A DNA stretch of 64,000 nt from Sphaerodactylus townsendi (taxonomy: Eukaryota), in contig NC_059433.1 in NCBI RefSeq assembly GCF_021028975.2, forward strand, positions 29,202,001 through 29,266,000, in the 5' to 3' direction. This document shows positions 1-64,000 of the stretch, one piece after another (the first letter of the stretch is position 1; every line of letters begins with the position of its first letter). Under the pieces are notes generated by a model. It ran no database searches. It worked only from the letters and a program-made list of their open reading frames with translations, and had not been told where the DNA came from. The position numbers and the translations under genes were made by a program.

Positions 1-348
1 TATGCAGCACTATCACTTAGGTTTCTCAAAAGTTTTACATTTTATTACAGCATGCTACAAATAAATCCCCAAACTGAAGCCTATAATACTTGCAAATTTA
101 TGCAAAGGCTATTCCACCAACTTTGATAATAATGCAATTACTTTCTGAATCGAGCCCATGAGCCTATTTGCATGACCACTGTATGTATTCTCCACATCTT
201 TCTTCCAAGCACAATTCCAGTAGGATCCTACTAATCGGTGATCTATAGGTGAGAAACCTATGCTGTCATAATGTCGCCAGGGCACAGAACTGAATAAACA
301 AATAAACCCTACAATGCTTACAGGTCCCATGAATTGGGTATTCTTTAC

Positions 349-456
349 CTGTAGTAATTCCTGGCAACTATCAATCCCAATATCCACAAGAATGCCTTTC
401 ACTTTCTTCCGAGCCTTCCTTATATTATCAAGATTTTGAACAGGAATTTGAAACAT
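349..456 (-). CDS. ADNP2: ADNP2 first coding exon (36 codons); rest of the gene lies left of the window
   Basis: Translates as MFQIPVQNLDNIRKARKKVKGILVDIGIDSCQELLQ, matching the ADNP2 N-terminus (MFQIPVENLDNIRKVRKKVKGILVDIG...). Acceptor TTTTCCAG (exon starts 468), donor CAG|GTAAAG after 349, 108 coding nt. Same-strand neighbour of RBFA, as at human 18q23. Confidence 0.93.
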
Positions 457-805
457 GTTGATGTTTTCCTGGAAAACAGGAGATAACAGAACCATGTAAG
501 CAGAACAGGTATACCTATTTTAAGCACACCTCCATCAGAAGGTGCTTATTCACCTTACAAATTTAGATTAACTTCACTTTTATTGGAGCACATTTTAGTA
601 AATGGGAACATTTTTAAATTAACCTCATAACTGATTTACACTTTATACAGCAGATTACATCTACCATAGATTACCATTCTGTTTAGAACATTTATAAATG
701 CACCAAAACATAATGTATGATAGCACTGTGCTACACTAAATGTGAAGCATCCAAGATTTGAGTATTTAAAACAAACAAAACTCTACCCCTACATTACTGC
801 TAAAA

Positions 806-1105
806 GAGCCAGCGTGGTGTAGTGGTTAAGAGCAGGTGGATTCTAATCTGGAGAACCGGGTTTGATTCCCCACTCCTCCACCTGAGTGGCAGAGGCCTAT
901 CTGGTGAACCAGATGTGTTTCCACACTCCTACATTCCTGCTGGGTGACCTTGGGCTAGTCACAGTTCTTTGGAACTCTCTCAGCTCTGTCACCTACCTCA
1001 CAAGGTGTCTGTTGTAGGGAGAGAAAGGGAAAGGAGTTTGTAAGCCACCTTGAGCTCCTTACAGGAGAGAAAGGTGGGATATAAATCCAAACTATTCTTC
1101 TTCTT
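806..1105 (+). mobile_element. tRNA-derived squamate SINE (Squam3-like)
   Basis: A-box TGGTGTAGTGG, B-box-like GGTTTGATTCCC, body ggtgaccttgggctagtcacag, 3' (TTC)n tail. Related copies at about 20685-20980, 26936-27190 (-), 30220-30450, 30860-31060, 32695-32880, 46907-47056 and 56278-56570. Confidence 0.8.
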
Positions 1106-2329
1106 TATCCTTCAATTCATGCATTAGCAAGGAAACTCAAATATGAAGCTGTTCAGTAAAAATGTTGTACAAGCTTATCATGTGGATCCCATCCAATCAA
1201 GAGATCACAGGTGAGACCAAGAGTAGAAGTAAAGCCCAGCTTCATTGTTTAAGCAAGGGAATCTGGTCCAAAGCACCAGGATTCCAAAGCACAAAATATA
1301 AAGCTGCCTTTTTAAAGAAAAAGTTTGCATAAATACTGTATTCTCTTCTAATTTGCTATTCGTTATACGTCAAATCATTGTTTTCTGTGATTTGTTCTTA
1401 TGCAGCCCCATACCTTTCCTCTGATAAATGTTTATACTCTGTTTTTTCCTAATTATCCTTTTACACTTTAACTTTTATCCATTAAACGTATTCTATGTGC
1501 TTGCTAGTGCAAGACGTTCATCTCAGTACCTAGCTAGATAGGTTACTCCCTAAAACTCTTGGTACAACTCTAATTTAAAAACACAAAAAGTTATCCATGA
1601 CCATTAAACAACCTCTTTGATCTATAATACCAGATACAGAAAGCTATTGTGCTTATACAAAGGAATTTCTCTTTACTACGTCCAAAACAAGCAAGTTCCT
1701 ATGAAACTTCTTCAACTGGAGACTTAAAATGAAGTCTCTTGGTTGTAATATCACATTAACAATTAGTATTCATAGAGAGTGTGTGCATGTATGTGTGCTC
1801 TTCCAGTGACATGTGTTTAATATGTGTTTTATATACTCCTATCAACAGGAAGACCCCACAAACTAATTTTTTTTTCCTGCAAGGAACTGCATCCATTTTG
1901 CTTGAAAGGAGTTATTCAAAGCCCCGTGCTTATGCTCAGAATAGTTTTATGAACCATGCTTTGCCATCTACAATAATTTCATGAAATATTTCCAAATGCA
2001 ATATGTGAATTTCAGATAAGTAACTCCTTGGGGGCTTCACAAAACAGCACAAAAGATATTTCAATAAAAAGGGAATTGCAACATCTTGGGGGGGAAAGGA
2101 ATACCTGTACTGTGTGATACCAAGTCAACTTGGGGCAAAGGTACAATACGGCAGCAATATCCGCTCTCCATCCTGTGCCCTTCACAAATGGTAAACAGAG
2201 CTTTTAAGATCCCAAAAGCTACTTGGGCGTGTGTGTGTTTCATTCACTCTGTCACTTATGCCTCTTTGGAAAACTACTATATATACCCCCAAAACATTCC
2301 ACACATATCTCCAAATTCCTTCCCAGTCA

Positions 2330-2600
2330 CAATTCTCAAGGTCATACAACAGCAGGTCGCCAAGATGCTTTATTTTAGATAGCCTCTTAGGGGTTATCTT
2401 ATTGACAACATATACCCCACTAAACATTCCCTTCTCACTGGACACAGTGTATAACACACTTCTCTCTGTGATACACCTCTGAAGATGCCAGCCACAAATG
2501 CAGGCAAAACTTTAGGAACAAAATCTACCAGCCACGGCCACACAGCCCGGAAAGCCCACAACAACCAGTTAAATCTGGCCGTGAAAGCCTTCGACAGTAC
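2330..2600 (+). mobile_element. Penelope-like element 3' end (pLTR) with decayed hammerhead core
   Basis: cctCTGAAGAtgccagccacaaatgcaggc(a)aaac...ccacacagcccggaaa; same family as 34168-34386. Confidence 0.6.
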
Positions 2601-2894
2601 TCTTAAGAGTGTGTTCTGTGGGAGCTATCCCAAGCAGGTGAACCCGTAATTAAGTCTTGTGTAATTCAATGGGGCTTACTCCTAGGAAAGGGTCCTTAGG
2701 ATTGCAGCCTATTACTACCTCTTTCTAAATTGCCAAACCACTGGGAACTGGCTCCTTCAAAATATAAATTCAAACGCCACATTATATGCTTCTCTTCTTG
2801 GTTCCTGAAATAAATATCATATCTGAATTAAAAGCAACAGAAACTAGCATGCTTTTAAAGAGGTAAGTATGGTGGTCAACTGATCATTAAGATA

Positions 2895-3415
2895 TTATGC
2901 GTTCAGCAGAGGCCAATTTGCTGGTAGTCCCCGGCCCCTCGATGATACGGCTGGCCTCCACGCGGACCAGGGCTTTTACGGCCCGGGCCCCGGCCTGGTG
3001 GAACGCTCTTCCTCCAGCTGTCCGGGCCCTGCGGGACCTCGGTGAATTCCGCAGGGCCTGTAAGACTGAGTTGTTCCACCGGCCTTTGGAGTAACCAGCC
3101 GTTGATGGTGCCCCCCTTCTGTTCTCGTCTCTGCCTAAATTTTACACCTTACTGACGGAGCTAGCGGTCTTCCCGCGGGGGAGGGTTTTTAACAGTGGGT
3201 TTGCGGGGTGCCTTTAAATTTCTGAAACTTGACATTTGAATTTGATTTTAACCGCTGTTTTTAAAAAGGGATTAGTAATTTATTGTATAGATGTTTCATT
3301 GTTTAATCTTGTTTGTGTTTAGATGTATTAGGATTTGACTTTGTTGTACACCGCCCAGAGCCCTTCGGGGATAGGGCGGTATATAAGATTAAACAATAAA
3401 TAAATAAATAAATAT
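2895..3415 (+). mobile_element. L2 LINE 3' end
   Basis: ORF remnant RAFTARAPAWWNALP...FRRACKTELF resembles the L2 C-terminus; ends ccgcccagagcccttcgggg...(TAAA)n. Confidence 0.75.
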
Positions 3416-3514
3416 TATCAACCACCTGGCCAATCATGAGCAAATATTCGATGAAGTCGAGGACACCACTGTATAGATTGTGGCTCTTTAACTGCATCTC
3501 AGTATCATCTAACA

Positions 3515-3652
3515 CATGGGTCTTCAAACTATGGCCCTCCAGACGTTCATAGACTACAATTCCCATGAGCCCTACCACCTGGCCCTGCTGACAGGGGCTG
3601 ATGGGAATTGTAGTCCATGAACATCTGGAGGGCCATAGTTTGAAGACTCCTG
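3515..3652. mobile_element. Palindromic hAT-type MITE
   Basis: Long inverted arms (tcttcaaactatggccctccaga / tctggagggccatagtttgaaga); 8-bp TSD ATCTAACA on both sides. Confidence 0.85.
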
Positions 3653-4343
3653 ATCTAACAGTAAAGCAGGATTGCTGAGTTAAGTGAGAAGATGCCCTTT
3701 CAAGTGTTTATTGTCCCATATAAAATACAAGAGTGGCGGAAAGGGGGTGGGGCATATCTGTCAATAAAATCGGCTTGCAGTAGAAATCTGTGGCTGCAGA
3801 CATTCTTCTCAAATGAAAAAAAATGAAACTAATCTGCATTCCTTTTTTAATTTTTAAAGTTTTATTAAATATCACAGAAATTAAAATCATTAACGACAAA
3901 AATTTCAATATGATATTACATTTCCTACAAAGTTAGGAAATATGTCTTATATGTATATCATATAATAATATCTTATAATAATATCTTCGTTCTTGTTATA
4001 TCAATTTATTTCAAAATTTAAGTATATTTAATAATTAACTTCACCTATACTCTTTCTATGTATACTGAAGGCAAAAAATAAAAAGAAATTAAACAGATAC
4101 ACGGTTTAAGTACATCAAAAAGAAATTGGGGTATAAATTCAGTAAACATTGCTAATTATAAACAAAAATAAGAAAGTATATAATTATCCACCCATACAGC
4201 TTAGAACATAAAAATTTCAATATTCAATTGAGGAAACAGAACATCTCTTCTCCAGACCATTGATGGCCCTGTTTATGAACTACCGTAGTCCAGCACTAAA
4301 ATAAAAACCATTAGCCTTTAAGATGCTACAACAGCCATGTTAA

Positions 4344-5317
4344 TCTATATATATAAAAATCTAACAGTGTGTTTGTCCCTGATGGTCTCCCTCAGAAGCT
4401 GCTGGACAGATTGCCCCCAAATTTTCACAGGACGTCCCTCCCTGTTGCGGACAGGTAATTGGACCTTCAAATCGCCGAAAGTCCATACCTGAGCCAGGTA
4501 AAACATCTTTTTCCTGGCGCACCAGGCCATGAAGCTGGCTGTGTTCAACTGTCACCCTTAGAATGTTCATGCAGCCTGTCTGTCTGAGGCCTGAGGGATT
4601 GGTATGAGGGCTTAGAATGTTCACGCAGATGGGCAGAGATGAGCAGTGAAAACAGTAAATAGGTAATACTGTTAGGTAATATGCGTGGAAGTGAAACACA
4701 TACACACTTTGCCGTGTGAGACGTCAGGTGGGGTTCCCCCCCCCCACACGCAGGTAACTGTCACTCTCTGTGCCTCACCCATTGCTACCACACAATACAC
4801 ATCCAGCTCATCCTCACACACCTCACTCTGCCCTCCCTCACATCCAACCACCACTTACCCACTTCCTCACCCATATTTGCCACAGCTCTCTTTTACTAAA
4901 AGCAAGCTGGAGTTTGCCTTTTTCTCCTAAGAAAATCTGTGGGGTGGGGGCGAACCAACACTACCGGCTCTGCTTCTTTTGCACGTGGCCCTTTAAGAAC
5001 CCAGGGAGTTGGCCTCGATCTGAGATCCTCACCACCCTGCCTCTGCTGCCTGACTGGGATAGCCTGCTTGCCCCAGTTCTGCCTTACCCAAGCCAGGACT
5101 GTGCATGTCAACCAGCCTCATGGACAGCGGGATTCATATTCTGGACAGTTCCATTGTGGAATGGGAAGGGTTACCTTATACTAAAAAAACAAGACAGCAC
5201 CATATAACGATGTGCATTGAAAAGAGAGAGATTCCATTTCTGCATGGGCATCTGTGTGGATTGCGGACTGGGATGAGAAGGACAATTGCCACAGCAACGC
5301 GTGGCCGGGCTTGCTAG
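4344..5317 (+). mobile_element. Non-autonomous Helitron, copy 1
   Basis: A|TCTATATATATAAAA 5' end; subterminal hairpin GCCACagcaacgcGTGGC; CTAG|T 3' end; no TSD. Confidence 0.8.
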
Positions 5318-5662
5318 TTTTATTTAAAAATCTCATTCACCTCCAATCTATATAACCTGTATTCAATAAATTTAACCAAATTCCATGTTCCCTGAAAATG
5401 ATATTGGTAATCCTTTATTCCTGCCACCACATCATTTAAAAGTAAATAAAGAAAAAGTTCATTCTAGGCTTCTCATGTTTCTATCTATTGATAGAGGGGC
5501 TACGTTGATAGAGGGGGCAAAGTCAGACTTTCCCTGGGGTGTAAAAACCCTTGAGCTGGCTCTCGATACAGCATTTATTTAATAAACTAAAAAAGGCTGA
5601 AACACAACCATACAGGATAAAAGAAGGTAACAATATACAAGATCAAGGACTACATGGCATTA

Positions 5663-6575
5663 TCTATATATATATAAAATGCTAACAGTGTTTTTGTTGA
5701 TAACAGTATAACTCAGTAACTGCTGGGCCAATTCCTCTGAAAATTCCCAGCCACTATAGTCAGCCAGGTGAGAGTGTTTTTAGATGTTCACATACCTGAA
5801 ATTTCACACCTGGCCCAGGTAAAACACCTTTTTCCTGGCGCTCCATGGTGAAGGACATGCAGCTGCCTGTGTGTAACTGTCACCCTTAGAATGTTAGTGC
5901 TGCTTAGAATGTTCGCTCAGATGGCCAGATATGAGCAGTGGAAACAGTACATAGGCAGTAACTCGCGTGGAAGTGAAACACACACGCACACATACACACG
6001 AGGGAGGGAGAGGGAGGGGTGGCATGCAAGGGAGGGGAGGCAGGGGGCCCAGCATCTTGATATAATCCACTCCCCCTAGCGGAGGGAAAGGGAAGGGAGG
6101 GAGGGAGAGGGGTGGCATGCAAGGGAAGAGAAGTGAGGGAGGGAAGAGAGTGAGGGGCGACATGCAAGGGATGGGAGGGAGAGGCCAGGCACCCTAGATT
6201 CTCTGAATACTGCGGTTACAGTTAAGAAAACCAGGCACGCGTTACTCAGGAGTAAGCTCAGTACAGCAACTGTGACATACTTTGAATGGCTGCGTCGCGA
6301 CCCTCAGAGGGTTTCCTCAGAAGCGGCACCCATTGCCACCAACCAAACTTACTCCCAGGTAAAGGATCATGACCAGCCAGCCTAGATGTGTGAGAGGGGT
6401 GCCTTTCCATCCCCCCCCCCAGGAATGCGGACACACACATCACTGACATCGCACAGTATCAGGCTGCGTGTTTGCATGAGCACGTACTGCTGGCCTCTGC
6501 AATTGATTTGCTGCTACTGTTCCTTTCCCATTTCCCCACAATAAGCCACAGAAATGTGTGGCCGGGCCACACTAG
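5663..6575 (+). mobile_element. Non-autonomous Helitron, copy 2
   Basis: A|TCTATATATATATAAAA start; GCCACAgaaatgTGTGGC hairpin; CTAG end; shares a ~200-bp internal block with copy 1. Confidence 0.8.
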
Positions 6576-7291
6576 TCTTTATATATAAAAATCTATCCGT
6601 GCGTTTTCCTGCTGACAGGTAATCTCCCAAATACTGGACCGATTGCTTTGAAATTTTCACACAACGTCGTAATCGCGTGCGGCCAGGTTTCCATACTGTT
6701 TCCACACCTCCTGTTGTGTACATGTCACAACTGTGCCAGTTATTGTGTACATGCTACACCTGTGACAGTTGGAACCACAGTTCTGTTCCGCAACAGCGCC
6801 ATCTGCTGGCCGTCAAAGCAACACCCTCTGATACAAGGGAAACAACCATGCCTTCCTTGAAAACACTGCCATCTGGAGTGAAAGGGATGGAGCGGGCCAT
6901 CTGCACATGGCTCACCCACCCTAGCGGAGGAAGGGGAAGGTGAGGGAGGGTCCGGGGGTTTGCTGGACCAAACGCTCTGAGATTTGAACACAACGTAGCT
7001 CATGCCTCCCAGCGTGTTTTAAGCTAGATAATTCGCCTGAAAGGGAAGGGAGTGAAAGGGACAGCCAGCTGCACATGGCCCACCCACCCTAGCAGAGGAA
7101 GGGGAACATTAGGGAGGGCCAGGCCAGGTTGCCATGCAAGGGAACAGGAGAGAGGGAGGGGAGCGAGGGGCCCCTTGCCCCTCCCTTGCAATCAATGTGC
7201 AATGACACATGTTCGAACCGTTTGCTTCCCCTTTTCTTTCTTTTCCACTTCACCAGACTCAGCCACAGCAACGCGTGGCCGGGCCCGCTAG
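6576..7291 (+). mobile_element. Non-autonomous Helitron, copy 3, head-to-tail with copy 2
   Basis: Starts TCTTTATATATAAAAA directly after the CTAG of copy 2; ends GCCACAGCAACGCGTGGCcgggcccgCTAG|T. Confidence 0.8.
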
Positions 7292-7929
7292 TTATCATTA
7301 ATAATGATGCTAATAATGATTCTTTCTAAAATCTGTGGACCCTGCCGTTCCCCCTCCCTCTTCTTTCCTCCCCCCTCTTTTCTTAGGGGACTACGAGTAG
7401 GACGCCATCGGTAATTTTGATAGATGATGCATTTTAATGGGGGTCGATTTTAACATATAGAGCCATATTTAATAACTATTTAAAAATTTGATTTTATTTG
7501 TGCTCTATCTATTTGTTTGTTCGCCACCCTGAGCCCTTCGGGGGAGGGCGGTTTATAAATATAATAAATAATAATAATTATGATGATGATGATGATGATA
7601 AATAGGCCTCTGGGTGAGGCTCAAATTGTAATGAAAGGCCAACAACCAGCTAAAGAACTGGCAGCTGTGATATCAAACATGTTAATGCTAATAATAATAA
7701 TAATAATAATAATTCTATTTGATATCCTGTTCTCTCCACCAGGCGGGCTCAGAGCCACTAACAACCTATATAAAAACAATTTTAAAACAATAAATACAAT
7801 ATATAAAGTTTTAAAACAATGTAAACAATTTAAAAACTATTCAAGATGGTGCATTGAGGGTGGAACAATACTTTGGATCCTCACTTCAGATTCCAGTAAT
7901 GGAAAAGGGGGAAAGGGAGGGAGGCCAGG

Positions 7930-10430
7930 CACAATGGACAATGAACTCCCATAGCTGTCCTCTACTATAGGCCTGGTGAAATAGCTCCGTCTTGCAGGCC
8001 CTGCTGAATTGTGACATGTCCGCAGGGGCCTTGTCTTATTTGACACAGAATTCCACTAGGCTGGGGCCAGAGCCAAGAAAGTCATGGTCCTAGTTGAGGA
8101 CAACCGGACACTTTTTGGGGCAGGGACCTCCAACAGATTGTTATTAGCAGAATATAGTGCTCTCCGGGGGGTATATTGAACAAGGTGGTCTCACAAGTAT
8201 GGTGGTCCCATACTGTTAAGGGTTTCAAATGTCAAGACTAAAACAGATCCAGTACTCCACCTGAAGCCAATGCAGCTCACAGAGCAGCGTTCTAATATGT
8301 GCTCTTTACAGCATCCCAGTGAAAACTCGTGCAGCCGCATTTTGGACCAGCTGGAGTTTCCAGATCAGAGCCCGGGGCTGCCCTGTGTATAGAACGTTAC
8401 AGTTAACAACCCAGGAGGTGACCGTTCACAGATGACCGGACCACAGTGGCAAGGTCAGCATGGAACAGAAACAGCACCAGCTGCCTGTCTTGGCAAAAGT
8501 GGAAGAATGCCAGTCAGGCTACGTTTGTGGCCTGGGCACGCCATAGAAAGGGAAGAGTCCAGAGTCACACCCAGACTCATGATTGATGGATTAGGTGTCA
8601 ACTGCATAGCATCAAGTGTTGGAAGCTGGAACGTAATCTCCGTCCCACCCCAACCACAAGACTTCCATCTTCAAGGGATTTAACTTCAGTTGACTCTGCT
8701 TCATCCATCCTACCAGGGCATCCAACAACTGGTCAAATTGTCCGGAACGACAGTTGGTCGGCCACTTATCAGCAGGTACAACTGGATGTCATCAGCATAT
8801 TGATGATAACCCAGGCCGAAACAGCTGGACTAGAGGGTTAAATAGCATTGGGGAAAGGACTGCTCCTTGGGGAACCCCACACACCATTGGATGTAGTGAG
8901 GAAATTCTCTCTCCCAGTGCTACCCTCTGTCCACGACCCTGAAGAAAGGAGACCAGTCATTCTAAGGCTGTTCCCTTTTACTGGCACCAGCAAGGCCGTG
9001 TACCAATAGGTCATAGTTGGCCAGGTCAAATGCTGCCAGCAGATCATGAAGAATCAGAACCTACCCATCTTGATCCAACGGTCTCCTAAGGTCATCTGTT
9101 AAACCAACCAACACTGTCCCTGTCCCATGACAAGGTCAGAAGAGATTGAAATGGATCCAAGGCTGATGAATTATCTAGGAACACCTGGAGCTACTCTACT
9201 GCTGTTCTCTCAACCACCTTACCCAGAGACGACAAGTGCAAAACTTGGAAGTAATTGACTACATCCAAAGATCCTTGTGATGGTTTCTTCCACATTGGAT
9301 GTACTACTGCCTCCTCCCACCCCACTGGAAAGATGCCTGTACTCAGGGACAGATTTATAATATCTCTCAGGGAAGCTCACAAGTCTCCACTACTGGCTTT
9401 TGCCAGTCATGACAGACACGCATCCAGAGGGCAGGCTTTACAACTGCCAGTATCCTATCCACATCAGTTGGGGAGAGGCAACTGAAGTGGTCCAAAATTG
9501 AACCAGAAGATGGCCAAGGGACGATCAGTTCTTGAACTATATCAATACTGGCCTGGAGGTCACAGCGGAGTAACAAGATTTCATCTGCAAAAAACCTCAC
9601 TAATGCCTCACAGCTAATGGCTGAATTTCTATCATTTGAGGATTCCGCATGGAGGGTTGTTAATTGAGCCGGGCGTGAGCTTGCAGACGCAATGGATGCT
9701 ACATAGAAAGTGTTCTTTGTGACCTTTGCTGCCATCTCACTGGCTTTCATAAAGATATTCTTGTAGCTCTGTCATAAGACTTCCGCCAAATTCCCTCTAG
9801 TCGTTTCAGGTCTCATTTCTTCCTCCTCACTTCCAAGGTATACCAGGGAGCCAATTTGGAATGTGGGAAGAGGAAGTCAGGGTGTGATTTGATCGATGGC
9901 TTCAGAAGGCACTGGATCCTGCAGAGCATTCTGAAAACCAACAGGTTCTATGAGGCTCCACGGGAGAGCACAAACTCAGTCTCTTCTTATACAGGGAGGG
10001 CTTGAGATACATAGGTGGACCTCCAGGGCATAATGGTCTGACCATGATGCTTCTCAATTTGTACTGGGCCAATAACAATCCCCATCGCAAAGATCAAATC
10101 CAGGGTGTGGCCTGCTTCAACCTGTGAGAGCCCTGGTGTCACCATGGGGGACACAAGGTCCATAGTCCGAGGAGACAGGAGAATCCACGTGGGGACTGAA
10201 AGCATCCAGAACTATTAACCTGGGAAACTGCAATATCCACTCGGCCACTGCTTCCAGCAGGTTCGGCACGATACTGGCTGGTGAATCAGGTGCAGTACAC
10301 CAGCCAGATAGCCAGTCTCATCGGCATCCCACACTAGGCCAACACACTTGATGTCTGGGATCTTTGGGACTGGGAGTACCCTGAAGGAGAAAACGCAGAA
10401 GACCTGCCAGCAATGTGCCCGGGTGTCATC
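7930..10430 (-). mobile_element. Decayed L2 LINE (endonuclease and RT remnants)
   Basis: Minus-strand fragments such as AGHTLDLIF, ASIASASSRPAQL, FFADEILLLR, LDPFQS-like and GVPQGA-like motifs; many frameshifts and stops. Confidence 0.75.
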
Positions 10431-11189
10431 ACTTATCACTTGTTGTAAGAAAAGCATTTGCTCAATGAATGCATTAAAACACATTTTTTAATTGGCTGCC
10501 ATTCTCCTCTCTTCCTGAAAGCCAAAAGTGCAACTTGATACCATCTCCACCCAGCATTGCACTATCTATTCCAATATGCTGGGAATTCTACACAGAATCC
10601 AGACAAGCAGACTTATGGAACCTGAAACATTTTTTTACATCCCTTTTTCAAAAACCCAGTTCTTTGAAAGCTTGCACGCTGTTTTGTACTATTTGGGTGA
10701 GTACTGATAAAAGGTATTACATGCATACATATGAGCAGACATAGAGCCAGATGGCGGATTACCTGGGAGGAATGGGGAAACCTACGGTTCTGAAATCCAA
10801 GACCTGTGGTATTTGGACCAAGTAAAAACAGCAATGCATTGCATTATAATGTAGTTATAACCATGCTGACTCTTCCAAAAGATATCTTGAAGACTCTTGG
10901 CAAGAACTAACAGACTGCATATATGATAGCATTGGTTTCATTAAACAGAATTTAATTTAAGAGTATTGAGAACCAGAATGTGGCACACAACAGAAATCAG
11001 ACCCTTAAAAAACATGAGTTTTGACAATGAAAATCTGGAAGTTGCACTAGGTAAGCAACGCTCACCAATACCTCAGAGCTATGGCTAGGCTACCTTGGGG
11101 GGGGGGGGGGGCAACCAGTTCTCCTTTCCCCGTCAAAAATAAAATAAAGGGGCCCCTGTGCTATGTTAACAACGAACTGACAAAAAATT

Positions 11190-12310
11190 GTGACATTTTC
11201 CGCCCAGGTGTCCCGAGACTTCAGACATGAAAAGCAGCCGGCCCGCGCCTTGCGCCCGTGCACATGTGGAGGAGGAATGGCGAGTGCTCCGTGAGCGGGA
11301 AAAATAACCCTGCAAATGCCTCCGCGGCATCCCAACCCCAGCCGCCAGGTGAGCAACACGGGCCTCCGGCACCCGCACGAATGCAGCCGCGCCCGGGTCT
11401 GCCCGATGCCAGCGTCCACCGAGGACAAAGCCTGTCCTCGACGTCTGCGAGATGGGCGACTCTGCGCTGCCACCGCGGCTTGCACGGCGGCCAGGTGTGT
11501 GGGGGAGATGCTCCGGCGAGGACAGCTGGCTGGGCTGGACCAGAGGTGGGAAAGGCTTCCCTGGAGCGCAGACGGTTGCACCTACCTGTCCGGCCTGCAG
11601 GGGGAGTGCGCCGCCTGCCCGCGGCTTCTTCGCTCGCGCCTCCCTGCGGCGCGCGGGCGCGTTGCAGCCTCCTCTCCCCTCTCCGCCCCTTCCCTCTGCC
11701 GCTTGGTCCGTCGGCCGGTCAATCACGCCGCAGGAGCCCCGCCTGCCACTCTGGAGCTGGAGCCCGCGCTCACTGAGCCAGCTGCACCGGCGCCGGCACC
11801 AGCATCCCTGCCCGCTGGCCCTGCACGACCGGACTCCTCTTCCCCTCAGGACTGGCGCTTCAGCCCTGCTCCTCTTCACCCACCTACCCACCCACCTCCG
11901 CCTGCTCCTCCCTCCTCCGAGAGCCAGAAAGAGAAAATGGCGCTCGATTTGTCCCAGGAAATGACGTTCCCTCTCATTTGCATATCAGGCTGTTAACCAA
12001 TCAGGAGACGCTTGATCCACTGCTGTCATTGGTTCCCTCCATCAGCACCAACTCTCCAGGAAGGATGTAGTGAAGACTGTAGCTCCTTGGATGCGGTCTA
12101 GGAGTTGCTAAGAGTTTCCTTCTGCTGCCCAGTTGCTCACCTGTTACCTCCAGTAGTCTTCTCTTCCTTTGGCATCTCTTCCACAAACTCAAGTAAAAAC
12201 TCCCGCGTGATTTTGTGTCATGACGTCACCGCCGGGGGTGTGGTCACTATGACGTCATTGTCATGTGATGCAACCACGTGGTCATGCAGTAGTTCTGTCC
12301 TCATTTGCAT
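11190..12310 (-). promoter_or_regulatory. ADNP2: ADNP2 CpG-island promoter and non-coding exon 1
   Basis: GC/CpG-dense 11190-12000; minus-strand donor GACAG|GTAGGT after 11586; YY1-type CGCCATTTT at 11934-11942; octamers at 11976 and 12303; CCAAT at 11997; CRE TGACGTCA at 12221 and 12250; E-box at 12275. Confidence 0.7.
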
Positions 12311-12816
12311 AGAATGTTGTGGAAGCTTTGCATCAGTATGTTTCTCAAATCACCCCTTACATCCAACAACCAATGAAATTCAGCCATGTCAAGAAGCTGT
12401 GTTTTCCATTGGAGAAAGAAACCACCAAATCCTTTCAGGGTATAAATGTGTTTCACAAGGTTCACTCTTTGCAGTAGCTCATACACCTTACCATAGGAAA
12501 AGGATGGTCTTCTTCATGCATCCTTCCTGAAAGAAATCAACCCAAGGAGCAGTTCAATAGAAACTTTAATATGTCCTCCAAGACATCATCTAAATTATCT
12601 TCCTCATCATCAAAGTAGCAACCCTATTATAAGTTCAAGTCAATGTTGTTTACAGGTTGTTGGAAATCATCTAAAAATGTTGATGAGAATTCTTCAACAA
12701 ACAGAAGCCTAATCCAATAATTTTGTAAAACAGCAGCTAGAGTACTATACCATCTTACATCATCTTTTTAAACCATTTCAGCAAGGTAAAGAACTGTTAT
12801 TCAACAGCTGTACACC

Positions 12817-13003
12817 CAGTGGTGGGATCCAAAAATTTTAATAACAGGTTCCGATTATGGTGGGATTCAAACAGTGGCGGCGGCGCACGCACGCACACAC
12901 CTATTGGGCAGGGAGGTTGCTTCAGTAACCACTTCTCGGCACTCAGAAAAAATTAGTAACCACTTCTAGAGAAGTGGTGAGAACTGGTTGGATCCCACCT
13001 CTG
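12817..13003. mobile_element. hAT-type MITE
   Basis: TIRs CAGTGGTGGGATCCAA / TTGGATCCCACCTCTG; 8-bp TSD TGTACACC. Confidence 0.85.
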
Positions 13004-15849
13004 TGTACACCCAACAGTTTATGTAAGAAACAATCAACAATTAAAACAATACAATGGTTCCAGTAGCACGTAGACTCTAATTTTCTTTCTGATTGAACAA
13101 AATGAGTTGGGGAGATTAGGAAACTGCTTAGACATAGCATGAAGAAAAAGACTGACCAGGGGTAAAAACGTGTGAATCAAAGAGGTAACAGTATTCCTAC
13201 CTCCTCCTTTCAGGACCTTCGACCCACCTAATCCATAGCACAAAACCTACTAAGGGGGTAAGCAAGTGACATCACAATCATATGACAGGAAGTAGGGGCA
13301 AATTGCAACATCTTCAGTGACAAGCCCAGGGGAGTAAACAAATGACCAAGAGGATGAAGAAACACAACCAAAGATGTGCTGTAGCCAAGGGTTGAAGCTA
13401 TGGAAGAATCCTCAGCTCTAAATGACCTTGCCTCACCATCCTATTCTTCTCAGCTTGCTTTCTAAGAGAAGCATTTCACTCTTCCATTCTACACATTCTA
13501 CAAGTAGGAGGCCCTTCCAAGAAGCAGCAAAAAAATGGCGTCTCTGTGAGACCACAACCTGGAAGGCGGGACTCTGCAATGCATGCAAGGGTCCCAACCC
13601 ATTATGCTATTGTGATGGAGTAGTAGAGAAAGGATATTGATGTCGTTATTTGGAGCTCTGCTATATTGACCACATAGATACCACATTCCTGTATTGACCA
13701 TGCAGATACCACATTCCTACCTTTGCTTTGGTAGGAATGTGGTGTCTAATCAGTTGGGTCACCTAGAAGGCTTCAAGGAAGTCAGAGAACTGGCCTAACA
13801 GAATTGTGGCTTTTGTTGGATTCTCTTGACTGCGGTAGAAAATGTTTACCATTCAGCTGCCGCTAGAGTAGAATACCTGGGTTCTTTCTATTGCCATGGA
13901 TCATAGGACCCACTCAAAATTTACAGGCCTCCACCAGAAAATGAATTTATTTGGATAACTCCAAGGAGTGCACATTGATGTAGGTTCTGGATGAGCAGAG
14001 GCGGCCATGTCAACCAAAGACAGACTGCCATAGAGCTGGACAGATAAAAGCCACAGGAGGTGGCACAGTTGGTCAGTTTTCTCACCTTATGTTACTGATA
14101 TTACTGGAGGACTTGAGGGACTTTTTGACCCTTCCCCCCTGCATTTAAAAATAATCCTTCCATGTTTGCTGAGCATTTTGTGAATAAAAGTACTTATATC
14201 CATTTGATCCTAGATTCCATGATTGGAACAGAATCTGAACTGGAAGTGTCCCCATTTGAAACACTGGAAATGTCTCCTCTTTTGTTGTCTGTTGTGGGAT
14301 TTCCAGGCTGTGTGGCTGAGGTTTGGTAGTTTTAACTAGTTTTAGCTCGTAATGTTTCACCCACATCTATGTCGGCATCTTCAAAGGCATGTCATGGAAA
14401 GATGTGCTTCTGATCGTGATATAGCTTTGGATTAGTTTTAAGATATACCTGCAATATATGTACTTAAGAAAATCCTACTAATACTTTGCTAAATAGTATA
14501 ATGATAAGTGCCATAAAGTTGCAACTGATTTGTAATGACCCCTTACAAGATTGTCAAGGTTAGAGTCTAGCAGAGGTGGCTTGCATTGCCTTCCTCTGCT
14601 CATCAACCCTGATCTTCCTTGGCGCCTGATCTTCCTTGGCGCTCTCCCATCCATGTACCAGTATTTGTGCCACTCTTGAGATGAACCCATTGGCCGTTAT
14701 GACTGATGGTGTCAAAAGCCACCAAGAGATCCAGGAGAATGAACAGGCAGGAACGTACCGCCCAGAGGGATATATGGGGGCAAATTTCCCCGAGTAGCGC
14801 CCATTTAATCGGGGGGGATTACCCCCCACACACACCCCTCCTCCTTCCCCTTGGGAAGACTGGATCTCCGCCGCCAAGCTGTGCCCCCCATAGCCTCTTG
14901 GAAGCCCAAGGGCAGGGAAGACGCCACCTCTCGCCCTAAGTTGCCGGCAGGGCTTGGAGCCGCTTGCGAGGTCTGCAGGAGAGAAGGAGCCACCTGGGCC
15001 TGGCCAAAAGCATGGGTGGGAGGATGGAAGTGGCGGCTGGAGCAGCTGGAGAAGGAGCCCAGGTAGACCTGGTGGGGTGTGGAGAGGGCAGATGGGGCCT
15101 GGCCGCCAAGAGGAAAATGGCACAAATGGCAGCTCCCTGACTTGCAGGGTGGCCACAAGTTCGGTTTTCTGAGTCTCCCCAACCTTCCGTGTCCTTTGGG
15201 GTCCATCAGTTTGCAGTCGCAAAGAGAGATACCTTCCCTAGTCCCAGCTTTGAGGCGTATCGACACAAAATGGAGGCTGGGGCAAGAAATGAGTTTTCCG
15301 CCAGGCAGCGGGGAGGTGGGGGGCTTATTTCTTGCCCTGCACTCCATTTTGTGTCGAAACATCACTGTCTCCCAGTGCAGGTCATACACCAGGGTGACCA
15401 AGCCCATTTTAGCCCCATGATCAGGACCAGACTGGAACAAATCCAAACAATCCAACTTCATTCAGAAATCTCTGAAGTTGCCCAGCTACCTTGCTCATAA
15501 TGATATGAATGAAACTAGACAGTAGTTAATCAACAGGAGCACTCTTAGGTAAACTAAGGATTAGTGTTTCAAATTGGATTTAGAAACCAAGTATAAGGCA
15601 GATGTTGGGGAAAATCAGCATTATAAGTTATAAACGGCTCAGTCTACTAACAACCTAGCAGCTAACTGCATTTTGGACAAGCTATAGTCTTCAAAGGGTG
15701 ACCCATGACCTTGTTACAGTAGTCCAGACTGGGATGCCACTAAATTATGAATTATCGTTAGACCATTCTTACTCAGAAAAACAAATAGTAAACCAGCTTG
15801 AGTTAGCAGGAATGAAACACCACTGTTACCTGTTATCACTTATCCAAGC

Positions 15850-16790
15850 ATCCAATCAAGCATCAGGTTCAAGTACATACCCAAGATATGTCCAGGCTTA
15901 ATCAAGACTTCAAAAGGGGTCACCCTATCCAAAGAAAATAGCTCTACCTTCTACTCAGTTGCGTTCTCAATCAACAGTACCTCCATATCATCTGGATAAA
16001 GTTTCACCTTTTTCACTCAATCATCAGACATCAGCCAGCAGTTTCATTTAGATGTTAACCAGAGGGGGAGGTAAGATGGATCCCAGTGGAGCCCTGCAAA
16101 ATAAACTCCACAAGTAGGCCAACAGTCACCAATTGGCGCCGAGACAGAACCGAATCAACCATCGCAACTGATCGGCTGTGACAAGTCCCTTAGTAGCAGG
16201 TATGTCAGGAAAGGAAGAAACCCAGGAGGACAGGATATGTGGCTCTGTTGTCTTGTGAGGACTGGGGGAGCAGTGGCTGTGGGAGATGCAGTGGTGTTGT
16301 CTTCGGGCACTAAACCTGAGCAAATCATCAAAAATTCCCTTATGACTCCACTCCTCTCAGTCAGTATTGAGGCTTAAGGAGGGGGTAAACTCTTTGTGCA
16401 TACCTTTCCCCCACAGAGCTGAAGCTACACAGGAAGGAGAACATTCACCGAGGACAGGCTGCTCGATTTCTGATCCTGTCCTCCAGCACTGTTCCCCTCA
16501 GCTGGAGTGATTGTTCTGCTTCTCCAACATAGGCGAGACAAGAAATATGCCACGCTTCAGGCTCGACCATCTGAAGGCTACTCTCCAGGAAGAATCGAAA
16601 CCACTGCAGAGCTGTACACCCTGGTCTCTTCATAACAGGGGATTGTAAATACTATCACCAGTGGTGTCAAAGAGCACAGTCTATTTTTTTTAGCACAGGC
16701 AATCCGCTTGGTTGACCAAAGCTTTCTCAGTACCACCACCAGGAGAGAAACGAGTCTGAAAAGGATCTAGATAATGTCTGTCGTCCTGGC
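15850..16790 (-). mobile_element. Old L2 RT fragment interrupted by a ~420-bp unidentified insert
   Basis: Minus-strand YLDPFQTRFSPGGGTEKALV, TALQWFRFFLE and GSILPPPLVNI*MK match L2 RT motifs in the expected order. Confidence 0.6.
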
Positions 16791-19166
16791 CATTCTGAGG
16801 CAGCCTCTGTTACTTCTCACTTCTGCTGATCTCAAGTTGCATTTCATGATATGTCAGTCCTTCTTGTTTGGAAGCATCAGAATAAAGTGGGGGGGGGGGC
16901 TCATCTACCTGGACTTTCTGAATGGTTGTGGTTCCTCCATCAGGCATCATATGGTTTGCTCTTGGGAATGAATTATCTGTCCCATCATTAGTTATCCTCC
17001 TCTATAGATTCTGGGATTGGCTGAGAACAAAATACTCTTCCTGGAAACAATGTAGTGGTATGATCTTACAGGTTTGCTCTGTGTCTATATCTCCTTATGT
17101 TGTTGCTGTGAAGCACTTCTTAACATTCCAAGACATCCTCTACTAGCAGTCCTGCTACACAAGTAATAATGTGCCATTGGTCCTTCATCTATGACCAGGG
17201 AGTCCAGTAAACTATTCCAACAAAACTTCAGCTTCAGTTTTGATCCTGTCTTTCCCTTTGCAATAGGCATTTCCAAGCAAACTGTCTCAGCTGGTACGGG
17301 ACACCTCAAGGCCTCTTGCCTGTATGATACATGTGATCCTCTGGCCACATTTTTCCTCTCTCAGCCCTGCCTGGTTCAAAATGATCATTGTGATGTCATA
17401 TTAGATTTGTGCTTGCTTGGCAGACACGTCTGTGAGCCAGAGGTGTATCTAGGGAAAATGTTGCCCGGTACAAAATCTGAGTTTTCCGGGGGGGGGGGGC
17501 ACAATATGGTTGGCCGCCCTCTCTCATCACAACCAAACAACAGAAGGAGGAGGGGTTCAGGGCGATTTTCCGCCCCCACATGACTAAATGGCTGAAGCCC
17601 GGGGACATCTGTCCCCATATATCCCCCTGGGCGGTACGCCCCTGCTACGGGCTGAATTGGAAGCCAAGCTACAGCAGAAACTAATGCAACCTCCGATAAT
17701 CCTTCAACAACATTTTTGAATCCAAACTGGTAATGACTTGGATTGTGTGTCAAAGTCTCCATGGTCAAGAAGCACTGCAACTTCTGCAAGATTTTCACGT
17801 ATCTCTGACTCTCACTGCAGTGCCCTGGCAGTTTCCCAGCCATTGGTCCTTGGGGCCAATCTCTTCCAGAGAAGGATGGCAGAAAAAGAAGATGAGAAAG
17901 TACAACGTGACTACAGTCCAGATCTTTGTCTCCAAAGGTTTGAGATCCTTGCTCGTCACAAGGTATGATCCACACGGGTCATAATTACCTCTGAGCATAT
18001 ATTTCTTGTGACTTTAGTTACTGATCACAAGAGAGTGCCCTGACAAACAACCATACCTTCCTCAGTTGGTGTATGGAACTGTGTACCACTGGTGTAGCAC
18101 TCATGGTGCCTGGGTGACCTGAGAAACCAAATCACACTCATTCTATCTTCAACAACAATCCGGAAGTTACAGAACCTTTTTTAAGGATTCCGTTTTGGGG
18201 AAGGATTACCATAGGGATTGTATTGTTCCAAATGGGATGTGAGCATCAGTAATTGGTGACCTTCCTCCTTCTTCCAGCCTGACAGCAACCAATACTCCCT
18301 TGGGTATGGTTGTCTTAATTTTTGCACTGTTCCAAACATCACCCTTTGCTTTCCTCATTGCCATTGCTTTTAATAGGGAGTTCAGCAGGTCCATAGATTC
18401 CAATATTCTTTAGATCAGCCATGTACTGGTTACAATAGTATTTCCTTCTGTCTGAAATCTGTTGGGATATTCATTTGAGTATAATACTGCATGAAACGTT
18501 AATTCTCTATATCCTTTTTCCAGTTATCACAGAAGGCTGTAATCCAGTGCAAAGAAGCGGTGAAGTACTCTGTGAAGTACTATCAATTAAACATGACTAT
18601 CATGTTAACATTGTGAGCCCAGTTCAAGAGAGTCCAGATGTGGTTTTGTGTCTTTATATTGTGTGCTGCTTACAGAGCACTTGCCTTGATTGTTTTTCCC
18701 CCCATTTCTGCAGGTTGTATCAGTTATCTGTTGGCTTTTTTCTCACCTGCTCAGATAGATTTTCATTTGTATTGTTTGAACATCTGTATCTACTTGAGCT
18801 ATGGCATTCCTGCATAGCATGAGAATATAAGATCTTTGCAAGGGGGTGGGGGAGTCAAGATTTTAAGTGCTAACCGAACAAAGGCTCAAGGATCAGCCAC
18901 AGCTAGTCAAACAGCAGACCTGGGAGAAATCCACAGTTCTTGCTACTTAATCCATTTGAACCTTTGTTGCAATTCTCAGAATCATAGCAACATATCTGCA
19001 CCAGTTCCCTATGAAGAAAAGGTAGACTGGAAGCTTGTGACTCATGAGTGGCACTCACATATAGTAAACATACAGTGAGCATCAAGATGCCTTCTCGTTT
19101 AATTTCATAGTTGAAGAGCACTAAGCTGTTAGCTTCTCCTCATATGGAACATAAAATTGTTTGTTT

Positions 19167-19232
19167 GGGGTTTTTATATTAAGTTTGTGGGGTTTTTATA
19201 TTAAGTTTGTGGGGTTTTTTATATTAAGTTTT
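19167..19232 (+). repeat. 22-bp tandem repeat, about 3 copies
   Basis: (ggggtttttatattaagtttgt) x3. Confidence 0.85.
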
Positions 19233-22200
19233 CAGAGAGTTGCCCACAAGGGCTCCTGAACAGTAATGGACAAAACTTGTGAGCATCACTTTGCTGTTAC
19301 CAACAAATTGTTCCTGCTCTGCGGTCATTCTGTAATTGTTCACAAAACCAAGGGCAATTTAGCTCAGTGTTTTTGAAGATTTTGGTATTGGCTGCTGCAA
19401 ACTTTGTTGTTTCATTAGCCACACTTTGCAGGTATTTTAAAAAAATACCACCCAGGGCTCACCAAATTAGGCACCATCAGTTTAATATATGCCATCATGT
19501 GCCAGCAGTGCCTTTCTACTGTTGACATTGGGCAAATGTGCTGGTCTCTGCATGAGAGAATCTGTGTAAACCAATCAGTCACAAGAAATTGCAACATCCA
19601 GAAACTAGGGGGTGGGGGATTTTTCTCTCTCTGAATGGACAACTACAGACCAGAAAGTTATGGTGCTACCCTCCCCCCTCCTGCCCCCAAAATCATAAGG
19701 AATATACAACATGAAAATGCTGGATCAGAACTTATTTAAAAATGCTACATGTCATCCTGGCTTAAACAGAGATTTGAGTTTCTTTAGTCACTGCAATTTC
19801 TAATAGCTCTATTGGATTCACTTTTAAGACATTTTAGTTGGCTGTTCTTAATTTGTTTTATCAGAACAACATCAGTTAATTTTCCCTTCAACTATTAGCT
19901 TACCTGTTTGAACTTCTGATGTATCTCATAATTGATAGTTTGATTGTTTATGATGGGACTTGCAACTACCCTTTCTACATCAACCCCTTCCTTCCCCCCT
20001 TCCACTGAGATTCACAGTTTAACTCCTTTCCCTCCATCCAACCTGCCTCATAAAATTTCCCAATACGATTTTTGCTCATGTAGCACCTAATGAAGTAGGC
20101 TGTGACCCACAAAGCTCATAGGGAAATTAAGGTTGTTACTCTTTAAGGTGCCACTGGGTTTTTGTTTGATTTTTTAAAAATCAAGTATTTGGTACAGTAT
20201 ATTTGGTCCTTGTCATTCATGTCTTTACTCTCTCCCAAAGTGATCGTGATCGCTAGAGATGCCTGCTGGATAGGATTGCAACCAATATCACCTTGCTCTG
20301 GTATTGCTATTGACACTTGAATAATAAAGAATACAAGTGCAGTAAATTTACACCAGAAATCAGTGTATAGTCACAGATTTAGGGGCACCACCTCCAAAAA
20401 TTTAATTTGGATACAGTTTTTTCAGTTCTTTAGTGAAAGCTGGGGTAATTTTACTACATTCCAAATACACATCCCTACTATTTTATGGTGGCTCTGATGC
20501 TTCATGAAGGGTAGAACAGAGGCATAGCGAGGGGGGCCAGGAGGCTCTTGCCCTGGGCACCAGGTACCTGGGGGCATCCTGGCTGCCCCTTCCCCCACAA
20601 AAAAACTCTTTGATACCTTTAAAATGCACTGAACTTCTATCTGAGATGTGCCAAAGCCAGCAAGACACTGGCACAGACAAGACCAGCATGGTTAAGAATG
20701 GTGGACTCAGGTTTAATTCCCCACTTTCTCATGAGCATCAGATTCTAATTGGGGCGAACCATGTTTGTTTATCCTTTGCTACACTTAAAGCCTGCCGGCC
20801 AGGTGATCTTAAATAGTCATAGTTCCCTCAGAACTCTCTCAGCCTCACCTACCTCACAAAGTGTCTGTTGTTAGAAGAGGAAGGGAAGGAGTTTGTAAGG
20901 TGCTTTGCGTCTCCTTACAGTTGAGAAAAGGGGGCTCTAAATCTAAACTATTCCAGCTCCTCCTCCTCTTTTCTTCTTCAAGTGTTCAGGAATCCGCATC
21001 AATGCTGGTGGGCAGTTTCAGGAAGCAGAGATGACTTTAGTTGGCTTCCTGAGGCCTTTCAGCTTGGGAACACTCTGCTTTGCTGCCACGGACTTATGCC
21101 AGCAGAAAGAGTGGAACAGTCCACGAGGCTGACTAAGCATGGTGCTGCAGACCTTTTTGGTGGCAGCAGTGCTGTGTTGCGCTCAGCCACCACTCATCTA
21201 TCACACACACCTACACCCCGAATTGGGCTACCTGTGCCTGTGCTGAGCTAGGGACTGTACTGAATATGTTGTTTTTATCTTATTGTTTTGTTTTATGATA
21301 CAAGCCCCCCTGAGCCTTCAAGGGGAAGGGCAACCTACAAATCTAATTCATCATCATCATTTGATACATCTTATATTTGGATGGATTGTCATAAACATTA
21401 GATGGACAAAACAAAACAAAGGCAAAAGAAGCCATCAAGAACTGCCAAATGAGTACTAAGTGTAGTGCAGACTTATCTCTGCAACCTGTAAAACTGAGAT
21501 GTTAAACCTTCTCTGTGCATGGCTTCATAATTGTTCCTGGAGTTATTAGCAACAAATACAGTGTGCTGCATATCTATTCTTAGATGCAAATGGCATATTT
21601 TTACAGCATTAAAATTAGCACAGATCAATTGCTACTGTGCGGCAATATATTGTGCAGAAGAGGCACTTACCATATCTTGGGGGAATGTTTTGTAATTGGT
21701 TCCTTTGTCTTGGTTGTTCTTCCATAATGATCAAACTTGAGGGCATTCAATTATGTTTATGGATAGATTCAGGATGCACAAAAGGAAGTATTTATTTGCT
21801 CAAGCAGTAATTAAATTGTAGAATTCACTGCCAGAGGATCTAGTGATGGTCACAAGCACAGACAGCACTAAAAGAGGATGACACAGATTGATGGCTGTGG
21901 ATATCAGTGGCCAACGTCCTTGGTGACAAAAGGTACCCTCATACCACAGTGGTTCAGCGGTAGGAGACAGAATCAGGGAAGGCCTTGGCCTCCGTGCCGT
22001 TCGCTGGCCCACCAGGATAATTGGTTTGGCTGCTGTGTGGAACAAGTTGTTGGACCAGATGAACCACTGGTCTGATCCAGCAGGGTTCTTCTTAAGTTCT
22101 AATGTCTTAAAGCTGATGGCCTGCATTGTATTCAAAATACAATTCCCGTATCAGCATGGAGATTAAGACCATATCTGCTTCAAGTGTCAACAATTTTGCG

Positions 22201-24711
22201 CTCTTGTGATGTCCCAATGCTAAAAGTGAAAGGTTCTCTATGAAAAAGAAGTGCATATATCTTCTATTGGGTCCCCTTCATACATACTAAGTTTTCCTTT
22301 CCTTCTGTATTAAATGGAGACAATCCCGCTTTTATCATGAATTTTGACCTCATTTTATTTTTGCAAGTGATATTTATCCATCTCAAAGTTCCTGCCAAGA
22401 TTCTTCCAGTTTGCAACAGACTCCTTATGTTGTCTGGAGAATAGGTGTTTGCTCTTTTTAATTAAATTAAGCCTATAAACTTTCAGATCACAGTATTTTT
22501 GGTCATGACAATTTGATCTTCAGTTTAAAAGGTGGGTATTTTTCTGATTGACCTTTTCATATTTGCTTACAAATGTTGACCTCTTCGTATTTGCTTGCAA
22601 ATGTATATAAAAGCAGAGCCAATGGAGAAAATGGAGCTTTCAACTGACTCATTAGATAGCTTTAATTAAGTTGTTAGGTCACAGTGGTTTTTGAAAGACT
22701 GCATGCTGAACTTCTTGGTTTTATGTAGTAAGCAAGGTATTTGTATATACACATTTTACAAATCTTCAACTGTAGCTACAGCATTTGAATTAATTTTATC
22801 TGACGTCTTCATTTCTTTACTACACATGCATGACTTTCACCCACTGTTTTATTTTCTTTAGTTTCCTTCCAGGCAGTTTTGTTTTTCCAAAAAACAACTA
22901 GAATAGCTGAAAAGAATCCATCAAGCAACTCATTAAGGCTGTTATATGGTCCCCAAAGTTCAAAAGATTAAAAAAAAAGCTTCAGTCATCAGTCAGTTCA
23001 AATTCAACAGAATAATAGCAGGAAGAAGCGATTACCAAAATGAACACATAGCATTAAAAAAGGGGGGTCTCTTCTTTCCAAATTACATGTATTCAATTTC
23101 ATTGCTGCTCTGGGTCTCCAGTTCATCTCTACCGGTCACTGATAGAATTGGAACTCTGCCAGCGTTAAGAGTTCCAGACCTTTAAAATGTCAGTTAGTAG
23201 GCGGCGGCCAGATAGCTTTCCAAACATAACATTAATAACTTATTCACAGCCCCTTGAACTCAGTGCCAATTTAACAAATCATGTGAGTTAATACTTCATA
23301 GGCCCCTTCCTCACAAACCGTTTAAAACATTTTGAGGCAGGAATTAAAACATTTCCTCCACGGAGTTCCACATTCTTTTTACCCCCAAATGCTTTATTTC
23401 CATCCTCAAAACTTTTTGAATGAATTTCCATTTAAAACAATTCTTTGGCTGATGTTTTGTAAACATCTTCAGTTGCTTTGTGATCTATTGAACAAGTTTC
23501 CCATGCTTCTCTGCTCCCCTGAACTTTCTCTTTGGCACCATTTTCTGAGCTCACTCAGTTCCTCCTCAATTGTTTATTTGCAGCATTTGTTTTTGTTTTT
23601 GGAAGGCCAATCTTTGAAGCACTGCATATACGAGCAGTACAGAATGCAGCACGAAGCTGTGAAGCATCGAGGCATCAATTCAACACAGAATTTTAAAAGG
23701 GGGGGGGTGTCACGTAATGGTGGCCAGGAATTGTTTCAAGGGGGTGAGTGTGTATATATATCGTTGTAAAGGGGGGTGGGAAGGATTGAAAAGGTTTTAG
23801 AAACGTTTTAGGGGATTTGTGCAGAAAGTTTGGGTTTGGTGGAAAGTGTAGTTAAATAACCGGTATTACACAAACAAGTTATGAACTTTCTGCGTCAGCA
23901 CTGAGCACTGCTTTTGGGGGTGTGGGCAGGGGGAAATCACTCATTAGATGCTAATGTTAAACACAGAAACCCAAAACTAGTGACAAAACCTGAACAGAAA
24001 GAAATCCAACCTATAAAGACACATCCACTGCGCTATGCTTTAGTTTTGATGAGGAGAAAATGGAGGGTATGTTGAACCTCCTCAGGATATTGCTCTCCTC
24101 ATACATTACCTCATTCATACAAGGGGGGGGGGGGGAGCCTGTTCCACTGCCAGATAAAACAGAGCACTAGCAAGTAGCAATTAAGGTTTCCAACTGGCCA
24201 GAAAAGTGTCTTATTCCTTTATCAGAAGTTTAGTTTGCTGAAATGGGCAGTGGAAGGGAAGTTTTCACAACATGGAGCTACATGACCATCACCTGAGAAT
24301 TGCTGCAGATCAAATGGATATTAAACAGTGACCAGTTTAAACAGTGGCAACCGCAGCAATAATGTACAAACCAAGGCAGGAAACGAGGGGATAAATACAA
24401 TGGAAACATGGGATATGGCCCTTCCTACCCTTTGGAGTTGCAGTTGAGAGTTAACACCATACAACACAAGACTAAGGTGAAGGAGGGGGCATTGTGAATC
24501 TTTTGGTTCACCACTGATGAATCCACTTTCACAGGTAGCTATGGAAATGTTGAAACAGCATACATGTCAAAGAGGCATCAGAAGTACCTGCAGCCAAATT
24601 CAAAGTAGGGCTACAGCACTAATGCTGCTACGTAAAATTTCAAGCAGGAAGCAAACAGACTGTACCCCAGCATTTCCAATTTTCCTGCATGCAGGGGAAA
24701 TACAGAACATT

Positions 24712-25010
24712 TAGGTAAAGGCAGTCCCCTATTCAAGCACAAGGCATTACTGACCCATGGAGTGATACCACATATGACATTTACTGGGCAGACCATGTTT
24801 ATGGAGTGGTTTACCACTGCCTTCCCCAGTCACCTACATTTAACCCCTAGCAAACTAGGTACTTGTTTTACTAATCTTGGAAGGATGGAAGGCTGAGTCA
24901 ACTTTGAACCAACTACCTGAAACTGACTTCTTTTGGGATCCTGTGAAGAAGTGCAGATCCAACCCAGGTTGTGAGCAGAACTGCAGCTTACCACTTTGCA
25001 CCACTGGGCT
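24712..25010. mobile_element. Sauria-type SINE; related fragment at 37825-37970
   Basis: ggtaaaggcagtcccct...ggaaggatggaaggctgagtcaac, characteristic of Sauria SINE sequence. Confidence 0.6.
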
Positions 25011-26435
25011 CTCTCTAGTATTACCATTTGTTTTCTTGAATATTACCATTTATTTTCTTGAATATTTAATTTAACTTGAGCAGACTAGCACCCACATTTC
25101 ATAAACCTATCTTTCTCTGGATTTATGGAACAGGATTGTTAATAGAGGCACAGAACATACTTCCATGGAAAGAGAGGTATTTTTCAGTTTACGCCTAATC
25201 CCTGCTCACTGGAAGGCCCATTCCTCATATTCAGACAAACAATTGCGAAGGTTTGCTCCATGAGCACAAGGGCTAGAAACCTTTCTTTTCTTACAGGGAA
25301 GCAAAACTTTACACAGCTTTGGGCTGTTAAAAATTTGTAATGATAATATCCAAAGTCCTTGACCCCCAGTTTGTGTGCGCATGCATGATACACTGCATTT
25401 GTATACAATATTTTCCAAACAGAACACATCCTGTCTTGCAAATGGAACACACGGGGGGGAGGGACTCATCATAAACTTGAAAGCCCGAGTCGCAAAAATA
25501 AGAGTAATAAGCAATTTTTTGATGTTGATTTTACTTGGAACACCCCTAGCTATGTATTTGCAAGATATCCGGGGGCACTGTCTTACATCTATACTGTGGA
25601 AAAATCCTGATTATGACAGGATGTATGTAGCCTAGCATACACGGCCTCCTCTTTTGTAGAGCACCCATACAGTTATGTAGGTTCTGGGCTCAAGAGGTAT
25701 TAACAGCACTCTATTCTTCTCCATGTAGATAATTCGTAACACTATTTGCATCCCAACATAGAGTTTATATGCTGTCTACAGTTTGTGATATGCAAAGTAA
25801 GGCAAAGTACAATGCACTCCATGATACAAAATTAAGATACATCTCGATGCCACATTGTGATATGTGAAGTCATCATAAGATGATTTTTGAATATCAGTTT
25901 CATGTAGTGTGTGTTTAGTTTGCATGCCCTGACACCAATGACTTTTATTTTCTACCTGATGCACTTGGGTTGCCAACAGTTTGCCTGTCATGACAAAACT
26001 AATGGTTCTTCCTCCATGAAGATGAAAGCATATATCCATCACGTAAATACAGACCCAATAAATTTCACTGAAATTACCTTCACCATATTACCATATAAAA
26101 ATACAAAACAAATCAGCTAGCAGTAGCAATATTCTCTCAGGTGCAGTAATAGGGCTTCAAGATTTTACTATATATATATATAAAAATAATTTTTCCAAGT
26201 TTAAGTGGGTTGAGCACAATGCATTCTCACAAGACTGTATACACTAGAGACACACACCAGACAGAAAAATAGGCAATATGCTGGAGGAACCATCCCAATG
26301 TTGTCATCTAGTGTTTCAACGGAATATACACCTTTTTTAATTACAAAGCCAAATAAAGTTACATTAGAAAGATTTTTGCACGATGTGTTGTTTTACCAAA
26401 AATTTCAAGACTTGATATATTTGAGAACAGATGTT

Positions 26436-29400
26436 TTAGGCAAAGTTGTACAGAGCAAGCCTAAATATGTCATTGGAACAAATCCATTTGTCATTAATAT
26501 TCTTGAGGATAAACAACTGGTGGAATCCCATCACTGGATCATCATCTACCTACGAGGAAAGGTGAAAAGCAAACTTAGCCCATGCAGTAACACATTCAAA
26601 TCAAACCAACTCAACATGTTCAGTTAAGCTAGAAGCACAGAAGGGATGACTACTGCTTCTTAGAACTTTCTCTGAAACGGTCCATTTTTTTCTAATAAAA
26701 CAGAATAGCACTGCGCACCGCACTCGCCCTCAGGCCAGCTTGCCCTGCCCTGCCACTTGCACAAGCCACCTGCCCCACCTCTCCCACACTGCCTCCCACC
26801 CCACCCAGGACGGAGGGCAAAGGACCCCCATCCCCAAAAGGCAAGAACCCACACCACAGCCTGCGCCCCTAAATATAAAAAAACATAAAACAGAGTACAT
26901 GATTCAATCATGGTGCAAACAGCCAGCTGAACTGAACAAGAAGAAGTTTGGATTTATATTCCCCCTTTCTCTCCTGCAGGAGACTCAAAGGGGCTGACAA
27001 TCTCCTTGCCCTTCCCCCCTCACAACAAACACCCTGTGAGGTGGGTGGGGCTGAAAGAGCTCCAGCAAGTTGTGACTAGCCTAAGGTCACCCAGCTGGCG
27101 TGTGTGGGAGTGCACAGGCTAATCTGAATTCCCCAGATAAGCCTCCACAGCTCAAGCAGCAGAGCGGGTTCTTCCAGATTAGAATGTACCTGATCTTAGG
27201 GCCAACTGGCTATTTCATTGCAAAACAACAAGATTGAGCTGTACCGTTTCTATCCAAACCCCTTCCTTGGGCTCTTGCCTTTTAACTTTATAAACCTGAG
27301 AGGAGGAGCCCAAGACTCTAGGATTAATATGAGCTGCTTTCAGAAGCTATTGTCTGAAAAGCGGGATATAAACAAAACGTGCCGCTTGACTGATGATTTG
27401 TAATCAGTCTATGAATCTTCCAGGTTGTCATACTGATCTGAAACTTGCCATGTCAAAGCAAACCCAAGATTTTCTTCTTGCTCACTCCACACCTTGTATG
27501 TGTAATGGTTTTTATTTGTAAATTACAAGGTTTGGTGGAACTCTGTTTTAATAATGTTGTGGACTGCATAGGAAATTCGTCAAGAGGAAACCAAATCTAA
27601 TAAGCTTCTTGACCCTGGCAGCTACTTGTCACAGATGTTTTCATTATGCCTGTTTCGTGATTGAGGACACATGTGTGAATAAATGGAAGAAAGTAATTGC
27701 TTTTGAAATTAACTGCGCTGTGTTTTCTATTCTGGCATCAATAACTTACAAGTGGGGGATTCATGAAGACTTGTGAGGATGTCTAATTTTCCCCATTCTT
27801 CACGTGTTTTGCCCCTTTCTCTACCTCTGGCTGTCCCTACAGCCTCTTCAGGTTTTATTTCAGTCCCTGCAACCTACCTTTTCTTCTTCGCTTCTCCTAT
27901 CTTCAAGATTTCCTTTCTACTCCTCTCACCTCCATTCTATATTTCACCTCACCCATCACCGACTCTGAGGCTTGGATCCATCAGCATTGTTTGAGTGTTC
28001 CTTAGAAATCTCCAAAAGTGTCACTAAAGTCTCACAACATACAGCCCCATCCAATGAGGAGTGGGACTAAAAGGGCTTTTGGGAACAATGTGGACATGTA
28101 TCAACACATTTGCCCTCCCTGGGGCACTTACCCTCACAGGGATGGCAGATGCACCAGCGGCTGCCCGTCCCTCAGCCCTGCACCACTAAACCTAGAAGTC
28201 TGGGCTGCGGCAGGGCTCCACTAGAATCCCAATCGAATGCCAGTGTGGGGGCAGGCTGGGGCATTGCCAACATTAGTCAGCTCCCTCCACAGTTTAGGGT
28301 TGGGATTGTTGCACCCCAGGCTCTGGACTTATGCCACTCTTTTGGTGGCTTACGTCCTATAAGGCCTATGGAGCTTTCTGGCAGTGGAGGAGTTTCAGAG
28401 CTTTTTCTAGCTCCCTGTGCCACCAGAAAGCCCTCTTGGAGGTGGTAGGATGGTGCCGCAACGGCACTGCATCCTGCCGCCTCCAGCTTTGGATGCGGCT
28501 GTCCGTCTTGTAAGCAGAGGCGTATGGGGGGGAAATGGCACCTGGAGACAGTCGTTCTCTGGGTGTTCCCCTGCTACACCTGGGGGCAGGGCTCGGGGGT
28601 GCCACCACGAGCCTCACCCCCCTGCTGCCAACTGGAAGTTGGGGGGGGGGACAGGCTTGGGGGGCAGTGTCCTCAGGCTTCCTTGGCCCCGCCCACGTCG
28701 ATTACGAAATGGGTGGGCTGAGGGCACCCGAAGACGAGGCAGAAGGACTTCTGCTGCCTTGCCATCTTTCTGGTCATGGGGGGGGGGCAATTTTACGCCC
28801 CCCACATGACCAGGTTAGTGGATCCCTTGTCCCTAGGCAGATACGCCACTGCTTGTAAGATCTCAGTGTGAATTCAACTCTTACAGCTAAAGTTGTTACT
28901 TGTGTTCTTTTAAAAAAATTATTCTTTTCTTGCAAACTTGAGGGTTCCCTCAGAAATGTAGATTCCTGCTCAGTGGAATAGAGGAAAGCCAGGAATGACT
29001 GTTAGCTTTGGACAAAAGTGCTTTCGGGAAGGAGCAGATGGGCCCCATCAGTTGGTCATGAGCAGTGTCTTGGAGATCACATGTCTAATACTGAAAGAGT
29101 AGTCACTTTTTTAAAAGGAATGACTGGCTGATTATGGAATTTGTTAATTCACCACATTTGGATACGCTTTGGTACTTTTATTCCATAGGATTGTACAGCT
29201 GAACAAGTCAGCTAACCATACCACAATACTCAGTCTTCTGTGGAAGCTATTGATCAGCTGGGATGCTGGCTAATGAGATATATTTTTGAATAGGCTGCAA
29301 AGTTATATCTGGTTTCAAAGGTGGATATAAAGAAAAGATTTGTGACTGATGTAATCATGAAACTGATCCCTTTGAAAAGTGAAAATCCTAGCTTTCATTC

Positions 29401-32400
29401 TGAAAATAGTAGCTTCCTTGCCCTTGTAGCTACAGAGATATATCTGAATGAGTGAAAAATTCCTTGCTGTGCCAAAAATCAGCAGACAGCGCGCATCAGT
29501 AATACTCAGACTAGGGATTTCCTTCGGACTACAAGTGAACACTTGGCTCTGACTCTATTTCCAGCAGTGAGGTTTGAAGGGCAGAAGCCGAAACCTTCTC
29601 CCTTGATGGCACTTTTGTAAGGCAGCTGTCAGTAGAGAACAATGGAAGAGAGACAGAGAATTGCCTGAATTCATTGTGATATGCAGGGCTATCTGGGCCA
29701 AACAGGATATTATTAGGGAAACCTGGGGCTCCTAACCCTGTGTGTTGCTCCATAATGACTGGAGGGAAATTCTGTAGAGTAGACTTAGTAGGCAGGAGAA
29801 GGTGCTTCCATTACAGCAAAAATTATAGCGCAACTCACTGCGGTAAAAATTGTGGCATAATTGGCTTGATTGTGGCATAAATTCTCATAGGGTGATGTCT
29901 CTCATTATAATATAAAGTGAATTCCAGTGCACAAACCATAGCAAACCTGCTACCATTTAAATGCCGCAAGATTCCTTTTTGTTTTTGTCAGCATGGAAAA
30001 ATTGCACATATACTAAAGACACAATTGTCAATTCTTACCTTCAACTGACCAACAACCATACTAAGGATACAATTATCAGGAGTTGGCTGATGATCCTGGG
30101 AGGTTATGTTGTGCTGAATTTTTTGGAAAGGAAGTCTCTGTTTATAGAAGAAAATTATGTTAAACATACTTCTCCAGTGGATAATAGAAGTATCTGGAAT
30201 TCTGAATAAGAATGACACAACTTGGTGTAGTAACTATAATGTTGGACAGATCTTGGAAAACCAGGTTTGAATTCCCACTCTGTCATAGAAGTTTGTTGGG
30301 TGACCTTTGACCCACCATTCTCTCAGCTTAACCTACCTCAAAGTGTTGCTGCAGCAAGGATAACATGGAGGAGGGGGACAATGATATAATTGAAACTGAT
30401 ATAATAAGCTGCTTTTAGTCACCACTAGGGAAGAAAGCAGGGTATAATTATTTAAAATGACAAAGTCCGTTCAATAGAATTCCCCATCACTTCCTTCAAA
30501 GACTGTGTTTTTAATTTTTAAAAAGCATTAAAAAACAGACAGCAAGATAACATACATAAAATGAACAATACAATGACAGGAGCTAAGCGGTCAAATACCA
30601 TCAATTTTTCCATAATGGCCGTTTTCCCTTGGAACTGCTGCCCTTCCCATGATAAGCAGGAAGCATCTGTCTGTAAAAAAGAGAGACAGAGAGTAAAACA
30701 AATATCAGTAATTTACTTTTAAAAGACTGAACTAAAATGCAAACAAATAATTCCTAGGCAGGATACCTTGAGAGAGATCCCTTCACAAGTGCCCCCTACT
30801 TAGCTCCTCATTACTTCTTGTATCCCAGCAGCAAAGAAAGATGCAAAATGTAGTAGAGAGATAGTGTGATGTAGTGGTTAAAGTGCTGGACTAGGAACGA
30901 GGAAAGATAGGTTCAAATCGATTTCTTGCTGGGTCACGCTCTTTTGGGTTCAAATCTCACTTTTCATGAGTGACACGCTTTCCGTCTAACCTACTTCAAC
31001 GGGTTGTTGTAAGGATAAAATCAAAAGGAGACGGATGCAAGCAGCTTTGGATACCCATTGGGGTATCCAACCTAGACAGGTGGAATGGGGCAGAAGGATC
31101 ATTGTAGTTCATAAAGAGGTTTTACCATCACCAGATGTCCCCTTCTGCTTTATAGCTGGGATAGGGGGATTGTACATGTCACTGGGTCATAGAGACAGAA
31201 CAGGGCTGCAGTTGGTTCACTGTACACACTGCTGCTCAACAGCATCCCTGTCCGAGTTGATGGGGCACTCTCGGAGATGGTGTTGGAGGCTCCCAGGACT
31301 GCTGTTCCTCATGATTCCATCTTCATCAGGTGAAGCAGTGCGGGGTGTTGGAGCACTGCCTGGAGGAGGTCATAGTTTGGATGAGCGTGAATCGATTGAC
31401 GCTGAATCCTGACAAGATGGAGATGCTGTTTGTGCCAGGTTCTAAAGTCCAGTTCATAGAAGGTCACCTTTGCCAGGGCGATTTTGCCCCAAAAGGATCA
31501 GGTGAGAGATTTGGGGTCCTCCGGGGGGGGCGGGGGGGCGCTACCAACTCTGCCCATTTGTGGACCAAAATGACCTGACCACAGTTGTCCAAGCTCTGGT
31601 AATCTCTAAGTTGGACTACCACAATGTGCTTTATGTGGGGGTACCCTTGAAGACAGTCCAGAAACTGGAGCTGGTGCAGCATACTGCAGCTTGGCTGCTA
31701 ACTCTTAACACCCCAGGCCGTGAGCATATTATGCCGGTACTGAAGGAACTGCACTGGCTCACAGTTTGCTACCGGGCTCAATTGAAGATGTTGGTTATGA
31801 CCTATAAAGCCCTAAACTGCCTGGGACCACATTTGTGGGAAACCCTGCCATACAGACTGGCCCGGGTGCTGAGGTCATGGGGGGAGGGCCCTGTTGGCAG
31901 TCCCTTCCCTCTCTGAGGTGGGGGGGGGGCTGCATGGAGGGTTTTCTCTGTAATAGTTCCCACTTTATGGAATGCCCTCCCAATAAAGGTTCGACAAGTG
32001 CTAACACTATATACCTTTTGGTGCCTGCTTAAGACCATGATCTTCGCCAAGTATTTGAATTATTGATGCCATCTACACCCAGTCCACTGGGCTTTTTTGG
32101 AACTTGTTGAACGTTCCAGGGGGGTAGGGAATATGTGCTAGTATGTTTTTAGATATGTATTTTTGATGGGTAGGTTTTTGTTTTAGGTACGGTTTTGTTT
32201 CTAGGGATATTTTAGGGATGTTTTTAGTTTTAGATGTGTTTTTAGGAATTTTTATCTGGGTATAATGCTGTTTCTATTGTAACGTGGGAAGCATTTTTAA
32301 ATGGTTATAACCCGCCCTGGGATGCATTTGAAGGATGGGATAGAAATCAACTAACTAAAGCAATAAAAAAAGAATTTAAAACAAAGCTATATTGACACTT

Positions 32401-32501
32401 ACATAAAAGGCACCTAACTGTTCCCTGTTGGAATCAAACTTCTGATAATACAACTGTATAAAACTTGTTCCAATTTGCTCCCAAATAGGCCTTTCTGCCA
32501 T
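26436..32501 (-). CDS. NUTF2L: Nuclear transport factor 2-like protein (NUTF2 paralogue), 127 aa, 4 coding exons
   Basis: Exons 32501-32403 (99 nt, [33 protein letters not shown]), 30670-30599 (72 nt, [24 protein letters not shown]), 30137-30039 (99 nt, [33 protein letters not shown]) and 26549-26436 (114 nt, [37 protein letters not shown]). All GT-AG and phase 0; total 384 nt. Family is certain; the paralogue symbol is inferred. Confidence 0.93.
31330..32370 (+). mobile_element. L2 LINE 3' fragment in a NUTF2L intron
   Basis: [22 protein letters not shown] and [35 protein letters not shown]...LKELHWL, typical of L2. Confidence 0.8.
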
Positions 32502-34167
32502 TTTGTGCACCTGCAAAGAAAACAGAACTTTATGGAATTTTTATTATACAAAAATGTGGATCACAGAGGCAAACTCAGACAACTTTTGCACTGCACATAT
32601 TGAAGCAAAATCTGCTCTGCATATCGCAGTACAGTCCCAATGAAACAAGAGAATATACACAGGATTGAACATGAATGAGGACAAATTCAGTAGCAGACAT
32701 GTAGTGTAGTGATTTGAGAGTAAGGCTAAGATCCAGATGTCCCAGAGTTGAATCTTCCCTTTGTCATGGAAGCTAAATGGGTGACCCTGGACCAATCACA
32801 CACACTGAGCCTAACCTACCTCATAAGGTTGTTGTAAGGATACAAACAGAGAGGACAACAATGTAAGCTGCTGTCTCGAAGGAGGAGGGTTGGTTTAAAG
32901 AAATTAACAGAGTGCATTTGTCTATGTAAACTAATTTGTTTACAACACGGCCAAGTGTCTGATAAATTCAGAAAATGGAATGCTTTTCTGACCCAAGCCT
33001 GCGAAGGGAGGGAATGCATAGGAATCAAATAAATAAATATCAATAATAAATAAAATGAGTCATTAATTTGGAGCATGAACACTTGATGTTTTATAATAGT
33101 TCTGTAGTGTGTATCTTATAATATTGTTAGTATCAGTTTCTCATCTACAAATATTAAAAAACAATGTAAGCTGCCACAAAGGCAAGGTATGATTTAATAA
33201 ATACACAGACATGAAAAAGCATGTATTTAAATTGTTATTTTTGTATTCTCTGCCAATTAACATGGAAGAAAGGAAAAGGCTAGCAGCTACAAGCTTATTG
33301 GCTGATTCTGAGATTGGACATCCATCAACAGACACACTAACCAACTCTTCTCCTTGCTAAATTACCTCCCAACCCACAACATGATATTTCTTTATAACAC
33401 ATCATTCTTTTTTTTCACCTGTAGCCTCTTCCAGGGTTTCAGAAGAGAACTAGAAAGAACACATGGACAAATGCTTCTATTATTATCCAGAAACGATACC
33501 AGAAGATTCCATGTGTGCCTCCATCTTTTCCTTTTGTCACTGCTTTGGAAGGGAGGAGATCCAGTTATGAGTGTTAGGAAGATGGGGGGGGGGGGGGGGA
33601 CAGTACAAAGGAAACAGGGCAGCGGTGGCGAACCTATGGCCGAACCTATGGCACGGGTGCCAGAGGTAACACTCAGAGCCCTTTCTGTGCTCTCAACTAT
33701 GCTGTATGGAGACTAAAAGAGTGAGCCCCGGGTAACAAAATGGATTTATTTTTGAGTAAATACAGATTATTGGGCTGCACAAATTATCTCCTGATGCAGC
33801 AGAGGTTGATTATTCAAACCAATGTGGATTCCACACAGCATATTTATAACGATCTGCAATAGTTCTAAATGAATTTGTTTTCCATTTCGGAAAACAAGTT
33901 CATTTATAACAATTGCAACTGGTTATAAATATAGTATGCGGAATCCATCCAAATGTGTCCTCCACATCTCCGATATAACCAACGTCCAACACACCCATCC
34001 ACGCATAGCAGAGAGAGGCACTTTTTTGCATGTATTTGCAAGGTTGAATTCCTGAGTTTCCCAATTCAAACTTGATAGACCAACAGAGACTTGAACACGG
34101 TTTCTATATATACAAACCCAATTCTAGCAGCCAACCATGCTGTCGAAGGCAGGCATGGCTGGAATCA

Positions 34168-34386
34168 CTGGGGTGCTGTGTGGTTTCCGGGCTGTATGGC
34201 CGTGTTCTAGCAGCATTCTCTCCTGATGTTTTGCCTGCATCTGTGGCTGGCATCTTCAGAGGATCTAATGATGCATCTGTGGCTGGCATCTTCAGAGGAT
34301 CAGATTCGCCAGCCCCAGATGCAGGCGAAATGTCAGAATGCTGCTAGAACACGGCCATACAGCCCGGAAACCACACAGCACCCCAG
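34168..34386. mobile_element. Penelope-like element remnant with inverted pLTRs
   Basis: 34168-34265 and 34307-34386 are near-perfect inverted copies; there is also a 30-bp internal tandem duplication. Confidence 0.7.
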
Positions 34387-34548
34387 CTAACCGTGCTGTC
34401 TCTAAACTTACACGATTTGGTACTCCCGCCTCACAGAGGAAAACACTGAAGTTTAACCATGTATTGAACTTAGTAATATGGGGGGGGGGGGAGTGCAGAG
34501 GATAATCCATAACTGCAACATTTTAAAGCAAGGCTGCACGTCCTAGTC

Positions 34549-35039
34549 CAGTGGTGGCGAACCTATGGTGCCAGAGGTGGCACTCGAAGCCCTCTCTGTG
34601 GGCACGCGTACACAGAGTTCATCATGTGATAATAGTGTAATTATTTCAGGGAGATTATTAGCATTAAACCTAAGACCTAGTTTTGGGGAAGCAGTGTAGG
34701 TAACCCTGTTAAGCGCTGTTAAACCCTACTGATTTTCATGGGAAGAATGAAAGCGTGATCCTTTACCTGGGAGTAAGCTCGGTTGCTGGCAATGGGGCTT
34801 GCTTCTGAGTAAACCCTCCTAGGGTCGTGATTCACCCGTTTGAAGCGTCGCACAGTTGCTTCAAAGTAAAGCCACTGACTGTCACCAAGCTTACTCTCGA
34901 GTAACACACGCCTTGGAGCCAACTGTTTTTTCTATACCTCAGTATTCAGGTTAAATTGCCATGTTGGCACTTTGCAATAAATAAGTGGGTTTTGGATTGC
35001 AGTTTGGGCACTCGGTCTTGAAAAGGTTCACCATCACTG
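34549..35039. mobile_element. Non-autonomous hAT element
   Basis: TIRs CAGTGGTGGCGAACCT / AGGTTCACCATCACTG; 8-bp TSD TCCTAGTC. Confidence 0.88.
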
Positions 35040-35099
35040 TCCTAGTCCCAAACACAAGGCGGCTCAGTGTCGAGTAAGCATGCCTCAGTGATCGGGCTG

Positions 35100-36200
35100 T
35101 CCTACTGTAAAATCAGCTAAACTGAGAATGCAGGGATAAGCGATGCTTGCCGATTGGGAGCAAACCGTGCTGCATCCTTAGCTGCTTCATCGGCTCTTCC
35201 GTTTTCCTTTGCAGCTTCAATGTCTGCCCGAGGATGACCCCGGTAATGCGCTCCAGCTACTTCACTATCTGCAAACTTCTCTAAGAGAGTCTGAAGACTT
35301 GACCAACGCACGAGTTTACTGCAAGACCGATCCGACGGTCGATCCGAGCTTCTCACGGTTAGAGGCAACCGACTGCTCGGCCGCGTGCGGGAAGAGAAGG
35401 GAACGCGCTGCTCCCCACGATGGGGTGTCGCAAGCGCAGCGCTGCCTGCACCCCGAGGCCCTTTTGCAAGAGGCCACTCCGATGCAAGCAACAGCGTGCA
35501 AACCGCTTTGCAAAAGGAAGTTACGCAAAACCACAGCGCGGCGGGAGCACCCTCCGAGCCACACAGCAAACTGCCTTTTCTCCTTCACAGCCCTCATCCC
35601 ATTCAATTCTAGCCACCTTCTGTAGCTCTTTACTTCCCCCTCCCACTGGTTTTACCTCCCAGCCGTTCCCGTCACTACCCAGCTGGGGAGCACACTGCAG
35701 CCGCCTGCCCATTCATTTCCACCCTATTGCAAGCAGCCTCCAAAAAAGGCAGGATGGGGGGAAAGCTTCGGATTTCCGGAAAGGGTGAATACGAAAGCCG
35801 CTAAGATGGAAATGCAAACGAGAAAACTAGGCACTTCTGAAACTTCATCATATCCGATTTAAACCGTATGTGGCTACGTCTCTCCAGGTGTTTCCAGTGA
35901 AATCAGGTGGGTGGGGGCAGGGAGAGAGAGAGAATGCAACTCACGGAAAGAACCGCAACTTCTGAATTTGCCGCCACTCGGAATCCCGGGCGAAACTTTT
36001 CCACTCCCTTTGCAAATACGTGATGCCGCTCCGGATGACCAGCAGGTGGCGCTCACACTAAGCATTTGGCTTTCTGACGTCAGAACTTCTCCAGCCAATA
36101 GTAGCCTCGGCGCCGTCCCCTCGGAGGATGTTCAAATTCTTGGCGGGGCGGGGGGGGGGGGGGGGGCTTTGATGGATGCTTCGAAGCATACCTGATCCGT
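35100..36200. promoter_or_regulatory. CpG-rich island, probable NUTF2L promoter, with a CTCF motif
   Basis: High CpG density about 2.6-3.7 kb upstream of the NUTF2L acceptor at 32510; CCAGCAGGTGGCGC at 36039-36052 fits the CTCF core. Confidence 0.55.
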
Positions 36201-36281
36201 ATTCAAGGAAGATTACTTGCTCTGCTGGTTGCATCGCTGGATTAAATTATGCAAAGATGGCTGTGCTGAATGTCCAATGTT

Positions 36282-37275
36282 TAAGAACATAAGAACTAGC
36301 CTGCTGGATCAGACCAGAGTCCATCTAGTCCAGCACTCTGCTACTTGCAGTGGCCCACCAGGTGCCTTTGGGAGCTCACATGCAGAATGTGAAAGCAATG
36401 GCCTTCTGCTACTGCTGCTCCTGAGCACCTGGTCTGCTAAGGCATTTGCAATCTGAGATCAAGGAGGATCAAGATTGGTAGCCAAACATCGACTTCTCCT
36501 CCATAAATCTGTCCAAGCCCCTTTTAAAGCTATCCAAGTTAGTGGCCATTACCACCTCCTGTGGCAGCATATTCCAAACACCAAATCACGTATGTTGCGT
36601 GAAGAAATGTTTCCTTTTATTGAGTCCTAATCCCCGCATTTTCAATGCATGCCCCTAGTTTTAGTATTGTGAGAAAGAGAAAAAAAAATTCTGTTAACAT
36701 TTTCTATCCCATGCATAATTTTATAGACTTCAATCATATCCCCCCTCAGACGTCTCCTCTCCAAACTAAAGAGTCCCAAACGCTGCAGCCTCTCCTCATA
36801 AGGAAGGTGCTCCAATCCCTCAATCATCCTTGTTGCCCTTCTCTACACTTTTTCTATCGCTTCGATATCCTTTTTGAGATGTGGTGACCAGAACTGAACA
36901 CAGTACTCCAAGTGCGGTCGCACCACTACTTTATATAAGGGCATGACAATATTTGCAGTTTTATTATCAATTCCTTTCCTAATCATCCCCAGCATAGAGT
37001 TTGCCTTTTCACAGCTGTCATGCATTGAGTTGACATTTCCATGGAACTATCAACTAAGAAACCCAAATCCCTTTCCTGGTCTGTGACTGATAGCACCGAC
37101 CCCTGTAGCATGTATGTGAAGTTTGGATTTTTTGCCCCTAAGTTCATCACTTCACATTTTGCTACATTGAACTGCATTTGGCATTTCTTAGCCCACTCAT
37201 CTAATTTATCAAGGTCCATTTGGAGCTCTTTGCAATCCTTTGCGGATCTCACCACCCTACATAATTTGGTATCAA
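36282..37275 (-). mobile_element. CR1 LINE, 5'-truncated
   Basis: ERLQRLGLFSLERRRLRGDMIEVYK, RPHLEYCVQFWSP and ELQMDLDKLDEWA; 3' (TTCTTATG)n-type tail. Confidence 0.9.
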
Positions 37276-38278
37276 TTAACATGGCAGAAATAATGGGAGC
37301 TAATAGGAAATGGGGGCTACACCTTTGAGGGTCCATAACTTTGGACCCCTTGAACTAAACTTTACCAAACCTTGGTGGTATCATCAGGAGAGTCTCCTAA
37401 AGATAACCTGACATTTCGGTGCTGCTAGCCTAAAATGTACCCCCTGCAGGCCAAAAACTGAAAAAACACTAAAAAATACAAAAAACACAAATGAACATGG
37501 GGGGAGGGCTGAGATTTTGTACTGGGCTCCATTTTCCCTAGCTACGCCTCTGCTAACAAGTATATACAATATATCACTAAAACTGGCCTATGGGCCAGAT
37601 TGCTGGCAAATAGTAAATGTCACCCCCATTTTTAAAGAGGGGGTTCAGAGGGGATCTAGAAAATTACAGGCCAGTTAGCCTAACTTTTTTCCAGCTAATT
37701 AGTAGAAACTGATTAAAGAGAATTATTAAGCACAGTGAGAAACAAAGCTTACTGAGGGAAAATCAACATAGTATTTACTAAGCCTTGTTCACTTTCTTAG
37801 ATTTTTTTGAGCAGGTTAACAAGCTGGGTACTCATTTTACCCACCTCAGAAGGGTGGAAGGCTGAGTCAACCTTGAGCCAGCTACCTGAAACCAACTTCC
37901 GCTGGGACTGAACTCAGGTTGTTAGCAGAACTTGGACTGCAGTATTGCAGCTTACCACTCTGCGCCATGACATTCATTAGCAGTGGCTAAAATAAGCAAA
38001 TCCAGAGGTTCACACAGAAAAAAATAGCAACTGGAATCCGCATGTAATTTTGGCTGGGAGTGTGCCAAAAGAAAGAGCTGGTCAATTGGGCTAATGTTCA
38101 ATTTAATCTACTACCAGGGAACTCAAAATTGTGCTGTGGAGAAATAAATTTTATACAGAATATTGTGAAGAACAACATGGCTTGAAGTGGTTCTTCGGTC
38201 CATTCACATTCCATGAAACAGGAACATGGTTTCTGAGCTGCGCCATAGTTTTTTGAAGTTCACTTAAGCTTTGTGTTT

Positions 38279-38633
38279 CTATTTTCTTGTCTCAAGTTCA
38301 TCTTCTATTTCCTGTAATTGATATTCCAGTTCACTTTCCTCCAGTTCACTTTCACTGTCCCAATAATCTTCATTATATTTGTCCGCTAAATATTTCGAAG
38401 GTGTGAGATCATCAGAAGCTTTCCTGGCTTTTTTCTTTCTCAGTTTCTTTTGCTTCTGTATTTCAGCCAGCTGCTCCTGCTGCTGCTGTAACAATCCAAT
38501 CCCTTCTACTACTTCGTCCTTTCTCATGTTTTTGTATTCAAGTATTTGCTTATTTAAATCTTCATGATCAACTCCAAACAGATTAGAGAGAATGGGAGAA
38601 TCTGGGGGGTCCAGAGATCCGGATCCTTGTTCG
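38279..38633 (-). CDS. RBFA: RBFA last coding exon (exon 7)
   Basis: SNLFGVDHEDLNKQILEYK matches human RBFA SSLCGIDHEALNKQIMEYK; acceptor CTTGCAG; phase 2 fits exon 6; TAG stop. Confidence 0.88.
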
Positions 38634-39565
38634 CTGCAAGAAAGGGGCAAAGTTGGATAAACTATAACATATTTGATACTCTTCAAGTAAACACAAGACC
38701 ACATATAGGCTCTCTGAAACATATCTGAACATAATGCAAAGACAGCTTCTAATATTTCAGTTTTGCCATCAAGTTTTCAACTCTTAAATAGTTATAATCA
38801 CCACTATTTAGTCCCATTAATTTCAAGGGGGTAAGAGAAAACCACAGGCTTAGATATTTCCCACTGGAATCAGCACTTAAATTTTGGCTGGAAGTGTGCT
38901 CTGACAGTAAGGCCTGACATTTCACATACACACAAACCCCCAAAATCCACAGAAAATGACCTGCACTCACCACAGTTCTGCATTATAACACTATCCCCCC
39001 CGCACCCTGGAACTCAAAACTTACGACAATATAAAGCAAAAACACTCTAATAAAAAATCAGAAGTATTTAGTTGACATTCGTATCAACAGTCCATCAGTG
39101 TATTTTTTCAGGATGTTTGGTAATGGCAGCATATGTCACAGCTAGAAATTTTATGCACTACGGATATAAATCTGTCTCCCTTTCATGCTTGCTTGCTCCC
39201 TCTTCTCATGTGCGGAGCACAACTTAAGGCTTCTTGATTTTGAAAGTCTTCATACTGGATACCTTGTTATGTCTGAATGTAGGTATCCGGATGAAATTAA
39301 ATATGTTCCTTCTCCACAAACTGGGAGTCTAAACTGGGATTAAACAGAGGTTCAGAATAAGCAAATATGAGGGAAAGAAATGCCAGTTTGTCCAGGAGCC
39401 TGCATTCAGATGTCACCACAAGCTGAGGGATAAGACTTGTAAAATAAGTCAAGTCTTCAATCTTTAAGTGGTTGGGGGATGGAAAAGGTCACATAAGTAT
39501 GACAACAAGACTTGTTCCTCATGGTCACAAATGAACTTTATTACAGGAGTTGATTGAAGCTAGGG

Positions 39566-39713
39566 CAGGGGTAGGGAACCTGCGGCTCTCCAGATGTTCA
39601 GGAACTACAATTCCCATCAGCCTCTGTCAGCATGGCCAATTGGCCATGCTGGTAGGGGCTGATGGGAATTGTAGTTCCTGAACATCTGGAGAGCCGCAGG
39701 TTCCCTACCCCTG
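39566..39713. mobile_element. Palindromic hAT MITE at the left inversion breakpoint
   Basis: Perfect arms CAGGGGTAGGGAACCTGCGGCTCTCCAGATGTTCAGGAACTACAATTCCCATCAGCC and its reverse complement; flanks AGCTAGGG and CTCTAAAC do not match each other. Confidence 0.9.
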
Positions 39714-39815
39714 CTCTAAACTATTTTTAGAAGTTATAATGTCTACAATACAAGAAGTTGGCTGTGACTGTGTACAATGTTATTGTTCCCTAAGCTGTCT
39801 TGTTTTGTTTTAAAG

Positions 39816-39992
39816 ATACATAAGCCATCCAGCTTGAACAGTATTTTAAAGACTGCTCCAACAAAAGTTAGAAAAGAAGACAGCATACGAAAAAGAACCC
39901 TGGATGTTCTGTTATATAAAAATGTGAGAGATATTCTGGCTACTTGTGAAGCTGGCGAAGAACTTTACAATCTCAACATAGAACTGTCTAAA
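39816..39992 (+). CDS. RBFA: RBFA exon 3 (in inverted block)
   Basis: 177 nt, AG/GT; IHKPSSLNSILKTAPTKVRKEDSIRKRTLDVLLYKNVRDILATCEAGEELYNLNIELSK. Confidence 0.9.
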
Positions 39993-41383
39993 GTAAGTAC
40001 AAAAGATATTGGTCCTGTAATTTTAGATAAGTTGTAACACACGGATGATTTGGAATACTTAAATCCCAGTCCTTCAGTCAGCTCTGCAGTTCAGCATGTA
40101 GGCTACCCATGACAGGCATAACATGGTATCGTTTTGTACTATTTATTTATTTTATCAGGCTTATAGGCTGCCCTTCCTTATTGGGCAGGCTCAGGGTGGC
40201 TTATAACAGCTTACATGACTCCTCCCCTGACCCGTACCTACTATTCTGGAGGCAGAATAGTATATAATACTATAAGATTCGACTACTGATATTTATTGCC
40301 TTGGAGGAGAGCAGGCTAGTCTTGGAGGAGGGGGAAAAAATCAAAACCACCTCTCTGTGGTCACCTTGCTCTTTTCCTGGGTGGCCTGTGGTAAACCAGG
40401 TTTATTTTCTGTTCTGGTTGGCTAGCTTGCTGTAGTCTTGGCAGCTGCTAGGGAGCTGGGTTGACAGTGCTGGGGATGCAGAGAAAGGCCAGGGAGTGGT
40501 GGAATAGATGGGCCCTTTATTTCCATTCCAAGCAGAAAGACCATAGGTTCAGGAGGCTGTTAGCTTACCTCTCCCCATGTCTCTCCAGTGGCAGCTTTAA
40601 GCTACAACTCTTTGCCAATCACAAGCCTTATCAGGTGGTGGCTTTATCCACTTTTCTAAAACATGGGGGAGATTTCACACTGGGGAATACTGTTCAGAAG
40701 AGCTATAGGGGCTTATGAAAGAGCCACTGAGTGAGTGTCACTGAATGAAAGATTTGCTGCTGAAGTGAATCTCTTAAATCACATGTTTAGTTTAGTTTGG
40801 TTCAGGGTTCTGTTTTCTTTGATCTGGGAACATTCTGATTTGGGGTGTGTGGAAATGTCAGAATGGCTAGGGGGACTGCGCTGTGATTATGGGGGAGTGG
40901 TTTTTAATGTAGGAAGCTTGTAACAGTTCCAGACTTCAATTTTTCTGGTTAAATTACTTTCATGTTCCTTATTGTAAATAAATTTGAGTGTACCTAGTTC
41001 CTGCTGAAATCAAGGGTACTAAAATTACACTGAAGAGAACTTGGATTCGGATTCTGTCATTGGAACTAGGCTGGGCCTAACATTTTTATGAACCGCACCT
41101 GTGTTATGGAAGCCCTCTTGAATAATATTTCTGCTTGCTCCTGTACCAGAGTTCTCCTTTAGCCTAAGCTGTTTCTCCATCACTATATGGAGAAAATTTT
41201 AAAACACACACACACCCTCTCCCCCGCACCTTTGTGATAGAATTGACTTTTTCTCCAGGTAATGGTGATGATATTCACTTGTTCAATTTCCTGTTTATAA
41301 CCGAGATTGTACTTTTGGACCTTCAAAGTAATTTCTTCACCATGTAAAATATGTATTTGTAACAGGTATTTTAAATTCCTTAG

Positions 41384-41496
41384 GGCTCTCTTGCACCGGA
41401 TTTTTCAGCATGTCGTATATATTGGAAGACTACTGGTAACATAGAACAAGATGACCATATTGATAAGATTCTGCAGCAGAGTGCTCGACGTATAAG
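41384..41496 (+). CDS. RBFA: RBFA exon 4 (in inverted block)
   Basis: 113 nt, AG/GT; GSLAPDFSACRIYWKTTGNIEQDDHIDKILQQSARRIR. Confidence 0.9.
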
Positions 41497-42238
41497 GTAC
41501 AGCCATGCTGTTACCCAAGGATGGGGAAAGTTAAGAGAGAGACTATGGGTCAGTGGCAGAGTACAGAAGACCCCAGGTTCAATTCCTAGCATCTCCAGTG
41601 TAAGCAGCAGCAGTAGTCAGGAAAAACTTTTCTCTGCCCTAGTTGCTGGAAAGGTGCTACCAATCAGAGTAGACAGTACAGGACTCATCAGACCAATTCT
41701 CCAATTCTGTATAAGGCAACTTCATAAGTTCTCTGAAGGCCATTGATATCAATTTTCTAAGATCTGAAGAACTGGAACGAATAATATATCTGCTTGCTTT
41801 TTCTCTGTGATAATTAGCATGTATTTTTGTGACAATTAGCTCTGTGATAATTAGCATGACAAGATATGCACACTTGCATAAGCAGGCCTGTTCACTGTTA
41901 TGCATCCATACAAACTCACTTTTTCATACCTCCCCCAGATAAAAAGATGACCATTGTCTTTTGCGTACCTTAACTCACATGTCTTCCCCCTTTTCTGAGT
42001 TGCTGAGGCGTGGCCCTGAGGATTGGGGCCGGGCGGAGATCAAAATTTCAATGGATCCATCTTAAACTATAAGAACCACCAATCATTGTTCAGCACTTAG
42101 ATGGATAGCATTTTGCTTCTTTTTGGAAAAAAATGAGAACTTTCTTCATCTTGTCCTTGTTGTCCGTTTGTGTCTAAACATTTCAGATGATTTAGAGATG
42201 ACAGTTTAAACACTAGATTTTTTTCTTTATTTTTGCAG

Positions 42239-42323
42239 ACACATTCTGATTAAAAATCAGGTCCTGGGAACTGTTCCTCCAATAGTATTTGTTAGAGACA
42301 AAGCAGATGCCATGGTGCAAGAG
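42239..42323 (+). CDS. RBFA: RBFA exon 5 (in inverted block)
   Basis: 85 nt, AG/GT; HILIKNQVLGTVPPIVFVRDKADAMVQE, containing the RbfA-like VPPIVFV.D motif. Confidence 0.9.
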
Positions 42324-43419
42324 GTAAGGAAGAATGCGTATAAACATTGGATTGGATCCTTTCGCTAAGTGAGGAGTTTCCAAGCGCAGCAAGATTCTTC
42401 ACTTAGCAGAACTGGATCTAATGGATTATCTGTTGGAAGTACTCGAGATGCATAGAATCATAGAGTTGGAAGAGGCCACAAAGGCCATCCAGCCCAACCC
42501 CTGCCATGCTGGAATAGACAATCGTGCTGACAGATGGCCATGCTGCCTTTGTTTAAAAACCTCCAAAGGAGGAGACTCCACCACTCTCAGAGGCAGCGCG
42601 TTCCATGATCAAACAGCCCTTACAGTCAGGAAGTACTACCTAAGTGGACCCTCTTGTACCTTGAATCCATTACTCCCATTACGTTCATAACAAAATGAAA
42701 AATACAGTATTTCTGTAACTGGTGTTTGGTAAGTTTCCAGGATGGAATCAGTGGATAGGGGATGCCTCTTTTGCTCTCTAGTTCTATCAGCAACTATTGT
42801 GTTCCGTCCTAAAAGTACCCCACCAAGGTAGGATGACCTTCAGGAATGATACCTAGTTAGGCACATGATATGCCATTAGAAGGATCACATCTTTCTCCAG
42901 ATACTTACAAAGAAGACTTTTTGCACTTGCTCAGAGTCTAGGGTGCTTGAATTCTGGCCAATCTGGTCTTTTCTGGAAAGCAGAATAGAGTTTATACTTC
43001 AAAACCTCAAAGGAGATTGAAGCCAATCTGGATCCCTGGCTGTGACACAGTTTCCCCCTTAGAAACACTGGAGAAAATACCATTGGCTGGTGATTTACTA
43101 AGATTTTCCCCCAATTAAAAGGGTATTGGTCCTCTAACCAAGTAAAGACAAATTGTAGGTACACTTTCCAAATAGTCACGCTGTTGATTTTTAATCTCCT
43201 CAGGAGGACAGTAAAGATTCCTCAGCTAACTTGTGTCATTGAGCAAGTTCCAGATCATTTGGTGTCACAGCAAATTTTTTCAGACCCACTATTGTTTGGA
43301 ATTGGTAGTTTGCATTTGAAGACACCATGCCAAAACAGACGACTGGGAGCATGAGTTTTCATGATTTCATCTAAATAGCCTTATTAGGTATCTGAAAATT
43401 TGTGTTGACTTTATTACAG

Positions 43420-43493
43420 GTTGAGAGGTTATTGGCAGTTGCAGATTTTGGGCCTGCAGAAGAAGAAAACGAATTGGATGAAAATGATTTCAG
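43420..43493 (+). CDS. RBFA: RBFA exon 6 (in inverted block)
   Basis: 74 nt, AG/GT; VERLLAVADFGPAEEENELDENDF. Confidence 0.9.
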
Positions 43494-44349
43494 GTAGATT
43501 AAAAAAAAAATGCCGATCCAGTTAAGAGTGTCTTTTTGCTGGGTGGGGGGTGTTTAAAATATTTTGAAGTGTACTTTTGAATTGCATCTTCTCCTGCTTC
43601 ATTATCTTTCAAGATTAGTCATATTTATTTTCTTGGAATCATTTGCTTTAAAGTATGCTTGCCTACTAAACCTTGTTTCATACTGTTAAACAGGTATACA
43701 GTTGCTCCTTAAAGACTAATTAAATATATTCCAGCATACGCTTCTGTGAGTTGTAGCTTGCCTCATCAGTTGCAGTGGAGTATACACCCTAGCATTATTT
43801 CATAATATAAAAGACTGATATAATTAAAGGGTCGTGTCTTGAGGGTCGTGTCTTGGCAAGAACATATTTTAGTGTTTTTGGATGTCCACTTTTCAATATT
43901 ATCTGTGCAGTCCACACTACCCCTATTCTGATGTTATGAACAAACAGACATATCAGGAGATGTAGCCTTGTTAGTCCATTGAAGCAAACATAAACTGGAG
44001 TCTTGTGGCACCTTAAGCATTAATAAGCATTTCTTCTAAGTTTAAGCAGTCTTAAATGGGGAGTCCACTTTGTCTGATTAATGCAGTGCGTCCCTGTTAA
44101 GCACTCATGTGTATGCAAAGTGATGAGAAATGTTGTAGTCAGCACAGCCATGAAGTGCAGGAAGTACATGGTGAGAGGTAATTATGCAAAATGCAAATGT
44201 CTTCAAGAAAAGACTATTCACAATGGAAGTAATTAGTGATTCCATTCAATGCAGTCCTACACAGTGTTACACCCTTGAAAGGCCAATGACCTCAATTGCT
44301 TTAGAAAGTTGAAACTCTGTTTAGGATTGCACTATCCATTTCCCTAGCT

Positions 44350-44380
44350 CAGGGGTAGGGAACCTGCGGCTCTCCAGATG
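44350..44380. mobile_element. Start of a second copy of the palindromic hAT MITE, running into the gap (right breakpoint)
   Basis: CAGGGGTAGGGAACCTGCGGCTCTCCAGATG is identical to 39566-39596; left flank CCCTAGCT. Confidence 0.85.
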
Positions 44381-44847
44381 NNNNNNNNNNNNNNNNNNNN
44401 NNNNNNNNNNNNNNNNNNNNNNNNNNNNNNNNNNNNNNNNNNNNNNNNNNNNNNNNNNNNNNNNNNNNNNNNNNNNNNNNNNNNNNNNNNNNNNNNNNNN
44501 NNNNNNNNNNNNNNNNNNNNNNNNNNNNNNNNNNNNNNNNNNNNNNNNNNNNNNNNNNNNNNNNNNNNNNNNNNNNNNNNNNNNGGGGNNNNNNNNNNNN
44601 NNNNNNNNNNNNNNNNNNNNNNNNNNNNNNNNNNNNNNNNNNNNNNNNNNNNNNNNNNNNNNNNNNNNNNNNNNNNNNNNNNNNNNNNNNNNNNNNNNNN
44701 NNNNNNNNNNNNNNNNNNNNNNNNNNNNNNNNNNNNNNNNNNNNNNNNNNNNNNNNNNNNNNNNNNNNNNNNNNNNNNNNNNNNNNNNNNNNNNNNNNNN
44801 NNNNNNNNNNNNNNNNNNNNNNNNNNNNNNNNNNNNNNNNNNNNNNN
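44381..44847. other. Assembly gap (N run)
   Basis: N characters, with 4 G at 44585-44588. Confidence 1.
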
Positions 44848-45064
44848 GGATGGGGGATGCAATGCCCTGGGTGCCAGCGCAGTGGGAGCATGGCCGGGCC
44901 ATGGAGGGGGTGCAGCGAGTGTGTTCCGGGATGTTCGGGGGCATGGCGGGGGTGAGCGGCACTGTGGCAGGGACAGTTCCCTCTCACTCCACCCCTGTAT
45001 GTATGACTCTGTCTGTCTCTGTCTGTCTCTGTCTCTGTCTCTGTCTCTCTCTGTATTTATAACA

Positions 45065-45735
45065 TTTAAGAACATAAGAACATAAGAACAAGCCAGCTGC
45101 ATCAGACCAAAGTCCATCTAGTCCAGCTCTCTGCTACTCGCAGTGGCCCACCAGGTGCCTTTGGGAGCTCACCTGCAGGATGTGAAAGCAATGGCCTTCT
45201 GCGGCTGTTGCTCCTGATCACCTGGTCTGTTAAGGCATTTGCAATCTCAGATCAAGGAGGATCTAGATTGGTAGCCATAAATCGACTTCTCCTCCATAAA
45301 TCTGTCCAAGCCCCTTTTAAAGCTATCCAGGTTAGTGGCCATCACCACCTCCTGTGGCAGCATATTCCAAACACCAATCACACGTTGCATGAAGAAGTGT
45401 TTCCTTTTATTAGTCCTAATTCTTCCCCCCGGCATTTTCAATGAATGCCCCCTGGTTCTAGTATTGTGAGAAAGAGAGAAAATTTTCTCTCTGTCAACAT
45501 TTTCTACCCCATGCATAATTTTGTAGACTTCAATCATATCCCCCCTCAGCCGCCTCCTCTCCAAACTAAAGAGTCCCAAACGCAGCAGCCTCTCCTCATA
45601 GGGAAGGTGCTCCAGTCCCTCAATCATCCTTGTTGCCCTTCTCTGCATTTTTCTATCTCTTCAATATCCTTTTTGAGATGCGGTGACCAGAACTGGGCAC
45701 AGTACTTCAAGTGCGGTTGCACCAAGTGCGGTCGC
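45065..45735 (-). mobile_element. CR1 LINE 3' fragment, same subfamily as 36282-37275
   Basis: QRRATRMIEGLEHLPYEERLLRLGLFSLERRRLRGD...RTRGHSLK; aagaacat tail. Confidence 0.9.
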
Positions 45736-47056
45736 ATTTATATTACTACCTGTCACCAAGCACTTCAGGAACCGATAATATTAAAACAATTGGAAACAAA
45801 CATTTAAACAGATACACAATGCACTAAAATTAGAAGCAATCAAGAAACATATTTTGCCCTCTCAAAATAACCAATCAAGAAACATATTTTGCCCCCTCCC
45901 ATTGATCAGACCCAGGCTGTCTACCCGCTGTGCCCCCCTGCCCAGCCCAGCCTAATCTTCCCACCCTGCCCTCCCACTGAACTCCTCCCCCACTGAACTC
46001 CCCCTGCCACTCCCCCCACTGCTGGATAGCCATCCTGGACCACAAAAAAAATCACTCTGTGGGTGGAAATACAGGCAGCTCTTGCCTTTGGCAAGTGACG
46101 GAAATCCTGGTGCAGGAAGGAGAGCCTTCCGAGGGCTTCTACACTGCTTTGCTGCAATACGTATGAGGTGTCTGCGGGGAGTGTCTGCCTTGCCAACTCA
46201 GGGCCCTTTGCAGAGCATGTGTGAGATCCTCCCCACAGCAGGCATCTTGAGCTCCGCAAGGGCCACATGGAGGCCACTTCCCTGCAGTTCCAGCCTCAGC
46301 TGAAGGAAAAAAGGTTTTTTTTGCATGGCATAGTGGTAGAGAGGGAGGGATCAGGGCAGGGGCTGTGTGTGGTGCCTGGGGCTTGCCTCAGTTGCCGTTT
46401 TGTGGCAACATGCCACTGATGAATAACATTTGTTTTACGTTCCAGTCAGGGACATAGGTATAGATTTTTTATGGAGTGGGTTTGGGGGTGGGGCCACACC
46501 CCCACCCACCCCTAGGGCATGGCCATGCCTCCCCAAGCCCCGCCCCTGGCCTAGTGCTTATAAAAGCAGCTCTCCAAGGTCGGGGATGGCAGACTCCCCT
46601 GCCCTGCCCTGCCCTGCCCTGCCCTGCCCTGCCCTGCCCTGCCCCTCCCCTCTGAGCAGAGGCATAGAGGGAAAATGGAGCCCAGTGCAAAATCTGAGTT
46701 TTGCTCCCCCCCCCGGGCAGCCGCTGTGATGCTGGAATCCACCCCCAAACAGCATCACTTTCAATGGTGTTTAAACTAAAGAGCCCAAATTCTCCTTTTA
46801 AATCCACCTTAAAGGGAGAATCTGGGGTCCCAAGTTAAACAACATTGAAAGTGATGCTTTTTCGGGGTGGAATATCCCCCACCATGAAACAGCATCACTT
46901 TCAATGTGGCGTAGTGGGTAAGAGCAGGTGCATTCTAATCTGGAGGAACCGGGTTTGATTCCCTGCTCTGCCGCTTGAGCTGTGGAGGCTTATCTGGGGA
47001 ATTCAGATTAGCCTGTGCACTCCCACACACGCCAGGTGGGTGACCTTGGACTAATC

Positions 47057-47588
47057 CAGGGGTAGGGAACCTGCGGCTCGAGAGCCGCATGCGGCTCTTC
47101 TTCCCTTGCATTGTGGCTCCACGCCGGCCCCATCCTTGCCCACCCTGCAGGCAGCAGGGCGGGCGCACCAACTGCCCACGGTTGGCTGGGCTGCGCCACG
47201 GGCTTCCCCTCTTGCCTGCCCCATTGGAGCGGGGTGGGCGCTTTCCTGGCAGCTGGCGAGGCCGAGCCACCGGCTTCATCCTTGCCCGCCCTGCATGCGC
47301 TTCTCAGAATGAGTGGAGTAAAAGGTAAAAAAAACCCCTATATATTTATTTATTTGTTATATTTATATACCGCCCTCCCCGAAGACTCAGGGCCGTTTCC
47401 ATCAACAATAAAAGTTTAAAACATCGTATATATAATTTATCTAAAATACATAAAATATTAAACTATAGATATATATAGTGTTATCTTTTTTTAAAATGTC
47501 AAAAATTATTTGCGACTCCAAGTGTTTTCTTTTCCCGTGGAAAACGGGTCCAAATGGCTCTTTGAGTTTTAAAGGTTCCCTACCCCTG
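47057..47588. mobile_element. Non-autonomous hAT element with the same TIR family as the breakpoint MITEs
   Basis: CAGGGGTAGGGAACCT / AGGTTCCCTACCCCTG; flanks GACTAATC and AGTTAGAT do not form a TSD. Confidence 0.8.
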
Positions 47589-48365
47589 AGTTAGATGATA
47601 TTCAGCCTAGCTTTAAGGAACCAATCAGATGAGCTGCTATGTTTACCACAGTTGACTGAATGTATAAAGCCATTTGGTCCCCCTCCCTCTTGGTGCTCAC
47701 ACACATGCTATACTCTGTGTCTTGCTATTTCTATTGCAATAAAAATACATGGGCTTAAACGCGACCAGTACAAGGCCACTTCAGAAATGTATTATTGAGG
47801 CTATAGCTGTTTTGAATGTTTAATGCAAAAATAATAGACTAGGTCCTTGTATTTGGTACTGATACTGATGCTCTGATGGATGAAAAATTACTGCCATGAT
47901 CCTCAAGCTGTTAATTTTAACTTGGAGTACATACAATAATATTCTGAGGAGGAGGAGATTAGAATTCCCCACTGGGGAGAAAGGCATGATTACAAAGGAA
48001 GTAAATAAATACAAACAATATTTTCCATTTGTGAGCAAAAGGTTAAGACTAGATAACAAATTAGGGCTTTATTCTAGATAACAGCACTTGGAAACCCACA
48101 AGTCAGCAATAAGCAGTACAGAAACGGAGAACGTGGTCCGATGTCTCCACCTTTTGAAACCGATTTGCAATATCAAGCCAGATTATTGAATATTATAATA
48201 TTCTGCACAATGCCTACCACATACGTGTTAAGCAATCTGAGAGCGTCGTCGTGGGGGGAAAATCTTCCAGGCAGGCCAGAGTTGCGACTCTCCAGTAAAA
48301 CAACACACACACCCCTCTTCTGCAAGCCCTCCACGCTCCTTAGCGTGGGGTGAGGATGCACTTAC

Positions 48366-48613
48366 TTCTTTTTATAGAGGAACTTCCTCAGCAGATTCCT
48401 GGAGCCGCAGAGAGGGGCGGAGTAGTGCAGAGCCCGGCATCTAGAGCACCCCGGCAGGAACAGGCCTTCCTCCACGCTGCTGCAAACGCTATTCTGCCGC
48501 CGTCGCCACCCTGTAGCAGCAGCTGCCTCCGTTCCATGCGTGACCACCGCTCGGCCTCTGGCCACTGCGGCAAAGGCAGCAGCAGCTGCTACGCCTTGTC
48601 GAACGCCCCACAT
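48366..48613 (-). CDS. RBFA: RBFA exon 1 (mitochondrial presequence region)
   Basis: In a CpG island. MWGVRQG...LFLPGCSRCRALHYSAPLCGSRNLLRKFLYKK resembles human MW...[23 protein letters not shown]. Donor AA|GTAAGT, phase 2. Confidence 0.8.
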
Positions 48614-48957
48614 CGGAGCCGAGAACCCGGAACGTTCCAAGTTCTAGATCGTCAGTCGGCCCCGGGTTCGCCCCGGCGAACTTCCGCTCAGTCGCACAGA
48701 AGGCGATACACAGCGCTCCTAGCGGGCGCGATAAACATTTCACTCCATAGAGCCATTCAAAGCTACCCGCCAATCTAGAGGCTTTCAGGTCGTGACTTAG
48801 AACTGTGCCCTTAAAAACAAAAATCTTGCGGGATGAGAAAGAGCGTCTGAAGTTTGCATGCTCTTTGCGTGCTACTGATTGGTCTTAATAAAAGGTCTTC
48901 CGTGGCTTTTTTTGCATTATAAAAGAGTTCTAAAGCATTCAGAACTTTGCATGCTCT

Positions 48958-50484
48958 TGTTACCGCCAGGAAAATATACAAAATATTTTCCTGAAGTCAG
49001 GTTGCCTGGCTACACTGGCTCCATGCCCGGATGCAGAGACTTGTGTGGTTCAGAAGCCTCCATAAGGTTCACAGAGAACTCATATGTATGTTTGTGCCAA
49101 TGCTATATGGTTTCCCCCTTGTTTATGCCTTTCTAGGATGTAATAAAAGCCCCTTTTATAAGTTGAATGTATGATGTGCCTGCAATTTAGGATGTTAGTT
49201 TAGTTAGGTTCTTCAGTTAGTTTAAGGTTTTGTTATTGTTAGATTTAAGAAAGCCATGCCAATAAGTATCTGTAAAGTCTTGCCCATAAGTATAAGTACA
49301 TGTGTTTATCCTTTAAGGTTTCCCTAACGTTTAAGTTTAGAAATGTTATTTTTGAAATTTGTGTCTGATGGCCAAAGCAGTGGCCAGAAAGGTTTATATT
49401 AAGGGACAAGGAAGTTAGTCCTGGAATTCAGTTTGGACCAACACCCAGGTAATCCCATCTTCACCAACAAAAGGGCCTTTTGACTAACAAAGGATGTCAC
49501 CCTGTTTTGCTATTGGACTGTTTGAAGTTTTACTCTGAGGATCCAGAAGCTCATTGGACTGTTCACATCCTTACTTTCAGGATCCAAGAATTCATTGGAT
49601 CATTTAAACTTGTCTCTGTCTAACACTCCCAAGGAACCACCTCAGGCAAGAGGGTGCAAGTTTTTCTTCTGGGATTTGATCTCATCAGCATGTGCAAAGG
49701 GATTGTTTTCTCCCTTTGGCGTTCTAGGATATTTTCTCTGTATTAGATGGAAGGAGACCGCCCCCTTCTGGTTTTTTGCACTATGGGGGTGGGAGTGCCC
49801 TACACCCCCTTTCTGGGTTACTGGGGAAATGTACAAAAGGGCTGATGCACAGCCATGTGGGGGGCCCTTTTTGCTGAGCTGTGCCAAGAAACTACTTGCC
49901 AATAAAGAGCCTTCCTGCTTTTGAAGAAATTCTGGCCTCCTGAACCTTTCCTCCTTGCCTTGCTGCCTGGCACGAGCTGAAATCACTTGAAATTACTCCT
50001 AGAAATCACTTTATGTTACCAGGGCCGCGGTAAAACTCTTGTAGTACCAGTTGGGTGCAAATTATATTTGCTTGAAACTGTAAATCAGAAAGCCGAGTAA
50101 CAATGTCTGTTTCGGATTGTAATGTATAATGGTGTCTGTTTTAGATTGTGAGACAACAAGCCAGGGGTCATAGGTCAGGGTTAACAGCTGAGGAATGCTG
50201 CCACAGTCTGTCTTTTTAAATCACCCAGCCAGATAAGTTGTCTTTGAAAGCCATAATTGTTGTTTTGTTCTATTCAGAATCAAAATTGATTTGCCTTAAA
50301 TGGAACAACCAATCATATTAGGCCCAGCTTTCTAGATGGTAAAAGGAATATATAAACTATGTCTTTGTTCTCCCCCCTCCCTTGAGGCACACACTTGGTT
50401 ATTCTGTGTGTGACTTCCATTTTTTATTGCAATAAAAAACTGCTACACTAGTCTAGTTATTTGTTTATACTCGTTTGTCTAACA
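48958..50484 (+). mobile_element. Solo LTR with a probable nested second LTR (49168-49985)
   Basis: TGTTA...TAACA ends; 4-bp TSD CTCT/CTGT; TATA at ~50350 and AATAAA at 50431. Inner TG...CA unit has its own AATAAA at 49901 and flanks GTTGAA/CTTGAA. Confidence 0.65.
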
Positions 50485-51869
50485 CTGTTTGCATGCTCCT
50501 TGATTCGCCTTAATAAAAGGTATTCTGTGGCTTTTCGGATTTTCCTTTGAGGCAGGATGTCTACCCTACTCGTCTTTCTTCAAGCACTGCTATTTAGTAT
50601 CCCCAGGACTATCCTATCATGATTATTCAGAAGTAAATTTCAGAGTTGAGGGGAGCCAATTCTCCATCTAAAAAGTTTTCAGCATGGACCAAAATTGTAG
50701 ATATCTGTGCTTGGAAATCTGCCCCTCTGACCGCAAATGTGTTTTACTTCTGGATATATGTTATTACTCTTTATATGAGTATTGGCCCTCACTCAGATAA
50801 ATCCCATGTTTTGTAGAGAACGGCAGAAACCACCAAACTTGTCCCATTACAGCGATGGCAAAAGCTATCCTGTGCCTTCTATGTAACTCGTAAAAACTAA
50901 AGTGAGTACAGAAGGCCAATCTGTCAATTACACTACATACACATTTGGGAAGATTCATAATCTCACTCTTGCAGTTGGTTAGGAGCTAGGAACAGATCCC
51001 AAAATGTTGGTAGTGTGGAATAGTTTCTAGCCACCTGAAAAGAAAGACCTAACTCCATTAATCTCTCCCAAATCTGTTATTCAGAGCTGACAAGAATGCT
51101 AAATCTACAACCGGTTTTCCCCCAGAGTCTGACCAATTTTCAGTATTTTCTATGGAAGAGATAACTCTCACCTCCGGATGCAAACCTTTGCTGTCTATCT
51201 TTTCATAAAACAATAAGGGGTATATTTGGCCTTTGGTGTCTGAAAATTTGTGAAGGCAGAAATAGTGTGCACATTTACTTGGCTGTATGTTCATTTTATT
51301 TATTTAAAAAATTCTACCATGCACACTGGCCCTCCAAAAAATTACTCTCCATAGGTGCTAAGCACATGCCTTACATTTATACATACCATGAGGAACATAC
51401 CTGCACAAATATCTTCATGGGAATATTACAGATTTGCATTGATAATAATCAACTCTATGAAACTGGCATTGGCATTTAAAGAAAAATATTATGTTCTGTT
51501 TTGCAAAGGACTTACATTTTGAAGGATACAAACACAAAAAAGTACACCAGATATTTTATTTGACACACCAGAGGACTGCAAATATAGATTCCAGTTTACA
51601 ATGAAACCAAAGATCAAAGATAACCTTTTCCAATTAGTACTGTGAGACAAGACACAGAATTACATAGGACTAGATCCCATCAAAATGATTTTTATGCCCC
51701 CCACAAGGGTGGGCTGGTGAGAACCTCCCCCTTCTGTGGCAGCTCTCCAACACTCCACCTAATATTGCAGTAGAGCTGCTGTGAGGGGCAGGGGGGAGGT
51801 AGGTGTCATAGTTCCATGCACAGAATTTCCATGGAGCTGCTGTTTTACCAGCAAGACATGGAGAACCTT

Positions 51870-54800
51870 TTATCCATGCACTTCATTAGGGATTGGAAGA
51901 CCGTTCACTCCATCCAAGATGCTTTCCACCATGCTGATCATCATACAGCGGCGAGATTTCACAGTTGCACTTCCAATGTGAGGTGTTATTATGACATTCT
52001 TTAACTGTAGCAAAGGATGGTCTCTGGAGGAAACAACACCAATGTATATAACATTTTAGCGGACTCTTTCACTTTGTAAAGTCTACAAAACTTACAAAAA
52101 TGAAATGAGATTAATATAGGTTTTTATGACTGGTGGTTTCAAAGTTGTGTTAGGGACTGGGAAAAGAGTGTACAGGACTACTTTAGCCAAAGCCATTATG
52201 AACTTTATCTCCTTATGTTTGCCTCAAGATATTTTGTACCCCCACAAAATCTGAGAACTTGTTTCTGGGATCCTTTTGAAATGCCAGTGGCGAGACAGGA
52301 AGTTGTGCATTCTCCCCATGCGCTCTTCTTCACTGGCACTTCTACAAATGTCACTCTTCCAAAGAACTAATTGGGTTGTTTGTGCAGTCGGACTAGCCTT
52401 GTATGGACCAACTGCAGTAACACATACTCTGGAGAGATCGCTACTGCAATCATACTAGTAAAAAAAAACCTAAATGAGCAGTGCAGATGTGACCAATACT
52501 TATGCATGTATCACACCTATGGTCAGATCCAAGTTTTAAAATGAGTTTTGGAATACTTGTATCCCAGTGTGTGATGTGAGCGGGATGATGGAAAGTCACA
52601 TATTATTATTTATTTTATATTTATTATTTGGATTTATTAACCGCTCCACCCCCGTAGGGCTCTGCTTTTATTTCTGCCCCACTTACATTCTGACCTTGCT
52701 TAAGGAGTTCAGAGCAATGTTTGTGAGAATGGAACTACATCAGGCACCAGCAGGAAATTCCGTGCACATGCAGAAGGTACAAATAATATTCACTACTGTC
52801 AAGGAAGCAACATATGAATTGGATTTAAACATAAGTAGCCCATATGCTTACTTATTAAATCGCCATAGCCAAAATTAACTCTAGGAATGAATATACATTT
52901 TGTTGTTTTGCAGCAAATGATAAGTTAACCTACTAACCCTGACCCATAGTGTTTTATTTTTGTTAATAGCACTAGTGATGAGATGCAATTTCTTTTGGTA
53001 GGAGGGGCCTTTTTTGCCAATTTCCCCATCTACTGGAATGATTCATGTTAAGTCTCCATGATGTCTGTTAGGATCCCCCAGATTCCCTGGAGCAAAATGG
53101 GGGGCCGGGCTCAGTGAAGTGCTCTGGGAGGGGGGATGCAGGAAAGTCCTATTCCACAAGCATCACTTTGCATGCAGTACTTCAAATCCATCTGATAACA
53201 CATAATTCTAAATGAATCATATTTGGGATAGATTATACCTCAACCAGGGTAATTTGAGCCAAAAATACACATGGAAATACTGACTCTGAATGCTGGTTAA
53301 GCATTTCACGTTTGATCATTTTTACCTTGGCAGTGGTTCGGGATAGGTCACATCCAAAGCGGCAGCCTTAATAACTTTATTTTGGAGTGCTTTCACAAGG
53401 GCATCTTGATCAACCACCTGACCTAAATCAAAAGCAGAATAAGTTTGTTGAATCATAGCATTGGCCATTTCCCCACTTTTAAAATGACGTTCAACCTGTC
53501 TGGTCCAGGACCTTTTTAGCGCGAGGGTCGTGTTCCCTGGGCTTCCCGACTGCCCCGTGCCCTGCGCAGGGTCATCAACAGGCGCCATTTTGAGCAGCGC
53601 CCGAATGACCCGCACTGAGGGGGCGCAAGAGCAGCAGAGTCGGGGCGGCTGCGTTGTAGCCGCCCCTGTAGTGGGAAGTGCAGTTGGACCCCGCGCTACT
53701 TGGCGAGAGTAGCGCACAGCAAACAGTGAGTGGGGAAAGGGCCATTGACTTTAATGATTAACAGCACGTTAGATAATACAGATTTTAAAATTCCAACAGA
53801 TGAGATTTTCTCCAGCCAGAACATGAATTTAATATTTATAGCCTAATCAAGAGTGTTTTTCTGTATGACAGCTCTCTTTACAATTGCACTGTAAAAATAC
53901 CATCCTAAGAACGCTTTTCTGGGATTACGCCCCAGTGAATAGACTTGAATAGGATTCTGAATAGGCTTGCTGATGAGTACTCTCTATGGGGCAGAGGTGT
54001 TTCAGTCTTCACATTTCCAAAAACTATTTTACAGAAAAATTATTCGTTATCACCAGAAATTATTTTCAAACCTCATCACAGTTTATTTTGATTTGATTTT
54101 ATATGTCGATTTATAACCTGTCCTTACCCAGGGCTCAGGGCGGTGAACAACAATAATAACAATATAAAAACAGAATAAGCATAAAACATTGCAGCATAAA
54201 AACAACATTAAAGCATTAACAATAAATTAATAGTAGATGAAGAAAATCTCCTTATGATAAGAAACAAGACATTTTTACTATACCTCTGCAGATGTTGATA
54301 AGTATAGCAGAGGATTTCATGAGCTTTAATTCCTTTTCCCCAATCAAGCTGCGTGTTTGGGATGTGAGAGCCACACAGAGAATCACAAAGTCAGCCTGCT
54401 GGAGTAAGTCTTCCATCTGTTGACAATAAACAGCCCCAACTGCCTGTTCTTCATCCACAGCTCTGTAGGAAAACAAAATACAGCTCTAATCAGCCAATTA
54501 GTGAGTTAACTGGTGTACTGAAACGTTATTTTTTAACACAGTTATACTGAGAATCTATTTTTGAAAACATTTTGTAGTATGTCTATATAAACATGACCTG
54601 ACCTGAATATTCAACATATCCAGAAACGTTACAAGGAAGTGCCCGGATCCCAAATGTTATGCCAACTACAGATTTTAGAAATTGAAACAGACCATTGGCT
54701 CATGGAATATGGATTACATCTGAACATTCCAAAAACTGAATACCTCGAATGTGGCTCCCAAACAGATGGAACAATCAAAATCACCAGCCAGAAATTAAAC

Positions 54801-57800
54801 AAGGTCACTGAATTCAAGTGCCTTGGATCACTGGTTTCAGCTAATGGAAATACATTGACAGATGCCCGGTCACGAGTCAGTACTGTGTGGCTTAGATGGC
54901 GGCAAACCACTGGCATCTTGTGTGACAAGAAAATGCCTGAGCACCTCAAGGCCAAAATCTACAAAACAGTTGTTTGCCCAGTAGCATTGTACGGAGCTAA
55001 ATTTTTACCTACGGTTCCTATTATGGTACAGCAACAAGAAAACATGAACAAGTCCTTCATGTCATGGAAATGAGGATGCTTTGATGGATGCTAGTACCAA
55101 TTCTCCAGTACATGAGGCAGGCTTGGCTAAGGTGGTATGGCCATGTCATGCGCCGAGAGGAAATATCTGTAGCAAAGACAGTCCTGAACCTCGAACCTGG
55201 TGGATGCCACCCACGTGGCAGACCCAAAAAACGATGGATGGACACAATCAATGAAGACCTGCAGGCAAAGAACCTTACCCCAGAAGAAACTCAAAATCGT
55301 GACCTTTGGAAGAGACAGTTACAAAACTGACCCTGTAAATGCAGGAAACCAGTTTGGAAAGAAGAAGAAACAGACCATTGGTTCACTGTGGAGGTTAAAA
55401 CAGTGCAAACGAAATGTGGAACGAGAATATTCTTTGCGTTATGTTGCTCTCACTGCATTATTTTCTACTTATACAATGCTATTTTCTGCATTGTGTAAAC
55501 ATATCATGTCTAACATGTATCCTTTGTTTCAAATTTCTGTAATCCCAGTCCCATTATCTTGCTTATTAGATATCTCACTCTACTGGTTACACTGTGTAAT
55601 CTCCCTTGAGCCTCAGTGAGAAAGGCAGACTGTAACTGATGCAAATAAATAACTTAAATATAGATTTGAAGCATACATTCCAGGCAGGAAAAATAATTCC
55701 ATCATAATGCAACTATGTTAATCTGGATGCTACATATATGAGCAGTTATTGAGGCTAACGCAGGAGTATAAGCTGCGAGTACAAACTGGTTTTGCAATTA
55801 CAATCTGATCAGATAAATTTTTACCTACGGTTCCTATTATGGTACAGAATTTTCATTTCAAAAGCTTTGGCTCTCTGGGCTACCTTATACCCAATATGTC
55901 CCATTCCAATGATACCCAGAGTTGCACCACTGACGTCCTCTCCCAACCAGTCAGCTTTAAAATATTTGGTCTCAGGAGAAACTGCAATCTGATAACCTGG
56001 AAAATAAAGTATACAAAAGTGAGAAACAGTTAGTGGTGTTTTCAGAGATCAGCTGATGTTCCAAAGGTCTATTCTGCCACCCACACCCCTAAGAAAATCA
56101 GTGTGTGTGGGGGTGGGTGGGGAGGGGGAAGAATTGCTTTGTTTTTAATGGTAGTGATCAGCATTCCTATCCATGGCTGAATTTCTATCCATGGCTGATT
56201 CCATCCATGGCTGAATTTCTAAAATCAAGGTGCAATGGCCCAAATCTGCCTAGAAGGCACATGTTCCCAGATTCAAAGGCAGCATAGCGTGGTGGCTAAG
56301 AGCAGTGGACTCTAATCTGGAGAACCGGCTTTGATTCGCAAGTCCTCCACGAGTGGCGGATTCTTATCTGGTGATTTGTTTTACCGCTTCTATACATGAA
56401 ACCTGCTGGGAGACTTTGGGCTAGTCACAGTTCTTTGCAACTCTCTCAGGCCCACCTACTTCGTGAGGTGTCTGTTGTGGGGAGAGGAAGGGAAAGGAGT
56501 TTGTAAGCTTCCTTGGGTCTTTTTACAGGAGGAAAAGGCGGGGTATATATCCAAACTCTTCTTCTTTCTCTTATCCTCAAGATATGTGGAGACTTTCTGC
56601 AGTTACTCAGTGATCAAGGAAAGATACTCAGCAGGTACTCAAAGGCACTCTGTTACTTCACCTGTTCCAGAGCTAGAGAATAGCACTAAACAATATCAAA
56701 GGCTGTGTCCTGGCTCAAATTAGACCATGATAGAATACATTCTAAATACATCTGGCATTTCCTGTCAGCAGTTTGTGTGTTTATGTTGAGACAGCTCTCC
56801 CGCACCCACCCCCATCCCATCATCATTTTTTTAGGATGGAAACAATTGTGAGGACTGCATTTTATTGCGTATGTGAAATGCTGTTAAGTCACAGCTAACT
56901 TAGAGTAACCCAGCAGGGTTTTCAACACAAGAAACTAACACAGAACTATCAATCAGTAAATTCCACAAAATCTTATGATCTGAGACTCCAGTTTAAAGGC
57001 AGATAATCACATTGTTTCACTGCTCCTGTAATTAAAAACTCTGTGCATTAAGAAAACACACATTAAGCTAGATCTTTTCCCTCTGCTATGGTATCTTTAT
57101 ATATGCACAGAGGCTTTAAAAAACATAGGAAAGCAAAGATGCATTTATTTCTCTGTAGTCTGAAACAGTACAGACAGTGAATGGCTGCCTTGTGATCCCC
57201 CCCCCCCCCCCGAATACAGAGGCTATCTTTACACCTTGTTCCAAAGTATAGTAAGTTAAGGATATACCAGTTTCTGTGCTCTGGGTTTGAGCCAATCAGG
57301 TTTTCTCCTCATGGCTATACTGAGGGGCATCGTGGGACAGGCATGGACAAAAGCCATGTGGCATGGGAGTTGTAGTAAGAAGGGAAACTAACTGAGACTG
57401 AGTGAAAAGGCTGACTGGATCCAACCTACTGTCACAGAACAGAATACTGTACTCTTGAAACTTATTAGTACTGGAATTGCATATCAGCTTGGTGGCTAGA
57501 ATTCAATATTTTGAAATCAAGGTGTTGGTCAATTTACTTCCATTAGGTGAAAGTTTTCACACCTTTCAGTCAACACCTGTGCTGATACATCTTCACTCCT
57601 ACAAACATTGGGCTATTGCAGGGGTGTCCAACTCTAGCGCTTCAGATGTTCATGGACTACAATTCCCATCAACCCCTGATGGCATGGCCAATTGGGGCTA
57701 ATGGGAATTGTAGTCCATGAACATCTGAAGGGCCAGAGTTGGACACTCCTGGGCTATTGCAACACAGTAAATGGAATCTGCGCTGTAATTGGGATAATGC

Positions 57801-58701
57801 AAGACGCAGCAAAAACAAAACACAGAAGAAATAAGGGCAGTGGTTTGATCCACCTGAAGCTTTGGGATTTGTGTGTCCATGGGCCTCTATGACTGCTTTC
57901 TTTTTCTAGGCTAGGTTATGAGGTAGTTATAGAACTTGAGGATGAGAAAGTTTCCCCCCCAAAATAGGTGTTTTTGAAGACTAGGAGATGTTGTAGACCT
58001 GATTTCAGATATTTCCTTATCTGACTGTTGTGTGATTCTTTTCTAAAACCACAGTATTACTTCAGGTATTATCCCCCTGAAGTAAACTTTCCAACCTCCC
58101 TCCTTCTGCTCAAAATGTCCCCCTCAAATACTGCTGCTGGGTGCCAGGGACTTCCATGAACAGAATAGGGGGAGAGATGTGGGGCTACAGTGAGAAGAGA
58201 GAGGTGAGAAAGCCACACTCTACTGGTAGAAATCATTTCATCTGTGGAAGCGCTGCCTTGGGCCCAAGCTGTGAAGCTATAATGTATTCCGAAAGGGAAG
58301 ATGAACTCTGTTGTACCTTCCACAAGCCTCCTGGCCGATGCCAATAGTAAAGCTATCCCAAGGTCTGCTGTAGGATTGACAACTGCAAATGGCGTGTTCG
58401 CTACCTTCACTCCGAAGCTGGAGATCAGTTTCAAATCCAAATGATCCACTCCAACACCAGAGTTTGCAATCACCTTTAAGTTAGGCAAACTCTGCAGGAG
58501 CTCCCTGGTAGCCGCTGGTTTTTTAAACCACAAATAAATTGCTTCAATTTTTTGACTGAGTTCTTGCTGGTTTTCCAGAAATTCCTGCATGGTGATAAGC
58601 TTAAGGTGTTGCTCCAGGAACTCGACATGGTCTTCATAAACTCCATCAATGCCTCCTATAGCACTGATTAGTGTATATGGACGACAATTTTGCTTTGCCA
58701 T
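51870..58701 (-). CDS. Glyoxylate/hydroxypyruvate reductase-like D-2-hydroxyacid dehydrogenase, 328 aa, 5 coding exons
   Basis: Exons 58701-58317, 55996-55825, 54462-54284, 53422-53326 and 52023-51870. All GT-AG with phases 1,2,1,2; total 987 nt. Motifs [34 protein letters not shown] and TPHIGSAT. Confidence 0.93.
53463..53743. mobile_element. PIF/Harbinger-like MITE
   Basis: TIRs GGCCATTTCCCCACT / AGTGGGGAAAGGGCC; 3-bp TSD ATT. Confidence 0.7.
54640..55370 (+). mobile_element. RTE-clade LINE 3' fragment
   Basis: [37 protein letters not shown] and [10 protein letters not shown]; (GAA)n tail. Confidence 0.85.
57619..57751. mobile_element. Palindromic hAT MITE
   Basis: CAGGGGTGTCCAACTCT / AGAGTTGGACACTCCTG; 8-bp TSD GGCTATTG. 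Confidence 0.88.
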
Positions 58702-61319
58702 GGTCTATAAAACATAAAACAACACCCCAAATTGTAAAGTTCAGTTTACTAATGTGAAATATTACTTTTTTCCATGAAGAATTATATTTTATCATACAGT
58801 CTTGGGAACATAATTTTATAAAAAAGAAAAGAACATTATTAAACAGTTTTAGGGAACAATTTTAAGTCATTTCCTTTAAGTCTTCTTATGTCTTTTCCTT
58901 TGAACCATTTTTCTGTTTTAAAAAGGCCATCATAAGCTGCTTTGTTGACTTTGTTGGAGATGATGAGCCCTTCTATTCCTAGCATGAGGTTTTCAATTTA
59001 GCTGTCCGCCCTGCAGAGGCAGTCATTTCAAGTTGGTTACCACCTGCCAACCACAACACTTACTAGGCAATGGCCTTGCACATTTCCCTGGAATATGGGG
59101 TGGGTACCACATTAGGCAACATTGCTCAAAACAACCGCATGGGACTATTGAGGCACTCACTAGCACTACAAGCAAATCCTTTCCATTCTTCTTTTCTTAC
59201 TGTTCCCATCATCTCAAGTGAGTGCATGAACAATACTAAAAAAAAATTATGCAGAATAACAACTGATGAAAGCCCTATATTGCCTTAAAGGTTTATGAAA
59301 CATCTGTTTTGGTGACCTCGCCATATTTCTTCAATGGCAGCCGAAATTCTAGCAACCCTGTAAGTAACCCATCCATCTTTGCTTCCCAGTAGCCTAGTAG
59401 CCACAGCAGTTAAAGAGGTTAAAATGTTACTAATTAGAGGGAAAATCAGCTCTTGTCTTAAGAAAAATAAGTTAATAACCATCAGTCAGAAAGATTCCCA
59501 GTACAAGCTACAGTACAAAATTAAATGCTCTAAAAAGTTTATATAGCACTTTTTTAACCCACTGTTTCTGCAAGCGATTATATTGTTCCAGTGACAGTTC
59601 CAGGTTGTCTTGGGTGATACTTGTATGGGGTTGGGAGCAAAAAGGCAGAATAATTCGGGCAAAGATCCGATGATAAAGTTATGTCTGCTATGACTTTTTT
59701 GTGGTAGGTAACAAGAAGAGTTGCAAAACAACAGGTAGGTGACACGTAACATGGAAATTAAGTTCCCTAGATTTGACATAAATATGGCAAGAGTACACTT
59801 GACAAACCTGAAAGTTAGCAGAGTAGAGTTGCAATCCTATTTACATGTACCTGGCAGCACGCAGTACATGTACCTGGCAGTATGCCCCATTCAACTCACT
59901 GAGGCTTGTTTCTGAGTGAATTCTGAGTGAATTCTGGGTGCTTCTGAGTGAATATGAAATACAGGGTATAGCTCCCCCTACTTCAAACTACTCTATAGAT
60001 AATGTTGATACTTGATGAAAGGCCAACCATTTTTTACATATTTACTGAGTTAATTTATAACCCACCTTTCTTGCAGAGACTAAAGATCATATTAATTCAT
60101 ACTTCTGATAGAAAAGCTACGAGGGCAAACACTTGGCAAACTGTTACCAAATGACAGTAAGTCAGCTATCACTCTAATGCAGAGTTATTGCTCATTCTCC
60201 ATGAACTCTGATTTTCCTGAATCCTGGCAAGGGTTTTAGTTCTGGCAAACTCTAGGCTTTGTTGAGTTTTCCAGGTTGTCTTGGGAGATATTTGTATGGG
60301 GTTGGGAGCAAAAAGGCAGAATAAATTATGTCACAGTTCAGTCAATGACTGCAGTCCAATGCATACTTGGATAGTGGAAGCCACATGGAACTCAGTCAGA
60401 CTTTTTAGTAAACATACATTGGATTAGGCTGCACATAAGACAGGAGTGCACTGTTCAGATTGTATGCAAGACAGGATGGGTGTTGTGAGTTTAGCCAGCC
60501 TAGGCACTCAGCAAACTCCACAAATACCTGACCCCTCTCTTGCTCTGCCAGGTTGCAGCTTTTAGTAGTACGCATGTATTTCATGTATATGCTAAACATA
60601 TCAACAATAAATACACAGCTACCCAAAAAGAAGAAAATCAGATCTCTAAGTTGTTGTGAAAATATCAAATGCAGCAAGTTCCACAGTATAGCATTGAATA
60701 AAAGCAGCATAGAAAACAACCCGGTAGTCTCCTTTAAATCCTCTCCAATTTGGCAAGTCTTCCTACTCACTATTAAAGACCATTAAAGAAAAAATAAAAA
60801 GGATTTAGAGGGAAAATATAAAAGCTAGGAAGGTTGAAGAAGACATTTAACATAGCTTGAAGGAACTGGATATATCATAGAATCTACAACAAACATAAAG
60901 ACACATTTCAACCACGGGAAAGAAATTAGAAAGAAGGGTGCTAATCGCCTTGAGCGGAGACTGCAAGAGAATGATCAGGTTAAAAGGAAAGGAATCTTCA
61001 AACTGAATCAGCAATAAACGAGAAGCTGATTTTTAACATGCCTGGTTCGGGTTTGGGGTAAGACACAGGATTTATTATCTCCTTCAAAAGCTTTCCTCCA
61101 AGCTTTTATTCTCAGCCTCGTATGGGGACAGATAGTACTACTATTTAGCCTTTCCAACCTTCCTAGTTGAAATCCTATTGGCTACAACTAGTCTGTCGTT
61201 TGTGCAAATACCGGGGAGGGGGGAAAGGCTGCAATTCCCAACATTTTCTAGAGTGGAAATCCCACTAAATTAAAACTGCTCAGAATCGCAGATTTTTCCT
61301 CGATTGTTGGGCTAGTAAA

Positions 61320-61780
61320 GCAACGGCCGAAGAGTCAATCCGGGCGACAAAGAGAAGCACTCCTCAGGAGAGGGACCCAGCATGCAGTTTGCAGAAGGGG
61401 CGCGACGCCGCCGTCCTTTCTCCCTCCCCCTCCAAAAAATAAAATTACCTTCTCCACTGGAATCGTTTCAGGCGCCGTCAGAAGCGGAGTTTGCAGTCGG
61501 CCCGTTTCAACCCCGATTCGTGTTTGGAGCTCAGAGATGGGAAGTTAAATACAGATTTAATCTTGGTCATTCTGCGGTTACCGGAAGGCGTTACTCGAGG
61601 AGAACTTTGTTCCTTAATGCTGAAGCCAAAGGGGCGAAACGGGTCACCTTGCAACTTGCATGGGGGAAGACGATCGGAAACGCTGATTATTCTTAAGGAG
61701 GAGGCTGAAATTGGTGCATCTTCCTGTTTCATTCCTATGTCCTTATCCTGCGGCGTAGCCGCAAAGATAGATGATGCAAA
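61320..61780 (-). promoter_or_regulatory. CpG-rich probable promoter / non-coding exon 1 of the GRHPR-like gene
   Basis: CpG cluster; the ATG exon has an acceptor at 58704, so an upstream exon is required; candidate donor GAAG|GTAATT after 61449. Confidence 0.45.
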
Positions 61781-61819
61781 AAGTTCTGCATCCCCAAAAG
61801 AGCACCCCAAGCCATCAGA

Positions 61820-62103
61820 GGGCCTTTCCCCACTTACCTTAAGCCCCGCACAAGTGGCATGGGGTCCCCCGGCACTCCCCACGAGAGGGGCGGCGACAGC
61901 GCAGCCGCCCGACGCTGCTGCTGTTGCAGGCCCCCTCAGCACACAGCATCCCTGGCGCTCTTGCAAAGTGCACCTCTTGATGACCCCGCACAGGAGTCGC
62001 GGGGAGTGCGATGCAGGGCTGCTCAGGGCGCATATACGGGCTGAGAGCATGGCCTTTGCGCAGCACTCAGGGGGGGGGGATCATGCTGAGTGGGGAAATG
62101 CCC
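61820..62103. mobile_element. PIF/Harbinger-like MITE, same family as 53463-53743, opposite orientation
   Basis: TIRs GGGCCTTTCCCCACT / AGTGGGGAAATGCCC; 3-bp TSD AGA; internal homology to the reverse complement of 53530-53710. Confidence 0.7.
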
Positions 62104-62599
62104 AGAATTGCCAGGGGTGTGTGTGTGTGTGGGGGGGGGGGGTGAGAACAGGGAGGTCTGCCCACCTTTGGAGTCCATACATTTGGGTAGATCATGTCAT
62201 GTGATGTGTTTTCATATCATGTTTGGGTTGGGGTTAAGTGGTGTGAGGAGACCACAAACGTTGGTAGGGGGTACATCATGCTCTGGTCAGTACTGCTGTC
62301 AACAGGTGACTTCAGCAGAGGGGAAACTGATAGAGCGATTCCTATGCAGAAACTCAGGATGGAGTGACTCTGCATAGGTTAGTACTGAAAGGCAATGGTT
62401 GGAAAAAAAGAAGAGAGTTTCATGTGAGAGAGATTCTTGAATTTTCAGAGCCTAAGAATCCTGTTTATCCAAAGTCTGTGTCTGCTGCTTTCTGATAAAC
62501 AGTATGAGGTGTTTAAGCAGAGCTTCTACGGTAGATGAAGGAAGGTTTGCTACCCATTTGTGCTTTTTATTAATTAAATATTGAGAGCAGCGTTCTTAA

Positions 62600-63060
62600 T
62601 ATGCTGATGACACCCAGTTGTATCTGATGATGACTGGTCAGCCGGATGCTGTGATGGAATGGATGAAGGAGAGCTGGCTGGAATTAAACCCATCAAAGAC
62701 AGAGGTCCTGTGGCTGAGCTGAAGAGGGCAGGCAGGAGAGTTCAGTTGGTGAGTCTTGACAGGGTGCAACTGGCAGCCTATCTGTCCCAAACTGACTTAG
62801 TCGCAGTGATCCATGCCACAGATACGTCTAGACTGGATTACTGTAATTCACTTTACTCAGGGCTACCCTTGGGCATGCTCTGGAAACTGGTCCAGAATAT
62901 AGCAGCAAGGGTTCTTATTGGATCCTCGTGGTGAGCATACATTCAGTCTGCCAGCTGCATTGACTCCAGGAGGACCTCTGGGTCACGTTCAAGGTTTTCA
63001 TACTAACGTACAAAGCCTAAATGGTCTGAGGCCTGCATACTTACAGGACAGTCTCATTAC
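62600..63060 (+). mobile_element. L2 LINE fragment
   Basis: YADDTQLY (tatgctgatgacacccagttgtat) and SRLDYCNSLYSGLP. Confidence 0.75.
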
Positions 63061-63350
63061 ATCCCCTAAAGCCACTGGCGAAGCTACCAGGGGACAGGGG
63101 GGGTGCTGCACACCAGGTACATGGTTTTGAGTCACGTGGGGGGCAGAAAATTCCCCCAGACCCCTCCCCCCTTCCCCTCACTTGTGGCCTCCCACTTGGC
63201 GCCCCCCCCCCTGGGGGTGGTGGGGGGGGGGGTGGGGTGGTGGGCGGGGGTGGGGGCGGTGGGGGGGGGGGGTGGGGGGGGGGGGGGGGGGGGGGGAGGG
63301 GGGTTGGGGGGGGGGGTGGAGGGGGGGGGGGGAGTGGGGTGGGGGGGGGG

Positions 63351-63638
63351 NNNNNNNNNNNNNNNNNNNNNNNNNNNNNNNNNNNNNNNNNNNNNNNNNN
63401 NNNNNNNNNNNNNNNNNNNNNNNNNNNNNNNNNNNNNNNNNNNNNNNNNNNNNNNNNNNNNNNNNNNNNNNNNNNNNNNNNNNNNNNNNNNNNNNNNNNN
63501 NNNNNNNNNNNNNNNNNNNNNNNNNNNNNNNNNNNNNNNNNNNNNNNNNNNNNNNNNNNNNNNNNNNNNNNNNNNNNNNNNNNNNNNNNNNNNNNNNNNN
63601 NNNNNNNNNNNNNNNNNNNNNNNNNNNNNNNNNNNNNN
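63351..63638. other. Assembly gap preceded by a poly-G low-complexity tract (63213-63350)
   Basis: N run and G-rich flank. Confidence 1.
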
Positions 63639-64000
63639 GGGTGGGGGGAGCATCGTAGTGTGGCCCCTTGTGGCATCTTTCAGTCACTTTAAAATGGAAT
63701 TGTTGTCCTCGTGGTGGCCCATGAGGATACATCTTATCTATGAGTCATGCAGACTGCATGATATCAAGTTGCCCGGTGGTTTCCACCAAGCCCAGCCACA
63801 GTGTATCCTCCCTCAAAGGTCAAAACAGTCCTGGAAAGACCCCTTCCCCTCCATCTGCTTTTTACTGACCAAAGCAAAGGTCTGAATGCTGACAATCTTG
63901 TTGTGATTATCTAGGCCACCCAACTATCGCCACTGAGAAGACATTTATTTCAGAAAACTGCTGGTACTGCTTCTATCATTTGAGGAGGTTTTTAAAAATC

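What the first reader, a model, noticed from the sequence alone, without database searches (positions are those of the whole stretch)
39558..44380. RBFA exons 3-6 are inverted between two palindromic hAT MITEs, shown by swapped target-site duplications
Seen in sequence: RBFA exon 1 (48613-48366) and exon 7 (38633-38279) are on the minus strand, but exons 3-6 are on the plus strand, so the gene cannot be spliced as assembled. The block is bounded by copies of one MITE at 39566 and 44350, identical over the 31 bp visible before the gap. The first copy has mismatched flanks (AGCTAGGG left, CTCTAAAC right). The 8 bp left of the second copy (CCCTAGCT, 44342-44349) are the exact reverse complement of AGCTAGGG. 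Flipping the block restores AGCTAGGG-MITE-AGCTAGGG and the collinear exon order 1,(2),3,4,5,6,7. Established: hAT insertions make 8-bp TSDs, as the other MITEs here do. Inference: a palindromic element matches in both orientations, so this is either an assembler strand switch or a real ectopic-recombination inversion. The assembly artefact is more likely, because one end abuts a gap and all exons are intact.
Basis: partly seen in the sequence, partly recalled or inferred. Interest (0 to 1): 0.8.

Follow-up and report, generated by a model that had tools for sequence, protein, structure and literature searches.

The report
Flipped RBFA exon block, likely misassembly
Four middle exons of the mitochondrial ribosome-assembly gene RBFA lie backwards between two copies of a very abundant palindromic jumping element, and this is most likely a short-read assembly error, not a real broken gene.

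Summary
RBFA exon 1 (48613-48366) and the last exon (38633-38279) are on the minus strand. Exons 3-6 (39816-39992, 41384-41496, 42239-42323, 43420-43493) are on the plus strand and match human RBFA residues 69-216 in order. The block lies between a 148-bp palindromic hAT-type MITE (39566-39713) and a 31-nt identical MITE start (44350-44380) that runs into an N gap. The full MITE has unlike flanks, AGCTAGGG and CTCTAAAC. The 8 nt before the second copy, CCCTAGCT, are the exact reverse complement of AGCTAGGG. Flipping 39714-44349 restores one 8-bp duplication, a collinear exon order, canonical splice sites and matching codon phases. Real inversion or artefact could not be settled. Only k-mer contigs of public runs were served, and in two samples of the same species they all stop about 20 nt inside each MITE end. 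A contig of a related species runs from the CTCTAAAC side into 836 nt that lie nowhere on the laid stretch, so the assembled junction is not ancestral. Poly-G junk at the gaps points to a short-read assembly. The element has very many copies, with perfect 57-nt arms. I favour a wrongly oriented 4.6-kb piece (about 0.8) over a real recombination inversion (about 0.17).

The parts
48366..48613 (-). RBFA exon 1. ATG at 48613, GTAAGT donor after 48366, 248 nt, ends 2 nt into a codon.
   Evidence: Weak match to mouse RBFA residues 29-53 (E 0.27).
44381..44847 (.). N stretch: 204 N, a GGGG island, then 259 N. It hides the rest of the second MITE and whatever follows it. It was neither filled nor looked up.
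44350..44380 (.). Visible 31 nt of the second MITE copy (B), 100% identical to the start of MITE A.
44342..44349 (+). CCCTAGCT, the exact reverse complement of the left flank of MITE A (swapped half of a target-site duplication).
43420..43493 (+). RBFA exon 6. 74 nt, AG acceptor and GT donor, ends 2 nt into a codon. That codon is completed in frame by the first base of the last exon.
   Evidence: Matches human RBFA 194-216.
42239..42323 (+). RBFA exon 5. 85 nt, contains VPPIVFVRDK.
   Evidence: Matches human RBFA 165-190.
41384..41496 (+). RBFA exon 4. 113 nt, contains SLAPDFSACRIYWKT.
   Evidence: Matches human RBFA 128-161. Pfam RBFA PF02033 positions 37-71, E 0.023, below the cut-off as expected for a single exon.
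39816..39992 (+). RBFA exon 3. 177 nt, phase 0 to 0.
   Evidence: Matches human RBFA 69-126, E 2.5e-11.
39714..39721 (+). CTCTAAAC, right flank of MITE A. Its reverse complement GTTTAGAG is the presumed TSD of the other MITE.
   Evidence: A contig of a related species starts matching at 39712, with 836 nt of other sequence before it (X8 record 27).
39566..39713 (.). MITE A. 148-bp palindromic hAT-type MITE with CAGGGG...CCCCTG termini, perfect 57-nt arms, and a centre asymmetric at positions 58/61/62 versus 87/88/91.
   Evidence: Depth is about 1e5 times the unique depth.
39558..39565 (+). AGCTAGGG, left flank of MITE A.
38279..38633 (-). RBFA last exon. AG acceptor before 38633; stop codon at 38281-38279.
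   Evidence: Matches human RBFA 230-307, E 4.6e-8.

Best explanation
The 4.6-kb piece 39714-44349, which carries RBFA exons 3-6, was placed in the wrong orientation when a short-read assembly was built. Its two ends lie in copies of a 148-bp palindromic MITE. The outer 57 nt of that element read the same on both strands, and it is present in very many copies. Every k-mer and every short read at the four flank-to-MITE junctions therefore fits both orientations. The left junction was closed through generic MITE sequence, and the right junction stayed an N gap. In the animal the gene is probably collinear on the minus strand: exon 1, exon 2 (not visible), then exons 3-7. Each MITE would then be flanked by its own 8-bp duplication, AGCTAGGG for the left one and GTTTAGAG for the right one. 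What is shown: the anatomy, the TSD swap, intact exons with matching phases, and the break of independent contigs at the MITE. What is inferred: that the flip arose in the computer and not in the genome.
For: 1. Flipping 39714-44349 restores AGCTAGGG on both sides of the left MITE and the exon order 1,(2),3,4,5,6,7 on one strand.
2. All five visible internal splice junctions are canonical AG/GT. The phases fit across the supposed breakpoint: exon 6 ends with AG, and the C that opens the last exon continues the open frame. So there is no decay of a gene that, as assembled, could not be spliced.
3. In two samples of the same species (X1, X3), contigs stop about 20 nt inside each MITE end: 38400-39586, 39695-40384 and 42560-44368. 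Short-range data therefore cannot orient the piece.
4. MITE depth is about 3.5e6 against about 25 for unique sequence, and the arms are perfect over 57 nt.
5. The assembly looks short-read. There are N runs of odd sizes, a lone GGGG inside this gap, and about 140 nt of poly-G junk at the next gap. One end of the block abuts the gap.
6. Depth is even across the flanks and the block (22-25 in X1), so there is no extra copy.
7. In a related species (X8 record 27), the CTCTAAAC side continues into 836 nt that lie nowhere on 38400-44380. The assembled neighbour is therefore not ancestral.
8. Two housekeeping mitochondrial genes broken in the same way fits a systematic artefact better than biology.
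9. From general knowledge, not tested here: wrong orientation of contigs of a few kb is a common scaffolding error, and loss of RBFA is expected to be harmful.
Against: No read, mate pair or transcript was seen that shows the collinear orientation in this species. The left junction is continuous sequence and not a gap, so the error would have to be a contig-level or gap-closing error, not only a scaffold orientation error. The swapped-TSD pattern is exactly what a real recombination between the two copies would leave. Run X1 differs from the window at only 3 of about 5,800 bases, so it may be the assembled animal, and even so it gives no orientation information.
Confidence: 0.8

Rival explanations
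1. A real, recent inversion of 4.6 kb arose by ectopic (non-allelic homologous) recombination between oppositely oriented arms of the two palindromic MITE copies. It is carried by the sequenced animal, probably on one haplotype, and gives a null RBFA allele. This mechanism exchanges the target-site duplications exactly as seen.
For: The TSD half-swap is exact, and this is the classical signature of transposon-mediated inversions. A palindromic element offers homology in both orientations at any pair of copies. The two copies are identical over the 31 nt that can be compared, so they are young. The intact exons fit a very recent event. A relative's contig shows that the assembled junction is derived. 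The left junction is assembled without a gap.
Against: The homology is only 148 bp (57-nt perfect arms), which is short for efficient recombination. The event would destroy a conserved mitochondrial ribosome-assembly gene, yet every exon, splice site and phase is intact. One end sits at a gap in an assembly with short-read artefacts. All junction k-mers are the same in both arrangements, so the assembler had no local information. A second such case in another essential gene is reported from the same genome (unchecked).
Confidence: 0.17
2. There was no inversion at all. The reverse-complement match of the two 8-mers is chance, helped by the palindromic CTAG target preference. The plus-strand exons are a separate, duplicated or retro-copied piece of RBFA.
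For: Target preference lowers the weight of the 8-mer match to about 1e-3. CCCTAGCT occurs 3 times in the window.
Against: The exons keep their introns with canonical splice sites, so this is not a retrocopy. Depth equals the single-copy flanks, so it is not a duplicate. No other copies of exons 3-6 exist between exon 1 and the last exon on the minus strand, and the 467-nt gap is too small to hold them. The exon orientation and the 8-mer match are independent and point to the same two breakpoints.
Confidence: 0.02

Closest known systems
Inversion misassembly or wrongly oriented short contig at inverted or palindromic repeats in short-read and linked-read assemblies
   Same: The breakpoints lie exactly in a high-copy repeat longer than the k-mer. 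One side is a gap. The gene content is intact once the piece is flipped. Independent k-mer contigs break at the same places.
   Different: The left junction is closed sequence, so a gap-closing or graph-path error is needed in addition to a scaffold orientation error. No discordant read pairs could be inspected.
Natural inversions made by ectopic recombination between foldback transposon copies with exchanged target-site duplications (Galileo elements and the 2j, 2q7 and 2z3 inversions of Drosophila buzzatii; from my own knowledge, not retrieved here)
   Same: Two copies of a foldback or palindromic element sit at the breakpoints, and each copy is flanked by unlike sequences that pair up as duplications only after the segment is flipped.
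   Different: Those elements have long inverted arms (hundreds of bp to kb), and the inversions were shown in real chromosomes. Here the element is 148 bp, only one of the two TSD pairs is visible, and existence in real DNA is not shown.
hAT-superfamily non-autonomous elements (MITEs) of vertebrates with 8-bp TSDs and a central TA/CTAG target preference
   Same: The termini start with CAGGG. Two related copies in the window have 8-bp TSDs. The flanks follow nn[C/T]TAnnn. At 148 bp there is no coding capacity.
   Different: It is an almost perfect palindrome with no spacer. No autonomous partner or transposase was examined here, so assignment to the superfamily rests on the termini and the TSD length alone.
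RBFA, mitochondrial ribosome-binding factor A (human and mouse chains in the mitoribosome small-subunit assembly structures 7pnx and 7pnt)
   Same: Exons 3-7 match residues 69-307 of the human protein piece by piece and in order.
   Different: Exon 2 was not found in visible sequence. As assembled, the exons are on two strands. I did not build a joined protein.

Membership tests
hAT-type MITE | 8-bp target-site duplication | tested here: met
   Two diverged relatives with the same terminal type have perfect 8-bp TSDs: ATCTAACA at about 3509-3650 and GGCTATTG at about 57620-57750. For MITE A itself a TSD appears only after the block is flipped.
hAT-type MITE | Short terminal inverted repeats beginning with CAG/TAG (YARNG) and no coding capacity | tested here: met
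   The termini are CAGGGGTAGGGAACC... and ...GGTTCCCTACCCCTG. The element is 148 bp and palindromic throughout.
hAT-type MITE | A related autonomous element encoding a hAT transposase | not tested
   No transposase was searched for. The 532-bp element at 47057-47588 shares the termini but is also non-coding.
Transposon-mediated recombination inversion with exchanged TSDs | Both TSD pairs are exchanged between the two element copies | tested here: inconclusive
   One pair is seen: AGCTAGGG at 39558 and its reverse complement at 44342. The partner of CTCTAAAC would lie in the N stretch, which I did not fill.
Transposon-mediated recombination inversion with exchanged TSDs | The inverted arrangement exists in real DNA molecules of the organism | tested here: inconclusive
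   Only Logan contigs were served. In X1 and X3 they end about 20 nt inside each MITE end, so neither arrangement is shown.
Assembly misorientation | The breakpoints coincide with a repeat that the data type cannot span, next to a gap | tested here: met
   Contigs of two samples break at both MITE ends. A gap starts 31 nt into MITE B. There is poly-G junk at the gaps.
Assembly misorientation | Read pairs or long reads of the same individual contradict the assembled joins | not testable with these tools
RBFA (PF02033-containing mitochondrial protein) | Sequence match to RBFA along the protein, in order | tested here: met
   Exon-by-exon matches to human RBFA residues 69-126, 128-161, 165-190, 194-216 and 230-307.
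RBFA (PF02033-containing mitochondrial protein) | The Pfam RBFA domain scores above the gathering score | tested here: inconclusive
   Only single exons were scanned. Exon 4 gives 15.4 bits against a cut-off of 34.7. The joined protein was deliberately not built.

The most novel reading that the evidence does not exclude
The inversion is real. A 148-bp palindromic hAT MITE, present in very many copies in a squamate-like genome, mediates kilobase-scale inversions by recombination between neighbouring copies. Here that would have produced a very young null allele of the mitochondrial ribosome-assembly gene RBFA, and possibly a similar one in PARL. If so, this MITE family would be an active source of gene-breaking structural variation in natural populations.
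Probability: 0.15. Interest if true: 0.6.

Novelty: not a real feature. Interest (0 to 1): 0.15.

Why it matters
If it is an artefact, as I judge most likely, the practical lesson is for users of this assembly. Gene models near these palindromic MITEs can be broken by wrongly oriented pieces; RBFA is one here and PARL is reportedly another. The swapped-TSD test is a cheap, sequence-only way to find and repair such errors genome-wide. If it is real, it would be a vertebrate counterpart of the foldback-element inversions of Drosophila, made by a much shorter element. It would also show a hyper-abundant MITE family generating loss-of-function structural variants in essential genes.

Tried and rejected
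- **Public runs.** Nine holders were found, none on record as RNA, and all were served as k-mer contigs. Laying four of them gave no contig that spans a MITE in the window's species. Orientation could not be read, and no splice evidence was available.
- **Short joints.** The many short 'joints' from 39713/39718 to 44344/44349 or 42451 have sides of 19-28 nt and come from other genomic copies of the repeats. I gave them no weight.
- **The relative's contig (X8 record 27).**
  - I tried to fetch it through its exon-3 reading frame. The search for homologous proteins with window:39777-40034 found no candidate.
  - With the last-exon frame, only distant relatives appeared (at most 70% identity, including a Sphenodon entry).
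  - No close relative's locus could therefore be fetched, and the 836 nt could not be compared with the sequence beyond the gap.
- **The big representative search.** I did not use it.
- **Exon 2.** A scan of both strands of 38634-48365 for an exon of length 3n+1 with AG/GT borders gave nothing convincing. It may lie in the N stretch.
- **Partner flanks of the 47057-47588 element.** None were found in the window.
- **Paper searches.** Two searches returned nothing relevant.
- **Promoter/terminator scan.** This scan is built for bacteria and is irrelevant here.
- **Earlier notes.** Notes by place near the finding held nothing.
- **Limits I kept to.** I did not fill or look up the N stretches.
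Full report
**What is in the sequence**

A 148-bp element lies at 39566-39713. It begins CAGGGGTAGGGAACC and ends with the reverse complement of that. It is a near-perfect palindrome. The outer 57 nt of the two arms are exactly complementary, and only positions 58/61/62 versus 87/88/91 break the symmetry.

Its flanks are AGCTAGGG (39558-39565) and CTCTAAAC (39714-39721), which agree at only 3 of 8 positions. A second copy starts at 44350 and is identical over its 31 visible nt. It then runs into N 44381-44584, a lone GGGG, and N 44589-44847. The 8 nt before this second copy, CCCTAGCT (44342-44349), are the exact reverse complement of AGCTAGGG. I did not fill or look up the N stretches.

**Is the 8-bp logic sound?**

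Two diverged relatives of the element in the same window have clean 8-bp duplications. These are ATCTAACA around 3509-3650 and GGCTATTG around 57620-57750. The 8-bp rule therefore holds for this kind of element.

All flanks seen here have [C/T]TA at positions 3-5, a target preference with a palindromic flavour. The reverse-complement match is therefore worth about 1 in 600-800, not 1 in 65,536. That is my own estimate from five flanks, so it is rough.

A third element with the same termini (47057-47588, 532 bp) has unlike flanks, GACTAATC and AGTTAGAT, and no partner in the window.

**The gene**

I searched exon by exon by reference and did not build a joined protein.

| Exon | Coordinates | Strand | Match | E-value |
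|---|---|---|---|---|
| 1 | 48613-48366 | - | mouse RBFA 29-53 (weak, but the only hit) | 0.27 |
| 3 | 39816-39992 | + | human RBFA 69-126 | 2.5e-11 |
| 4 | 41384-41496 | + | human RBFA 128-161 | 4e-9 |
| 5 | 42239-42323 | + | human RBFA 165-190 | 3e-3 |
| 6 | 43420-43493 | + | human RBFA 194-216 | 0.02 |
| last | 38633-38279 | - | human RBFA 230-307 | 4.6e-8 |

- Pfam sees RBFA only in exon 4 and below its cut-off, as expected for a single exon.
- All acceptors are AG and all donors are GT.
- The exon lengths are 248 nt for exon 1, then 177, 113, 85 and 74 nt for exons 3-6. These give compatible codon phases.
- Exon 6 ends two bases into a codon, and the first base of the last exon completes it in the open frame that runs to the stop.
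- Exon 2 must be 3n+1 nt long and was not found in visible sequence.
- With 39714-44349 flipped, the exons fall in the order 1,(2),3,4,5,6,7 on the minus strand, at 44247-44071, 42679-42567, 41824-41740 and 40643-40570.

As assembled, the gene cannot be spliced. Flipped, it is intact.

**Reads**

Nine public runs hold the stretch. None is on record as RNA, and all are kept as k-mer contigs. I laid four of them on window:38400-44380.

- **Same species.** In two samples (X1 with 3 differences in about 5.8 kb, X3 with about 27), the contigs end about 20 nt inside each MITE end. In X1 they cover 38400-39586, 39695-40384 and 42560-44368. No contig crosses a MITE, so neither orientation is shown.
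- **Why they break.** All junction k-mers are shared by the two arrangements, and the element's summed depth is about 1e5 times that of unique sequence.
- **Copy number.** Depth across the flanks and the block is even (22-25), so the block is single-copy.
- **Related species.** X8 shares about a third of the sampled 31-mers. Its record 27 is 1,255 nt long. Its last 419 nt match 39712-40130, and its first 836 nt lie nowhere on 38400-44380.
  - That species therefore has no MITE at this junction, and the neighbour of the CTCTAAAC side is not the exon-7 flank.
  - This fits an ancestral collinear order with an empty site for the second MITE.

**Weighing the two causes**

Both a real recombination between the two copies and a wrongly oriented piece give exactly this anatomy.

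For the artefact:
- The assembly carries hallmarks of short reads: a GGGG island in this gap and about 140 nt of poly-G junk at the next gap.
- One end of the block is at the gap.
- The repeat is longer than any k-mer, reads the same on both strands over 57 nt, and is hyper-abundant.
- Independent contigs break exactly there.
- The gene shows no decay.
- It is a conserved mitochondrial ribosome-assembly factor.
- An earlier, unchecked note reports the same pattern splitting PARL in this genome.

For a real inversion:
- The TSD exchange is exact.
- The left junction is closed sequence.
- The copies are young.

My estimate is artefact about 0.8, real (probably heterozygous) inversion about 0.17, and chance or other about 0.02. 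These odds are inference. No read, mate pair or transcript decided the question.

**Comparison with what is known**

If real, it would be a small-scale vertebrate parallel to the foldback-element (Galileo) inversions of Drosophila buzzatii, which were recognised by the same exchanged duplications. That comparison is from my own knowledge and was not retrieved here; two paper searches gave nothing useful. The element itself behaves like a hAT-type MITE in its termini, its 8-bp TSD and its target preference. No transposase partner was examined.

**Verdict**

It is of low interest as biology. It is useful as a flag for this assembly and as a sequence-only method to detect such errors.

Noticed in passing
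window 47057-47588: A 532-bp non-coding element shares the MITE's termini (23 nt on the left, 16 nt on the right). Its 8-bp flanks, GACTAATC and AGTTAGAT, do not match (2 of 8), and no partner flank exists in the window. It may be another rearranged or chimeric copy, either real or an assembly artefact.
   Followed up: partly
window 63200-63350, 63639-63650 and 44585-44588: The gap at 63351-63638 is bordered by about 140 nt of near-pure poly-G with scattered T/A, and the RBFA gap holds a lone GGGG island. These look like poly-G read artefacts of two-colour sequencing chemistry carried into a short-read assembly.
   Followed up: partly
window 42451-42596: A second very high-copy repeat lies inside RBFA intron 5 of the block, with summed depth about 5e5 against about 25. 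In the window's species and in a relative, many contigs join a MITE end directly to the first base of this repeat (joints 39713/39718 to 42451). This suggests a preferred MITE insertion site at its edge.
   Followed up: no
window 39566-39713 (and 3509-3650): The MITE family has an intrinsic orientation marked only by a few central bases: CTGTCAGC on one arm and CTACCAGC on the other. The copy at about 3.5 kb carries them the other way round. The core ACTACAATTCCCAT occurs on both arms, and earlier notes on this genome liken it to a ZNF143/THAP11-type motif.
   Followed up: no
window 58069-58701 and 53322-53717, minus strand: Exons of a D-2-hydroxyacid dehydrogenase (GRHPR-like) gene lie upstream of RBFA. 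They are consistently oriented on the minus strand.
   Followed up: no
window 45247-45648, minus strand: A 133-aa open frame that by eye resembles the C-terminal part of a LINE (CR1-type) reverse-transcriptase protein lies in the RBFA intron between exon 1 and the gap. No search was run on it.
   Followed up: no
window 43161 and 41064: There are structural differences between samples inside the block. A second sample of the same species (X3) has a 30-nt insertion after 43161, and the related species (X8) has a 15-nt deletion at 41064.
   Followed up: no
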